Of a stretch of DNA of 64,000 nucleotides, positions 1 to 64,000 are shown piece after piece. The stretch is from assembly GCA_965219415.1 (NCBI GenBank), contig CBDCNP010000002.1, positions 2,816,001 through 2,880,000 of the forward strand. The letters run 5' to 3'. Source of the stretch: Candidatus Marinacidobacterales bacterium (GTDB lineage: Bacteria; Acidobacteriota; Vicinamibacteria; Marinacidobacterales; DATDRI01). The notes under the pieces are model-generated. The model was not told the origin of the DNA and searched no databases. It saw nothing but the letters and a program-made list of their open reading frames with translations. The number at the start of each line of letters is the position of its first letter. The stretch's first letter is position 1. The position numbers were made by a program, and so were the translations under genes.

Positions 1-570
1 GAAGCCTCCTTCGCCCTCCAGCCGGCGGAACAACTCCGCCCGGGACAAGTCAGCTCGTAGCGCATCGGTCAAGGCGGGAAGCAGTGCTTCCGCCTCTCCC
101 ACCGCGATCAGATCCAGAAACGGTGCCAAGGGTTCCGGGTTCAAGAACGTCACCGGGCCGCCGGCCAGAACCAAGGGGTCTCTCTCGTTTCTCTCCCCAG
201 CCAGAGGTGAAATCCCGGCCATGTCCAACATCGAGATCAAGTTTAGCTCGTCCGGCTCGAAGGTAATGGAGAAGGCCACGACATCGAAGTCACGCACAGG
301 CGTCCCGGACTCTAGGGTGGCGAGGGGCTCTCCTCTCTTGCGAAGCTCGTCGATGTCGCCATGATCGGGCAGAAAAAACCGCTCGCAGACCACATTGGGC
401 TCATCGTTCCAGAAACGATAAACGGCCTGAAAGCCTACGTTCGACATCCCGATGTAATAGGTGTTGGGGTAGCCGATCGCCACACGGAGCTTCCCCGCAT
501 GGGGCTTGAAGACCGTCCCGATCTCGCCCTCGAGCAGCTCCCGGTTCCGTTCCTGTAACTTCCTATTCAT
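1..570 (-). CDS. Radical SAM family protein (B12-binding-like N-terminus), partial; runs off the window start
   Basis: Not in the ORF track. Manual minus-strand translation from ATG at 570 (alternative 579) gives MNRKLQERNRELLEGEIGTVFKPHAGKLRVAIGYPNTYYIGMSNVGFQAVY...VVCERFFLP...LESGTPVRDFDVVAFSITFE...LAGGPVTFLNPEPLAPFLDLIAVGEAE, open to base 1. These motifs are typical of the N-terminus of this radical SAM family. The CxxxCxxC motif would lie outside the window. Confidence 0.8.
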   Translation of the reverse strand, partial: MNRKLQERNRELLEGEIGTVFKPHAGKLRVAIGYPNTYYIGMSNVGFQAVYRFWNDEPNVVCERFFLPDHGDIDELRKRGEPLATLESGTPVRDFDVVAFSITFEPDELNLISMLDMAGISPLAGERNERDPLVLAGGPVTFLNPEPLAPFLDLIAVGEAEALLPALTDALRADLSRAELFRRLEGEGGF

Positions 571-659
571 ACAAACCATCGATTTTAGCCATCTTATTGA
601 CGAAAGTCCAATTGGGTGTTTACAATGGAACGTCCCTCGCAAGAACTCACCGAAACAAT

Positions 660-1856
660 ATGAGTAACCGAAAAGGCACCATTGCCATCTTGACCGGAGG
701 CGGCGACGTACCCGGACTGAATCCCGCGATCCGAGCCTTGACGATCCGGGCACTTCGGGAAGGCTATCGGGTGCTCGGCGTCCGCCGCGGATGGGCCGGG
801 CTCGTGGACTTGGTACGCGACAGCATGGTGCCTTCCTACGAGCAGGTCATCGAGCTCACCGAAGAAGTCGTCAACAAGGTCGGCCGCACCGGCGGGACGT
901 TTCTCCATTCCTCCCGGACACGCCCCAGCCATCTCCCCATCGCCAGCGTCCCGGAACACCTCAAGGAGCGCTATACAGAAGACATCAACGATGTCACCGG
1001 CGAGGTTCTCGCCAACCTCGACTGGCTCGGCGTCGACACGCTGATCCCCATCGGAGGAGACGACACCCTCTCCTACGCCGCGAGGCTCCACCAACAAGAC
1101 GTCGGCATCATCGCGATTCCGAAGACTATGGACAACGACGTCCCCGGGACCGACTACTGCATTGGCTTCAGCACGTGCGTGACCCGAACCATCGAGATGA
1201 CTCATGCCTTGCGGACCACCGCGGGAAGCCACGAGCGTTTCTTGGTGATCGAGGTCTTCGGACGCTACGCGGGATTCACGTCTTTGATCCCCACCATGGC
1301 GGGTGCCGCCAATCGTTGCGTGATCCCCGAGCACCAATTCGACATCGAGCGCCTCTGTGAGCTTTTGGCTGAAGACCGCTATTCGAATCCCAGCAAATAC
1401 TCCGTCGTGATTGTCTCCGAAGGGGCCACATTCAGCGGCTCGGAACTGGTTTACGACAAAGAAGAGAAGGATCAGTACGGCCACAAGAAGCTGGGAGGTG
1501 TCGGCGACGTCCTTTCGGAAAGACTGAAGGAACTCTCGCCGAAATTCAACAAGGGACGCCGCATCAACGTGATCAACCAGCGGCTGGGCTATCTCGTGCG
1601 CTGCGGCAACCCCGACGCGATGGACTCCATCGTACCGATGGCCTTCGGCAACCTCGCGATGGATCTCGTCCTTCGGGGTGTGGACGGCAAGTTGGTCTCG
1701 GTCCGAAACGGGCGTTACGACAGCGTTCCGCTGGATATCGTGACCAGCGAGAAGAAGGTCGTGAACGTCGAAAAGTACTACAACACCGACCGACTACGAC
1801 CCATCTTCGACAAGTTCGACGGCAAGCCGCTCTTCATCATGACCAGCGAGTCGTAG
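660..1856 (+). CDS. pfkA: 6-phosphofructokinase (PfkA family, PPi-type residues)
   Basis: TGGGDVPGLN, GGTFLHSSR, IGGDDT, PKTMDND and EVFGRYAG motifs. ATG at 660 is preferred over the ORF-track start at 597. Confidence 0.92.
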   Translation: MSNRKGTIAILTGGGDVPGLNPAIRALTIRALREGYRVLGVRRGWAGLVDLVRDSMVPSYEQVIELTEEVVNKVGRTGGTFLHSSRTRPSHLPIASVPEHLKERYTEDINDVTGEVLANLDWLGVDTLIPIGGDDTLSYAARLHQQDVGIIAIPKTMDNDVPGTDYCIGFSTCVTRTIEMTHALRTTAGSHERFLVIEVFGRYAGFTSLIPTMAGAANRCVIPEHQFDIERLCELLAEDRYSNPSKYSVVIVSEGATFSGSELVYDKEEKDQYGHKKLGGVGDVLSERLKELSPKFNKGRRINVINQRLGYLVRCGNPDAMDSIVPMAFGNLAMDLVLRGVDGKLVSVRNGRYDSVPLDIVTSEKKVVNVEKYYNTDRLRPIFDKFDGKPLFIMTSES

Positions 1857-2135
1857 ACAGGGTCGGGCTCCCGGGCACGAAATCGCTCCATTGTTTCTTT
1901 GCCCATTTCTTGCTAAACATGTGTCGTCCCCTCTCGACACCAATATAACAACGTACTTTTCTTGACCTTGAGACGACGCGAGTCGAAAGGAATCTGCTTT
2001 GACGAACTTTTTGTCTCAAGACTTCTACGCGTTGACTAGACAGTCAACGCACACTCGAGAGGTGGCACTACTGAGGCAACAAGGAGATCAAAAAACTTGT
2101 TGTGGGAATCTTGTCAAGGGAAAATTTGATCTTTT

Positions 2136-4588
2136 TTACTTTGGAGCGAGGCGCTTCAGTTCCTCGAACCAGTTGAGGACGACCACCAAGCTTCTCTTGG
2201 AGCTAGCGTCCCGCTGAATCATGAGAAAGCGCTCTCCATCGCGAGAGACGTCGAACGCGGGCTCTGCCGCGAATCCAACGTCGAGGACGACGCGGGGCGC
2301 ATCCGCGGAGAACTTGGGCTCCGTTTGGATGGCAACCGCCATGATCCGGTCGCCCTCCCGGTAGAAGAGCTCTCTTCCATCCTTGGACCAAACCGGCCAC
2401 GAACCGCCGTCGGTCGAGAGGGCCCACTTTCCTCCCGGGCCAGGGAACGGCCGAACGTAGACTTCGTGCCGCCCCGTCTCGTCCGAGACGTACGCGAGGA
2501 AACGCCCGTCGGGAGAGAACATCGGGGTTCGCTCAACGAACTCGGTGGCAAGGAAGGGTTCTGGCTCGCCACCGAGCGCTAACACGAAGATATCTCCTCC
2601 ACGGGTCGCCAGAGCCAGGAAACGGCCATCCGGGGACCACGAGGATGGCGCGAGGTAAAGGAGATCGCCGGGGTCACGCCGATAAAGGACCTCTGTCTCC
2701 CCGCTTCCATCGGCTGAGATGGTGAGCAGGCCCATCGCATAGTGAACAAAAGCGATCCGATCGCCTCCGGGCGACCAGACCGCGGCGGTGCCGCCATCGA
2801 CCGTGAGGCGCGAGCGCGTTCCACGCTCGATATCATGGAGCCACAAATCGAAGCCGGCCGTCGGCGAGTTGATCGCCACAGCGACGCGACTCTCATCGGG
2901 GGATAATCTTAGCACTTCGACGGCTTCAAGGTTCTTGGAGAGCGGCGTCACGCGACCCTCTCGGTCGACCCCAACCAGTCGGAAGGCGGCGCCCACATCG
3001 GGCGGCACGTACACGAGAGTACCCTCATGAGAAAGTGCGAACTGTGCCGCGGTGTTGCCTGTCAACTGAACGCCCTCGACCACCGGCGCGGGCGTCCCTT
3101 TGATCTCCAACCGATCGGAATCGAACGGCACCGCCCAGAGGCCGCCCTCTCGCTGATAGACCAGATGGCCGGACGCGGTGAGCTGGGGCGTCGTCCCTTC
3201 GAGGAGGACCCGCGGCTCGTTGCTTTCACGGGGAAGGACCGCGACTTCGCTCGTCCCTCCGCCGGAAGAACCGAAGATGATCGTATCGTCGTCGCCCCAG
3301 CTCACTCCCCTTGCGGCCACAGGCAACTCGGAGATCGTCACCGGAGCTCCGCCGGAAAGGGACACCTTCCTAAGGCGCAAATCCGCGACCTGGAGGAACC
3401 CGGCCCACTGGCCGTCTGGGGAAACGAAGAGATTGTTGGGATTTTCCGTTCCGGGAAGCGGCGTCCCTTCGATCTCGTCGAGCGCGCGTCGATACAACTG
3501 ACTGACGCCGTCCCGCTCGCCGCGATAGACGAGGGTCCTGCCATCGGGCGTGATCTTCACGAACTGCCCCATGGTGACACTGAGCTCGCCGGCCTCGGTC
3601 CGGAGCCGGATCACCGGTGGGGCATCGGGGCGCGTGAATCGATGAACCGCAACGCCAACCACGGCAGCAGCAAGCAAGAGGGCAAGTACCCAAGCGAGCC
3701 GCTCACGGCTTCGTGCTCCGGCCGGGGCCGTCGTCGAAACGTCTGCGTCACCCTTGTCGCGAATCCATCCGAGCTCCAGCATCAAGTCCCTCGCGCTCTG
3801 CCAGCGATCCTCGGGATCTTTCGCCAGGCACCTCTGAACGAGACGCTCGAGAGCGAAGGGCGTCAAAGGCTGGAGGCCGGAAATGGACGCGGGCTCGGCG
3901 CTCATGATCGCGGTGATGAGGCTCGCCTGACTCTCTCCTTCGAAAGCCTTCCGCCCGGTGAGCATCTCGTAGAGGACGGCTCCGAACGCAAAGAGGTCTG
4001 CCCGTGCGTCGGCTTCCTTCCCCTCGAGCTGCTCCGGGGCCATGTACTGGAAGGTTCCCAAGATCGAGCCTTCCTGAGTAAGAGGCTTCGCTTCAGTGGG
4101 CAAGGCCGATACGCCACCGGCATTCGTTTCCGCCGCCGTCATCTTCGCTAGCCCGAAGTCGAGAAGCTTCGCACCGGACTTCGTCACCATGATGTTGCCG
4201 GGCTTCAAGTCGCGATGAACCACACCTTGACGGTGCGCTTTGTCGAGAGCGTCGGCGATCTCAGTTCCATACTTCAAGGCTTGATCTAGAGGCAGCGCTC
4301 CTTTCTTCAACCGATCGGCGAGCGTGTCTCCCTCGATGTGCTCCATGACCATGAAGTCGATGCCGTTCTCGCTGCCGATGTCGTGAAGCGTGCAGATGTG
4401 TGGATGGTTCAGGCTCGAGACGGCGCGGGCTTCGGGATGGCTGGCTACGTGAGACGGAAGGACCTTGATGGCGACGGTTCGGTCGAGACGCGTGTCTTTG
4501 GCCTTGTAGACTTCCCCCATTCCCCCCGCACCCAAAGGTGCGAGGATTTCGTAGGGACCGCGAGACGCTCACCCGCGCTGAGAGCCAT
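2136..4588 (-). pseudogene. Ser/Thr protein kinase with TM helix and TolB/PD40 beta-propeller; N-terminal frameshift and apparent internal deletions
   Basis: GAGGMGEV, VAIK, HRDLKPGN, DFG and APE motifs, then a TM helix and SPDG repeats. The start MALSAGERL (ATG 4588) is out of frame with GPYEILAPLGAGG because of an extra 2 nt near 4560. The usual RFERE stretch before EARA is missing. Could be assembly error. Confidence 0.75.
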
Positions 4589-4643
4589 GCCCCCTCACCC
4601 GGCGTCTGACGTCGTCGATAACAGCACGACACGCCTTGACGCC

Positions 4644-4732
4644 ACCCTCTCCCAGCCCGCCTTCGTCCGCTTTTTTTCCAGAGAACTTCGGCGGGTCCGC
4701 CGAAGCTTCAGCGAAGGCGGAAGGGAGAGGGT
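4644..4732. repeat. Nested palindromic REP-like element
   Basis: ACCCTCTCCC(4644)...GGGAGAGGGT(4732) encloses CCGCCTTCG...CGAAGGCGG and CTTCGGCGG-GT-CCGCCGAAG. Confidence 0.65.
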
Positions 4733-4821
4733 AACAAGGAAGTAAGTCACCATCATTGTGGTGAAAATAGACCCGCACGGACTGAAAAGTCAAAGAGTAG
4801 CCAGGTGAGGGCGTGGCAAGA

Positions 4822-4897
4822 GCGCAGCTCATGCCGCAGAACCGCAGCTCAGGGCCCCACAGCCGCAGCTTGTGAGCTAGAACCGCAGCTCGTGAGC
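4822..4897. repeat. Short ~20-21 bp-period tandem repeat immediately after the ftsZ stop
   Basis: (G/C)CGCAGCT at 4822, 4842, 4863 and 4883; AGAACCGCAGCTC occurs twice. Confidence 0.6.
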
Positions 4898-4899
4898 GG

Positions 4900-6120
4900 T
4901 TATTTCTTTCTCAAAAAAGTCGGGACGTCGAGATCCTCCCCCTCATCCTCTTCCACCGGACCGAAGTCCAAATCGGCGTTGAGAGCACTATCGACATTGC
5001 TCTCTTCGTTCCCGGGACGGTAGAAGCTGGTACCACCGGTGGTACCTTCGCGGACCACCGATTGGTAGTTCTGCATGTCCACCGGAGTCGTGGCGCGCTG
5101 CAAACGGCCCGCCTTTTCGTTCTTCGGGAAGCCGGTGGCGATGACGGTGATCTTGACCTTGCCTTCCATCTTGGGCTCCATGACCGCGCCGAAGATGATG
5201 ACCGCGTCCTCATCGGCCTCTTGATGAATGATCGAAGACGCTTCGTTCACCTCGGTGAGGCTCAGATCGTCGCCGCCGGTGATATTAATGATGACACCCT
5301 TGGCTCCGTCGATCGAGGTGTCCTCGAGAAGCGGACTCGAGATGGCTTTCTGGGCGGCTTCGACGGCGCGATTCTCTCCGCTGGCAACACCGGTGCCCAT
5401 CACCGCATCGCCCATGCCGCGCATGATGGTCTTGACGTCGGCAAAGTCCAGATTGATGAGCCCAGGCACGGTGATGAGGTCGGAGATACCCTGGACTGCC
5501 TGCCTCAAGACATCGTCGGCAACGCTGAACGCTTCGGGCAGGGGGGTGTCTCTTTCCACGGTGGCGAGTAGCCGGTCGTTCGGGATGCAGATGAGTGTAT
5601 CGACGCAGTCGCGAAGCTCGCGGATCCCCTGATCGGCCTGCGCCATGCGACGCTTGCCTTCGAATGTGAACGGCTTGGTTACCACCGCCACGGTCAGCGC
5701 ACCCAGCTCACTCGCCAGCGAGGCGACGATGGGCGCGCCACCGGTTCCGGTTCCGCCTCCCAGACCGGCAGTGATGAACACCATGTCGGCTCCTTCGAGG
5801 GCCTCTAGGATCTTTTCCGTATCCTCGAGCGCCGCCTGTCGGCCGATCTCCGGTTGCGCTCCGCAGCCCAGACCCTTGGTGAGCTTCTCCCCGAGTTGTA
5901 TCTTGGTCGTGGCGTGGTTGGTGCGGAGTGCCTGCGCGTCGGTGTTCGCCGAGAGGAACTCGATCCCCCCGATGCGGGAAGCGATCATCCGATTCACGGC
6001 GTTGCCTCCTCCCCCGCCCACTCCGATCACCTTGATCCTGGCCCCGGTGACGAGGTCTTCTTCAGAAGCGAAATCCTTCGGTGTCTCTGCCGCTAAATCG
6101 TCGTCTTCAAAACGAATCAT
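4900..6120 (-). CDS. ftsZ: Cell division protein FtsZ
   Basis: [17 protein letters not shown] tubulin motif, INLDFADV and C-terminal DVPTFLRK. Confidence 0.99.
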
Positions 6121-6141
6121 GCACCCACCTCCCTCGAGGAA

Positions 6142-7398
6142 TCAAAAACTCATTGACATTGCATGTAGCCACTCGCGCACTCGCGCCGCCACCCGCCCCA
6201 GTGGCGTGCCCACCATATCGCGAGGCAGGAGGTGATTTGACCTACTTCTAAGCCCGTAAATTACCAACCCCACCCCGGTTGCGTAGGACGGGCTGGCTAC
6301 GACATCGACCAGCCCACCGATCCCGGTCGGAACCCCCCGACGAATCGGCATGTCGAAGATTCGCTCCGCCACTTCGGGAAGTCCCTCCAAGGAGGCGCTT
6401 CCGCCGGTGATGACCACGCCCGAGTTCAAGACTCGCTCGTAGCCGGCGCGACGAATCTCTTGAAACACCAAGTGGCAGATCTCTTCCGCTCGCGGTTGAA
6501 GAATGTCCGCCAAGATCTGGCGTCCGAGGATGCGCGGTTTCCGCCCGCCTACACTCGGCACCTCGATGGTGTCCTCTTCCGACACCATCGTCGCCAAGGC
6601 GCAACCGTACTTCTTCTTGATCTTCTCCGCTTCCAAGATGGGGGTGCGCAATCCAACGGCAACGTCGTTGGTGAAGTGGTCCCCACCGGTCGGTAAGACC
6701 GACGTGTGCCAGATGGTCCCTTTGTCGAAGATGGCGATATCGGTCGTTCCTCCACCGATGTCGACCAAGGCGACGCCGAGCTCCCTTTCGTCTTCGGTCA
6801 GGCATGCGTCGGCTGCCGCCAGCTGTTCCAGCACCGTCTCTATGACCTCCATCCCGGCGCGATTCACGCAGGTCACGATGTTCTGTGTGGCGGTCGTGCT
6901 CGCTGTGATGATGTGCACGTTAGCCTCGAGTCGGCTGCCGGTCATCCCGGTAGGATCGAAGATCCCGTCGTGTCCATCCACTACGAACTCTTGCGGCAGC
7001 ACGTGGACGATTTCTCGATCGCTCGGCAGGGGAATGGCTTTGGCAGCCTCGATGGCTCGGTAGACGTCTTCCCTACCGATCTCACGGGTCTTGCTTGTGA
7101 TTGCCACCACCGCTCGGCTGTTGAAGCCCTTGATGTGTCCCCCGGCGAGGCCGACGTAAGCCGATTCGATCTCGACCCCCGCCATGAGCTCCGCCTCCTC
7201 GACCACCCGCTTGATGGACTCGACGGTCTGCTCAAGGTTGATCACCATCCCCTTGCGCAAACCCTTGGACTCGGTGGAACCAATACCGATGATCTCCAGG
7301 CGACCCTCTTCCGTTACCTCGCTGACTATGGCGGTCACCTTAGCCGTGCCGATGTCGATGCCAACGATGTATCTCTCTTTCTTGGTCAGGACGATCAC
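6142..7398 (-). CDS. ftsA: Cell division protein FtsA
   Basis: GIDIGTAK, DIGGGTT, VITGG, C-terminal amphipathic helix; lies upstream of ftsZ. Confidence 0.98.
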   Translation of the reverse strand: MIVLTKKERYIVGIDIGTAKVTAIVSEVTEEGRLEIIGIGSTESKGLRKGMVINLEQTVESIKRVVEEAELMAGVEIESAYVGLAGGHIKGFNSRAVVAITSKTREIGREDVYRAIEAAKAIPLPSDREIVHVLPQEFVVDGHDGIFDPTGMTGSRLEANVHIITASTTATQNIVTCVNRAGMEVIETVLEQLAAADACLTEDERELGVALVDIGGGTTDIAIFDKGTIWHTSVLPTGGDHFTNDVAVGLRTPILEAEKIKKKYGCALATMVSEEDTIEVPSVGGRKPRILGRQILADILQPRAEEICHLVFQEIRRAGYERVLNSGVVITGGSASLEGLPEVAERIFDMPIRRGVPTGIGGLVDVVASPSYATGVGLVIYGLRSRSNHLLPRDMVGTPLGRVAARVREWLHAMSMSF

Positions 7399-8288
7399 CT
7401 CCCCCCAGCTGGGACCAGCTCTTCGACTACATCCTCAGACGTCTCGAGCGCGACGTCCTCCGACATTTCTTGGGCGGCGAGTTGTAAGTACACCCGCCCC
7501 TCGAAGCGCACGTCCACAGCGTCAACCGATAAAAAACGGCTTTGAATCTCCTCCGTAAGTGGAACGATTTGCCGGAGACGAGAAGCCAAGTCGGCCTCTC
7601 CTCCGATGATAGCGAGCCGCGGATGGCGAAGCAGGACTTGGATGGAGTCCTTTCCGCCCGAGACGTCGATCTCCGAGACCGCCGCCTCAAGTTTTTCATC
7701 GGCCGCCAATGCCGAAAGGACCCGCCCCGCCAATTCCCGCCGACCGGGTAGCAACTCGCCTCGCTCGTCCGCGAGTCCGCTGACCACCGGAAGCGCAAGG
7801 TCTCCGTAACCGGGCCCCATCTCATCGAGGAACACGCCATCGGCATCAATCAGGTAAAGACGATCCACAACGGCGATTCCGAGCGGGACGCGCTCCACCA
7901 GCCTGAGAGTAAGGGTTGCGGGAAGAATCCGCGCCAGCTCCACATCCTTCACCCACGCCGAAAGGAGCAGTTTCTGCTTCAAAGTATCGAGGTCCAACGA
8001 GAGGATATTCGAGCCAGGATGAAGCCCCAGCGCTTCCAGAATCTCCCCTTCCGCCAACCGTTCGTTCCCTTCAACAAGAATTCTGCTAACCGCGAGCTCA
8101 GGAGCTCGCCCCGCCGCCGCGGCGGTCCAAAACCCCGCGGCGACGAGAATCGCGAGCCCGGTGACCGCTCCCATCCATCGCAGCGCCACCAAGACCGCTC
8201 TTTTTGAAGCGCGTCGAGGACGGACGCGCCTCCTCAAGAAGCGCTCGGAAGAAGTCGTACTCCTCTTCGCTCGCTTCTCTAACTCCAC
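7395..8288 (-). CDS. ftsQ: Cell division protein FtsQ/DivIB
   Basis: Basic N-terminus, TM helix, POTRA-like segment (VEGNERL...WVKDV...LPATL), DVRF motif; dcw position. Confidence 0.9.
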   Translation of the reverse strand: MELEKRAKRSTTSSERFLRRRVRPRRASKRAVLVALRWMGAVTGLAILVAAGFWTAAAAGRAPELAVSRILVEGNERLAEGEILEALGLHPGSNILSLDLDTLKQKLLLSAWVKDVELARILPATLTLRLVERVPLGIAVVDRLYLIDADGVFLDEMGPGYGDLALPVVSGLADERGELLPGRRELAGRVLSALAADEKLEAAVSEIDVSGGKDSIQVLLRHPRLAIIGGEADLASRLRQIVPLTEEIQSRFLSVDAVDVRFEGRVYLQLAAQEMSEDVALETSEDVVEELVPAGGR

Positions 8289-9193
8289 TGCCGGACCTCC
8301 TCTTCCAACTCGATAGAGGTAGCTTGATGAACCTTCTCCTTGATCTCCTCGATGAGGGCCAGGACGTCTGCCGTCGTCGCCCTGCCGTCGTGAACAAAAA
8401 AGTTCGCATGGACCTCGGAAACTCGGGCGCCTCCCACCCGCCGTCCTTTCAATCCCAAGCTGTCGATGAGCCGGCCGGCCGAATCGCCCAACGGGTTCTT
8501 GAAAATACAGCCGGCGCTCTTCACCCCGACCGGTTGGCTTGTCTTGCGATCCGCCAGCTGTTTTTCCATGTCCGCACGAATGGCGCGCGGATCATCCTCC
8601 GCTAGCTTCACTCGGCATCTCGCCACAACGAGCTCGTCTCCGAAAGAAGAATGACGATAGCGAAAGTCGATCTGCTGCCGCGACAGCTCCAACTTCTCTC
8701 CTCGTGGGTCGATGACCGTGACGTGCTCGACCCACTGGCCGATGGAAAACCCGAAGGCTCCCGCATTCATTGCCAGGACACCCCCCACCGAACCAGGAAT
8801 ACCGACTCCACCTTCGAGACCGCGTAGCCCTCGCGACACGGCAGCCCTTACCAACCCAGGAAAATGAGCGCCGGCTTCGGCCTCGACTTCCCCTTTGTCT
8901 CTAAAACCGACGATCTTCATCGCTCCCGTGTGAATGACGACTCCGCGAACGCCTGCGTCGCTCACCAAAAGGTTGCTGCCCCCTCCCAACACTCGTGCGG
9001 GAACCTTGAGCTCATTGGCCAAACGAACGGCGGACAGCAACTCTTCCGTCGAAGCAGGGAATGCCAACACCTCTGCCGGCCCTCCCAAGCCGACGGTCGT
9101 ATAGCGAGCCAAGGGTTCTTCCTGCCGAAAACGCACCCCTGCCTCCTTGAAGGCAGTGACCAACTGGACGACCGGATACTCAGTCACGTTCAC
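8279..9193 (-). CDS. murB: UDP-N-acetylmuramate dehydrogenase
   Basis: [38 protein letters not shown]. Confidence 0.97.
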
Positions 9194-10568
9194 GAATCAT
9201 CTCCGCCAGCTCGTCAGAGAGCGATGTGACGCTGCCCGCTCCTAGCGTCATGACCAGGTCACCTTCTCGAAGCTGGTCCTTCAAGATTTGGGGAACCGTC
9301 TGAATGTCTCCCACGAAGCGGACATCGCGGTGGCCATGCACTTTGATACCGTCGGCAAGCCGTTGACCGGTTACGCCCGGTAACGGATCCTCTCCGGCGG
9401 GATAGATCTCGGTCACCAACAAGAGATCAGCCTGATGAAAGGCTCGGCAAAAATCATCGAATAGCTCTTTCACCCGCGAATAACGGTGGGGCTGAAACAC
9501 CACAACCGTCCGACGCCCGAACGCTTCTTTTGCAGTAGCCAAGCTGGCTCGTATCTCCGTTGGATGGTGACCGTAATCGTCCACCACTAGAATCCCCCCA
9601 TGGTCGCCTTTGACCTGGAACCTCCGATCGACTCCCGAGAAGGATTCGAGCCCGGCACTGATGCCCTCGACCGAGATGCCTAACTCTAGCCCCACACCAA
9701 CGGCTGCAAGGCTGTTCAAGGCGTTGTGCCGCCCCGGAACGCGAAGCTTGATCGAGCCCATCTCCTGGCCACGGATCTTCAACCGATAGCAAGAATTCGT
9801 GCCCGACAGATTGATCGAGTCTGCGGTGATGTCCGCTTGCGTCGAGAACCCGTACGTCACGTAGCGTCTCTTGATGCGGGGCAAAATGTCCTGCACGCGC
9901 TCATCATCCAGACACAATAGAGACGCGCCGTAAAAGGGGACCTTGTTCGCGAAATCTACGAATGCGTCCTTTAGATCCTCCATGTCGCGATAGGCCTCGA
10001 GGTGTTCACGATCGATTCCGGTGACCACCGCCGCCACCGGGGAAAGGTGCAAGAAACTGCGATCAGACTCGTCCGCTTCTACGACCATGAAATCCGAGCG
10101 ACCTAGCTTGGCGTTACTTCCCAAAATCCCCAGCCGACCGCCGATCACCATGGTCGGATCCAGACCGGCGCGATCCATTAGCACCGAGATCATCGAAGTC
10201 GTCGACGTCTTTCCATGGGAGCCGGCCACCGCGATGCCGTATTTCAACCGCATCAACTCCGCCAGCATCTCGGCGCGCGGAATAATCGGGATTTGAAGTC
10301 GCCTCGCCTCTTCGAGCTCTGGATTATCGGAACGTACGGCGGACGAGACGACCACCACGTCAGAGCCCGGCACATGATCCTTGCGATGCTTCTCGAAAAA
10401 CTTGACTCCCATCGATTGAAGCCGCTCGACCACGGCGCCTTTGCGCAAGTCAGAACCGCTCACCGGGTAGCCGAGGTTCACGAGCACCTCGGCTAGCCCA
10501 CTCATCCCGATTCCCCCTACGCCCACGAAATGGATCCGGGTCTTTTGGGAGAACAACGGTGCACTCAC
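9180..10568 (-). CDS. murC: UDP-N-acetylmuramate--L-alanine ligase
   Basis: [45 protein letters not shown] start at 10568 overlaps the murG stop. Confidence 0.98.
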
Positions 10569-11674
10569 GCCGCCTCCTCCCTCGTACTTTCGTGGGCCAG
10601 TTCCACCAGGCGGTCGACGATCACGCCGGCCGCTTCCGGCCGCGCCAATTTTTTCGCGGCCGCCGCCATTCGTTGGCGACCAGCGCGATCTTCCAAGAGA
10701 TCGAGAATGGCGTGGGCCAGACTCTCGCCGGTGGGCCCTTCTTGTAGAACCATTCGGGCCGCGCCTGCTCGCGCCATGGCCTCGGCGTTCGCTCGCTGAT
10801 GGTCTCCGGCGAGCGGCAGGGGAACCAAGATCGCCCCCCGCCCTGCGGCGGCCAATTCCGCACACGTCGTCGCCCCCGCCCGAGACACGACCAAATCACA
10901 GTCTCCGTATTCCTTCGCCATCGCGTCCAAATAGGCTTCGACGCGAGCAGTCCATCCCTCTTCTTGGTAGGCCGTTCGTACCCACGCAAGCCCCGCCTCC
11001 CCGGTCTGATGCGTGATCCGCAACAGGTCCCGATGGGACCGAATGTGAGGGAGCGCTTCGATCATGGCGCGGTTGAGCGCGAGGGAGCCTTGGCTTCCTC
11101 CGAAGATCAACAGGTGCATCACTTCGCCTGGCGGACGCGAGCCGACACGCGTGATCTCCTCGCGAACGGGATTGCCAGAGACGAACCCCTTCCCGCGGAA
11201 AAAACGCCCGGTCTCATCCCAAGCGAGAGCGGCCGCGTCCACCCAAGGCGATAGCCATCGATTGGTCAACCCCGGCTCCGCATTCGGCTCCAGGATGAGT
11301 GTTGGCACTCCCGAAACCGCGGCGACCGCTAGTAGGGGGCCAGAAACGTATCCGCCTACCCCCATCACGACGTGAGGGTGGACGCGTCGGAGTAAGCGCA
11401 ATGATTCGAACATCGCTGGGCCAATCTGCAACAAACCCTTCAACTTTCGAAAGAGCGAGCCTCCGCGAAGCGGATCCACGTTCAATATCTCGAGCGCGTA
11501 GCCGGCTTGGGGAACCACCTTCCCCTCGAGTCCACGCCTCGTACCCGCGAAGATCACTTCCGACTCCGCATCCCGCTGCTTGAGCTCTCGAGCCACCGCA
11601 AGGGCCGGGTAGAGATGCCCCCCGGTTCCGCCTGCCGCCACCAACAACCGCAGGCCATTTCGGCTACTCGACAA
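10565..11674 (-). CDS. murG: Lipid II N-acetylglucosaminyltransferase
   Basis: [36 protein letters not shown]. Confidence 0.98.
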
Positions 11675-11677
11675 CCT

Positions 11678-12769
11678 TTACCTCGCATGCTGGGAAATGC
11701 CCAGCAGCAGCCCGACTGCCGCCAACGATGTCACCAAGGAAGATCCACCCGCCGAAATAAAAGGCAGAGGTATTCCTGTGGTGGGAAGCATCCCCAAGGA
11801 CACTCCCATGTTCATGAGCGCTTGCCCCACGATCAGGGCGGTCAATCCGCTCGCCAACAGAGTTCCGAAAAGATCCGGTGCCCGGCGCGCGATGACGACA
11901 CCTCGCCACAGCAACACCACGAAGGCACCCAGTACCGCCACCGCCCCGATGAAACCCAACTCTTCACCGATCACCGAATAGATGAAGTCGGTATGCGGCT
12001 CGGGTAGATAGAACAGCTTCTGACGGCTCCGCATGAAACCAGCACCCAGAATACCGCCCGTGCCGACCGCAATGAGAGACTGGATGATTTGAAAACCCCG
12101 ACCCAACGGATCTTCGAATGGATCGATAAAAGTAAGCAGTCGCTCTCGACGATAGTCCACGCGGACGATCAAGAGGTACATCAGCGGCGCGACCGCCATA
12201 CCGAGTCCTGCCAGATAACGAAAGGGGGCTCCGGCCACGAAGAAAAGGCAGAAACTCACGAACGCCAGGCACGCGGCGGTGCCGAAGTCCGGTTCGATGA
12301 GAACCAGAAAGGCCAGAAACCCGGTAACGACCAAAGGAAGAAAGAGCCCGCCAAAGAAATCGTCGATCCGCTCGCGCTTCTGATCAAGTAGGTAGGCCAC
12401 CGTCAAAATCAGCGACAACTTCACCATCTCCGAAGGTTGAAACGAAAGCAAGCCAAAGCGAAGCCATCGGTGTGCGTTCTTGAGTGGCGGAGAAAAGAGC
12501 ACCGCAATGAGAAAACCCACGGTCAAGAGCAGAAAACCGTAAACCAGGAGCGGCTGCCGAAGCCGGCGGTAGTCCAACTTCATCAACACTGCCATGACCG
12601 CCAGCCCCAACGCCGCACAAATGAGCTGTTTGATGAGAAAGAAGTAGGAACCTCGATGCGCCGCGTCGGCAACGACCGCCGAGGCGCTGTAGAGCATGGC
12701 CAGACCGAACGACACCAATCCAATGGTGACGATGAATAGCGTTCGATCCGCTGAGAGTTTCTTGGCCAT
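11678..12769 (-). CDS. ftsW: Peptidoglycan polymerase FtsW (SEDS family)
   Basis: RW..G..SFQPSE, EPDFGT, LPEPHTDFI, PTTGIPLPFISAGGSS. Confidence 0.97.
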   Translation of the reverse strand: MAKKLSADRTLFIVTIGLVSFGLAMLYSASAVVADAAHRGSYFFLIKQLICAALGLAVMAVLMKLDYRRLRQPLLVYGFLLLTVGFLIAVLFSPPLKNAHRWLRFGLLSFQPSEMVKLSLILTVAYLLDQKRERIDDFFGGLFLPLVVTGFLAFLVLIEPDFGTAACLAFVSFCLFFVAGAPFRYLAGLGMAVAPLMYLLIVRVDYRRERLLTFIDPFEDPLGRGFQIIQSLIAVGTGGILGAGFMRSRQKLFYLPEPHTDFIYSVIGEELGFIGAVAVLGAFVVLLWRGVVIARRAPDLFGTLLASGLTALIVGQALMNMGVSLGMLPTTGIPLPFISAGGSSLVTSLAAVGLLLGISQHAR

Positions 12770-12770
12770 T

Positions 12771-12888
12771 AATTAGTGCTCGGTTTTTCTACTAGTGGCG
12801 CGGGGCCCCACCCCCAGGCTTGTCCCTCCGGCGGCTGCGCGCCTCCGCGACGGCTGAGGGCTCCCCGGCCGGAGGCCCTGACGGGCCG
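12771..12888. repeat. Modular GC-rich intergenic repeat, copy 1 (inside dcw, between murD and ftsW)
   Basis: ATTAGTG, GGGGCCCCACCCCC (12802-12815), GCTGAGGGCTCCCCGGC. Confidence 0.7.
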
Positions 12889-14304
12889 TCATTTACTCTT
12901 CCCCCTATCGGGGCGTTTCTTCTTCTTGAGCTTCTCTACTTCTTCTCTAAAGAGTCGGCCTCGCTCGGCGTAATCGGCGAACATATCGAAGCTCGCGCAG
13001 GCGGGAGAGAAGAGCACGGTATCTCCCGGCTCCGAGTGCTCGAAGGCTCGCTCCACTACCTCACGCAACTCGGTGCAAAGCACTACCGGGACTTTTGCAC
13101 CCAACACTCCCGCAATCTGCTCTTTCGCTTCGCCGAGAGCCAGCACTAGCTTGACCTTCCCCCCGACGTCGTCGAGCAACGCCTCGAAATCGGCACCCTT
13201 GGAACGTCCACCCAAAACCAAGATCACACCTTCGTCGAAACTCGCGATCGCGGCGTGCGCCGCCGCCACGTTGGTGGCTTTCGAGTCGTCGTAAAACGAA
13301 ACCCCTGCAATCTCGCCGACCCTCTCGAGGGCGTGCGGGATGCCCGGAAAGTTGGCCACCGCGTCCCTCACCGTTTCGGCCTGAACCCCGAGGGTTGCCA
13401 CCGCGGCGGCGGCCGCCATCACGTTCTCCACGTTGTGCTCGCCAGGGAGAGGAATGCTCTCCAGCGGTATCCACTCGCTGGTGAATGCGTCCTCGTGCCT
13501 TACGATCCACCCCTCCCTAACGCAGACGTGGGGCACCTTGTCGCCCATGCAATCGAGACTGTAATAGATTTTCTGCGATCGACTTCTAGAGCCCATATCC
13601 ATAGTCAGGCGATTGCCGCCGTAGATTACGGCCCAATCTTCCTGCTCCTGATTGGCGAAGATACGCTCCTTGGCCTCGCGGTACGCTTCGAAAGATGCGT
13701 GCCTGTCCAGATGGTCGGGCGTCACATTGAGAAGTACCGCGACACTTGGACGAAAGCTCTCTGTCATTTCTAGCTGAAAGCTCGAGACCTCTACCACTAC
13801 GGATGAATCTTTTTTCGCCTTTTCCACTAGACTGATGAGCGGCTGCCCGATGTTTCCGCCCAACACGACCGGCCGGCCGTCTCGCTTCAAAATGTCCGCA
13901 ATGAGCGTGGCGGTGGTCGACTTGCCCTTGGTGCCGGTCACCGCCACCACCCGTCCTTCGATCTCTCGAATAGCCAGCTCCAACTCTCCCCAAATGGGCA
14001 CTCCCTGCTCTCTTGCTTCCTTCAACGGGTCGACATCCGCGGGAACACCGGGACTGAGAACGACCAAATCGATATCTCTCACCAGGCCTGCGGGATGAGA
14101 GCCGGTGACCAGATCGACACCCAGCTCGGCGAGCTCCGCCACTCGCGGGGATAGCTCCTCCATAGGCTTCCGATCGTTTGCCCGTACTTGAGCACCGTGA
14201 CGGAGGAGAAAATCCACCGCCGCGAGCCCGCTGCGGGCGAGTCCGATGACGAGCACGCGGCGTCCCCGATAGCGCCCTCCCCCTATTTTTTCTGTGCTGT
14301 CCAC
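12889..14304 (-). CDS. murD: UDP-N-acetylmuramoyl-L-alanine--D-glutamate ligase
   Basis: GLARSG, SPGVP, GTKGKSTT, EVSSFQLE, DHLDRH, DSKATN, SPACASFD. Confidence 0.98.
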   Translation of the reverse strand: MDSTEKIGGGRYRGRRVLVIGLARSGLAAVDFLLRHGAQVRANDRKPMEELSPRVAELAELGVDLVTGSHPAGLVRDIDLVVLSPGVPADVDPLKEAREQGVPIWGELELAIREIEGRVVAVTGTKGKSTTATLIADILKRDGRPVVLGGNIGQPLISLVEKAKKDSSVVVEVSSFQLEMTESFRPSVAVLLNVTPDHLDRHASFEAYREAKERIFANQEQEDWAVIYGGNRLTMDMGSRSRSQKIYYSLDCMGDKVPHVCVREGWIVRHEDAFTSEWIPLESIPLPGEHNVENVMAAAAAVATLGVQAETVRDAVANFPGIPHALERVGEIAGVSFYDDSKATNVAAAHAAIASFDEGVILVLGGRSKGADFEALLDDVGGKVKLVLALGEAKEQIAGVLGAKVPVVLCTELREVVERAFEHSEPGDTVLFSPACASFDMFADYAERGRLFREEVEKLKKKKRPDRGKSK

Positions 14305-14308
14305 GCAT

Positions 14309-15394
14309 CTACCGAATCTTCAAAGTCGTTAGGCTGGCCAACGCGAAAATGATCGCAACGATCCAAAACCGGATGATGATCTTCGGCTCCTTCCACCCCA
14401 TGAGCTCGAAGTGATGGTGCAAAGGCGCCATACGAAATACCCGCTTGCCGGTCAACTGAAACGACGTCACTTGGAGGATCACCGATAGCGTCTCGACCAC
14501 GAACAATCCCCCCACCAGAATCAACAAAAGTTCTTGTTTGATCAGCAGGGCCACAGTTCCGATCGCCCCACCCAAGGCCAGCGAGCCCACGTCACCCATA
14601 AACACCTGCGCCGGGTAGCAGTTGAACCACAAGAACCCGAGGCTCGCCCCGATCATCGCCCCGCCGAAGATGGTGAGCTCCCAAATTCGCGGGATATGAA
14701 TCAAATCTAGGTAGGCCGAGAACTGGGCGTGACCGGTCACGTAGGTCAACGTGGTGTAGGTGGCCGCTGCGATCAAGACGCTTCCGACCGCCAACCCGTC
14801 GAGACCGTCGGTGAAATTGACGGCATTGGAAGCCGCTACGAGTACCAAAACGGCGAACGGCACGAATGCCCAGGACAGGTCGGGCCTCACGTCCTTGAAG
14901 AAGGGAAACAACAACTCCGTGCTGTAAGAGCCTCGATAGGAAAGCTGCAACAAATAGCCCGCTAGCGCAAGAGCCACCGCGACCTGCAATACGAGCTTCC
15001 ATCGTGCGGCCAGCCCACGGGATCGTTTGCGGCGAAGCTTTAGGAGGTCGTCCGCTAGACCGATCGTGGCGTAACCGACTGTCGTCGCCAAGGCGATCCA
15101 GACGAAGGTGTTTCTGAGATCCGCCCATAGAAGCGTTGGGATCACGATCGCGGACAGGATCAGCAGACCTCCCATCGTGGGAGTGCCCGCCTTGACCTGG
15201 TGGTGTTCCGGCCCTTCCTCCCGAATGCGTTCACCGATCTGAAAGTGCCCCAACCGCCTGATGAGCCATGGCCCCATCAGAAAACTGATGAGAAGCGCAG
15301 TCAACGTGGCACACGCAGTGCGGAACGTCACATACCGGAATACGTTGAAGACGCTGTACTCGGTGTGGAGCGGATAGAGGAAATGAAAGAGCAT
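14309..15394 (-). CDS. mraY: Phospho-N-acetylmuramoyl-pentapeptide transferase
   Basis: KAGTPTMGG, NAVNFTDGLDGL, FMGDVGS, MAPLHHHFE. Confidence 0.99.
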   Translation of the reverse strand: MLFHFLYPLHTEYSVFNVFRYVTFRTACATLTALLISFLMGPWLIRRLGHFQIGERIREEGPEHHQVKAGTPTMGGLLILSAIVIPTLLWADLRNTFVWIALATTVGYATIGLADDLLKLRRKRSRGLAARWKLVLQVAVALALAGYLLQLSYRGSYSTELLFPFFKDVRPDLSWAFVPFAVLVLVAASNAVNFTDGLDGLAVGSVLIAAATYTTLTYVTGHAQFSAYLDLIHIPRIWELTIFGGAMIGASLGFLWFNCYPAQVFMGDVGSLALGGAIGTVALLIKQELLLILVGGLFVVETLSVILQVTSFQLTGKRVFRMAPLHHHFELMGWKEPKIIIRFWIVAIIFALASLTTLKIR

Positions 15395-16809
15395 CAGACC
15401 GACTCCGCCGGATATCGCTTTCGCAGTGCTGTGATGGCTTCCTCGAGAGCCACCCCGCGCGACGCTTTGAACAAGACCGCGTCCTCACGAGAAGCCAGGT
15501 CGGCCAGAAGCTCGCCGGCTTCCAGGGCATCGCCAGCGGTGAAAAGAGCGTCCTCCAGCATACCGGCGCGCCGCGCGCCTTCGACGAGGGTCGCCCCCAG
15601 CGGACCGACACCAATGAGGAGAGACACGTTGCTTTCGGCGACATAGCGACCGCAGTCAAGATGGAGCGCCTCGGTGCGATCCCCGAGCTCGAGCATGTCC
15701 CCGAGTACCGCGATGTGTCGCGAAGCCTTTTCCTCCATCAAAGAAGCGAGTGCCGCCTCCACCGCTACAGGATTCGAGTTGTAGGTTTCGTCGATGACGA
15801 GAGGCCCGTCTCCAAAGTGGATTCGCTCACCTCGACGCGCTGGCGGCTGTAGATTCCGCAGTTTCTCTGCCGCCTCCTCCAATGACAATCCAAGTGCCCA
15901 GGAAGCGGCAAGCGCGGCGAGCAAATTGTAGACGTTGTGCTTTCCGAAAAGGGGAGCCACCACGTTCGTTCGTTGCTTGGGATATTCACCCACCGGATCC
16001 TCGAGCTCGGCGATGAACTTCATGCCATTCGACGTTCGAACGAGCTCCCGGGCACGTAGCTCGGCTTTTGCTCCGATTCCGAAACTAATCTGTCTTCCAG
16101 AGAACCGGCGAGCTTCTTCGAGGACCAACGGATCGTCGGCGTTTACTACGGCCACCGCCTCTCCGGCGAGACCATCGAAGAGTTCTCCCTTCGCCCTAGC
16201 GATAGCTTCGAGAGAAGGAAAGAACTCGCGGTGAACCTCTGCCACGTTCAACAGCACTCCCACATCCGGTCTGGCGATCTCGGTGAGGCTTGCGATCTCG
16301 CCTGGCGCTGACATTCCCATTTCCAAAACTGCCACTTCTTCTCTATTCAACTTCAGAATCGAGAGCGGAAGACCGTACAAGTTATTCAGATTCCCCGCCG
16401 ACTTCAGCACTCGAAATCGGGCTCCCAGAGCGGCGGCGGTCGCTTCTTTGGCTGTCGTTTTGCCCACGCTTCCAGTGATGGCGACCACCTTGACCCCCGC
16501 CGACTGACGCACCGCCTTGGCCAAAACTTGGAGCGCGGCAGCGGTGTCCTCGACGCGAATCTCAATTCCCGTTTCGCTTCCCTCACCCACCCTTCGTGGC
16601 TTCGACACCACCGCACCCACCGCGCCCCGCTCGAGAGCTTGGCGGACGAACTGATGCCCATCGAAATGCGGGCCCACGATGGCGAAGAACAGATCGCCTC
16701 GCTCGACCGTTCGCGAGTCGATGGAGATCGACTCGATTCGAGTCTCTGCCGAACCGGACGTAAGCTTTCCTCCCAAGTACGAAACCACTTGTCCTGCCGT
16801 TAGATTCAA
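15394..16809 (-). CDS. murF: UDP-N-acetylmuramoyl-tripeptide--D-Ala-D-Ala ligase
   Basis: DSR, GSVGKTTAKE, NLNNLYGLP, EMGMS, YNSNP, GDMLELG, KASRG. Confidence 0.97.
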   Translation of the reverse strand: MNLTAGQVVSYLGGKLTSGSAETRIESISIDSRTVERGDLFFAIVGPHFDGHQFVRQALERGAVGAVVSKPRRVGEGSETGIEIRVEDTAAALQVLAKAVRQSAGVKVVAITGSVGKTTAKEATAAALGARFRVLKSAGNLNNLYGLPLSILKLNREEVAVLEMGMSAPGEIASLTEIARPDVGVLLNVAEVHREFFPSLEAIARAKGELFDGLAGEAVAVVNADDPLVLEEARRFSGRQISFGIGAKAELRARELVRTSNGMKFIAELEDPVGEYPKQRTNVVAPLFGKHNVYNLLAALAASWALGLSLEEAAEKLRNLQPPARRGERIHFGDGPLVIDETYNSNPVAVEAALASLMEEKASRHIAVLGDMLELGDRTEALHLDCGRYVAESNVSLLIGVGPLGATLVEGARRAGMLEDALFTAGDALEAGELLADLASREDAVLFKASRGVALEEAITALRKRYPAESV

Positions 16810-16819
16810 TAAGCTGCCT

Positions 16820-16947
16820 TAATACGCCTCATGCTTCGCTAACTTCACTCAGTCGCGCCCTCGCTCCTCGCTCGGCCGCTAGCCGCTCCGCCGACTTCGC
16901 GGCTGCGCGGCAGCTGAAGGCTCTCTGGCCGACGGGCCTCCGGCCCG
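16820..16947. repeat. Modular intergenic repeat, copy 2 (between murE and murF)
   Basis: GCCTCATGCTTCG and AGTCGCGCCCTCGCTCCTC are shared in reverse with 22467-22525; also CTCGCTCCTCGCTCGGC and GCTGAAGGCTC. Confidence 0.65.
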
Positions 16948-18432
16948 TTAGTGGCTATTCAACGGCTGCATACGTCGAGTCAAGATCTCCCGTACCACCT
17001 GTCTGTCGTCGAACGGAATCATGCGTTCGCCGATAACCTGATAGGGTTCATGTCCCTTTCCCGCCACCAAGACCACATCCTCCGGCTCACTCAAAGAGAG
17101 AGCGAGCGCGATGGCCTTGCGGCGATCGGGCTCCACCCTGACCTCTGCCTGACACTGGGGTCCCTTGGTGCCCAGCTCGATCTCTCGAATAATGGCATCC
17201 GGGTCTTCGCTTCTCGGATTGTCGGAAGTCAAAACAACTAGATCCGAGAGGCGCGCGGCAACTGCCCCCATCAACGGCCGCTTCGAGCGATCGCGATCGC
17301 CGCCGCACCCGAAGACCGTTCGGACTTTGGAGTGTGGCAGGGCCCGGGTCGTCTCTAAGATGTTGCGCAAGGCGTCATCGGTATGGGCATAGTCCACGAC
17401 GACGTGAAAAGCCTGCCCGGCTTCGATCTTCTCGTAACGCCCTGGTACGCCCTCGATTTGGGCCAGCGCCTTCAAAATATCGGTCGCGTCGAGACCCAAT
17501 GCTATGGCCGCCCCGTAGGCGGCCAAGAGGTTCAACACATTGTGACGGCCCACCAACTGGCTCTCGATCTCTCGCGCGGTTCCGCGGTCATTGAATCGGA
17601 GACGAAGTCCGTCGAAGTCCGCTTCTACGGTTTCGACACGCAGATCGGCCTCGGCTACATAGCCGTAGGTGAGGGTCGAGCGATGGTTGAGAGACTCGAC
17701 CAAACGGCGGCCATAGCCATCATCGAGCCCTACCACCGCGGTCCCCGCCGGTCGAAGATGGTGCTCGAAGAGCGTTCGTTTGGCTGCGAAGTAGTCTTCC
17801 ATGTCGCGGTGAAAGTCGAGGTGATCTCGGCTCAAGTTCGTGAAGACCGCACACTCGAACTCGGTACCTTCTAGACGCCAGAGCGCCAACCCGTGCGAGG
17901 AGACCTCCAGGACTCCGAAACGGCAACCCTCTTCAACGGAGCTCCTCAGAAAAGACTGGAGCTCAGGGGATTCGGGAGTGGTGTGTCGAGCCGGCTTGCT
18001 CACCGAGCCCACCCTGTGCACGACCGTTCCCATCATCGCCGACGGGGGGGCTAAACTCTGAAAGACGACATCCAACAAAAAAGCGGTCGTGGTCTTGCCG
18101 TTCGTACCGGTCACGCCAACTAGGTTCAGCTGCCGCGATGGTTGGCCGAGGAAACTCGCCGCCAGCAAACCTGCCGCGCGGCGGGCGTCAGAAGTGCGCA
18201 CCCACACGAGCCCATCCTGTCCCGGGGTGTTCTCACTGACCACCGCGATCGCGCCTCGCTTGATTGCGTCACCGATGTAACGATGGCCATCGGTCGTCTG
18301 ACCAGCGATTGCAACGAAGACGAAGCCCGGCTCGACGGCCCGCGAGTCGACGGTCACACCTTTGACGTCAGACGTGACGGTCCCCCGCAACTCCTCGACA
18401 GGAATGTTCGACAGAAGATCCCCCAGGGTCAT
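16948..18432 (-). CDS. murE: UDP-N-acetylmuramoyl-dipeptide--meso-DAP ligase
   Basis: GTNGKTTT, TTPE, EVSSH, DHLDFH, DYAHT, DNPR (DAP-type), AGKGHE. ATG 18432 overlaps the ftsI stop. Confidence 0.98.
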   Translation of the reverse strand: MTLGDLLSNIPVEELRGTVTSDVKGVTVDSRAVEPGFVFVAIAGQTTDGHRYIGDAIKRGAIAVVSENTPGQDGLVWVRTSDARRAAGLLAASFLGQPSRQLNLVGVTGTNGKTTTAFLLDVVFQSLAPPSAMMGTVVHRVGSVSKPARHTTPESPELQSFLRSSVEEGCRFGVLEVSSHGLALWRLEGTEFECAVFTNLSRDHLDFHRDMEDYFAAKRTLFEHHLRPAGTAVVGLDDGYGRRLVESLNHRSTLTYGYVAEADLRVETVEADFDGLRLRFNDRGTAREIESQLVGRHNVLNLLAAYGAAIALGLDATDILKALAQIEGVPGRYEKIEAGQAFHVVVDYAHTDDALRNILETTRALPHSKVRTVFGCGGDRDRSKRPLMGAVAARLSDLVVLTSDNPRSEDPDAIIREIELGTKGPQCQAEVRVEPDRRKAIALALSLSEPEDVVLVAGKGHEPYQVIGERMIPFDDRQVVREILTRRMQPLNSH

Positions 18433-20435
18433 TGGTTGCGGCCTCCAAGAAACACCAGACACCGTGAGCCGGGGTCCATCGGCGATCCGGCCGGAGGATC
18501 CTGATCGATGACCCACCCCGAGCCCATGAGAGCGGGAGACAAATTGGCGGCGATCAGGCGAGCCACCGCGTCGCGCGCCGGAAGTCCCGCCAGGGAGGGC
18601 ATTCTTATCGTGGCCGACACCCGGGGTCCAAACGCTGCACGAGCCACCGGGATGGAACGCGCCCCCGACCCGCCGTTTGTTTTTTCCAGTCGTTCCTGCC
18701 GCGGCCAACGCGAGGCCAATTTGATGGAACGAGCACCCTCCTCCTCCCTCGGCACATCCGGCGGAACACCCAAGTAACGGAGGCTTCTCTCCACGATGCG
18801 CGCAAAGACGCCCGCGGCGCGGCTCCCTGAATGATCTCCGGTTGGCGAGTCCAGCAAAACGAGGGCGGTGAGTTCGGGAGCGCCAGCCGGAGCGAACCCA
18901 ACAAAGGAGGCGACAAAATCCGTCTTCGAATAGCCTCCTTCCGGCGCGGCTTTCTGAGCGGTTCCCGTCTTTCCCGCCACGGTGTAGCCGGGAACAGCGG
19001 CGCGCCTGCCGGTGCCTCGCTCGACCGCCCCGACCAAGATGTCGCTGAGTCGAGCCGCGGTCTCCATGCTGACGACCCGGCGCACCGGCAAAGGAGCTGC
19101 GCTAGTCAGGGCTTCGTTGCGAGGCGAGCGGATCTCCTTGACCAAAATAGGGCGCATCAAGTAGCCGGAGGCGGCAACCGCGTTGACCGCAGTCACCATC
19201 TGAAGCGGCGTCACCGCGATCTCCTGCCCGAACGAGATGGCTGCGACTGTGACCGGCCACCACTCCGAGACGTCGCGAAGAATTCCCCGGCTCTCCGCTG
19301 AAAGCCCAACCCCTGTCGGTTCGCCGAAGCCGAAGGCTCGCACATACGCCTCGAGTCGCTCCCGCCCCAAGCGCTGGCCGATCCGAATCATCCCGACGTT
19401 GCTCGACCGTTCGAGGACCTCACGGAAAGTGAGAACGTCGAACACCTGATGGTCGCGAATGAGGCGTTCGCCGATCTCGATCGATCCCCGCCCACAGTCG
19501 ATCCGTTCGTCCTCGGTCACCACGCCTTCTTCGAGGGCGGCAGCGGCAGTGATGATCTTGAACGTAGACCCGGGCTCATAGGCGTCGGTCACCGAGCGAT
19601 TGCGCCAAGTGCTCGGATGAAAATCCCCGTAGCGGTTCGGATTGAATCCCGGCACTGCGGCCATGGCTAGGATCTCACCGGTCTCGGGACGCAACAGAAT
19701 AGCCAACCCACCCTTTGACCCACTTTCATCGACCGCTGCCTCCAATTCGGTCTCGGCCACGTACTGGAGCGTTTCATTGATGGTCAGATAAATGTTTCGA
19801 CCCGGCTGGGGGAGCTTCTCCACACGGCTGGCGGCGGGCCGGTTTCGGGCGTCGCTCCAAATGATTTGCCGTCCGTCCTCTCCCCGAATCTCCTTCTCGA
19901 AAGCGTACTCGACGCCGCTCATGCCTTCGTTGTCCATTCCCACATAACCCAAAACGTGGGCCGCAAGACGGCGTTTCGGATAGAAGCGACGGGTCTCGGG
20001 AAGGAAGTGCACACCTGAGAGACCGAGTCCACGAACGCAGTCGGCGGTGGCGGGATCCACTTTTCGATCGACCCAGAGGAAACTCTTGTCGCTCGCCAGA
20101 CGCGCGGATAGCTCTCCGATGTCCAGGCTCAAGCAGCTGCCTAATCGGTTCGCGGTAGCACCGGGATCTTCGATCGCTCGTGGTACCGCATAAACCGACT
20201 CCACATCCACACTCACGGCGAGTAGCCGCACATTGCGGTCGTAGATCGTTCCCCGCGTGGGATCGATCTTCATCGTGTGTTGCTGCTGAATCTCGGCTCG
20301 CTCCTGAAGACTATGGCGCGCATAAATCTGCAAATACGCCAACCGACCGACCAGCCCACTCACCCAAAGCGTGCTCAATAGAGCGAGCAACGTGACTCTG
20401 AAGCGAGCGCGGGCCAAATTGCGGTTACGGTCCAC
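18429..20435 (-). CDS. ftsI: Division transpeptidase PBP3 with C-terminal PASTA domain
   Basis: RGTIYDRN, EPGSTFK (SxxK), SSN, KTGT; PASTA-like end (MPSLAGL...QDPPAG). Confidence 0.95.
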   Translation of the reverse strand: MDRNRNLARARFRVTLLALLSTLWVSGLVGRLAYLQIYARHSLQERAEIQQQHTMKIDPTRGTIYDRNVRLLAVSVDVESVYAVPRAIEDPGATANRLGSCLSLDIGELSARLASDKSFLWVDRKVDPATADCVRGLGLSGVHFLPETRRFYPKRRLAAHVLGYVGMDNEGMSGVEYAFEKEIRGEDGRQIIWSDARNRPAASRVEKLPQPGRNIYLTINETLQYVAETELEAAVDESGSKGGLAILLRPETGEILAMAAVPGFNPNRYGDFHPSTWRNRSVTDAYEPGSTFKIITAAAALEEGVVTEDERIDCGRGSIEIGERLIRDHQVFDVLTFREVLERSSNVGMIRIGQRLGRERLEAYVRAFGFGEPTGVGLSAESRGILRDVSEWWPVTVAAISFGQEIAVTPLQMVTAVNAVAASGYLMRPILVKEIRSPRNEALTSAAPLPVRRVVSMETAARLSDILVGAVERGTGRRAAVPGYTVAGKTGTAQKAAPEGGYSKTDFVASFVGFAPAGAPELTALVLLDSPTGDHSGSRAAGVFARIVERSLRYLGVPPDVPREEEGARSIKLASRWPRQERLEKTNGGSGARSIPVARAAFGPRVSATIRMPSLAGLPARDAVARLIAANLSPALMGSGWVIDQDPPAGSPMDPGSRCLVFLGGRNQ

Positions 20436-20437
20436 TC

Positions 20438-20812
20438 CTACTCCTCGGGCGTACTCTCTTCTCGGACACGGTAAGGCTCGATGACCACAACTTGGTTGTC
20501 GGATGGCGGTACCATCCTCAAGTCGCGAGTCGCGATGGTCTCGATGCGATCCGGTGAGACCAGCGACGCCCTCTCGAGCGAGAGTTGTCGTTGAATCTTG
20601 ACGAGGTACTCCCGCTCACGCTTCTGCTCTTCCATCCGGTAGCCGTTTCGAATCATTTCGAAATGCTGCCAACCGTATGCCAGGACGGCGGCGGCCAAGA
20701 AGAGTCCGGTGATCGTGACCATTACGAGTTGTTTGTTGCGTTCCCGGTCGACCTGCCGCACCAACTGTTCGTTGGCTACTCGCCTACTGACTTGATAGCG
20801 ACGATTAGTCAT
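20438..20812 (-). CDS. ftsL: Cell division protein FtsL
   Basis: Single TM helix, coiled coil, RIETIATRDLRM; lies between rsmH and ftsI; ATG 20812. Confidence 0.88.
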   Translation of the reverse strand: MTNRRYQVSRRVANEQLVRQVDRERNKQLVMVTITGLFLAAAVLAYGWQHFEMIRNGYRMEEQKREREYLVKIQRQLSLERASLVSPDRIETIATRDLRMVPPSDNQVVVIEPYRVREESTPEE

Positions 20813-21705
20813 GTCAAGACGCTCGTTCGTTCGAGCGCTCGAAGCTTGGCGCTCCGTGCGCGGCGGTTCTCTGCAATCTCGACTTCGCCGGCACGAATCG
20901 GTTTGCGAGTCAACACGCGAAAGCTCTCGGAGTCTTTCTTTTCTCTGAATGCCCACTTCACGGCTCGGTCTTCTAGCGAATGGTAAGAGATAATTACTAA
21001 GCGGCCACGCGGCGCGAGTCGCTCCGCAGCGGTCTCGAGGAACGCATCGAGTGCCTCTAACTCATGGTTCACAGCGATTCGGAGGGCCTGGAAGGTGCGG
21101 GTCGCCGGGTCGATGCCACGACGGCGCGCCGGACCCAGAACAGAATGCACTGCCCGACGCAGTTCCGCAGTGCTATGAATCGGCCGCCGCTGAACGATAC
21201 GGCGTGCGATGGCGCGTGACTTTCGTTCCTCTCCGAAATTGAAAATAAGATCGGCGAGCTCTTCCTCGTCGAGTCGGTTGATGAGCTCGGCCGCGGTTTC
21301 TCCCGCGCTCTGGTCGAATCTCATGTCGAGCGGACCCTCCGAGGAGAAAGCGAAACCGCGTTCGCCATCATCCAGCTGGGCGCTGGAAAGGCCGAGATCG
21401 GCTACGATGCCATTCACGTTCGTGAAAGATTCCCTATCGAGATGTTCGGATAGATCGGCGAACGAACCCTGACGCAACCGTACTCGGTCGCCGAAGCGAT
21501 GCAGTCGCGCGCCCGCTACCGTTAGGGCCGCTTCGTCGCGATCCAGTCCCAGCAACCGGCCCGACGGCGAAGACGCTTCCAGGATCGCTTCCGCGTGACC
21601 CCCGGCGCCGAGCGTGGCATCGACGACGACTCCGTCCTGATGAGGGTCGAGCTGGGCAAGCACCTCGGCCACGAGTACCGATCGATGCGGATACTCCAAG
21701 GGCAT
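20809..21705 (-). CDS. rsmH: 16S rRNA m4C1402 methyltransferase
   Basis: DATLGAGGH, DLGLSS, GPLDMR, FQALRIAVN, ISYHSLEDR, RARSAKLR. Start 21705 (alternative 21735). Confidence 0.98.
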   Translation of the reverse strand: MPLEYPHRSVLVAEVLAQLDPHQDGVVVDATLGAGGHAEAILEASSPSGRLLGLDRDEAALTVAGARLHRFGDRVRLRQGSFADLSEHLDRESFTNVNGIVADLGLSSAQLDDGERGFAFSSEGPLDMRFDQSAGETAAELINRLDEEELADLIFNFGEERKSRAIARRIVQRRPIHSTAELRRAVHSVLGPARRRGIDPATRTFQALRIAVNHELEALDAFLETAAERLAPRGRLVIISYHSLEDRAVKWAFREKKDSESFRVLTRKPIRAGEVEIAENRRARSAKLRALERTSVLT

Positions 21706-21735
21706 CACTTCCCTTTCCTCCTGCACCAAGAGCAT

Positions 21736-22176
21736 CTAGATTCCGAACTCTGCCAATCGATGGCTGTCGTCTTCTGTCAGCGGGTCGTTCTTCAGTTTTT
21801 CCAAGAACCGCTCGTGGTTCCAAACCTCGAGAAAGTCGTACTTGCCGAGTACGTCGACCGGGCCCTTCATGTCGGCCGCCTCCCGCAGTAGACCTGGGAT
21901 AAGCAGTCTTCCTTGTCTGTCCCGCGACGTCGCCTGTCCGAAGAAATGCACGCGATCGAGAAAGCGAGCCTTCGAAGGGTGCAACCCAGGGATCGCTTCC
22001 AGTTTTCGCTCCAGTTCGATCCACACTTCCATGGGGTACACGCGCACGCTGTCGCCCGTGAGGCTGGTGATAAACACCTCCACCCCGAAGTTCGCCTCCA
22101 GAAGTTGAAGAAACCCGTTAGGTATCTTTATCCGACCCTTGTCATCGACACGGGCAGGATGATTTCCCCGGAGCAC
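21736..22176 (-). CDS. mraZ: Transcriptional regulator MraZ
   Basis: Two DxKGR/DxQGR motifs; first gene of the dcw cluster. Confidence 0.96.
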   Translation of the reverse strand: MLRGNHPARVDDKGRIKIPNGFLQLLEANFGVEVFITSLTGDSVRVYPMEVWIELERKLEAIPGLHPSKARFLDRVHFFGQATSRDRQGRLLIPGLLREAADMKGPVDVLGKYDFLEVWNHERFLEKLKNDPLTEDDSHRLAEFGI

Positions 22177-22250
22177 CGAGACCTCCTAATGTCGAGGTCA
22201 AATTCCGCCAAGGATCGGGTACAATCCTAACTTAGACAGAGACCCCTAGA

Positions 22251-22276
22251 CCACTTTGTTCCACTTTACTCCACTT
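22251..22276 (-). promoter_or_regulatory. MraZ-binding direct repeats
   Basis: AAGTGG on the minus strand three times at 10-bp period (CCACTT at 22251, 22261, 22271). This matches the GTGG-type repeats known upstream of mraZ in diverse bacteria. Confidence 0.85.
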
Positions 22277-22279
22277 AAA

Positions 22280-22309
22280 ATCCTAAGGTAGACACGCCTT
22301 CCTTGTCAA
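22280..22309 (-). promoter_or_regulatory. sigma70-type promoter of the dcw operon
   Basis: TTGACA (22309-22304), 18 nt, TAGGAT (22285-22280), directly followed by the MraZ repeats. Confidence 0.7.
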
Positions 22310-22461
22310 GCTTTAATTAACAAGGAGTTACGGCGATATGGGGTATTCCCTACGCCAAAATGGACGCCCCCGTCGCGCGGCCGCGAATTATCCGGGGGTG
22401 AGTAACCTCGAAGTGATATCGGGACATCTGATTCCTTCGAAGTAGCCCCAAAGCGGACGAT

Positions 22462-22545
22462 TCGACGAAGCATGAGGCTTGGGGGTGGGGCCCCGCGACA
22501 CTAATTGAGGAGCGAGGGCGCGACTAATCTGAAGCCGGTGATTAG
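22462..22545. repeat. Modular intergenic repeat, copy 3 (reverse orientation)
   Basis: GGGGGTGGGGCCCC (22481-22494), CACTAAT, GAGGAGCGAGGGCGCGACT. Confidence 0.7.
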
Positions 22546-22581
22546 GTCTTTGATAGAGGCTCTATAGTAAGATCCCCCCCA

Positions 22582-23643
22582 ATGAAAGCAGGCATTCTTG
22601 GACTCGCAGGCTCCGGCCGACGAACCCTCTTTTCCCTCTTGACGCAGGTGGCCGCCGGTTCGGGCCGGGAAGCCCAGCTCGGCGTTCTCAAGATCCCTGA
22701 TGAACGGCTCGACGAGTTGAATCGGCTGCATGACTCAAGGAAGATCACCCCGGCAACGATCCATTTCGTGTTGGTTCCTGGCCTGGTGAAAGGCGAATCC
22801 CAGGAGAAGCTGGACCTGCCCGCTCTACGCTCGGTCGACGTGCTGGTTCATGTCGCCCGCGCCTTCGAGGACCCGTCGGTGGCTCACCCCGAGGGTTCGG
22901 TAGACCCGGCTCGCGATCTCGAAATGGTGGAGCTCGAGCTCACGCTAGCCGACTTGGCACTGGTGGAGAAGAGACTCGAGCGACTGCAATCCGATTCTGG
23001 GAAAGGGAAGAAAGTCGATCGGCGCGAGCAGGAAGCTCTCGAGCGCGCGCGGGCGAATCTGGCCGATGGCACTCCTTTGCGAGGCGTTCTTTCCGAGGAG
23101 GATCAGACTCGACTTCGTGGCTATGCATTGCTCACTACGAAACCACTCTTGTTGCTCTTGAACGTCGGCGAGGACGATGCGGCGGCGCGGGACGAGTTGC
23201 CCGAAAAACTGGGGCTCAGTCGCTGGATGGAAGCGCCCGAGGTTCGCTTGGCCTACGCCTCTGCGAAGATCGAAGCGGAGATGGCCGAGCTCTCCCCTGA
23301 GGATGCGCTAGCTTTTCGCGAGAGCCTGGGACTGGCCGAGGACACCATCGAGCGTATCGTGTCGGCGGCTTTCGAGCTTTTGGGAATGATCACCTTTTAC
23401 ACGACTGGTGAGAAGGAATCGCGAGCATGGGTCATTACCCGCAGCACAGCCGCGTCAGTTGCGGCGGGCACCATCCATAGCGACATGGAGCGTGGCTTCA
23501 TTCGGGCCGAGGTCGTGCACTATGAGGCACTGAGGGAAGAAGGCACCTGGAACGCGTGCCGTGACAAAGGGATCCTTCGATTGGAAGGCAAAGACTATCC
23601 GCTGGCGGACGGCGACGTGGTCATCTTCCGCTTCAACGTGTAG
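22582..23643 (+). CDS. ychF: YchF/Ola1-like protein (DUF933/TGS C-terminus) with degenerate nucleotide-binding motifs
   Basis: IPDERL, GLVKG, ELTLADL, AGTIHSDMERGFIRAEV, RLEGKDY...DGDV..FRFNV. The P-loop reads GLAGSGRRT and G3 reads LVPG. Confidence 0.85.
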   Translation: MKAGILGLAGSGRRTLFSLLTQVAAGSGREAQLGVLKIPDERLDELNRLHDSRKITPATIHFVLVPGLVKGESQEKLDLPALRSVDVLVHVARAFEDPSVAHPEGSVDPARDLEMVELELTLADLALVEKRLERLQSDSGKGKKVDRREQEALERARANLADGTPLRGVLSEEDQTRLRGYALLTTKPLLLLLNVGEDDAAARDELPEKLGLSRWMEAPEVRLAYASAKIEAEMAELSPEDALAFRESLGLAEDTIERIVSAAFELLGMITFYTTGEKESRAWVITRSTAASVAAGTIHSDMERGFIRAEVVHYEALREEGTWNACRDKGILRLEGKDYPLADGDVVIFRFNV

Positions 23644-23658
23644 ATTAGTAAAGCGGTC

Positions 23659-24654
23659 ATGAAGCTAATTGTCCAAATTCCGTGCCTGAACGAAGCCGAC
23701 TCGCTTCCCATGACGCTCGCGGAAATTCCGCGGCGCATCGCCGGAGTGGACGAGGTTGAAATTCTGGTCGTCGACGACGGTTCCACCGACGGCTCGCCGG
23801 AAATCGCCGCGCAACATGGAGCGGACCACGTCATACACTTCGAGCGAAACCGAGGCCTCGCGGCTACTTTCAAGGCCGGAATCGATGCCTCCCTCCGCTT
23901 GGGAGCAAACATCATCGTTAATACCGATGGAGACAACCAGTATCCAGGTTCCGAGATCCCGAGATTGATCGCACCAATCCTCGAGGGCCGGGCCGAGATG
24001 GTGATCGGAGACCGCGAGGTAGGGAACGTGGAGCACTTCTCCTTCACCAAGAAAAAACTCCAGGCCATCGGTAGCTGGGTGGTTCGACAAGTATCGGGCA
24101 CCAAAGTTCCCGATACGACCAGCGGGTTCCGAGCCTTCTCCCGAAACGCGGCGCAACGACTGAACGTGATTTCCGATTACACCTACACGCTCGAGACCAT
24201 CATTCAGGCGGGCAAGAAACGAATGGCCATTGAGCAGATACGCATTACGCCGCGACCAACGCGACCCAGCCGACTCATCTCCAGCGATTGGAACTACGTC
24301 AAGCGTTCCGCTGCGACCATCGTGCGAATCTACGCGATGTACGAGCCGCTCAAGATATTCAGCTACATCGGTGCGGTTTTCTTGGCCGCCGGCCTCCTCC
24401 TCTCTGCTCGCTATGGCTACTTCGTTTGGATCGGAGAGGGTCGCGGGCACGTGCAGTCGGTGATCGCCGCGGGGGCCTTACTGATCGTCGGTTTCCAGAT
24501 CGTCCTCATCGGCCTCGTTGCGGACATCATGGGCTCGGTGAGACGGCTCCTCGAAGAGGTTCTCTACCGCCAACGGCGCCTTGAAGACCAAGTATCCTCG
24601 GCCGACGCCGAGAAATCCTCCGCCCCCGAGCCCGCCACGAGGAAAAATATCTGA
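23659..24654 (+). CDS. GT2 glycosyltransferase (polyprenol-phosphate type, C-terminal TM helices)
   Basis: IPCLNE, VDDGSTD, DGDNQY, DTTSGFRA, two C-terminal hydrophobic helices. Confidence 0.9.
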   Translation: MKLIVQIPCLNEADSLPMTLAEIPRRIAGVDEVEILVVDDGSTDGSPEIAAQHGADHVIHFERNRGLAATFKAGIDASLRLGANIIVNTDGDNQYPGSEIPRLIAPILEGRAEMVIGDREVGNVEHFSFTKKKLQAIGSWVVRQVSGTKVPDTTSGFRAFSRNAAQRLNVISDYTYTLETIIQAGKKRMAIEQIRITPRPTRPSRLISSDWNYVKRSAATIVRIYAMYEPLKIFSYIGAVFLAAGLLLSARYGYFVWIGEGRGHVQSVIAAGALLIVGFQIVLIGLVADIMGSVRRLLEEVLYRQRRLEDQVSSADAEKSSAPEPATRKNI

Positions 24655-24655
24655 C

Positions 24656-25555
24656 ATGGTGGAGGCCGAGCGGGTCAGTGTCCTGATCCCGGCGTTCAAT
24701 GAACAGAGCACCATCGGGGCTCTCGTGGAAAAAGTGAAGTCGGCGGGCAACTGGCTAGAAGTCGTGGTCGTCGACGACGGTTCTAGCGATGCCACTGCGG
24801 AAGCCGCCAAAGCAGCAGGGGCCAGGGTGATCCGTCACCCCTACAACAAAGGAAACGGCGCCACGGTGAAATCCGCCATTCGAGCGGCAAAGGGTGAGAT
24901 GGTGCTTCTCATGGATGCCGACGGCCAACACGACCCGGAAGACATTCGGAAGCTGATCGGACCGCTTGGGGAGTACGATCTGGTCGTCGGTGCTCGCGAC
25001 TGGAGTGCCCAGGCCAACGTCTCGCGAGGGTTGGGGAATCTGTTGTTGGCCCGGCTCGCGTCCTACCTGTGCGGGCGGAAGATCCTGGATCTCACATCGG
25101 GTTTTCGCGCCGCGCGGCGGGATCGCCTGCGAGAATTCCTACACCTACTACCAAACGGTTTCAGTTACCCCACCACGAGCACCATGGCGTTCGTAAGAGC
25201 CGGATACAATCTTCTTTTCGTACCCATCACCGGCAAACAACGCACCACCGACTCTCACAGCAAGATGAGGCCCTGGCGGGAAGGTGCCCGGTTCCTGATC
25301 ATCATCCTGCGCATGATTACGCTCTTCAGCCCGTTGCGCATCTTCCTGCCCATAGCCGCAACATTCTTCGTTCTCGGTTCGGGGTATCTGGTCTACACAA
25401 TCATTACCGAGGCTCATGTGACCAATACCTCGGTGCTGCTTCTCACCGCTTCGGCAGTACTTTTCTTGTTCGGGCTCCTCTCGGAGCAGATCGCTTTTCT
25501 CCGGTTCCAACCCCCCCCGCTGGCAGCCAGCGACCGAACCTCCGGCAAGGACTAG
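24656..25555 (+). CDS. GT2 glycosyltransferase (polyprenol-phosphate type)
   Basis: IPAFNE, VDDGSSD, MDADGQH, DLTSGFRA, C-terminal TM helices. ATG 24656 follows the previous stop. Confidence 0.9.
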   Translation: MVEAERVSVLIPAFNEQSTIGALVEKVKSAGNWLEVVVVDDGSSDATAEAAKAAGARVIRHPYNKGNGATVKSAIRAAKGEMVLLMDADGQHDPEDIRKLIGPLGEYDLVVGARDWSAQANVSRGLGNLLLARLASYLCGRKILDLTSGFRAARRDRLREFLHLLPNGFSYPTTSTMAFVRAGYNLLFVPITGKQRTTDSHSKMRPWREGARFLIIILRMITLFSPLRIFLPIAATFFVLGSGYLVYTIITEAHVTNTSVLLLTASAVLFLFGLLSEQIAFLRFQPPPLAASDRTSGKD

Positions 25556-25556
25556 T

Positions 25557-26929
25557 CTATTTTTTGTTGAGGAAGCTCTTGATTCCCCGCTCGATGAGCC
25601 TCTGTGTACCGCCACCGGTCAAGAGAGATTTCGCGTCCGGCAAGACCTTGGGTTCATCCCGAGTTCCCGTGATCCGGAAAGGGATAGCCACCCAACCCTC
25701 TTCGTCGGTCAGAGCGTCGAGCACCTCGTCCGGAACCTCGTTGATGACGAGGCCTTCGCGAGGGGTCCGCAGCAACAATTTTAGAGCGAGAGGGCCGTCC
25801 AGGTGGACGATCCCCTCGAGGTCGAGTCCCGCCTGGGGCGTCTCCAACCGGAATCGCTCGAGTATCAGCTGATTCTTCTCGATGCGAAACGGTGCCTCGG
25901 TCGCGCTGTACCGGGAACCCACCAAGGCCGTGCCACGCCCCAAGGCCTTTTCCAATGCCGCCAAGACGGGCGTAGCAGGCAACTTCCCTTCGTCGAGGCT
26001 TAGTACACCCTTTCCACTGATGCCCTTCGAATCCGTCCCGAAACCCTCCGTTTCGAGCTCGAGACGGCCGGTACCGAAACCCCCTTTCTTTTGCTCGAGC
26101 GATGGCGTTCATGTCGATCGGATCCCCACGCAGCGAGAACGTGTATCCGAACGGTATCCGATTGAAGTCGGCTTTCAATTGAGCATGAAACTTGCCTTGC
26201 TCGGTTGAGAACGTGAAGTCCTTCCCTTCTAGCAGCCCTTGGTCTAGGCTGAGCTCGCCGCGAACCTCTCGAATTTCCGTCTTATCCAATGTGAGCCCGT
26301 CCAGACGCAGCGATCCCTCCGCGGTGATGGCATGAAGAAGTGAGAGGGCGCGACGGTTGAAAATCAGGTCGTGGAGTGTAAGGTCGAGCCCGTCAATAGA
26401 AAAGGGGGAAGTCGAATCCTTTCGGATCGATCCATCCTCGATACGGATCTCGGAGATCTCGAGGTCGAGCCCCGGGACACGTTCTACGGAATCGCTCTCC
26501 CCACCCGCACGGTTCGCACCCGAAGGGGCCCCTTGAGATTCCTTCTTTCGCCTTGGTGCCCTTGGCAGACTTCTTCTTGCGCGCGGCGCCCCGTTCGACG
26601 AGCACCAGTTCGGAGCGTCTGATAAGAAGTTGATCGACGGCTACCCGCCCCGACAACAACGGGAGCCATCGGTGTCCCAGTATCAATTTATCGATCCGGG
26701 TATCGACGATCGTCCCCGGCAGGGAGCTGGTCGCTTCGACTCCTTCCAGCTCGAGCCCACGGATGAGGTTCAGACGAAATCTCTTGACCGAGAGTTTGGC
26801 ACCGGTAGTCTCCGTTGCCTTCTCGAGAACCGCTTTCCCGAGCTCCGGAGACTCGAAATCCACTATGAACACGACCGCTAGGACGACAAAGACGATCGCA
26901 GCCGCAAACACGAGAAGCTTCTTAGCCAT
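25557..26929 (-). pseudogene. AsmA-like envelope protein, split by at least two frameshifts
   Basis: N-terminal anchor ([16 protein letters not shown]), beta-rich middle, C-terminal IPFRITGTRDEPKVLPD typical of AsmA-like proteins. The coding sequence changes frame near ~26500 and ~26090. Confidence 0.65.
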
Positions 26930-26935
26930 GGGTCA

Positions 26936-26964
26936 AGAGTAGCAACGAGCCACTGACCGGTCAA
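26936..26964 (-). promoter_or_regulatory. sigma70-type promoter of the AsmA-like gene (probably leaderless)
   Basis: TTGACC (26964-26959), 17 nt, TACTCT (26941-26936), then ATG 6 nt later with no SD. Confidence 0.5.
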
Positions 26965-27072
26965 AAACGGTGTCAAGTCTGGTGGATATACTCTATAATG
27001 ACTCTTTCACATTCACGTTTACTCGACGGTCGCGTTTCGTCGCCCAGCGAAGTGAATCCCAAAGGAGGCACA

Positions 27073-28884
27073 TTGGGAGGGCACAAGCCAAAGCGTAAAG
27101 AAAGCTCGAAGGCGCGAAAAGGATCGAAATCCAAGAAGAAGAAGGGGGCGGCTTCTAAAGGTTCCTTGCGCGTCGTCAAAGGCAAGTCGAAACAGATCGA
27201 GCTGCCGCTCACTGCCAAGGAGCGAAGAAAGCGATCTTCGCTAAAACTCGTAAGCCCCCCGAAGAATGCCGACAAAGCGGCGGAGCCCGCGACTGCCCAA
27301 CCGGCGAAACAGACGGGGCCCAAGAGTCCACCCCGAGTCTCTGCAGAAACTCTCGCCACCCGGCAACGCGAAATTTCGGTATCCGAGTTCTTCACTCGGA
27401 ACCGTCATCTCCTAGGATTCGATAATCCACAAAAGGCGCTGCTGACGACAGTCAAAGAAGCCGTGGACAACTCCCTCGACGCGTGTGAAGAAGCCGGTAT
27501 CTTGCCCGATCTCGAGGTGACGATAGAGACTCTGGCCGAAGACCGATTCCGCATTGCCGTTCAGGACAACGGCCCGGGCATCGTAAGGGCCCAGATCCCG
27601 AAGATCTTCGCCAAGCTGCTCTACGGCTCCAAGTTTCACACTTTGAAGCAAAGCCGCGGCCAACAAGGCATCGGCATCTCTGCAGCTTCCATGTATGGCC
27701 AACTCACGACCGGCAAACCTGTAAAAATCTGGTCGCGAACCGGAAAGAAGAAGCCGGCTCACTATTATGAGATGCATATCGACACCCGGACTAATCAACC
27801 CGAGGTCGTCAAGGACGATAAGCTCTCGAGCTGGAACCTCGACCACGGAACGCGGGTGGAGATCGAGCTCGAGGGCACCTACAAGAGAGGCCGACGCTCG
27901 GTCGACGACTACATCGAGCAAACGGCCATTGCTAATCCGCACGCTTCGATCAAATACATGCCCCCCGGCGGGGAGGCGGTGATTTACGAGCGTGCCACCA
28001 AAGAGCATCCGCGGGAAACGGTCGCGATCAAGCCCCACCCTTACGGGGTCGAACTGGGTGTGTTGATCAAGATGCTCAAGGAAACCCGCTCCCGCTCCCT
28101 CAAAGGAGCACTCATGGACGACTTCTCCCGTGTCTCCTCCAAGGTGGCCAACCAGATCGTCGAAAAGGCGGGACTTCGACCGGAGAACCGCCCGAAGAAA
28201 CTCTCGCGGGTTGACGTCGAGAAGATCTTTCGCGCCATCCCGGCGGTGAAGATCATGGCCCCTCCCACCAACTGCCTAGCCCCCATCGGTGAGGAAGCCA
28301 TCGTGTCCGGCCTCAAGAAACGGATCGAGGCCGATTTCTACGAGGCGAGCACTCGCTCACCGAGCGTCTACCGTGGCAATCCTTTCCAGGTCGAGGTCGG
28401 GGTGGCGTACGGAGGCTCTTTGGCGGCGGAAGAGCTGGCCGATGTTTTTCGCGTTGCCAATCGGGTCCCGCTTCAGTACCAAGCCTCGGCTTGCGCCATC
28501 AGCAAGGCGGTCATCGGTACCGATTGGAGGAACTACGGGCTCCAGCAGTCACGCAGTGCCGTACCGACCGGACCCATGATTCTGTTCGTTCACATCGCCT
28601 CGGTCTGGGTGCCCTTCACTTCTGAGAGCAAGGAAGCCATCGCACATTACCCAGAGATACTGAAAGAGCTCCGCCTGGGCCTCCAGGAAGTCGGAAGGAA
28701 ACTCGGCGCCCACATCCGACGGAGGAAGCGAGAAGCGGCGGAGACCAAGAAGCTGGCATACATTCAAAAGTACATCCCGCAAATCGGGATTGCATTGCAG
28801 GACATACTCTCCTTGACCAACAAGCAACGGGACAAGACGGTCAAGGTGCTCACCGACACGCTGGAGAGGAGTCGCAAGGTATGA
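27073..28884 (+). CDS. top6B: DNA topoisomerase VI subunit B
   Basis: ISVSEFF..N.HLLGF, GHKL motifs [51 protein letters not shown] 27073 follows GGAGG (ORF track starts at 26998). Confidence 0.95.
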
Positions 28885-30032
28885 GAGCCACCCAGGCCAA
28901 GCGCTACGCCGCCGACGTAAAGCGAAAGAACAAGCGGCTAGATCAGAACACGCTCAAGCTCATCAGCGGGACGGCGGACGAGACGAATCGGAAGATCCTG
29001 AGACGCGGCAAACCCGATTTGAAGTTCCCCGTTCGGTCGCTCTCTAACGTCAGCTATTCGAAACGAAGCGGCTATCTCGAGATCGGAAAACAGAAGAAAG
29101 TGCGAACGCTCACGGTGTCCACGGTGAAGACCTTTGCGCAAACGCTTCGCATGATGTCGCTCTCCAAGAATCTCATCGAAACCAACGACTTCGCCACCAA
29201 ACGAGACGCCTACTACCAGTCCAAGAACTGGGGCGACGCCGGATTCCAGGAGCAAACCGAGTCCGATACGGTCATGGACGACATCGAAGCGATGTTCTCC
29301 ATGCACAAAGTGAGTCGAGAGCAACTCCGGTTCACTCCCGACGAGCATGGCGGCGCCGTGGCCGGCCAGCTTGTTGTCTACGACCCCGATATCGAGACCG
29401 GCGCGGTGGAGCGGATCGATTGCACCCGTTTCGGCTCCGGCGCTTACTCGATCCCGAGCTCGGTGGAACATTTATCGTTCGAGACAAACGCCAAGTTCGT
29501 CCTCGCCATCGAGACCGGTGGCATGTTTCAAAGGCTGCAGAGCCACAAGTTCTGGCAGAAGGCCAAATGCATTCTGGTATCGATGGGAGGGGTGCCAACG
29601 CGCGCCACCCGCCGTTTCATCCGCAAGCTTTCCGAAGAGGCGAAGATTCCGGTGTACGCTTTCGTTGATTGCGATCCTTACGGCATCTCCAACATCTACC
29701 GCACGCTCAAGGTGGGTTCCGGAAACGCCGCCCACATCAATCAATTTTTCTGTGTCCCGAGCGCCCGCTACCTAGGGGTGACACCTCAGGATATTCGGGA
29801 CTACAAGCTCCCGACCCACCCACTCAAAGAGGTCGACATCAAGCGCGCCAAAGACGCCCTCAAGAACGATCCTTTCTTCAAGGGCGAGCCCGCTTGGACA
29901 CAAGCCATCACCCAATTGTTGAAGATGGGGGTGCGCGCCGAACAGCAGGCCCTGGCGAAGTGGGGGTTGAACTACGTACTCGAGGAATACCTTCCGCAGA
30001 AACTGAAGAAGGCGAGCAAGTTCCTTCCCTGA
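28881..30032 (+). CDS. top6A: DNA topoisomerase VI subunit A (Spo11 family)
   Basis: TKRDAYY (catalytic Tyr), [26 protein letters not shown] and DCDPYG, AEQQAL. ATGA overlap with top6B. Confidence 0.95.
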
Positions 30033-30036
30033 ACCA

Positions 30037-30555
30037 TCACGAGGCGAACCACCTCAGCAGAGCCAAGGATCCGATCGCCGCGAAGAAAACCAAATACAAG
30101 AAGAGTGTCAAGGCGAAGAGTAGGCCTACCACTACCAGCGATTTCGAACGGGGTAAGTCGCCAGCGGTCTCGACCACGATCACTGCCACCACCAGCGAGT
30201 AGAGCGCCGCGAGGAAACCGAGAACGGGACCGATGAAAGGCACAGCCAACACCCAGTGAACCGGTGCTGACGCTCCGAGCGGCCGGTAGAGCTCCAAAAA
30301 GGATGCCGTCCCACCGAAGAGACGCGCCAACACATGCAAGAGCCCCACGACGACGAAGGACACGAGGGTCATCAGCAAGATCCCGAAAACCATGCCGCGA
30401 AAACTGAACTGTCCGACGCCGCTCGCTAAACCGGCCAGTGCAACGAAAAGGATAGCGGGCAGCAAGGCATCCTCGTCTCGGTAGACGTCACGAATGGTAT
30501 TCGTGTCCAGCTGGAGGATTTGAATCCCTTTCTGCAAGTAGCCGCCGAATTCCAT
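30037..30555 (-). CDS. Yip1-like multi-pass membrane protein
   Basis: Five hydrophobic segments and the LHVLARLFGGTASF pattern typical of Yip1 domains. Confidence 0.6.
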   Translation of the reverse strand: MEFGGYLQKGIQILQLDTNTIRDVYRDEDALLPAILFVALAGLASGVGQFSFRGMVFGILLMTLVSFVVVGLLHVLARLFGGTASFLELYRPLGASAPVHWVLAVPFIGPVLGFLAALYSLVVAVIVVETAGDLPRSKSLVVVGLLFALTLFLYLVFFAAIGSLALLRWFAS

Positions 30556-30569
30556 TTCGTCGTTCTCCG

Positions 30570-31352
30570 TTAGAACCCCACGGTGGCGCCGCCGTCAACG
30601 AAAAGCACTTGTCCGGTAATGTAGCTCGACTCCGAGCTAGCGAGGAAAAGCATCGCTTGGCCGATCTCGTCGGGGCGCGCCATCCTACCGAGCGGCACGC
30701 GTGCGAGAAGCTTATCCCGAACTCTCTCCGGGACCGATCTTGCCATTGAGGTGTCGGTAAGTCCGGGAGCCACCGCGTTCACGCGGATTCCGACGTGAGC
30801 TCCTTCCAAGGCTAGTGACCTAACCAACCCTAGAATGCCTGCCTTGGACGCCGCATAGTTACTCTGGCCGATGTTGCCGAGAGCGGAGACGGAAGAAGTC
30901 GCGACGATGGTGCCGCCCCCCCGGGCTGACATCGCTTTGAAAGCGGCTCGGCAGGTGAGAAAGCAGCCCTTCAAATTCACGCTCAGTACCCGGTCCCACT
31001 CTTCTTCGCTGAGTTTTTCGACGAATCCATCCCGATTAATGCCGGCGTTGGCCCCCAGTACGATGTCCAGCCCTTCCCATCGAGCGAGGACCTCGGAGAA
31101 GACCTTTTCCACCGCTTCACCGTCGGTCACATCAGCCTGATGCACGGAGAAGGCATGGCCTTTTTTCTCGAGCTCTGCGGTGAAGGCCCCGAGTGCCGCA
31201 CCCGGCAAGTCGTTGAGCGCGAGCCGAGCACCCTCCTCGGCAAGAATGCGGGCCGCCGCTTGCCCTATCCCGCCCGCCGCGCCCGTGACGAGCGCAATCT
31301 TGCCCGCGACTCTCAACCGGATCGATTCCCTGTTCGTGGAGACGGAGAGCAT
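30570..31352 (-). CDS. Short-chain dehydrogenase/reductase (FabG-like)
   Basis: TGAAGGIG, NAGI, YAASK, RVNAVAPG, YITGQVLFVDGG. Confidence 0.9.
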   Translation of the reverse strand: MLSVSTNRESIRLRVAGKIALVTGAAGGIGQAAARILAEEGARLALNDLPGAALGAFTAELEKKGHAFSVHQADVTDGEAVEKVFSEVLARWEGLDIVLGANAGINRDGFVEKLSEEEWDRVLSVNLKGCFLTCRAAFKAMSARGGGTIVATSSVSALGNIGQSNYAASKAGILGLVRSLALEGAHVGIRVNAVAPGLTDTSMARSVPERVRDKLLARVPLGRMARPDEIGQAMLFLASSESSYITGQVLFVDGGATVGF

Positions 31353-31386
31353 GTTAGCAGAGTTACCGCCCAGGGGGAAGTAGGGG

Positions 31387-31437
31387 TGTTGCAGATATGA
31401 GACAATGGGCAGAAGTTACTGTGGCAATCGTGACACA
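31387..31437 (+). promoter_or_regulatory. Pair of putative enhancer (UAS) sites for a sigma54 activator
   Basis: TGT-N12-ACA at 31387-31404 (TGTTGCAGATATGAGACA) and 31420-31437 (TGTGGCAATCGTGACACA), 33 bp apart, about 80-130 bp upstream of the -24 element. Confidence 0.6.
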
Positions 31438-31517
31438 GTCCGGTTGGCACCCGCCGGCGTGCCGGCCCAACTCTTTTACCATCAGAGGCTTACTCCGTGA
31501 GCCCGTCACGGCATTCC

Positions 31518-31533
31518 TGGCACAATGCTTGCT
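31518..31533 (+). promoter_or_regulatory. sigma54 (-24/-12) promoter upstream of lpxC
   Basis: TGGCAC-AATGC-TTGCT matches the TGGCAC-N5-TTGCW consensus exactly and ends 41 nt before the lpxC ATG. Confidence 0.85.
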
Positions 31534-31574
31534 GGGTTTTGGCCCGGCTCATATAGAGGGGTTTCTGAGGTCTT

Positions 31575-32483
31575 ATGCATTGTCAAAGAACTCTAAAACG
31601 TGAAAGTGGCTGTGTGGGCATTGGCCTCCACTCGGGTCGAAAGGTGAGGCTAACCCTAAAACCTGCGCCGGCGGAAACGGGGATCGTTTTTAGAAGACTG
31701 GACCGCAATCATTTCGAGATCCCTGCCACCTCGGAACATCTTGCCCGTCTCAATTACGCAACCTGCCTTTCCAAGGGCGAAGTACGGATCGAGACGGTCG
31801 AGCACCTACTTGCGGCGCTCGCTACCCTGGGTGTGGACAACGCCATCGTCGAGCTCGACGCCCCCGAGGTTCCCATCATGGATGGCAGTGCCGCACCCTT
31901 CATCTACCTGATCCACGAGGCGGGGCTACGGAACTTGTCGAAAGAGCGTTCCTACTTGAAGCTCACCCGTCCCATCGCCGTGGAGTCAGAAGGTCGGCAA
32001 GTCGCCGCTTACCCAGCCGATTCGCTGCGAGTGACCTACACAATCAACTTCGACCATCCTCTGCTACGACATCAGCAGCACTCGCTCGAAATCGATGAGA
32101 GCTCGTTCGTCGATGAGCTCGCCCCGGCCCGCACCTTTGGGTTTCTCAAGGACGTGGAACAGCTTCGGCAAGCGGGGTTGGCGCTAGGTGGATCCTTGGA
32201 CAACGCGATCGTTCTCGGCGAGGCAGGAGTGCTCAACAACCCGCTTCGCTTCCCCGACGAGTTCGTCCGGCACAAGATCCTCGATATCCTAGGAGACCTG
32301 TCTTTGTTGGGTCGCCCATTGCTGGCTCATGTGGTCGCGGTTCGCGCCGGGCACGGTCTCCACACGCAGTTGGTGCGCCAGATCATCGAGTCGCCGGATT
32401 GCTGGGAGCAAGTAAGCTACCCGGAGCCGGTTACCGCGGCCGTCCCCGCGGCCAAGACTCCCGTCACCGAACCCGTCTCATAG
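31575..32483 (+). CDS. lpxC: UDP-3-O-acyl-N-acetylglucosamine deacetylase
   Basis: QRTL, GIGLHSG, TVEHLLAA, EVPIMDGSA, ARTFGF, GGSLDNA, EFVRHKILD, GHGLH. Confidence 0.98.
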   Translation: MHCQRTLKRESGCVGIGLHSGRKVRLTLKPAPAETGIVFRRLDRNHFEIPATSEHLARLNYATCLSKGEVRIETVEHLLAALATLGVDNAIVELDAPEVPIMDGSAAPFIYLIHEAGLRNLSKERSYLKLTRPIAVESEGRQVAAYPADSLRVTYTINFDHPLLRHQQHSLEIDESSFVDELAPARTFGFLKDVEQLRQAGLALGGSLDNAIVLGEAGVLNNPLRFPDEFVRHKILDILGDLSLLGRPLLAHVVAVRAGHGLHTQLVRQIIESPDCWEQVSYPEPVTAAVPAAKTPVTEPVS

Positions 32484-32507
32484 AAGGGCCCTTCCACATC
32501 GCACACC

Positions 32508-32531
32508 GGTTCTCCCTATAAGGGGAGAGCC
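32508..32531. terminator. Hairpin between convergent lpxC and DUF1573-like gene
   Basis: GGTTCTCCC-TATAAG-GGGAGAGCC; no U-tract. Confidence 0.3.
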
Positions 32532-32579
32532 TTAGGTACCTGTCCCCTGTCTTCATGTCATTTTGTCAGGGGGGGCAAC

Positions 32580-33017
32580 CTATCTAGGCGGTGATTCCTC
32601 GGTCGTTTCTAGCACGAAGGCCGTGACCTTGACGGTCGTGATTTTCTTGGCTCCGTTCGACGCGATGGAGACACTGCGCGTAATACGACCCTTGTATCGC
32701 CTCGTCTCCAGCATCACCTTGAGAGTCGTCGATTCACCGGGTCTTACCAATTGATCGGCGGTGAGTGCCGCCGTGCAACCGCAGGACGTAGAGATGCGTC
32801 CAATGTTCACTTCCTCGGTGCCAATGTTGTAGATCTCGAACTCGGCATCGAGGGTGAGGTTCTGCTCGACCTTGCCGAAGTCATGGGACTCCGGTGTCAC
32901 TTCGATCGCCGGCCCCTTCACCGGCTTGGTCGCACTCTTGCTCTGATGACCCGAAGCTGTCATCGCAGGAAGACCAATCCAAGCTAGCATCAACAAGGCG
33001 CCGGTTAGTCTCTTCAT
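32580..33017 (-). CDS. Secreted DUF1573-like Ig-fold protein
   Basis: Signal peptide, HDFGKV, N.G...L.I..I.TSCGCT, PGE...L.V. ATG 33017 follows AAGGAG. Confidence 0.75.
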   Translation of the reverse strand: MKRLTGALLMLAWIGLPAMTASGHQSKSATKPVKGPAIEVTPESHDFGKVEQNLTLDAEFEIYNIGTEEVNIGRISTSCGCTAALTADQLVRPGESTTLKVMLETRRYKGRITRSVSIASNGAKKITTVKVTAFVLETTEESPPR

Positions 33018-33048
33018 CGTATCTCCTTCGTTGCTCGTTTCGTGGAAG

Positions 33049-33441
33049 CTATGAATCTTCACTTTCCTGGTCACCGGATTGGTCCATTCGGTCCGTTTGG
33101 CCGGAGTCGATAGTCTTCATCCCCTCGGCCCCTCCGGTCAGCCTCTTCATATAAGCGCCTAGCCTTTCGTTTTCGTAAGTCACGGTATTCAAGAACAGAC
33201 TCTCGACTAGATAGCGCTTCCTTGAATCCTCGTCCATCTCGTCGACGAGGTGGTCGATCTCTTGCATCATGTCCTCGAAAGTCGCCTTGAGCTCCTGCTT
33301 CAGAGTGACTTCACGATAGAGTGATTCCAAAACGTAGAGGAGATCTCCATCGAGTGGAATCTCATGACCAGTCAGCATTCGTATTTTCTTGAGCTCGCCA
33401 GCGCCGACTTGGTTAATTTTGGTTCTATTCATGCCGGGCAT
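33049..33441 (-). CDS. Hypothetical acidic helical protein
   Basis: ORF starts 3 nt after the STAS gene stop; no recognised motif. Confidence 0.65.
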   Translation of the reverse strand: MPGMNRTKINQVGAGELKKIRMLTGHEIPLDGDLLYVLESLYREVTLKQELKATFEDMMQEIDHLVDEMDEDSRKRYLVESLFLNTVTYENERLGAYMKRLTGGAEGMKTIDSGQTDRMDQSGDQESEDS

Positions 33442-33444
33442 CCT

Positions 33445-33780
33445 TCAAAAACTCTCCAGAGCAGTTTTTTCTTCACGGTAAACATCTACCAGATTATGAA
33501 GTCCCGTCAAACTGACCATCGTCTCCACTCGTTCCTGCAGCCCTACCAACTTCAGCGCTCCGGAGCGCTCCGACATGAGCCGATATATATCCATAAGACA
33601 GCCGATGGAAGCGCTGTCGATGTAGCTCACGTCCGAGAGATCGATAATTAGCTTGCGCGTCCCAGCCTCCATGAGCCCGGAGACTTCGCCAAAAAAATCA
33701 GTCAATTTGGGATACACCAGTTTGTCTTCCTTGATGCGGACTATTTTTACTTCGCCCGATGATTCAATTTGGAGATTCAT
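33445..33780 (-). CDS. STAS-domain anti-sigma factor antagonist
   Basis: IIDLSDVSYIDSASIG.L with the phosphorylatable Ser; 111 aa. Confidence 0.9.
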   Translation of the reverse strand: MNLQIESSGEVKIVRIKEDKLVYPKLTDFFGEVSGLMEAGTRKLIIDLSDVSYIDSASIGCLMDIYRLMSERSGALKLVGLQERVETMVSLTGLHNLVDVYREEKTALESF

Positions 33781-34434
33781 AAGTATGTTTGCCTGCCTTT
33801 TCCATGGCAGCTCCCTTTGATAAATCGTCCCCGTTTGAAGCCAGCAGCACCCGCCCGAGCTCCAAGCGACCTCTATTGATTCGGCTCTTCACCGTGCCCT
33901 CCGGCAACCCGAGACGGACCACGATCTCCTGATAGGTTAGACCATGAATGTCTCTCAACACCACCGCCTCACGGAGCTTGGCGGGTAGCTCTTCGAGGGC
34001 CCGCGACAACAATTGCTTATGGTCCGACGCCTCCAGCGAGCGATGCGGATCGAATCGACCGGAAGCCATATCCTCCATGCTGATCTCTCGATCGACCAGC
34101 GCTTCGCGTTCCCTCCGGCCGCTCCGATAGTGATCGATACAATGGTTCCGGCTGACCGAATACAGCCAGGTACCGAAGTCGGCGCTACGGTCGAATCGAT
34201 GGAGAGATCGGAAGACGCGAAAGAAGATCTCCTGAGTCAGGTCTTCAGACTCTTGTACCGACCCGTGAACTTGTAGGCGATCCCGAACACCTTTCGGCGG
34301 TAGCGGCGGACGATCTCCTCCCAAGCCACCTCCCTCCCAACAGCGGACTGGCGTGCCACGCACTTGTCGATGAGTGCCCGATCGGTAAGATCAGAGGCGT
34401 GCGTCTCCGTCGATCGATTCTTACTAGGCGGCAC
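33764..34434 (-). CDS. ECF RNA polymerase sigma factor, frameshifted near 34255
   Basis: One frame gives AWEEIVRRYRRKVFGIAYKFTGRY; another continues EDLTQEIFFRVFRSLHRFD..ADFGTWLYSVSRNHCID...LRDIHGLTYQEI...GTVKSRINRGR. Start is approximate. Confidence 0.8.
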
Positions 34435-34594
34435 CAGATCCCACGGTTTGTTTGAGGTGCAGTGGCTCCTGTCACCAGGAAGTACCCGAAGTTGCTGCCA
34501 GATCAACGATCCAGAGCAAGAAGAAACGCTCCCACGAACCATTGTAGCATTTAGGGGTTTCAGTTTCTTGAATTCGGACTTTCGGAGCTAAACA

Positions 34595-35512
34595 GTGTCT
34601 AGATTAGACTTTATGGCGATGGCAGGGGCGACGACGGCCTTCGCCGTAGCTACCGCAGGTATGTTGGTCGGGTGGGAGCCATTCGCCACCTGGTACTACA
34701 CCTTCGCCTGGTGGAGCTACATCGTGTTCGCCGACGCCTGGCTCCTGAGACGGGACCTAAAGAGTATCGTCCTCCGCAACCCTCGAGTAGCTAGGTTGCT
34801 GTTTCTGTCCATCGCCATTTGGGCCACCTTCGAGATAGCCAACTTCCGCCTCGGTAATTGGTACTACGTCGAAATTCCTTCCGAACTCGCCTTGAGATGG
34901 TTGGGCTATGCACTCGCCTACGCCACCGTTTTGCCCGGCATCTTGGTGACCGCTCAGCTCTTGGAAGTCTTTTGGCGACAGTCGTCGTCGGCTCGAAGTT
35001 TTACCCTCTCGCCAAAGCTGCCGAGACGCCTACTTTGGGTAGGACTGCTCGGAAGCCTGTTACCTTGGATCTGGCCTCTCTACTTCTTCCCCCTAATCTG
35101 GTTGGGGCCTACGGCTTTTTTTGCCGCGCTCAACTTTCGGTTAGGCGGAAAAGGAGTCTTGCGGACGATGGCCGAACGGGGACCAGAAAAACTCTATCGG
35201 TTGGCCGGTGCGGGAATGATCTGTGGTCTCCTTTGGGAATGCTGGAACTTCTGGGCTCGAAGTAAGTGGGTTTACGAGATACCCTTTTTCGGCTGGGCGC
35301 CAGTCTTTGAAATGCCCGTCGCCGGTTTCTTAGGGTTTCCCCCGTTCGCCGTCGCGTGCTACGAGATGTACGTCGCGGCGGAGAAGCTCCTCACCGCCCT
35401 GGCCGAGCGACCGGCGCTGAGGTTCGTCTTTTGGCTACTGGTCGCCACCTTGGTAGGTCTAGCTTTTTGGGGAATCGATGCCTGGACGGTTCGGAGTTTC
35501 CAGATTTACTAG
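34595..35512 (+). CDS. Uncharacterised Trp-rich multi-pass membrane protein
   Basis: About 8 TM segments; internally duplicated motif (W.TFEIANFRLGNWYY / LWECWNFWARSKWVY). Confidence 0.75.
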   Translation: MSRLDFMAMAGATTAFAVATAGMLVGWEPFATWYYTFAWWSYIVFADAWLLRRDLKSIVLRNPRVARLLFLSIAIWATFEIANFRLGNWYYVEIPSELALRWLGYALAYATVLPGILVTAQLLEVFWRQSSSARSFTLSPKLPRRLLWVGLLGSLLPWIWPLYFFPLIWLGPTAFFAALNFRLGGKGVLRTMAERGPEKLYRLAGAGMICGLLWECWNFWARSKWVYEIPFFGWAPVFEMPVAGFLGFPPFAVACYEMYVAAEKLLTALAERPALRFVFWLLVATLVGLAFWGIDAWTVRSFQIY

Positions 35513-35769
35513 CATCAATGCGCGCTCACTCCTCGTTCGCGCGCTTGGCGCCTCGCTCCTCGCTCGGCGCTCCTTTCGTCGGCCCGCCGCCTGGCCACGT
35601 CGGGTTTGACCTACCACCTACTTTGGCGGCCGTCACGCCGGGCTCGCGCCTTCGTCAGTGCGGCGGGGCCCCACCCCCACCGCCGTCCCTTCGCCGACAA
35701 GCGGCTCCGGGACAGCCGATGGCTCTTCGCGCAGGGTGCAGTGCATTCGTCAGCACCCCGCTAAGCTAG
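35509..35769. repeat. Modular intergenic repeat, copy 4
   Basis: Bounded by CTAG at both ends; TCAATGCGCGCTCACTC (shared with 39812), CTCGCTCCTCGCTCGGC, GGGGCCCCACCCCC (35665-35678). Confidence 0.75.
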
Positions 35770-36587
35770 TCCTTGGGTAGGTCCGGCCTGCCTGCCTTGC
35801 TCCACGCCGTATACCAATAGCTCGCTACGTCCTCGGCAGAGTCCGAGATACGCTCGTTCAAGATCTCCTCGGCGCGAAGCCAGAGGCTCTCGTAATAGAA
35901 CCGATCATAGCTCGAGACGCCTTTGCGGGAGAGGTAGTCGTACAGCAGTAGATTATCCACCCACACATAGGAGCGGACGAGCATGGAGATGATGTATGCG
36001 TTCGGATCGTCGAGGTAAATGGCGGTTGACGCGTCCGCTTTCAACTTGCTCCCATAGACGTCCAGCAACCGGCTGTCGAAGCGTTCACGAAAGCCTTCTT
36101 GATCGATCATGTCGCCGTCACCTTCCTTCGACACTAACAAAGGCTGACTCAGGTCCGTGATGTGGAGTACGAGCTCCGCAGAAAGCATGTCGATCGTCTC
36201 GAGATCCATCTGCTTGAACGCCTCGGCGAGCTTTTCGTAGGCTTCAAGCATCCGCCACGGCAGATCGCCCACCTCGCCGAGTTTGTCCTCCCCATACTCC
36301 CGAAGCGCCGACTCTCGATCGAGCGGTAGGTTCTCGAAGGGGAAGGGCTCCAACAGATCGACCTCGAAAACAGACCTCGGTGCGGCTATGGTCACGTCTT
36401 CTAGCTGCTGCATCAAGTAGACCTTCCGGTCTTTGTAGAAGCCCTTGAGCGGCTTGGGTAACGCGTCGATTGCGTCCTCGAGCGCGAGCCGATAAGCCAC
36501 GTCACTCCAAGCCAATCCGTGACCGACCGAGCCAACCACCATCGCGAGAATGAACAACAAGAGAAAAATACTCCGCCTCGACATCAT
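35766..36587 (-). CDS. Secreted S1/P1 nuclease / Zn-phospholipase C-like fold protein, metal ligands apparently lost
   Basis: Signal peptide followed by AW; AIDALPKPLKGFY, GDLPW, H.TDLSQPL, ASYWYTAW..AGRPDL resemble that family. Confidence 0.6.
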   Translation of the reverse strand: MMSRRSIFLLLFILAMVVGSVGHGLAWSDVAYRLALEDAIDALPKPLKGFYKDRKVYLMQQLEDVTIAAPRSVFEVDLLEPFPFENLPLDRESALREYGEDKLGEVGDLPWRMLEAYEKLAEAFKQMDLETIDMLSAELVLHITDLSQPLLVSKEGDGDMIDQEGFRERFDSRLLDVYGSKLKADASTAIYLDDPNAYIISMLVRSYVWVDNLLLYDYLSRKGVSSYDRFYYESLWLRAEEILNERISDSAEDVASYWYTAWSKAGRPDLPKD

Positions 36588-36659
36588 CGCTCCTCTGAAT
36601 TCGTCGCCCACATTTTAGATCCCTTCGGTAGTAGTGATCAAAAAGGCTATGCCCCAGAC

Positions 36660-37423
36660 CTAGGGAACGCGAGCTAACGTGAGGACGTCCACCGACCGGG
36701 CACCGCCGCGGAGCAACGCCCGCGTACAGGCCTCCGCCGTCGCACCTGTTGTGAAGACGTCATCGACTAGCAATAGACGCTCGCGCCGGAGCCAAGCTGG
36801 TAGCTGCGCGCGGTAGGCTCCAGCCGCGTTTCGTCGGCGCGCACCCGCGCTCAACCAGATTGAGGAGGACGCGGCGCGACTTTGACCAAGATCGAGCAGC
36901 AGGGTCGCTTGGCAGCCCTTGCGATTGACCTCGCCAACAACTCCGCTTGGTTGTATCCGCGCTCACGACGACGACGCCAATGAAGTGGCACCGGGACCAC
37001 CGCCGCCCCAGCATCCAGCTCGCCCGTGGCGAGGATCGAGCGAAACGCCAGCCTCCCGAGTGTCGCGGCTACACGCGATCGCCCCCGGAACTTCAGGGAG
37101 AGGAGCGTCTCCTTCAGGCCCCCATCGTATGGCCCCAACGCGCGAGCGCGGCGGAAGCATCGACCTCTTTCCACACGGCACGAGCCACATAGTCCTGGCG
37201 CCACCGTCTCCGCGAAGGGCATGCCGCAACGGGGGCAGTAGGGCTGTGTGATCACTGGCATCGACTGCCAGCAAAGATCGCAGATGGGCCCCTTGAGCGG
37301 CCACTCGAGAAATACCCGGCAAATGAGGCAAGTCGATGGGAACCCAATAGCCACGAGCCCCCCGAGCATGGTTCGCAGCAGACCAACCCCGCGGGAGACG
37401 CCCGACCTGGCCTGACCCGACAT
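36660..37423 (-). pseudogene. comF: ComF family (double zinc ribbon + PRTase), frameshifted near 36855
   Basis: CLIC..C..C..CPRC..CGSC, VPVPLH..R..ERGYNQA; the second frame gives RRRN...LLVDDVFTTGAT. Confidence 0.85.
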
Positions 37424-37438
37424 CCCCTGATTGGAACC

Positions 37439-38803
37439 TCAGGAGGTGGACCAAGTCGGAGCCGGTCGAATTGCAGGTTCCGGTCGGGCCGCGGCGCGTA
37501 CGCTGAGATGGATCGAGTTCCATCTACCACAATGCTCGCAGTAGTCGCTCCACTCTGGGTACGTGGTCTTGCAGGAGCCGCAGCCATAGTCCTGCATCAA
37601 TCCACCGACCTCGCCGAGAACCGTCTTGCTCTTACTAAGCGCTTCCTTGAAGTCGCCCTTGCTTTCCAAGACTCGCGCGATGTAGACGTGGAGAGCTGGA
37701 AGACCACTTACCATGTCTTCAATCTGGCGGAACTCGCCGAGGGCCTCGTCCAGCATGAAGAGTCGATAATACAGCTTACCGAGGCTGTACCTGAGCGGTG
37801 CTTCGTTTTCGGACAAGACGATGGCCTGCTTCCAAGTTGCGATCGCTTCTTCGGGCAGCTCCGCCCTGAGATAATGATTTTGAACCGCAGCGAGTAGTTC
37901 GGTGGAACCCGTGGTTTGAAAACCCTTTCGCCAGACGGAGAGCGCCTCGTCGGCGTCGCCAGCTTCGATGTGGGCGTCCCCAAGCTTTATATGAGCCGGT
38001 ACGAACCCGCTGTCACGCTTGAGAACGGAGTTGAAGGAAGCGATGGCCTCCTTGACGTCTCCTCGCGAAAGCTGCTCCCGACCCACCTCGAATCGGATAC
38101 CGACTGAGGCTTCCTGCGCCGCTTCCTTTTCGGTGGTGAGCGTTAGCATCTTTTCTATCTTCGGTTGCAGCTCGTCGGCAGCCGCCCAGTCTTTTTGCTT
38201 GATCTTCAGGTCACGGAGCTTTCGGTGAGCAGAGACGGTGGTTCGAGGATCGAGCTGGATGATGCGCTTCAAGACTTCCTCGGCACGTTCCCAATCACCG
38301 AGGTCGAGATAGGCGTCCGATAAGCAGTAAAGCGCCATCAGGTGCTCGGGCGCCTCCACGATAGCTCGCTCCAGCGAGGCCGCGGCTTCACGGTACCGCT
38401 TCAGGGCTCGTAGGCTGTCGCCCCGCTTGATCAGTGCGTTCAGGTGATCCGGCTCCCGCGCCAGCACGTCGTCGAATCGAGCAACGGCCTGCTGGTAGCG
38501 TCCATTGACCATATCGTCCAGGCCGTGGAGATAGAGATCCTCGGTTCTCTCGTGGGCCCGGTGAAGCCGCTGCGTCCTCCAGTTTTGGGCGAATCGTCGC
38601 GCCCCTCCAGCGATGTCGAAAAAGAGGATGAGTGCCGCTCCCGCGCCAAAGGCTCCCATCAGAGCCATCCAGAGCTCCAAGCTCAGGGGTCTCAGGAGCG
38701 CCAAGCTGATCTCCACCGGCGTCCGGTTCATGGCTATCGTGGAGGCCAAGAACCAGACCGCCCCGAATATCAGCAGCAGGCTGAAAAGTGTCTTGATTCT
38801 CAT
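37439..38803 (-). CDS. LapA-domain + LapB(YciM)-like TPR protein with C-terminal rubredoxin
   Basis: Two N-terminal TM segments with the LapA-like N.TPV.I.L pattern, TPR repeats, YGCGSC...W...CEHCGRWNSI. Confidence 0.75.
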   Translation of the reverse strand: MRIKTLFSLLLIFGAVWFLASTIAMNRTPVEISLALLRPLSLELWMALMGAFGAGAALILFFDIAGGARRFAQNWRTQRLHRAHERTEDLYLHGLDDMVNGRYQQAVARFDDVLAREPDHLNALIKRGDSLRALKRYREAAASLERAIVEAPEHLMALYCLSDAYLDLGDWERAEEVLKRIIQLDPRTTVSAHRKLRDLKIKQKDWAAADELQPKIEKMLTLTTEKEAAQEASVGIRFEVGREQLSRGDVKEAIASFNSVLKRDSGFVPAHIKLGDAHIEAGDADEALSVWRKGFQTTGSTELLAAVQNHYLRAELPEEAIATWKQAIVLSENEAPLRYSLGKLYYRLFMLDEALGEFRQIEDMVSGLPALHVYIARVLESKGDFKEALSKSKTVLGEVGGLMQDYGCGSCKTTYPEWSDYCEHCGRWNSIHLSVRAAARPEPAIRPAPTWSTS

Positions 38804-38815
38804 CTACGCTCCAGT

Positions 38816-39802
38816 TTAATCCAAACCATACCGTTTGCGCTTCTCCCATAGCGCCTTCCGGCTGATTCCCAAAATCTTGGCGGCACGGGTCTGGTTCCCT
38901 CGTGCGTAACGGAGAGTCCGCTCGATGTAGCTTTTTTCGACCTCAGCCAGAGTCGGTTTGTCCTTACTTCCCAGCCGGAACGTTACCGAAGGACTGTCCA
39001 AAATGGACTCGGGCAGATCGGCGCGCTCTATGCGAGACCCCTGCGCCACGAGCCCAGCACGTTCCACGGCTCCCTTGAGCTCACGGATATTCCCCGGCCA
39101 AACGTAGTTGCGAAACGCCTCCAAAACGTCGTCCGCGAACTCCTCGGGGAAATTTCCGCCCAGCCGCTCGCCCTCTCGCTGGAGGAAGTGTTGCGCTAAG
39201 GGAATGATGTCGTCCCGGCGTTCCCGAAGCGGCGGCAACTGAATCCAGAAAACACTCAGCCGGTGAAACAGGTCACGCCGAAAAGACTTGCGCTCCACCG
39301 CCTCCATCAAGTTGCCCGTACTCGATGCGACCATGCGTGCCTGAACGGTGAGCGTCCGAGTCCCACCGACCCGTTCATACGTCTTGTCTTCCACGACCCG
39401 AAGCAGCTTCGCCTGAAGCGCCGGCTCCGGCTCTCCGATCTGGTCTAAAAAGATCGTGCCTTCGCCTGCGAGCTCTAGCTTGCCGGGCTTGGTCTCCTGA
39501 GCTCCGGTAAAGGCACCCTTCTCGTATCCGAACAACTCGCTTTCCATGAGTTCAGCCGGGATGGTTGGGAGATCCACCTTGACCATTGGATCACCGGCCC
39601 GCTTCCCCCAATAGTGAATCGCGCCAGCCGCCAAATCCTTTCCGGTTCCGCTTTCCCCGGAAAGCAAAACGTTAGTGGGTGCGTTGGCGAGCCGATGCAA
39701 TAGGGCGACGATGTCGACCATCTGCGGGTCGTGAGCAACGAAGGCACTCGAGAGCTCACGGGCCGCTGCTCCGTCCTTCTTGGTATCGGTCGCGTCGGAC
39801 AT
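38816..39802 (-). CDS. sigma54 enhancer-binding protein (AAA+ and Fis HTH) with no N-terminal sensor domain
   Basis: GESGTGKD, ESELFGYEKGAFTGA, FLDQI, FRRDLFHRL, WPGNIREL, GNQTRAAKILGISR. Confidence 0.92.
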   Translation of the reverse strand: MSDATDTKKDGAAARELSSAFVAHDPQMVDIVALLHRLANAPTNVLLSGESGTGKDLAAGAIHYWGKRAGDPMVKVDLPTIPAELMESELFGYEKGAFTGAQETKPGKLELAGEGTIFLDQIGEPEPALQAKLLRVVEDKTYERVGGTRTLTVQARMVASSTGNLMEAVERKSFRRDLFHRLSVFWIQLPPLRERRDDIIPLAQHFLQREGERLGGNFPEEFADDVLEAFRNYVWPGNIRELKGAVERAGLVAQGSRIERADLPESILDSPSVTFRLGSKDKPTLAEVEKSYIERTLRYARGNQTRAAKILGISRKALWEKRKRYGLD

Positions 39803-39803
39803 T

Positions 39804-40216
39804 CTAGTGCCTCAATGCGCGCTCACTCTTCGGTTGAATGCCTCGTCGCTCTTCGCGACTGCCGCCTGACCACCTCGAGTTTGAGCAACCAGCTGGCTTG
39901 GCGGCCCTCACCCGCTTCGGGCCTACGCCCTGCGCGGCGGCTGAAGGCTCCGTTCGCGCGCTTGGCCTCGCGCTCCTCTATCAATGCCGCGGGGCCCCAC
40001 CCCCACGGCTCTCGCTTCGCTCACACTGCGCTCGGGCTGAAGGCTCCCATCAACTGCGGCGGGGCCCCCAGGCTCGTCCCAACGCCCGCTTTCTCAACTG
40101 CGGCCTCACTCCTCGTTCGGCCGCTGGCCTCTGCTCGACAAGCTCGCTGCGGCCGGCGGCGGCTGCGGGACAGCTGATGGCTCCTCGCGCCGCCTTCAGC
40201 TGCCTGCACGAAGCCG
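39804..40216. repeat. Modular intergenic repeat, copy 5 (longest, composite)
   Basis: CTAG..TCAATGCGCGCTCACTC, GCTGAAGGCTC twice, GGGGCCCCACCCCC (39991-40004), second GGGGCCCCC at 40061. Confidence 0.75.
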
Positions 40217-40585
40217 TCAACTGGCGATCGCCAGACGCCCCGCGTCTCCCCAGAGCCGCTCCAAGTTGTAATAGGCCCGGCTACGCGGAGTGAAGAGGTG
40301 AACCACGAAATCCACGTAGTCCATCAAGATCCAGTCGCCCCGCGGATAACCTTCCACGTGATCCGGCTTGATACCCTTCTTAGCAAGCGCTTCCTCGACC
40401 GCATCCGCGATAGCCTTCAACTGTCGATTCGAACTTCCACTCGTCAGTAAGAAGAAGTCGGTAAAGCTGGCCAGTCCCCTCAAATCCAACACCACCAGAT
40501 CGGTGGCCTTCTTTCCCTGAGACGCCTTAACCGCCACCCGTAACTCTTTGCCCATGCTTCGCAGTGTTAGCTTCTTCTGTGTCAA
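40217..40585 (-). CDS. rsfS: Ribosomal silencing factor
   Basis: KKA.D...LDL, DFF...SG.S.RQ..AI, W.LMDY.D.VVH.F....R.YY.LE.LW. Confidence 0.95.
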   Translation of the reverse strand: MTQKKLTLRSMGKELRVAVKASQGKKATDLVVLDLRGLASFTDFFLLTSGSSNRQLKAIADAVEEALAKKGIKPDHVEGYPRGDWILMDYVDFVVHLFTPRSRAYYNLERLWGDAGRLAIAS

Positions 40586-40611
40586 TCCCTTACCTGGCCC
40601 TTAGCTGGCCG

Positions 40612-42374
<1,763 letters not shown>

Positions 42375-42638
42375 CTACGAAGACGCTCGGGGGATGATGC
42401 TGATGAAGCGTCCGCGCTGGCCTCGATTTTGGAACCGAACGATGCCGCTGGAACGGGCGAAAAGCGTATCGTCTTTGCCACGCCCCACGTTCTCTCCCGG
42501 CTTGAAGCGAGTGCCCCTCTGTCGGACAAGGATGGTGCCGCCCGTGACCTGTTGGCCACCGAACGCTTTCACGCCGAGACGTTGTGAGTTGCTGTCCCTC
42601 CCGTTCCGGGAGCTACCTTGACCTTTCTTGTGTGCCAT
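42375..42638 (-). CDS. rpmA: 50S ribosomal protein L27
   Basis: [24 protein letters not shown]. Confidence 0.99.
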
Positions 42639-42692
42639 GAAAAAGAAGTCCTTTTGACTTTGCTGACTCTTGGAGGACCCTTGGGTCCTCGT

Positions 42693-43025
42693 CTACTTCT
42701 TGCCCTCGATCTTCTCGATTTCGACGGCGGTAAACGGTTGCCGGTGTCCGTTCGTCCGGCGGTACTGTTTTCGGCGTTTCTTCTTGAAGACTATGATTTT
42801 TCGATCTCGATCCTGCTCAAGGACCGTTCCCACGACGCTCGTTCCATCGAGGTAAGGCTTGCCGACTTGAATCTTCCCGCCCTGGTTCAGCAACAACACC
42901 CGCTCGAACCGAACCTTGGACCCGACCTCGGCCTCAAGCTTCTCGACTCGAACCCGCTCACCGGGAGAGGCCTGAATCTGTTTTCCACCGCTTTCGAAAA
43001 TCGAGTACAAGAGCTTTCCTCCCAT
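42693..43025 (-). CDS. rplU: 50S ribosomal protein L21
   Basis: GGKQ, KIIVFKKKRRKQYRRTNGHRQPFT. Confidence 0.98.
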   Translation of the reverse strand: MGGKLLYSIFESGGKQIQASPGERVRVEKLEAEVGSKVRFERVLLLNQGGKIQVGKPYLDGTSVVGTVLEQDRDRKIIVFKKKRRKQYRRTNGHRQPFTAVEIEKIEGKK

Positions 43026-43048
43026 CTACTTACCGCAGAGATCCCCCC

Positions 43049-43077
43049 ATTCTATGGAGCGGCTACACCCCTGTCAA
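43049..43077 (-). promoter_or_regulatory. sigma70 promoter of rplU-rpmA-obgE
   Basis: TTGACA (43077-43072), 17 nt, TAGAAT (43054-43049). Confidence 0.8.
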
Positions 43078-43134
43078 CCCGGCCGCGAGGAATTGCGAAA
43101 CTGATAGGGCGCGCAAGGGAATGCGGCCGTGTCT

Positions 43135-43295
43135 ATAGGCGCGAGCGAGGAGCGAGCGCCCGCGAGTGGGGGTGGGGCCCCACCCGCACTAATTGATTTC
43201 CGCGAGACGTGCCGGGGAGCCTTCAGCCGCCGCGCAGCGCGAAGCGCGGAGCGGCATGGCGACGGGGGTGGAGTCCCCGTCGCCTCTGATGAAAG
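43135..43295. repeat. Modular intergenic repeat, copy 6 (reverse orientation)
   Basis: CGAGCGAGGAGCGAG, GGGGGTGGGGCCCC (43168-43181), CACTAAT, GAGCCTTCAGC. Confidence 0.7.
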
Positions 43296-43322
43296 ACCTG
43301 TCGAACCGCTAAAGAGCGTTCC

Positions 43323-46300
43323 TTAGTAATCGAACCCAATCCAGAACTTGAACTGCGTCTCGTTTCGAAGCGAGAGATTATTCGTGACCGTGTTGGCGAA
43401 GTCGGTGACCTTCACCCAGTCGAAATGAAGCGGGAGCCCGAAGGCATTCAAGCCCAAGCTGAAACCCCAGGAAGCCACGCTATCCTTGGTGCCCCATCCG
43501 TCTACGACGCGTCCGTCCACCCGTGAAATCCGGAGGTCGCTCGCAAACACCTGAAACGCTTGATCTTCGAACGCCGCCCCTCCCCAGTTGAGGAACAAAG
43601 TCCCTCGCAGCGGGCCGAAGAACCCAATGGGTGTGATCGCGGCGTCAATGATGGGGAAGCGCAGCTCCGCGTTCGTGAAAAACCCGCGATTGCCGACGAA
43701 TCCTTGGAAGGGGTAGCCCCTCATCGTGTTATCGCCGCCGAACCAGAAGAAGTCGGGATTGTCCCCACGGCTGCTAAAGCCCCGAGCGCGAAGCGCCACC
43801 AGGCTGCTCCCGGTGAGTTGCAGATACTTTCTGAGATCGGCCTGCAAGGTGTATCGAGACAGAAAGGGCCCGCCCGGCGATACGTTGAAGCCCACTAGCA
43901 TCGTGCTACCGGCCAACGGTCCAAAGTTCCGAAACCGGGCCGTCTCGGAAGTGTAGGTGATACCGATGGGCAGGATGTCCCCGGTCGGAAAACGCCGTTC
44001 GATTGAGTCCTGAAAAGCGGCGAATACCCCCGGATCGAACCCGATTCCATCGATGTTGATATCGGGGTCGAGAAACGGATTCTGGAACTGGGTCCGCTGG
44101 TTGATGTAGCCGGTGTAGAACTCGAACCGACGGAAACGATCGAGCGGGTAGATGGCCGCGATGGTCGCACCGGTTTGCTTCAACGTCGCAATCTCACCCG
44201 CACGCGTGAATAGATTACGCGGCTGGCCGATGATGAACGGATTGGTGAAGAAGAAGCTGGTGGTGTCGAAACCGGTGACCGAGTACTGCAGACGGTGTCC
44301 GAGGTTGGTGTAATTTCCGGAGAAATTCCGGAACTCACGAACCGACAAGGCGAAGAAGCTGAAATTCTGATCGCCCAACACGTCGGTGAACTGGATTCCC
44401 GTCCCTCCGAAAAAGCTACCGTCGCTATTGACCCCTACCGCGATCGGCGGTGCGCCGGCGACAAAGAGCTTCTCGAATGTCCCCTTTTTCCGTTTGTTCT
44501 CCGGAATGACTTGATGGAGAACGGGCGGAACGAAGTCGATGACCGGCCCCTCGGTGCGGATGATCTGATCGGCAGTGATCTCCTTGACGGGTTCGTCGAG
44601 GCTCAACCGAAAGAGTCCATAATTACCCTTGTAGTAGCTGGTGAAGAGGAGTTGCTCGGTTCCCTTGTCATCTACAACGACCGCAGGAGCAAAGTTCCCA
44701 CCCAGCGCGTCGGTGTACTGGAGAATGTCCCCCGTTTCCAGGTCCAGTGAACGCAGGTTGTAAATGCTGTCGTCCTCGTTGGAAACGTGGAAAAGGAGAT
44801 TGCCGTCGGTCGAGAAAGCCGGCGCAGAATCGTCATAAGGACCGAAAGTCAGCTGCTCTTTTTCCTCCGGGTTGTCGAGTTTCAGGCGATAGAGCTTGTC
44901 GTAGCCGCTGATGCGACGGGAGTAATAAAGCCACTCATTGTCCGGATCGGCGACCGGGAACTTGTCCCGAAATTCGTCTTGGGTGATGTTCGTGACTTCT
45001 TCGGTATCGAGGTCCATACGAAAGATGTCGCCCACACCGTCTTTCAACGCCGCAAAGTAGACATACTTGCCCTGGGGTCCGAAATTCGGAAAAGCCGCTT
45101 GGTCGTACTCCATCACATAGCGGCGATCGACCTTAGAGGTGAGCACGTTGACGAGAACGAGGGCGCGGCGTTTCTGGTACCGACCGAAGAAAGCCACGTG
45201 CTCGCCGTCGGCTGTCCACGCCAAGGCGGCCCCCAGAAACGAGTCCTGCCCGACCAGCGGGATGTACTCGAACTCCCCGGTATAGCCGGGAGTGAGGTTT
45301 CTCAACACCGAACCGTCTTTGCCGGAGATGAGGACGACGTCGAGCTCGCCGTCACGCCGGTTGAAGCTCAGGACCGCCGCCAGCTCGCGCGAAGGGGACG
45401 GAGCCGCGGTGAGCGCCGCCACCCACTTACCTTGCCGCCGCGGATTGGGAGAATAGTCCCGGCTGTAGTCAGAAGGGATTTCCTTATCCCGAAAGGGCTT
45501 GAAACGCTCCTTGACCCATTTGCGAAATTGCCGATCGAACTCTTCGGCGTCCATTCGGAAGGCCTGCTCATAGACGTCGGAGCTCACCCCTCCAACCACG
45601 GCCCTACGAAGGGAGAACAAGAACTGGCGGACGCCTTCTTTGCCGAACCGCTCCTCCATGAACTCGAAGATGGCATGACCGAAGTTATAGGGTATCCTGG
45701 AGAACCCTTGGTTGAGCTCTTCAAAGGTCGGGATATTGTCGGTAACCGCGGCGTCGCGGACCGTCATCAGATCCAACGAATCCCATTTGCCGGTCATGTA
45801 ATCGGAGAGTCCCTCATCGATCCATAAGGGAACCGAACGGCGCACCAACGAGCGGGGAATGATGTCGAACTCGAATATATGGGTCAGCTCGTGAATGATG
45901 AGCTCTTGGAGTTTGTCCGGCGGCTCATCGATGGGCAGCACCATCCGATCCCGCACCGGTTCGGCGAACGCAAGGACGCCTTCCGGAATTTCGCTCGGGA
46001 AGAGGTTGGTCTGCGCGAACTCGGAAAAGGTCTTGTACAGAATCAAGGGAATGGGAAATGAGATCTCGTGCTTGAGCTCGTTCGACACCCTCTCGTAAGC
46101 GCTCTCTGCATAGCTCACCACCCGGCCCAGATGTTGTTCGAACTCGGGGTAGTAATACACCTCAAAGTGAGGTGAACGGTACACGTGCCAGGCGTGGTGG
46201 TCGTACTGGACCTTGTTCTTGCCGTAGTAGGGCCGGAATTGCGCCTGCTGAGCTCCCATGGAGCCGGCGACTAGCATGAAGACTAATGCTGCCCCACCGA

Positions 46301-46331
46301 TCCGAAGGATATTCCCCGTTACGTCGCTCAT
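43323..46331 (-). CDS. Omp85/BamA-superfamily outer membrane protein with N-terminal gluzincin-like peptidase and TolB-like beta-propeller
   Basis: Signal peptide, HELTH...PLWIDEGLSDY, PD40-like repeats, barrel with GG..TMRGY and ELRFP, aromatic C-terminus FWIGFDY. Start 46331 (ORF track 46379). Confidence 0.8.
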   Translation of the reverse strand: MSDVTGNILRIGGAALVFMLVAGSMGAQQAQFRPYYGKNKVQYDHHAWHVYRSPHFEVYYYPEFEQHLGRVVSYAESAYERVSNELKHEISFPIPLILYKTFSEFAQTNLFPSEIPEGVLAFAEPVRDRMVLPIDEPPDKLQELIIHELTHIFEFDIIPRSLVRRSVPLWIDEGLSDYMTGKWDSLDLMTVRDAAVTDNIPTFEELNQGFSRIPYNFGHAIFEFMEERFGKEGVRQFLFSLRRAVVGGVSSDVYEQAFRMDAEEFDRQFRKWVKERFKPFRDKEIPSDYSRDYSPNPRRQGKWVAALTAAPSPSRELAAVLSFNRRDGELDVVLISGKDGSVLRNLTPGYTGEFEYIPLVGQDSFLGAALAWTADGEHVAFFGRYQKRRALVLVNVLTSKVDRRYVMEYDQAAFPNFGPQGKYVYFAALKDGVGDIFRMDLDTEEVTNITQDEFRDKFPVADPDNEWLYYSRRISGYDKLYRLKLDNPEEKEQLTFGPYDDSAPAFSTDGNLLFHVSNEDDSIYNLRSLDLETGDILQYTDALGGNFAPAVVVDDKGTEQLLFTSYYKGNYGLFRLSLDEPVKEITADQIIRTEGPVIDFVPPVLHQVIPENKRKKGTFEKLFVAGAPPIAVGVNSDGSFFGGTGIQFTDVLGDQNFSFFALSVREFRNFSGNYTNLGHRLQYSVTGFDTTSFFFTNPFIIGQPRNLFTRAGEIATLKQTGATIAAIYPLDRFRRFEFYTGYINQRTQFQNPFLDPDINIDGIGFDPGVFAAFQDSIERRFPTGDILPIGITYTSETARFRNFGPLAGSTMLVGFNVSPGGPFLSRYTLQADLRKYLQLTGSSLVALRARGFSSRGDNPDFFWFGGDNTMRGYPFQGFVGNRGFFTNAELRFPIIDAAITPIGFFGPLRGTLFLNWGGAAFEDQAFQVFASDLRISRVDGRVVDGWGTKDSVASWGFSLGLNAFGLPLHFDWVKVTDFANTVTNNLSLRNETQFKFWIGFDY

Positions 46332-46438
46332 TGCCTTACCTCGCTGCTGAATCCACCTGTTGATTCCAAGACCGAGCAAAGCAAGGAACGGCTCCGCCAG
46401 CTTGGATTGCTAACGTTGTTGAATCAGATCGCTATCGG

Positions 46439-47296
46439 TCATTTCAAGAGAATTCGGGTTCCTCGAAATGTTTGGGGGCTCAGGATACTCAGGAAATTGG
46501 GCAGCAAACGATCCATTAGCTCGAAATACGAAGACAGAGCCGATGTTTTTTCGTCCTGACCATAGATCACTTCTTCGGTAAACCGCTCGCGGTGAATCGA
46601 TTTGCCGGTACGCCCATCGATGAAATAAAACTCGGCGGCCAAGACGAAGCCGGTCCTCTCCTGAAACTGCGTACTGCGGACCAAACGTGGGCGGCCGTAG
46701 GCATCCCGCACGTAGCGGTCACCTCGGGCAAAACCGGACCGGGCCTCGGAGCTAAAGGTTAATCGGCCGCTGACGATGAGGGGATCTTGATACTCCTCGC
46801 CGATCTTCTTCCAATAGTCTTGATCGGCGAGCAGCTTGTCCTGCTCCATATCGATCCACTCCTGTCTCGAGATCTCTTCCTCGCCGTCGGCTCTCGCCTC
46901 TTCCTCCAGTTGACGGAACTGATCGAGCCTCCCGGTTTCCTTCAGAGTCTGCTCGGAGAAATCCCCGAGCGGCGCCAATTCCCCTTCCACGACCCGCAGT
47001 TGAGAACGCGTCCTAAGCTGGTTACGCAAAAGGCGGACCGTTTCTGCATCGAGATCCAGCGCCTCCGTCGTCTGCGTGACGAAACTCGCCACCAGGACGC
47101 GGGTGAAGTCGGAGACATCTAGCTTGGCGGATACTGGGACCTCAATCGGGACTTCGTAGTAATTGGTGCAGGAGCCCAAGGAGGTGGCGAGTAGGGCTCT
47201 GGTGAGAGCTAGCGCCCCAGTTCCCACTTTGGCGACAAACTTATGGAGACTAAGGGCTGCGACGACTGCGTCCAGTTTTTCTTTTCCTTTTTTCAT
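46439..47296 (-). CDS. Hypothetical lipoprotein
   Basis: Lipobox-like LGSC after a hydrophobic stretch; overlaps the end of the upstream TPR gene; start uncertain. Confidence 0.65.
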   Translation of the reverse strand: MKKGKEKLDAVVAALSLHKFVAKVGTGALALTRALLATSLGSCTNYYEVPIEVPVSAKLDVSDFTRVLVASFVTQTTEALDLDAETVRLLRNQLRTRSQLRVVEGELAPLGDFSEQTLKETGRLDQFRQLEEEARADGEEEISRQEWIDMEQDKLLADQDYWKKIGEEYQDPLIVSGRLTFSSEARSGFARGDRYVRDAYGRPRLVRSTQFQERTGFVLAAEFYFIDGRTGKSIHRERFTEEVIYGQDEKTSALSSYFELMDRLLPNFLSILSPQTFRGTRILLK

Positions 47297-47648
47297 AGGC
47301 TTCCCTGAAAAGCTCATAGTTCTGTCGGATGTACAGGTTGTTCGAATCCAGCTCGAGCGCCCGTTTGTATTGTTCGTCCGCAAGATCGAACTGGCCCGCT
47401 TGCTCGTAGGCAACCCCGAGGTTGTTGCGAGCACTTGCGTTTGACGGATCGATCTCTACGGCCTTTTGCCATCGGTAGACCGCCTCACGCCAGAGGCCGA
47501 CTCGGGCAACTTCAATTCCGAATTCGACTTCCTTCTTGGCAACCTCTTCGGGTTTCTTATCGGCGAACGCCGGGCGGGCGAGGGCTAAGAGCGCGAGTGT
47601 AAGAACAGTGGCGGTCCGTGATCTCAACCGGTGCTTGAGCTTTCGCAT
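47250..47648 (-). CDS. Small secreted TPR protein
   Basis: Signal peptide (AFA), W..A...WQKAVEIDP....ARNNLGVAYE..G....A...Y..ALELD. Confidence 0.85.
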   Translation of the reverse strand: MRKLKHRLRSRTATVLTLALLALARPAFADKKPEEVAKKEVEFGIEVARVGLWREAVYRWQKAVEIDPSNASARNNLGVAYEQAGQFDLADEQYKRALELDSNNLYIRQNYELFREAYEKRKRKTGRSRRSP

Positions 47649-47880
47649 ATGCGGTTCCTAGCTCGGGGCGGTCAATGAAAAAAGCCGCCTTCACAAGGGG
47701 TAGACCGGCCACCGTATGCTATCCCACGCCCCGAGGTCCTGCAAGCTCGGGCCCAGCGGGGGGTGAATCCGCCCTTTTTTCGTCCCTTACCTCGTGACCA
47801 AGTTTTCGAGCCCCAGCATAGACAGGCGCCGAAGGGGTTGCTGTAACCGTAATTACTGGAACTAAAAGGCCAAAAAAGGG

Positions 47881-48976
47881 ATGACTCGACCCATTGCCTT
47901 GCCCGGAGACCCGGCGGGCCTGGTTTCCGCCCTCGCCCTGGCGCTTCTCCCCGGCTTGCCGTTGCGGAAAAAGGTCGAGTTGGTCCTCCGATTCGAAAGC
48001 TACCAATCGGCTCTCACCTGCTTGGCCTCGCCCGTTCCTCGAACCCTTATGTCACGGGCCGAGGTCGAGTACCGGAACGCGACCCGACAAGGCTTCCGGC
48101 TTCTAGACTTGATGGCCCCCGATTACCCACGCTCTCTCAAAACGACGGTGGACCCTCCTCTGGTCCTTTACTTGTGGGGCAGCTTGCACGAGGACGACGA
48201 AAACGCCATCGCCGTGGTCGGCTCGCGCCAGGCAAGTGCCTACGGCCTGGCCGTCTGTCACAAGCTGGCTGCGGGATTGGCTCGACGAGGGGTCCCGATC
48301 GTCAGCGGCATGGCACGCGGCATCGACGCGGTGGCTCACCGCGCGGCACTCGAAGTGGGGGGTCGGACCATGGCGGTCTCGGGCTCCGGCCTCAATCGTA
48401 TCTATCCACCCGAGCACCGTCGGCTCGCAGAGAAAATATCGGAAAAAGGCGCGGTGATCTCAGAATTGCCACTAACGAGCCCGCCGCTGGCAGGCCATTT
48501 TCCGATGCGCAATCGGATTATCGCCGGCATGACCTTGGGCGCCGTCGTCATCGAGGCCGCGGAGCGAAGCGGTTCGCTCATCACAGCCCGCCACGCGCTC
48601 GAGCAAAACCGAGAGGTCTTCGCGGTACCCGGTCCTATCGACTCCAAGACCACCATCGGCGTCCATCGACTCATCCAGGATGGCGCTAAACTCGTCACCT
48701 GTGTCACCGACGTGATCGACGAACTGAGACCAGAGATCCAAGAGCGACTCGCCGAAGCGGAGTCGGCGGGTGGTCGATCGACGGTCTCCCCGATGGAACT
48801 TGTAGAAGACGAGCGGATCGTGTTCAATAGATTACGACACTCTGGCACAGCAGATACGGACCGTTTAGTCGAGCTCGTCGGCGAGAATCATGGCGGCGCT
48901 CGCCGGCCTTCGGATCAAGGGCTTGGTGAGCGAGTTGCCTGGAGGTTCATACTGGGTTAAGGATGATGGCGAGTGA
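47881..48976 (+). CDS. dprA: DNA-processing protein DprA/Smf, frameshift in the C-terminal winged helix near 48885
   Basis: AVVGSR..S.YG, VSGMARGID..AH, FPMRNRIIAG, SGSLITA..A..Q.REVFAVPG. The natural end (IMAALAGLRIKGLVSELPGG) lies in another frame, with its stop at 48976. Confidence 0.9.
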
Positions 48977-49086
48977 AGTTTGAGAAGGACGCGGTGACGC
49001 GTCGAATCCTGGCCCATGTCGGCGAAAAAACTGCCGGTACGAACCCCCACTGAGACAAAACTTGCACGAGGCGCTAAACTAGTACC

Positions 49087-51543
49087 ATGGCAAAGTCGCT
49101 GGTTATCGTAGAGTCGCCTGCGAAGGCGAAAACCATCAACAAATTCCTGGGGCGGGACTACGTGGTCAAGGCTTCTATGGGACACGTCCGGGACTTGCCG
49201 AAGAGCAAACTCGGTGTGGATGTCGACAAGGGGTTCGACCCCAAGTACGTCGTGATTCCCAAGCGCAAGAAACTACTCACCGAGCTCAAACAGGCGGCCA
49301 AGAAGGTCAAGGATGTCTACTTGGCACCCGACCCCGATCGTGAAGGCGAAGCCATCTGTTTCCATCTCGCCGAGGAACTGAAGGGACCGAAGAACAAGAT
49401 CCATCGTGTGATGTTCAACGAGATCACCAAAAAGGCGATTCAAGAGGCCTTCAAGAACCCGGGAGAGATCGACAAGAACAAAGTGGACGCGCAGCAGGCG
49501 AGGAGAGTCCTAGATCGCCTGGTGGGTTATCAGCTCTCACCCCTTCTTTGGGAAAAGGTACGCCGGGGGTTGTCGGCGGGACGGGTTCAATCGGTCGCTC
49601 TGAGGCTGGTGTGTGACCGCGAACGAGAAATTCAGGCCTTCAAGTCGGAAGAGTACTGGTCGATCCATGTGGAGCTTCTTGGAAAAGAGCCTCCCTCGTT
49701 CATGGCCAAGCTCGTCAAGATCGACGGCAAGGCCTTCGACATCGACAACGAGGAACGGGCTCTCGAGGTTAAGTCCGAGCTCGAAAAGCTCGAGTTTCAG
49801 ATCGCCAAGATTACCGCCAAAGAACGGAAACAAAACCCGGTTCCCCCCTTCATCACCAGTAAGCTCCAGCAGGAGGCGGCGCGCAAGCTGAGCTTTACCG
49901 CCAAGCGGACCATGATGGTCGCGCAGAGGCTTTACGAAGGCATCGAGCTCGGCAAGGAAGGTCCGATCGGTCTTATCACCTACATGAGGACCGATTCGAC
50001 GCGAGTGGCCAACGAAGCATTGGATGAGGTTCGCGGGTATATCGGCGAGCGCTTCGGGAAGGAGATGGTTCCCGACAAGCCGAACATGTATCGAAGCAAG
50101 AAAGGGGCGCAAGACGCCCACGAAGCCATCCGGCCCACCTCCTCCGTGCGCGAGCCGGACAGTGTCTCGGAATATCTCGACAAGGACGAGTACAAGCTCT
50201 ACAAACTCATCTGGATTCGGTTCGTGGCGTCCCAGATGCCGCCCGCCGTCTTCGACGAGACGGTGGTGGACATCAAGGCGGGCCGCTACGATCTGAGGGC
50301 GCGTGGTTCAGTGATGAAGTTCCCGGGCTTCCTTGGTCTCTACGAGGAAGGCAAGGACGAAGAAGCCACCAAGAAAGATTCCGAGGCGGATGACGCCGAT
50401 GCCAAGGCCCCTCCTACTGAGACCTCGGGCAAGCTCCCGAAACTCGAGACGGATGAACGGCTAAAACTCGAGGCGCTCAAGCCGGAGCAGCATTTCACCC
50501 AGCCGCCGCCGCGCTTCACCGAGGCGTCTCTGGTCAAGGAGCTCGAAGAGAAAGGTATCGGCCGCCCGAGCACCTATGCCTCGATTCTTTCAGTGCTTCA
50601 GTATCGAGAGTACGTCAACAAGGAACAACGCAAGTTCGTGCCCACCGAGCTCGGCTTCCTGGTCACCGATCTGCTGACCAAGAACTTCGCCGACCTCATG
50701 GAGGTGGAGTACACCGCCCGTATGGAGGAACTTCTCGACGAGATCGAGGAGGGCAGGGCGAATTACCTCTCCACGGTCGACGAGTTCTACAAGAAGTTTC
50801 GCAAGGATCTCGACGAAGCCCAGACCAACATGACTAATGTGAAGGCCCAGGAGATCCCGACCGAAGAAACCTGCGATAAGTGCAACTCGAAGATGGTCAT
50901 CAAGTGGGGCCGGTTCGGACACTTTCTCGCCTGCTCGGCCTACCCCGAGTGCCGAAACACCCGCGAGGTGCAAAACTACGGGGTCAACGGTTCCGCCGAT
51001 CCAGACAATTTCGAAGGCGAGACCTGCGAGAAATGCAGCAAGCCGATGGTACTCAAGAAGGGCCGCTACGGTCAGTTCCTAGCGTGCTCGGGGTATCCCG
51101 ATTGCAAGAATACGCGGCGCATCCTTCGAGGCAAGGACGGAAGCGTAGCGTCGAAAGCGGATGTTCCGCTCGACGAGAAGTGCCCTCGCTGCGAGAACCA
51201 CTTGGTTCTCAAACATGGTCGCTTCGGAGAGTTCACCGCCTGCAGCAACTATCCGGACTGCAAGTACATCAAGCAGAAGGAAATCGGCGTCGGTTGCCCG
51301 AAAGAAGGCTGTGGCGGACAGATCGTTGAGAGACGCTCGCGACGCGGGAAACTCTTTTACGGTTGTGGTCAGTATCCCGACTGCGACTTCACCGTCTGGT
51401 ACAAGCCGGTTAACGAGCCCTGCCCGGAGTGTGGCGCTCCCCTGCTGATAGAAAAGACTTCCAAACGCGACGGGGACTATCTGGCCTGTCACAAGGAAGA
51501 CTGCAAGTTCAAACGCACCGCCGCGGAAACCAGCGCCACATAG
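49087..51543 (+). CDS. topA: DNA topoisomerase I
   Basis: IVESPAKAKTI, DPDREGE, SAGRVQS, ITYMRTD, GIGRPSTY, multiple C-terminal zinc ribbons. Confidence 0.99.
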   Translation: MAKSLVIVESPAKAKTINKFLGRDYVVKASMGHVRDLPKSKLGVDVDKGFDPKYVVIPKRKKLLTELKQAAKKVKDVYLAPDPDREGEAICFHLAEELKGPKNKIHRVMFNEITKKAIQEAFKNPGEIDKNKVDAQQARRVLDRLVGYQLSPLLWEKVRRGLSAGRVQSVALRLVCDREREIQAFKSEEYWSIHVELLGKEPPSFMAKLVKIDGKAFDIDNEERALEVKSELEKLEFQIAKITAKERKQNPVPPFITSKLQQEAARKLSFTAKRTMMVAQRLYEGIELGKEGPIGLITYMRTDSTRVANEALDEVRGYIGERFGKEMVPDKPNMYRSKKGAQDAHEAIRPTSSVREPDSVSEYLDKDEYKLYKLIWIRFVASQMPPAVFDETVVDIKAGRYDLRARGSVMKFPGFLGLYEEGKDEEATKKDSEADDADAKAPPTETSGKLPKLETDERLKLEALKPEQHFTQPPPRFTEASLVKELEEKGIGRPSTYASILSVLQYREYVNKEQRKFVPTELGFLVTDLLTKNFADLMEVEYTARMEELLDEIEEGRANYLSTVDEFYKKFRKDLDEAQTNMTNVKAQEIPTEETCDKCNSKMVIKWGRFGHFLACSAYPECRNTREVQNYGVNGSADPDNFEGETCEKCSKPMVLKKGRYGQFLACSGYPDCKNTRRILRGKDGSVASKADVPLDEKCPRCENHLVLKHGRFGEFTACSNYPDCKYIKQKEIGVGCPKEGCGGQIVERRSRRGKLFYGCGQYPDCDFTVWYKPVNEPCPECGAPLLIEKTSKRDGDYLACHKEDCKFKRTAAETSAT

Positions 51544-51556
51544 AAACAAGAGGCCA

Positions 51557-52906
51557 ATGCAGCACGTCACCGTGATCGGAGGCGGGCTAGCGGGAGTCGA
51601 AGTGGCCTGGCAGATCGCCAAAAGGGACGTTCCGGCCGATCTCTTCGAGATGCGGCCCCGACGCGGAACTCCCGTCCATCGCACCGACCAACTCGCGGAG
51701 CTCGTTTGTAGCAATTCCCTGCGCTCCGATCGCCTCGAAACCGCTCACGGCGTTTTGAAGGAGGAGATGAGACGGCTCGACTCCCTGGTGATGCGAGCCG
51801 CGGACCGGGCGCGAGTGCCCGCCGGCTCGGCTCTGGCGGTTGACCGCAACCTCTTCGCCTCCCATCTCACCGAAGCGATCACGCGCTCTCCGAAAATCAC
51901 ACTACGTCGAGAAGAAGTTCCCTCGATTCCCGAAGAAGGGATCGTCGTGGTCGCGAGTGGGCCTCTCACTTCGGAAGCACTGACCGAGTCGATTACTCGA
52001 TTCACCGGCAAGCAGAGTCTTTACTTCTACGATGCGATCAGCCCAGTCGTGGAAGCGGAAAGCATTGACATGACCAAGGCGTTTCGCGCCTCACGCTACG
52101 GAAAGGGTGGGGATGATTACATCAATTGCCCGATGAACGAGGAGGAGTACCGGCGATTCCATGAAACGCTGGTATCGGCGGCCTCGGTCGATCTGCACGA
52201 CATCGACAAGTTCTTCGAAGGATGCCTTCCCATCGAGGTCATGGCACGTCGTGGCTACGACACGCTCCGCTTCGGTCCGATGAAACCGGTCGGTCTCATA
52301 GACCCCCGTACGGAAAGACGGCCTTTTGCGGTGGTGCAGCTTCGCCAGGACGATTTGGCCGCGAGCCTCTACAACATCGTTGGTTTTCAGAATCAGCTGA
52401 AGTGGGGTGAGCAGAAGAGTCTGCTCCGGATGATCCCCGGCCTCGAGAACGCCGAGTTCTCCCGCTTCGGAATGATCCACCGCAACACGTACATCAACTC
52501 CCCCGCGGTGTTGAAATCGACGTTTCAGACGCGCCAACGTACCGACTTGTTCTTTGCCGGGCAGATCTCGGGTGTGGAAGGCTATACCGAATCGGCGGCT
52601 TCTGGGCTTCTCGCGGGGATCAACGCCGCTCGAGTATCCCGTGAGTTAACGCCGTTGACGCCACCACGCACCACGGCTTTGGGAGCGTTGGCGTTCTACA
52701 TCTCTCATTCCAGCGCCGGCAACTACCAGCCCACGAACATTGCGTTTGGACTCTTCCCGCCTCTCGACACGCACGTCCGGAAAAAGAGCGAACGCAAACG
52801 GGCGGTGGCGCAACGCGCCTTGCATGCGATCGATGACTTCGTGTCTTCCGCTCAGCCGGGCGCTCAGCCAGGCGCGCACCCCGGCGCGGTCACGCTAAAT
52901 GCCTGA
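51557..52906 (+). CDS. trmFO: tRNA m5U54 methyltransferase (FAD/folate-dependent)
   Basis: GGGLAG.E, AELVCSNS, FYDAISP, FGPMKPVGL, AGQISGVEGY. Confidence 0.97.
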   Translation: MQHVTVIGGGLAGVEVAWQIAKRDVPADLFEMRPRRGTPVHRTDQLAELVCSNSLRSDRLETAHGVLKEEMRRLDSLVMRAADRARVPAGSALAVDRNLFASHLTEAITRSPKITLRREEVPSIPEEGIVVVASGPLTSEALTESITRFTGKQSLYFYDAISPVVEAESIDMTKAFRASRYGKGGDDYINCPMNEEEYRRFHETLVSAASVDLHDIDKFFEGCLPIEVMARRGYDTLRFGPMKPVGLIDPRTERRPFAVVQLRQDDLAASLYNIVGFQNQLKWGEQKSLLRMIPGLENAEFSRFGMIHRNTYINSPAVLKSTFQTRQRTDLFFAGQISGVEGYTESAASGLLAGINAARVSRELTPLTPPRTTALGALAFYISHSSAGNYQPTNIAFGLFPPLDTHVRKKSERKRAVAQRALHAIDDFVSSAQPGAQPGAHPGAVTLNA

Positions 52907-52930
52907 CCCGAGGCCTCTGATATCTGACCG

Positions 52931-53833
52931 ATGTTAGCTGCACAGAAAGCATTCTTGGACGATCTGGAGCACCGACGCGGGGTCTCCGCGCACACGGTCA
53001 AGAGCTACCGCGCCGACCTCGACCAGTTCACCAGCTTCCTCGTCGATGAATGGGGGATGGATCCCAAAAAGCTTACTCCCGAAGACGTCGATGTGCTGAC
53101 GCTGCGAGGGTTTCTTGCTTACCTGCACGACAAAGGCATCGCGCGATCTTCCATCGCTCGCAAGCTCGCCGCCCTTCGCACCTTCTTCCGATTTCTCACG
53201 CGCGAAGGGAGTCTGGAGAAGAACCCGGCTCGTTTGATCGCGACCCCAAGACAAGACAAGAAGATCCCCGATCGCATGGAAGAAAACGAGGTCGAAAGAC
53301 TCATCGATTGTCCGGATAGGACCGAGCCGCTCGGGAGACGTGATCACGCGATTTTGGAGTTAATCTACGCAACCGGACTCCGAGTCGGCGAATTGGTGGG
53401 GCTCGATCGCAGCTCCATCGAACGGGATGCGCAACTGGTGCGGGCCCAAGGAAAAGGAGGCAAAGAAAGGCTCGTCCCTTACGGAGAGCCGGCGGAGGCC
53501 GCTCTCGAGAGCTACCTTCGAGACCGGCAAGAGCTGACCCGGCGAGGGCCGGGCACCGACGCGCTTTTTCTGAACGCACGCGGCCAAAGACTCACTTCAC
53601 GCAGTGTCCACCGCCTGGTGCGAAAGTATTTAGATCAGGCGTCACTCCGCTCGGGGCTTTCCCCTCACAGCCTACGACACGCCTTTGCGACTCATCTGCT
53701 CGAGCGGGGAGCCGATTTGCGATCGATCCAGGAGCTTCTCGGCCACTCGAGTCTTTCGACCACGCAGAAATACACGCATCTCTCGACAGCGAAACTCCTG
53801 AAGGTCTACGAGAAGAGCCACCCGAAGGCCTGA
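52931..53833 (+). CDS. xerC: Tyrosine recombinase XerC-like
   Basis: YATGLRVGE, GKGGKER, PHSLRHAFATH, QELLGH, TTQKYTH; dprA-topA-trmFO-xerC synteny. Confidence 0.88.
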   Translation: MLAAQKAFLDDLEHRRGVSAHTVKSYRADLDQFTSFLVDEWGMDPKKLTPEDVDVLTLRGFLAYLHDKGIARSSIARKLAALRTFFRFLTREGSLEKNPARLIATPRQDKKIPDRMEENEVERLIDCPDRTEPLGRRDHAILELIYATGLRVGELVGLDRSSIERDAQLVRAQGKGGKERLVPYGEPAEAALESYLRDRQELTRRGPGTDALFLNARGQRLTSRSVHRLVRKYLDQASLRSGLSPHSLRHAFATHLLERGADLRSIQELLGHSSLSTTQKYTHLSTAKLLKVYEKSHPKA

Positions 53834-53837
53834 ACAG

Positions 53838-54767
53838 TCACTTGCGCGGAACGAACTTCTGGATGCGCATGCCGACACGGACATCGGTCACGTAGACCGC
53901 CCCGGTCTTCGAGACCGCGACGTCGTGGGCCCAAAAGAATTGGCCGTCGTCCTTACCGAAGGAGCCCCACTTGGCGAGAATGTTTCCATTTAGATCGAGC
54001 TTCAGGGCACGATTGCGCTGGGGAGGCTCGTCCTTGAAATCACCACCGTCCGCGATGTATAGGAATCCATCGGGCCCAATCTCTAACCCCCAGGGTCGCC
54101 CCAACTCTTCCGATTTCCACTGACGGAGAAATTTTCCGTTCTCATCGAAGACCTGGATTCGAGAGGCCTGGCGATCGGCGACATAGACGCGGCCCTCGGT
54201 ATCGAGACCGAGGCCGTGCGGCTCGGCGAACTCGCCCGGGGCCTCTCCCTTGCCACCCCATTCGAGTAAGAACTTCCCTTCCTTCGAGAACTTCACGACT
54301 CGCTGGTTCTTGTGTCCGTCGGCAACGTAGACGGTGCCGTTGGGCGTTACGGCCACGTCAGTGGGCTCGTTGAAATGGGTCTCATCCCACGCACCGACAC
54401 CCCGTTCTCCCCAGGTCATCAAGAGCTCGCCTTCGTGGTTGAACTTGAAGACTTGATGAATGCTCTGATCCGTCACCCAGACGTTGTCTTCGCTATCCAC
54501 TGCCAGCCCGTGGGGCACGTCGAAGAGACCGTCTCCCCAAGAAGCCAGGACCTCTCCACTCTTGCTATCCAGGCGGAGAATCGGACGATCGCCACGGTGG
54601 AACACGAAGACATGATCGTGGGAATCAACGGCCACGCCGGGTACCTGTCCCAAAGCGAAGCCTTCGGGAAGCTTGGGCCAGCCATGGACAACCTGGTAGG
54701 TCCCATCGCCGCCACGACCCATCGGCGCGAGGGACAGCAGAGCCGCCATTAAGAATTGTCCGCGCAT
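53838..54767 (-). CDS. Secreted NHL-repeat protein (peptidyl-alpha-hydroxyglycine lyase-like)
   Basis: PHGLAVD..DNVWVTD, FNEPTDVAV, VYVADG, VYVADR repeats. Confidence 0.85.
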   Translation of the reverse strand: MRGQFLMAALLSLAPMGRGGDGTYQVVHGWPKLPEGFALGQVPGVAVDSHDHVFVFHRGDRPILRLDSKSGEVLASWGDGLFDVPHGLAVDSEDNVWVTDQSIHQVFKFNHEGELLMTWGERGVGAWDETHFNEPTDVAVTPNGTVYVADGHKNQRVVKFSKEGKFLLEWGGKGEAPGEFAEPHGLGLDTEGRVYVADRQASRIQVFDENGKFLRQWKSEELGRPWGLEIGPDGFLYIADGGDFKDEPPQRNRALKLDLNGNILAKWGSFGKDDGQFFWAHDVAVSKTGAVYVTDVRVGMRIQKFVPRK

Positions 54768-54796
54768 ACGGAGTCTTCTATCACGCTTGCGGGGAC

Positions 54797-57251
54797 TTAG
54801 AGAAGCTTGGCGGCCTGGGCGAAGGCGAGAATCTCCCCCGTGGACTGGAATCGTTCCTGCGGCTGCTTAGCAAGACAGTGCATCACCAGCTCCTCCAAGG
54901 GCTCCGGTATCTCGGGTCGAGTCTTCCGCAGGGGGGGACCGGAGAGTAGAGATGATGCATGACCAGATTCCCTTCGGTGAAAGGGGCGTGGCCGACCAGA
55001 ATCTCGTACAAAGAGGCACCCAAAGAGTAGATATCCGACCGAGCGTCGGTCTGCTGGGCTCGGGCTTGCTCCGGTGAGACGTACTTCGGGGTACCGGATA
55101 TCGACATATTTCCATCCACCACTTCGTCGCCGTGGTTGAGCTGCGCGAGCCCAAAATCGACGATCTTGACTCGATTCTCGGTGGTCAGAAGCACGTTGGA
55201 AGGTTTGAGGTCCCGGTGCACAATCCCTCGACGGTGGGCGTGCTCGAGTCCCTGGCAAACCGAAACGAGGAGATGCATCACCTCGGGAATCGCCAGGTGT
55301 TTCTTGCCGCGGAGAATCTTCGCGTAGTTCTCACCTTCCACCAACTCCATACAAATGAAAGGCTGATCGTCTTTGAAGCCGATGTCGAAGACGGTGATGA
55401 TGTTGGGGTAGTTGAGAGCGGCCGCGGCACGCGCTTCGGCCAAGAGCTGGTCGCGGGCGTCGGCACTTCGGGCCAGCTCGGCGGAGAGGACCTTATAGGC
55501 TACCGGCCGTTTCAGCAGGCTGTCGAAAGCGAGATAGACGGCGCCCATGCCCCCCTTGCCAAGCAGTTTCTGCAATTCGTACCGATGGCTGTTGCCGTTG
55601 GTGCCACCGGCCATCGTCGTCTGCTGGTTTTCGAGCTCGATTTCCCTGGACTTCTCGGCGGCGAGCAGGTCGAGCGCCCGTGCGTGACGTTGATCGGCCC
55701 CCTCATAGTTGTACTGCACCGCCATGATCCGGTGCAGGATGTCGGCGGTCTTCTTAAAATCCTCTTGGGCCTCATAAGCCTGCGCCAGGACATCCCAAAG
55801 ATGAAGGTTCTCTGCGCGCACGTCCGCCTGCTGCCCCACTACCCTCTGTAGCTTTTCGATTGCGAGGGAAGTCCACCCGCGGCGAAGGAACAGTTTCGCC
55901 AGATGGGCGGTCGCGTCCGAATAGTGAGTATCGTCCGGCGGCACTTGCTGCAGATAGCCCACCATGTCCTTTTTCAGTTTCGCTTCGGAGGCGGCTTTCG
56001 CGGCTTCGAAGAATCGACCCGCTTCGGCAAAGAACTTGGCCGCTTGCTCGAAGTTACCAAGCTCCATCCGAAGCTCCGCGGCGCGATCGAACTTGTTTGG
56101 CCTTCTCCAAGAAACCCGCCCCACGAGACTTGTCGCCGCCAAGAATCGCGGCGTCGGCGGCAGCAGCAAACGCACCGGCATTCTCATAGCAATCGGCGGC
56201 ACGCCCGTACTGCTGCAGGGTCTCGAAAAGCTCCGCGGCTCGAACGGGGTCACCGGCCTTCAAAAAGCACTCCGCCGCCACCGGTTGATTTCCAAGCGAG
56301 AGCTGATGCTCGCCTTCGAGCGAGGCAGCGGTTCTCGAGTCTCCCACTTCCCCGAACATCTCCGCCGCTTTGTGCATCTGGCCTGATTTCCGGTAGAGCT
56401 CAGCCGCCCGTTTGTGCTCGCCCAACTTTTCCCAGACCGCAGCGGCGAGACCGTATTGGCCACCGCGTTCCATGATAGAGGCGGCCCTTTTTCGTTCGCC
56501 CACCTTCTGAAAACCGCTCGCGGCACGAGCCGAGAGCCGCGCCAGCTCCTGTCGTTGTTTTTCGGAGAGATACCCTTGCGCCCCGGCCGAAACTTCGCCC
56601 AATTGGCGCTCGAAAAGCTCAGCGGCCCTCCGGAAGTCCCCGGCGCTCTCGTAGGCGACACCGGCCTTCAAATAGTAACCACCTCGGCTGTAGAGTTCCC
56701 CGGCGCGTTCGAAGTTCCCGGCCTTGCCGAACATCGCCGCCGCCTCCAAAGCCGAGCCCGCATCGAGGTAGATCTCGGCGGCACGCTCCAACTTCCCCGC
56801 TTCAGCAAACAGACGGGCGGCGCGAACTTTTTCGTTGCCGAGAACGAACCAATCGGCGGCGTAACCCTTACGACCCTTGCGCAAACAGATTTCTCCGCAC
56901 AAGCGGTACTCTTCGCCCTTCTCATAGCAATCGAGCGCTTGATCAAGATCGCCGAGCTCCTCGTAGAGTTGTCCGGCCCCGAACCAATCGCGCGCCCTCG
57001 CCGCTCGGGCCGCCTCGCGGCGAAGCTTGCCGTTCTCGAAACCTTGACCGAAAAGTTTCCCCATCAAATTGGCGGCTAACCCATCGCCTCCAGCCCGAGA
57101 GCGTGCGAGGAACCAACGGACCGCCCACACAATCGCCACCAAAACGAGCACCTTCTGGCCGTACTTCCATCCGAAGTACGGCACGATTTCGCGCCAGTAC
57201 GTCGTCCAGCGGGCCGGCGACCGATGCCCTGTAGACCGTGTAGAGTTCCAC
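54797..57251 (-). CDS. Membrane-anchored TPR/alpha-solenoid protein with C-terminal Ser/Thr kinase, split by 2-3 frameshifts
   Basis: TM helix (KVLVLVAIVWAVRW), many (R/K)AAE.(Y/F)..AG repeats, GKGGMG.V, VAYK, HRDLKPSN, DFG, SPE. Frame changes near 56100, near 54935 (G7 run) and probably near 57200. Confidence 0.75.
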
Positions 57252-57417
57252 AAAGACACCAGGAATACAGAATCCGTGCCAGGGGGAATACTCTCCAAAC
57301 TATTGTGCAAATGGGGTTTCACTGAGCCCCCTGAGAGAAGGGTGGGGGTAAAGGCACCCACCGGTGGGCCAAAGAAGTGACGTTTCCTGGAGGAGGGCTG
57401 ATGAGAGCTGGGGGAGG

Positions 57418-58296
57418 CTAATCTAACTGCAGGCGCCTCAGATATTCTCGAAAGGCAGCCCCCAGATCGGGGCGTTTCAAAGCGTACTCTACGCTCGCTT
57501 TGAGGAAGCCTAGCTTGTTTCCACAATCATGACGCTGCCCCTCGAACTCGTACCCGAAGATCGGACGCTCGGAAGCCAGACTTCGCAAACCGTTCGTCAA
57601 CTGGATCTCGCCTCGTTGATCTTTTTCGGTCCGAGCCAAGTGGGAGAATACGTCTGGAGTAAGAATGTAGCGACCGATGATGGCGAGATCCGACGGGGCT
57701 TCATCGGCGGTCGGTTTCTCCACCATGTCACGGACCCGGTAGAGCCGCTCGCCGACTTTTTCGCCGGCGATGACGCCGTAGCTTCCGATTTCCTCGCGAG
57801 GCACCCTCATCACCGCCAGGATCGGCCCTTGCTCTTTTTCGAAGACCTCCAACATCTGCTTAGTGCAAGGCACCTCACTCGCAATGAGATCGTCACCGAG
57901 CAACACGGCGAAAGGTTCTTCCCCAACAAGATGCTCCGCGACCCCCACCGCATGTCCCAGCCCCTGCGCCTCCTTCTGTCTGACGTAGGAAACATGAATT
58001 AGGTCGGAAATGGCTCGAACCGTCGCCAGCTCGGCATCTTTTCCGCGCTCCTCCAAGAACCTCTCCAATTCGAACGAGACGTCGAAATGATCTTCGATGG
58101 CCGACTTGCCGCGGCCGGTTACGATAATGATGTCCTCGATCCCCGCCGCCACCGCCTCCTCCACGACATACTGGATCAGTGGCTTGTCCACCAACGGCAG
58201 CATTTCCTTCGGCTGAGCCTTGGTGGCCGGGAGAAAACGGGTGCCGAGCCCCGCGGCCGGGAGCACAGCTTTACGGAGTCTGGTCGGACGTGTCAT
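57418..58296 (-). CDS. galU: UTP--glucose-1-phosphate uridylyltransferase
   Basis: KAVLPAAGLGTRFLPATKAQPKEMLP, GLGHA, VEKP, GEIQLT. Confidence 0.97.
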   Translation of the reverse strand: MTRPTRLRKAVLPAAGLGTRFLPATKAQPKEMLPLVDKPLIQYVVEEAVAAGIEDIIIVTGRGKSAIEDHFDVSFELERFLEERGKDAELATVRAISDLIHVSYVRQKEAQGLGHAVGVAEHLVGEEPFAVLLGDDLIASEVPCTKQMLEVFEKEQGPILAVMRVPREEIGSYGVIAGEKVGERLYRVRDMVEKPTADEAPSDLAIIGRYILTPDVFSHLARTEKDQRGEIQLTNGLRSLASERPIFGYEFEGQRHDCGNKLGFLKASVEYALKRPDLGAAFREYLRRLQLD

Positions 58297-58452
58297 TTCA
58301 TCATAGGGGAGCAGTGCATCTTACCCCCGATCGCAGGCTAGTGCGACCGTGCAACACGCGGTCCCCACTGCCAAAGCGATCGGGATTAACCGCTCCCGCC
58401 AACGCCGAGAGATCCAAGCGGAGCTTTGAATCGGGAACGGGAGGGGGCTAAC

Positions 58453-59754
58453 ATGTCACGGATGTTGGACCTCAACTTCGTGGCCGACAACCTGGATCTG
58501 GTTTCTGCGCACCTCAAGGACCGCGGGCTCTCCGTCGACCTTTCCCAAGTCGCCACGCTTAACGGCGAGCGCAAGAGCCTCCAGACCGAAATCAGCCAGC
58601 TGCGTCACGACCACCAAAAGGAATCGCAACAAATCGGGGCGTTGCTCAAGGAGAAGAAAAAGGACGAAGCGGATGCCCTGCGAAGCCGTTTACGCGAAGC
58701 CTCTAATGTCATCAAAGGCAAAGAGGAACGGCAACGAGAAGTGGAAGAGCTTCTCCGCCAAGTTCTGCTCAACGTACCCAACCTTGCCCATGAGAGTGTC
58801 CCCGTGGGTCCGGATGCCTCGGCCAACGTCGAGGTGCGGCGACATGGCGAGTTGCCACGGTTCGATTCCCCACCGCGGCCGCACTGGGAGATCGGGGCGG
58901 AGCTCGGCATCCTCGACTTCGAAAGGGCGGCCAAGCTGTCGGGAGCCCGCTTCGTGGTCTACCTGGATCTCGGAGCCAAGCTGGAGCGAGCCCTCATCAA
59001 CTTCATGCTTGATCTGCAAACCAAGAGCCACGGCTATCGCGAGGTGCTTCCTCCTATCCTCGTGAACAGCGCCACCCTCGAAGGCACCGGACAGCTTCCT
59101 AAGTTCGAGGAAGATCTCTTTAGGGTTCGAGAGCGCGACCTCTACTTGGTCCCGACCGCCGAAGTGCCGCTTACCAACCTGCATCGAGACGAAGTCCTGG
59201 ACGCCGCTCAACTCCCCATCTATTACACGGCTTACACACCTTGTTTCCGGAGTGAGGCCGGCTCCCATGGAAAGGACGTGCGAGGACTCATTCGCCAGCA
59301 CCAATTCAACAAAGTCGAGCTGGTCAAGCTGACTACCCCTGAGACATCCTACGAAGAGCTCGAGAAGTTAACGGTTGACGCCGAGGAGGTTCTGAAGAGG
59401 CTCGAGCTTCCCTATCGGGTTGTGACACTATCGACGGGAGACATGGGCTTCTCCGCCGCCAAGACCTACGACCTCGATGTATGGCTTCCCGGTCAGGACC
59501 GTTTTCGCGAAATCAGTTCTTGCAGCAACTGCACCGACTTCCAGGCTCGTCGGGCCAAGATACGCTACCGTCCCGACGCGAAGTCCAAGGTCCGATTCGT
59601 ACACACTCTGAACGGCTCCGGTCTCGCAGTGGGAAGAACGCTGGTGGCCATCCTGGAGAACTTTCAGAATCCCGACGGTTCGGTCAGTATCCCCAAGGCA
59701 CTAAGACCTTATCTCGATGGGATCGAGAGGATAACCGCTGCTCGGCCTGCCTAG
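58453..59754 (+). CDS. serS: Serine--tRNA ligase
   Basis: [46 protein letters not shown]. Confidence 0.99.
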
Positions 59755-59859
59755 TGCCATTCCCAACTGGATCCGCCTAGAACGTGATTAGCCGAGGTCA
59801 GCGTTGGCGCTGCGAAGTGCCGCCGTCGTACTTGGGGAGATTAGTTGGAGCGGCACTAG
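59751..59859. repeat. 109-bp MITE-like element with imperfect terminal inverted repeats and CTAG ends
   Basis: Left end CTAGTGCCATTCCCAACT; right end reverse complement CTAGTGCCGCTCCAACT. Confidence 0.55.
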
Positions 59860-61157
59860 GAGGCGGGTTTCGTCGCAACTTTGCGAGGCGTGGGCTTGTC
59901 CGCTAAGCGGAGCTCGGATTTCGACTGGCTCTTGCCCATCCCCTTTTCGGGTCGCCCGAGCAAATAGCCCTGGCCGTGATCGACACCGAGTTGGAGAAGG
60001 GTGTCGAGCTCTTCCTGCCGCTCGATTCCCTCGGCGATGATCGTGGAGCCCATTTTGTCGGCGAAAATCTTGAGGGCCTTCACCATCTCTTGGCGGACAT
60101 AGCTGGCGTCGATATCCCTTACCAGTTCGATGTCGAACTTCAAGTACTTGGGATTCAGATTGGCGATCTTTTCCAGACCGGAATGACCGGCGCCGATGTC
60201 GTCCACCGCAATGGAGATTCCCATCTCGGTGAAGTTGCGCACCGCCTCACCGAATAGGGAATAGTTCTCGATGGCGTACTTCTCGGTGACCTCGAGTACG
60301 ACTTGCTCGGGAGCAATCCCCAATTGTTCAAGCCGGTCCAGGAGACGGGCGCCATGAAATTCGGGGTCGTACATAGAAGACGGGAGGATGTTGATGAATA
60401 GCTTGGTCGGTTCAGCGAGTCCCTGGCCGCTCCGGAGAGCGCGGAGACGACACGCGCGATCGAGCTCGAACACGAGGTCGGCTTCGGCTGCCCCCTCGAA
60501 GAGGTTGAGCGGACTCTGAAACGCCGTCCCCTCCGGACCCCTGGAAAGCGCCTCGTACCCCATCACCTCTTTGTTGTCCATTCTGTAGATCGGCTGAAAG
60601 AGCGTGCTCAAATTGTCATTGAGGATAATCTCGAGTATCTGGGCTCGACTCTTGAACGCCTTCTGCAGTTGCTGATAGCGAACACACTCCCACGCCTCGT
60701 TGACGAGTCGGGTAACCAACCGTTCCGCCATGACCAGTGGATTGTGGAGCACGAGGCTGTAGCCGACCGGCACCTTGAGATCTTGCCGGACGTACGGTGC
60801 AGCCAATTTCGACAATCTTTGGTTGAAGTAGTTCTCGATCCTTGCCGCCGCCTCGAGCTCGGCGATCCGCGCTGGCCCTCCGGTTCGCTTCGGAGAGAGA
60901 AACACGAGAAAGGCGTCGCCTCCCTTGTCGCTGCTCGCCAGCATATCCGTGGCACGAACCTCTCCACCTCGCAGGTCTCGAAAGAGCTGCGTGGCGGCGT
61001 CCAGAACCTTTTCGTAAGCCTTGGAGCCGTAGTCGTGCTCCACCTGGCTCAGTTGTGAGAGATCGATGAGGAGTAATGCCATGCTGCTGTGTCGGACCAG
61101 CAGCAGCAGTATCTCGTCCAGTCGCTCTCGGTATGGGACCCCGTCGGCGTCTATCAT
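59856..61157 (-). CDS. EAL-domain c-di-GMP phosphodiesterase with degenerate GGDEF domain
   Basis: FQPI, YEALSRGP, LFIN, EVTE, AVDDIGAG, LKFD, IAEGIE, GQGY; the GGDEF site reads GGDAF. Confidence 0.9.
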   Translation of the reverse strand: MIDADGVPYRERLDEILLLLVRHSSMALLLIDLSQLSQVEHDYGSKAYEKVLDAATQLFRDLRGGEVRATDMLASSDKGGDAFLVFLSPKRTGGPARIAELEAAARIENYFNQRLSKLAAPYVRQDLKVPVGYSLVLHNPLVMAERLVTRLVNEAWECVRYQQLQKAFKSRAQILEIILNDNLSTLFQPIYRMDNKEVMGYEALSRGPEGTAFQSPLNLFEGAAEADLVFELDRACRLRALRSGQGLAEPTKLFINILPSSMYDPEFHGARLLDRLEQLGIAPEQVVLEVTEKYAIENYSLFGEAVRNFTEMGISIAVDDIGAGHSGLEKIANLNPKYLKFDIELVRDIDASYVRQEMVKALKIFADKMGSTIIAEGIERQEELDTLLQLGVDHGQGYLLGRPEKGMGKSQSKSELRLADKPTPRKVATKPAS

Positions 61158-61358
61158 GTCAGTTCTAATTGAGTCGGGCGTCCCTCGCTTGGCACAGGAG
61201 AATCCCGTGGCGAGAACGCCTGGCTCCGGTCGACGCGGTACTTTTGCAAAGAAGCATGCTCAGGGGGAGCTAGATTTTCGATAGAACGCTGTGGTGCTCG
61301 ACCTTCTATTCTGCTGTTAAATAACGGGTTATGGGTCAACAACTTGCTCTCCGATCCC

Positions 61359-61415
61359 GCGCTAGGGGCTTTCACCCTCACCACCCGGGGCGAAAATCCC
61401 CACGCTAGTTTTTTT
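61359..61415 (+). terminator. Imperfect hairpin followed by a T7 run
   Basis: GCG.TAGGGGCTTTCACCC...GGGCGAAAATCCCCACGC then TAGTTTTTTT; no plus-strand gene ends here. Confidence 0.3.
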
Positions 61416-61589
61416 GTTTCGACGCGAAAGGCACCTCAACTGTTGGCCCAGCCAAATCGCGGGGTTGCCATGATCGAAACTCGCCAGGGGGTTTGACCCG
61501 CGCAGCGTGGCTCACGGGTTGGCGGATGCGGTCGGAGTTGCTACCCATGAAGTGGAGCGGGGTTGATTTTGCCCAGGGTTTCGCCTGGA

Positions 61590-62980
61590 GAGTCAAGCCC
61601 ATTCTTAGTTGAAACTCTCCACGGCTCACGTTTAAGCGACCTTCTTCTTCGATACGGTTGATGTCTTCGCCTCGATCTTCAGTTCCCGCTTGAGAGCTTC
61701 GCGAAGCTTGGGAAGATGGCGGTAGCCCACCACCTTCCTCAAGCGCGGTTCGATGTCTACGAGCGCCGTTGCCAACCAGCGCTGGCGTTGGCTCGAGTTC
61801 TTCCAGTGGTCGACCTTCGCGCAGCGTTCCTCGACGAGAGCATTGACGGACTCAAGGCAGTTCGTCGTCTTGAACGAACGGCCCAGCACCGCGTGCACGC
61901 CGAGTCGATGCAACGTCAGCGTCTCCTCGAGGCCTTCCTCCAGGCTGCCAGCTGCGGATTGGTTCCGCTCTTCTAACTCACCGTGGAGTTGCTCGAGCGC
62001 AGTGAGGGCCTCTTCGTACTCCGGCCTGTTGTAGGCCCACTGGAGCCGCTTGCGCCATGACGCCTGCTCGCCCTTGGACAGGTAGCTCACTACGTTTTCA
62101 CGTTTGTGCCACTGGCAGCGTTGTATCAGGGCCCGCTTACGGAATGCCTTCTTGACTGCCGCTTGGAGACCCTTGCCGCCGTCGATGATCACCAGCAGAC
62201 CCTGGGAGATATCGAGTCCCCGCTCGAGCAGTGAACGCAGGAACGGCGTCAACACCTGCGCGTTCTCCGTGTCCGTCTCCACGAAGCCCAAGAAGCGTTT
62301 TTCCCCGCAAAGCGTGATGGCCAGAGCCACGACCATCGTTGCCTCGGCGAATGTCTTCCCATCCAGAAACAGCGCCACCACATCCTCGCCGGTCAGATCC
62401 CGTTCCTGCATCTCCCGCAGCTTCGCAGCGCTCGCTTGCACGAACCCTCGGGACACCGTTGAGCTCGACAGCCCGATGGCGCCCGGAATCGCTTCCGCTG
62501 CCGCCTCGTAGTTGCGACAAGAGATTCCGTAGAGAACTCGTTTCAGCAGAAGATCATTCACCTCACCGCCGTGGCTCACCGCCTCGTAGCAGCGAAGCGG
62601 AATCTCTCCTCCCTCGATGCTCCGAACCCGTGGCACACGGATCGGTACCCGCTGGCCGCCAAGCCCTACCGTGCCCGGGTTGCTTCCGGGACGGCGACCG
62701 CGCTCCAGCTCGTCCTTGCGAGAGTATCGCTCTCCCGCCAACGCCTTCACTTCGTCGTCGAGCAACTCGTGAACGTGCATTAGACCAAGGGGGACCAACC
62801 AACGGATCATCTCTACCTTGGCGTCCAGCACGAGTTCCCCGTAATCCTCGTGCCTCACCATCTCGACCTCACCCAAACGACGCGACTTCTTGCGTTTCTT
62901 GACCGAACGTAGCAGACTTCCCATCTCGGCTCCTTTCTTCGCGGCTTGATTTTTTGGGTTTACGCGGATTCGTGTGGGTA
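61590..62980 (-). mobile_element. IS256-family insertion sequence (ends approximate)
   Basis: Transposase at 61632-62924; probable right end GAGTCAAGCCCATTCTTAGTTGAAA at ~61590; left end unclear and abuts the ISL3 element. Confidence 0.75.
61632..62924 (-). CDS. IS256 (Mutator-type) DDE transposase
   Basis: LYGISCR, LFLDG (D), IIDGGKGL (D), QRCQWHK (CxxH), TTNCLESVN (E). Confidence 0.9.
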   Translation of the reverse strand: MGSLLRSVKKRKKSRRLGEVEMVRHEDYGELVLDAKVEMIRWLVPLGLMHVHELLDDEVKALAGERYSRKDELERGRRPGSNPGTVGLGGQRVPIRVPRVRSIEGGEIPLRCYEAVSHGGEVNDLLLKRVLYGISCRNYEAAAEAIPGAIGLSSSTVSRGFVQASAAKLREMQERDLTGEDVVALFLDGKTFAEATMVVALAITLCGEKRFLGFVETDTENAQVLTPFLRSLLERGLDISQGLLVIIDGGKGLQAAVKKAFRKRALIQRCQWHKRENVVSYLSKGEQASWRKRLQWAYNRPEYEEALTALEQLHGELEERNQSAAGSLEEGLEETLTLHRLGVHAVLGRSFKTTNCLESVNALVEERCAKVDHWKNSSQRQRWLATALVDIEPRLRKVVGYRHLPKLREALKRELKIEAKTSTVSKKKVA

Positions 62981-64000
62981 AGTTCTGACGGAAAAACAGT
63001 GTAACTCATTGTGTGGAAAAGGTATCGAGTACTTCATCAGGTGCTGAAAAGTGGTCCATTTTTAGGATAGGCTAACCGAGTGAAAAATTCCCAGTCGATC
63101 CGCTCGCTGTTTGCGCTGCCAGGTTTCGTGGTTGGTGCCGGATTGAAGGGTCTATTCGGTGACCGATACGCCCGTGTCATCCAGCTCAAGAGGCGAAAAA
63201 AACAGCTGTGTGCTCTTACTGTGGGCAACGGTGCCGGGGGCGCTATGACAAGCAAGTGTGCCGGGTCCGCGACCTGTCGTTGGCAGGCTGGCGGATCTAT
63301 CTGGAATACGAGCGTTGGCGCGTCAACTGTTCTGGGTGCGGCGGTGTGCATGTAGAACACCTAGACTGGCTGGCGAACAACTCGCGCTACACCCAGCGTT
63401 TTGCGACGCATGTGGGCAAGCTGTGCCGGGATATGCCGAACAAGGCGGTGGCCGAGATGGAACGTCTGCACCACGGTACGGTGAAGGCTCTGGATACGCT
63501 CTACATGCAAGAGCAGGTCGACCGGGCGGGGCTACCGGCGCCTCGGGCCATCGGTGTCGATGAGATCTCCATCCGCAAGGGACATAACTATCGCGTCATT
63601 GTCAGCGGCCTGGAGCGGGCGCGTCCCATCTGGGTGGGCGGTGAGGGTCGCAAAGAAACCGACATCGATTTGTTCTTCAAGGCGCTGGGCGGAAAGAAAA
63701 GCGCCCGTATCAAGCTGGCCGCCATGGATATGTGGAAGCCCTTCCGGAACTCGGTGATTCACAACGCGCCTAATGCGCGGATCATCTTCGACAAGTTTCA
63801 TATCATGCGTCATCTGTCAAAGGCCCTCGATGAGGTCCGGCGCGGTGAGTACAAACGCCTCAGCGGCAAGGACCGGTCGTATATCAAGGGGCAGCGTTAC
63901 ACTTTGCTTTCCCGGCGGGAGAACCTGAGCCTAGACGGTCGCCGCGCACTCAAAAAGTTGCTCCAGGCCAACCGGCGCCTGAACACCGCCTATATTTTGA
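62981..64000 (+). mobile_element. ISL3-family insertion sequence, truncated by the window end
   Basis: Putative left end AGTTCTGACGGAAAA at ~62981, followed by the transposase. Confidence 0.8.
63080..64000 (+). CDS. ISL3 transposase, two frames joined at an A7 run; partial
   Basis: Frame 0 reads ...FGDRYARVIQLKRRK. The -1 frame (manual translation) reads KTAVCSYCG...VRDLS...RVNCSGCG...AIGVDEISIRKGHNY...MDMWKPF...FDKFH and stays open to the window end. Confidence 0.88.

What the first reader, a model, noticed from the sequence alone, without database searches (positions are those of the whole stretch)
37439..39802. Sensor-less bEBP coupled to a LapA-LapB fusion: candidate LPS homeostasis circuit acting on nearby lpxC
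Seen: a bEBP with GAFTGA and HTH but no input domain lies 12 nt upstream of a membrane TPR/rubredoxin LapAB-like gene, about 5 kb from sigma54-driven lpxC. Known: sensor-less bEBPs such as PspF and HrpR/S are controlled in trans by partner proteins, and LapB senses LPS and controls LpxC. Inference, untested: LapAB could regulate this bEBP, linking envelope status to lpxC transcription. This is my best candidate for an undescribed system in the window.
Basis: inference. Interest (0 to 1): 0.7.

Follow-up and report, generated by a model that had tools for sequence, protein, structure and literature searches.

The report
Input-less sigma-54 activator with LapB-like partner
A conserved gene pair in uncultured marine Acidobacteriota joins an unusual sigma-54 activator that has no sensor domain to a membrane protein resembling the LPS regulator LapB, but the nearby lpxC gene is probably switched on by a different regulator, not by this pair.

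Summary
A 328-aa bEBP (38816-39802, minus strand) has an AAA+ domain, GAFTGA and an HTH but no input domain. It lies 12 nt upstream of a 454-aa protein (37439-38803) with two TM segments, TPRs and a CxxC..CxxC motif. lpxC lies about 5 kb away behind a perfect sigma-54 promoter and two TGT-N12-ACA enhancer sites.

The pair is conserved in two families of Ca. Marinacidobacterales (23 of 24 loci). The proposed circuit onto lpxC is not supported:
- The sigma-54 lpxC promoter and its enhancer occur across the phylum, including genomes that lack this bEBP type.
- An NtrYX-like system, also present in this genome, is encoded directly after lpxC in many families and tracks the promoter.
- The bEBP's nearness to lpxC follows from rsfS-lpxC synteny.
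- A canonical lapA-lapB operon lies elsewhere and is lost together with lpxC, whereas the LapB-like paralogue persists in lpxC-less relatives.

New here: the bEBP belongs to a family found across Acidobacteriota and linked to rsfS. In its clade the Walker B Glu is always Gln or His, and the glutamate-switch Asn is Asp.

Best reading: a PspF/PspA-style module controlled in trans, with an unknown target. Binding could not be tested. Interest is moderate.

The parts
38816..39802 (-). Input-domain-less sigma-54 activator-like protein (328 aa). Walker A GESGTGK, GAFTGA and a Fis-type HTH are kept. Walker B reads D-Q instead of D-E, and the glutamate-switch position is Asp instead of Asn.
   Evidence: It belongs to the rsfS-linked family and lies outside the clade of 22 canonical bEBPs (support 100/99).
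37439..38803 (-). LapA/LapB-like inner-membrane protein (454 aa): 2 TM segments, a long helix, about 9 TPR hairpins, a CxxC..CxxC zinc ribbon and a conserved disordered tail PEPxIxPxPTWS.
   Evidence: It is a divergent paralogue, not the canonical LapB.
38804..38815 (-). 12-nt spacer between the two genes (12-208 nt in orthologous loci).
40217..42323 (-). obg-nadD-rsfS, the housekeeping operon to which the bEBP is appended. In most relatives the rsfS stop abuts the bEBP start.
39803..40216 (.). 414-nt GC-rich spacer between rsfS and the bEBP carrying a repeated intergenic element. It is seen only in this genus. No sigma-54 promoter scoring 9 or more of 11 was found in it.
36851..37423 (-). ComF-like gene with a double zinc ribbon, downstream of the pair. 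The same neighbour follows the bEBP locus in Vicinamibacterales.
31575..32483 (+). lpxC. It is part of the finding but probably not a target of the pair.
31518..31533 (+). Sigma-54 promoter of lpxC (TGGCACAATGCTTGCT).
31387..31437 (+). Two TGT-N12-ACA enhancer sites (31387-31404 and 31420-31437), 131 and 98 nt upstream of the promoter.

Best explanation
The two genes form a conserved module.

The activator. It is an input-less member of a family found across Acidobacteriota and encoded right after nadD-rsfS. It is expressed with that housekeeping operon. It keeps the sigma-54 contact loop (GAFTGA) and a DNA-binding HTH, but its ATPase site is altered: Walker B is D-Q/H and the switch residue is Asp. 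It is therefore expected to bind ATP, to assemble, and to hydrolyse poorly or differently.

The partner. In Marinacidobacterales families f1 and f2 the activator has acquired a dedicated partner, a divergent paralogue of LapA+LapB anchored in the inner membrane with its TPRs and zinc ribbon in the cytoplasm. By analogy with PspA/PspF and HrpV/HrpS, and with LapB's adaptor role towards FtsH, I infer that this partner holds, releases or hands over the activator according to a membrane signal.

The target. Its promoter is unknown and is probably not lpxC. The lpxC sigma-54 promoter and its TGT-N12-ACA enhancer are most likely served by the NtrYX-like two-component system encoded at G000 C1:1434069-1437689.

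Shown: the anatomy, the conservation, the altered ATPase motifs, the family placement, and the distribution of the promoter and of the NtrX-like regulator. Inferred: binding between the two proteins, the direction of control, and which protein binds the lpxC enhancer.
For: Pair and operon.
- The pair is adjacent in 23 of 24 f1+f2 loci; the 24th is at a contig end. It is adjacent in 20 of 21 MAG loci. These counts include the unpublished G007.
- The rsfS stop abuts the bEBP start in most relatives.
- All orthologues are 308-350 aa.
- All listed full-length proteins among the 120 closest proteins in the 5.8-billion set are 300-385 aa and carry no receiver domain.

ATPase site.
- Walker B is D-Q/H in 17 of 17 aligned orthologues.
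- Among the 120 closest homologues it is D-Q/H in 113, D-E in none, and unparsed in 7.
- All 22 canonical bEBPs compared have N...D-E.
- PspF E108Q hydrolyses poorly, forms constitutive hexamers and still engages RNAP-sigma54 (PMC4132715, abstract only).

Family. The same type of bEBP follows rsfS in 32 of 77 sampled Acidobacteriota. It lies outside the canonical clade (100/99).

Partner.
- It has a LapB-like fold.
- The conserved tail PEPxIxPxPTWS is present in f1+f2 and missing in f3, where no bEBP is adjacent.

lpxC is served by another regulator.
- The 2x2 table of rsfS-linked bEBP against sigma-54 lpxC promoter is 20/12/23/22.
- The same enhancer motif occurs in genomes whose best matches to this bEBP lack its HTH.
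- An NtrX-like orthologue (57-62% identical) lies in lpxC-ntrY-ntrX clusters in 7 of 20 fetched neighbourhoods.
- It lies within 8 kb of lpxC in 15 of 77 genomes.
- The promoter is present in 37 of 53 genomes with an NtrX-like hit of 54% identity or more, and in 0 of 13 with 51% or less.
- G005 has the bEBP but no NtrX-like orthologue, and it has lost the TGT-N12-ACA site.
- In Desulfovibrio vulgaris an NtrC-family response regulator has lpxC as its single target (PMC3333781, passages read).
Against: - No test of binding between the two proteins could be run, and no target promoter was found.
- No sigma-54 promoter or shared palindrome turned up in 32 rsfS-bEBP loci.
- The pair may be neighbours only. 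The LapB-like protein persists in f3 without the bEBP, and a lone 84%-identical copy exists in this genome.
- This bEBP is the only bEBP gene within about 65 kb of lpxC in this genome. It was lost together with lpxC in f3.
- Asp at the switch position might restore hydrolysis, so 'poor ATPase' is an inference.
- The assignment of the enhancer to the NtrX-like protein rests on distribution and gene neighbourhood, not on a binding assay.
- 16 genomes have an NtrX-like orthologue but no promoter by my criterion.
Confidence: 0.45

Rival explanations
1. The input-less bEBP binds the enhancer at 31387-31437 and drives sigma-54 transcription of lpxC. The LapA/LapB-like protein senses LPS or envelope status and restrains the bEBP.
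For: - This is the nearest bEBP gene to lpxC, about 6 kb from its start; the next ones are about 73 and 94 kb away.
- The pair and lpxC lie 1.5-6.3 kb apart on one contig in 23 of 25 f1+f2 genomes.
- The partner has a LapB-like fold.
- The bEBP, lpxC and the partner's tail are all missing in f3.
Against: - The enhancer motif and promoter are conserved in genomes without this bEBP type.
- 12 of 32 genomes with the rsfS-linked bEBP lack the lpxC promoter.
- rsfS lies 4-4.3 kb from lpxC in four members of the class that have no bEBP in between, and 10.6 kb away in a fifth.
- Its HTH (ISRKALWEKRKRYG) differs from that of the lpxC-linked NtrX-like proteins (ERSHLYRKMKSYG).
- G005 keeps the bEBP but has lost the site.
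- The canonical lapA-lapB operon elsewhere tracks lpxC.
- Walker B lacks the catalytic Glu.
Confidence: 0.15
2. Neighbours without a partnership. The bEBP acts on its own or with another factor; in other lineages a DksA/TraR-type zinc-finger gene follows it. The LapB-like protein is an independent membrane TPR adaptor that happened to insert downstream.
For: - Outside this order the same bEBP family is followed by rlmH and a DksA/TraR-type gene, or by DksA-like plus ComF, and not by a LapB-like gene.
- f3 keeps the LapB-like gene alone.
- A lone paralogue exists in this genome.
- In f2 the spacer is 19-208 nt and carries TAGAAT/TAGACT-like hexamers that could be the partner's own promoter (this reading is mine).
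Against: - Adjacency and orientation are kept although the LapB-like protein has diverged to 50-56% identity and the bEBP to 59-64%.
- The tail motif co-occurs with the bEBP.
- The 12-nt spacing in this genus suggests coupled translation.
Confidence: 0.2
3. A brake or mixed-ring subunit. Because it binds ATP but hydrolyses poorly, the protein either clamps sigma-54 holoenzyme or co-assembles with a hydrolysing bEBP and tunes it, as HrpR/HrpS do. The membrane partner sets how much of it is free.
For: - GAFTGA is kept while Walker B is D-Q/H throughout the clade.
- PspF E108Q engages RNAP-sigma54 without efficient hydrolysis, and DNA remodelling tolerates defective alternate subunits (PMC4132715, abstract).
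- Family members elsewhere have lost GAFTGA or Walker B residues.
Against: There is no direct evidence. The conserved HTH argues for binding sites of its own. Asp at the switch position may compensate.
Confidence: 0.12

Closest known systems
PspF with PspA (E. coli phage-shock system), and HrpR/HrpS with HrpV
   Same: A bEBP made only of an AAA+ domain and an HTH, without an input domain. By analogy it would be controlled in trans by a partner protein encoded nearby and linked to the membrane.
   Different: The partner here is an integral membrane protein with TPRs and a zinc ribbon of the LapB type, not a PspA/ESCRT-III-like coil. The bEBP lacks the Walker B Glu. It sits in the obg-nadD-rsfS operon. 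No target operon lies next to it. Binding is untested. (The PspF/PspA and HrpV facts are recalled; PMC3791423 and PMC3105312 were seen in a listing only.)
LapB (YciM) with LapA (YciS)
   Same: An N-terminal membrane anchor, a cytoplasmic TPR array and a C-terminal CxxC..CxxC metal site. The highest target-normalised TM-scores among the chains listed are to LapB chains. The N-terminus is LapA-like.
   Different: It scores far below the NCBIfam cut-offs (62.5 against 363 bits). Pfam Zn_ribbon_LapB was not reported at E 0.001. It is fused to a LapA-like part. The genome has a canonical lapA-lapB operon elsewhere. The paralogue persists in relatives without lpxC, lpxB and canonical lapB.
DVU2934 of Desulfovibrio vulgaris (sigma-54 response regulator whose single target is lpxC), and NtrYX systems
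   Same: They set the precedent that lpxC can be transcribed from a sigma-54 promoter under a dedicated bEBP (PMC3333781, passages). The NtrX-like regulator of this genome fits that role.
   Different: Those regulators have a receiver domain and a kinase, whereas the bEBP of the finding has neither and belongs to another clade. I did not compare DVU2934's sequence or its binding motif (Figure 8 and the tables are not held as text). The role of NtrYX in the cell envelope is known to me only from titles and the openings of abstracts (PMC7240162, PMC13001219).
PspF E108Q laboratory variant
   Same: The same substitution, Walker B Glu to Gln, occurs naturally here.
   Different: Here it is fixed in a whole clade, together with Asn to Asp at the switch position. 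The biochemical consequence is untested.

Membership tests
Bacterial enhancer-binding proteins (sigma-54 activators) | AAA+ sigma-54 interaction domain (PF00158) with Walker A | tested here: met
   PF00158 at E 9.9e-56 over residues 22-187; GESGTGK present.
Bacterial enhancer-binding proteins (sigma-54 activators) | GAFTGA loop that contacts sigma-54 | tested here: met
   GAFTGA is invariant in 17 of 17 orthologues. Among the 120 closest homologues, 91 have GAFTGA and 22 have GAFTDA.
Bacterial enhancer-binding proteins (sigma-54 activators) | Walker B D-E with catalytic Glu, paired with the glutamate-switch Asn | tested here: not met
   D-Q or D-H in 17 of 17 orthologues, and Asp at the switch position in 11 of 11. 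All 22 canonical comparators have Asn and D-E. The residue roles are recalled from PspF work and from the PMC4132715 abstract.
Bacterial enhancer-binding proteins (sigma-54 activators) | C-terminal Fis-type HTH | tested here: met
   HTH_8 at 284-325, E 5.7e-15.
Bacterial enhancer-binding proteins (sigma-54 activators) | Sigma-54 present in the genome | tested here: met
   One rpoN at G000 C1:71534-72007.
PspF-type bEBPs controlled in trans | No N-terminal regulatory domain | tested here: met
   21 residues precede the AAA+ domain. Orthologues are 308-350 aa. No receiver domain appears in the Pfam listings of the closest homologues.
PspF-type bEBPs controlled in trans | Direct inhibitory binding by a partner protein | not testable with these tools
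LapB (YciM) | Membrane anchor, cytoplasmic TPRs and a C-terminal rubredoxin-type Cys4 site | tested here: met
   Hydrophobic segments 1-27 and 42-66; CxxC at 408 and 422, invariant in 18 of 18 sequences. TM-scores normalised by target are 0.64-0.65 to 4zlh_B and 9up5_A.
LapB (YciM) | Reaches the curated family score (NCBIfam equivalog) | tested here: not met
   Best score 62.5 bits against a cut-off of 363. The canonical copy in the same genome scores 208 bits, also under the cut-off but 3.3-fold higher, and it hits Pfam Zn_ribbon_LapB.
LapB (YciM) | Functional tie to LpxC, tested as co-occurrence with lpxC | tested here: not met
   Homologues (33-35% identical) are present in 16 of 16 f3 genomes. 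Those genomes lack LpxC (0 of 16 by protein search, 0 of 5 by Pfam), LpxB (0 of 4) and canonical LapB (0 of 5).
LapA (YciS) | LapA domain (PF06305) | tested here: inconclusive
   22.8 bits, under the 28-bit cut-off, over residues 26-88. The canonical LapA of this genome scores 52 bits.
NtrX-like regulator as the lpxC activator (rival part) | Receiver + AAA+ (GAFTGA, D-E) + HTH, with an NtrY-type kinase and DUF4390 upstream, and orthologues linked to lpxC | tested here: met
   NF051870 NtrX at 483 bits (cut-off 600, not reached). NtrY_N, HAMP, PAS and HisKA in the kinase; DUF4390 upstream. lpxC-ntrY-ntrX clusters in 7 of 20 neighbourhoods. Binding to the enhancer was not tested.

The most novel reading that the evidence does not exclude
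A LapB-like inner-membrane adaptor gates a naturally hydrolysis-impaired, input-less bEBP. When released, the bEBP binds sigma-54 holoenzyme or joins mixed rings with other activators. It then works as a membrane-controlled brake or tuner on sigma-54 promoters, possibly including lpxC alongside NtrYX. This would be a new way of coupling envelope state to sigma-54 transcription.
Probability: 0.12. Interest if true: 0.75.

Novelty: new variant of a known kind. Interest (0 to 1): 0.5.

Why it matters
Three points would matter if confirmed.

1. A whole natural clade of sigma-54 activator-like proteins lacks the catalytic Walker B glutamate yet keeps GAFTGA and an HTH. That gives a natural counterpart to the PspF E108Q trap variant, and raises the question of whether such proteins activate, clamp or tune sigma-54 transcription.

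2. A LapB paralogue paired with a transcription factor would widen the known roles of the LapB scaffold beyond LpxC proteolysis.

3. As a by-product, lpxC is read from a sigma-54 promoter with a conserved enhancer in more than half of the sampled Acidobacteriota. It is often found in an lpxC-ntrY-ntrX cluster. This extends a single experimental case in Desulfovibrio to another phylum and makes transcriptional control of the committed LPS step testable there.

Tried and rejected
- Complex prediction (bEBP alignment A3 with residues 66-454 of alignment A2).
- Target near the bEBP. I searched 32 rsfS-bEBP loci for a sigma-54 promoter scoring 9 or more of 11 and found none at a consistent place. 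I also searched for a shared perfect inverted repeat (5-nt arms, spacer 0-14) in 32 loci with the bEBP against 42 without; nothing was enriched.
- Promoter upstream of the bEBP or of the LapB-like gene in 16 loci of the order. The best scores were 5-7 of 11.
- Enhancer regulon. Genome-wide, 39 single TGT-N12-ACA sites match 11 or more of the 14 fixed positions of my consensus. Only lpxC has two side by side.
- Genome-wide promoter list. There are 34 intergenic sigma-54 promoter candidates scoring 10 or more. None could be assigned to this bEBP.
- Phyletic test of rsfS-linked bEBP against the lpxC promoter. No useful association (20/12/23/22).
- The f3 natural experiment. It does not discriminate, because lpxC, lpxB, canonical lapB, the NtrX-like gene and this bEBP are all missing there.
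- Earlier notes of this scan. Nothing was held.
- Literature. Five full-text searches found no paper on a bEBP paired with a LapB-like protein or on sigma-54 control of lpxC in Acidobacteria. They used the terms lpxC/sigma-54/enhancer-binding protein; LapB/sigma54/lpxC/promoter; RpoN/lpxC/lipid A/regulon; Acidobacteria/enhancer-binding protein/sigma-54; and LapB/paralog/tetratricopeptide/rubredoxin/transcription. PMC3162934 has no occurrence of lpxC, lipid A, TPR or Acidobacteria.
Full report
**What is there.** The window is G000:C3:2816001-2880000 of an 8.05-Mb assembly. Close relatives are MAGs titled Vicinamibacteria or Candidatus Marinacidobacterales, phylum Acidobacteriota. The minus strand carries, in order:
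- obg (41271-42323), nadD (40612-41292) and rsfS (40217-40585);
- a 414-nt spacer;
- the bEBP (38816-39802, 328 aa);
- 12 nt;
- the LapB-like gene (37439-38803, 454 aa);
- a ComF-like gene (36851-37423).

The bEBP has the sigma-54 interaction domain, lid and Fis-type HTH, with only 21 residues before them. The partner has two hydrophobic segments, a TPR array and CxxC at 408 and 422. It aligns full length but weakly to the NCBIfam LapB models: 62.5 bits against a cut-off of 363. In its AF2 model (pLDDT 82.4) the highest target-normalised TM-scores among the chains listed are to solved LapB chains, at 0.58-0.65.

lpxC (31575-32483, plus strand) lies behind TGGCAC-N5-TTGC at 31518-31532, the only perfect match in the window. 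Two TGT-N12-ACA sites lie at 31387 and 31420. The genome has one rpoN.

**Conservation of the pair.** I searched 41 genomes of the order with the LapB-like protein and found three families.
- In f1+f2, the bEBP lies directly upstream in 23 of 24 loci. The 24th is at a contig end.
- In public MAG records with 10-kb flanks the figure is 20 of 21.
- In f3 the LapB-like homologue is only 33-35% identical and lacks the tail PEPxIxPxPTWS. No bEBP lies beside it: 0 of 6 loci and 0 of 23; the tail comparison is.
- Two weak hits, L129 and L130, were left out of these counts. The counts include the unpublished G007.

**The lpxC promoter.**
- In f1+f2, lpxC lies 1.5-6.3 kb from the pair on the same contig in 23 of 25 genomes. 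G034 is 270 kb apart, and in G007 the two lie on separate small contigs.
- A sigma-54 promoter precedes lpxC in 25 of 25 loci: 24 by a strict pattern, and G005 with TGGCGC.
- A TGT-N12-ACA site sits 96-104 nt upstream of the promoter in 22 of 25 loci.

**Why the link fails.**

The promoter is not special to this order.
- I drew 91 Acidobacteriota genomes and examined 77. I dropped G000, 10 genomes for redundancy, 1 without an LpxC match and 2 unpublished.
- By my criterion, 43 of the 77 have a sigma-54 promoter in front of lpxC. The criterion is GG-N10-GC with a score of 9 or more of 11, placed 25 to 160 nt upstream.
- With a nearly identical window the figure is 44 of 76. Controls gave 1 of 76 on the antisense strand, 2 of 76 far upstream and 0.72 of 76 in shuffles.
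- The enhancer has the same form (TGTTGCA-N4-TGCAACA) across classes.

The bEBP type does not track the promoter.
- The bEBP belongs to a family that follows nadD-rsfS in 32 of the 77 genomes.
- Presence of that bEBP against presence of the promoter gives 20/12/23/22, which is no useful association.
- In five genomes with the promoter but no rsfS-linked bEBP, the best genome-wide matches do not carry the family's HTH signature.

Another regulator does track it.
- A receiver-containing regulator whose best NCBIfam match is NtrX (483 bits, under the 600 cut-off) lies in lpxC-ntrY-ntrX clusters in 7 of 20 fetched neighbourhoods.
- It lies within 8 kb of lpxC in 15 of the 77 genomes.
- This genome has its orthologue at C1:1434069-1435445, 57-62% identical to the lpxC-linked ones. 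The next paralogue is 51% identical.
- Upstream of it lie an NtrY-type kinase, DUF4390 and nrdR.
- The promoter is present in 37 of 53 genomes with an NtrX-like hit of 54% or more, in 6 of 11 with 52-53%, and in 0 of 13 with 51% or less.
- Within the order, the orthologue (70% identity or more) was found in 22 of 24 f1+f2 relatives and in 0 of 16 f3 genomes.
- G005 lacks the orthologue but keeps the bEBP, and it is the one genome whose enhancer site is gone.

The proximity is a by-product.
- In five other Vicinamibacteria, rsfS and lpxC lie 4-4.3 kb apart (10.6 kb in one) with no bEBP between them.
- The bEBP is therefore near lpxC simply because it follows rsfS.

There is an experimental precedent. 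[quoted passage not shown] I could not compare DVU2934's sequence or motif.

**Why the LapB-like protein is not the LPS sensor.**
- The genome has a canonical operon on contig C1: a KdsC-like hydrolase, lapA (LapA_dom 52 bits) and lapB (406 aa, with TPRs and Pfam Zn_ribbon_LapB; 208 bits on the NCBIfam LapB model).
- Canonical LapB was found in 5 of 5 f1+f2 genomes tested and in 0 of 5 f3 genomes.
- f3 also lacks LpxC (0 of 16 by protein search, 0 of 5 by Pfam) and LpxB (0 of 4, with a positive control).
- f3 nevertheless keeps the LapB-like paralogue in 16 of 16 genomes.
- The paralogue's core role is therefore not tied to LpxC.

**What is unusual about the bEBP.**
- Walker B reads D-Q or D-H in 17 of 17 orthologues.
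- Among the 120 closest proteins of the large collection it reads D-Q or D-H in 113, D-E in none, and 7 were not parsed by my expression.
- The residue that pairs with the Walker B Glu (Asn in PspF) is Asp in 11 of 11.
- All 12 other bEBPs of this genome and all 10 lpxC-adjacent bEBPs have Asn and D-E.
- In a maximum-likelihood tree those 22 canonical proteins sit on one side of a branch (support 100/99). The order's clade (100/99) and the rsfS-linked proteins sit on the other side. I dropped rows containing X or a stop before building the tree.
- Elsewhere in the family GAFTGA or Walker B is often degenerate.
- PspF E108Q is poor at hydrolysis, forms constitutive hexamers and still engages the holoenzyme (PMC4132715, abstract only).
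- The numbering and roles of the PspF residues are recalled, not taken from a call.

**Most likely mechanism.**
- The bEBP is made together with a housekeeping operon; the rsfS stop abuts its start in most relatives.
- It has no sensor, so control must come in trans or through its altered nucleotide cycle.
- The conserved downstream membrane protein, with its cytoplasmic TPRs and a tail found only where the bEBP is present, is the obvious candidate.
- Binding, the direction of control and the target are all inferred. I found no target.

**Verdict.** The gene pair is real and is a new variant of the bEBP type controlled in trans. The circuit onto lpxC is probably wrong. Interest is moderate.

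Noticed in passing
window 31387-31533; loci L176-L345: lpxC has a sigma-54 promoter with a TGT-N12-ACA enhancer in 44 of 76 sampled Acidobacteriota genomes (1 of 76 on the antisense strand). It is often part of an lpxC-ntrY-ntrX cluster. This is a phylum-wide regulon that I did not find described in print.
   Followed up: yes
genomes G009-G039 (family f3, Ca. Marinacidobacterium and kin): This family appears to lack lipid A synthesis: LpxC 0 of 16 by protein search and 0 of 5 by Pfam, LpxB 0 of 4, canonical LapB 0 of 5. The genomes are 89-95% complete and several are single contigs of 3-4 Mb. It may be an LPS-less lineage of Acidobacteriota.
   Followed up: partly
G000:C3:2643779-2645140 (outside the window): A lone second copy of the LapB-like gene: 84% identical in protein and 79% in DNA over 1378 nt, with no similarity in the flanks. 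There is no bEBP beside it, and an integrase/transposase-like ORF lies 3.7 kb away.
   Followed up: partly
G000:C3:5184958-5185620 (outside the window): A second sigma-54 promoter (TGGCATCCATCTTGCT) with a TGT-N12-ACA site 79 nt upstream. It follows what reads as the 3' end of murA (my reading of the sequence) and precedes a 202-aa zinc-ribbon/RDD-family membrane gene. It may belong to the same regulon as lpxC.
   Followed up: partly
window 39803-40216; also G000:C3 about 2788800-2789028: A GC-rich repeated intergenic element, sharing stretches such as ggtggggccccg and gagtgagcgcgc...cactagaa. It is inserted between rsfS and the bEBP in this genus only.
   Followed up: no
window 26998-30032: Genes for both subunits of a type IIB topoisomerase (Topo VI B and A/Spo11-like) are present in this bacterium.
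   Followed up: no
locus L078 (G005), upstream of lpxC: In the one genome without an NtrX-like orthologue, the TGT-N12-ACA site is replaced by a different palindrome (ATCGTT-N10-AACGAT) and the promoter reads TGGCGC. This suggests a change of activator.
   Followed up: partly
G000:C3:2786822-2789029 (27-29 kb before the window): Three strong sigma-54 promoter candidates (scores 10-11 of 11) lie within 2.3 kb on both strands. Their targets were not annotated.
   Followed up: no
loci L149, L151, L154, L160, L161: Outside this order, the rsfS-linked bEBP is followed by rlmH and/or a DksA/TraR-type zinc-finger gene. In Vicinamibacterales its loop reads GAFTDA. The zinc-finger protein may be the partner in those lineages.
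   Followed up: partly
window 32580-34363: Between the pair and lpxC lie an ECF sigma factor, a STAS-domain protein, a 130-aa ORF without a family and a DUF1573 protein. The content of this interval varies among relatives: the pair-lpxC gap ranges from 1.5 to 6.3 kb.
   Followed up: no
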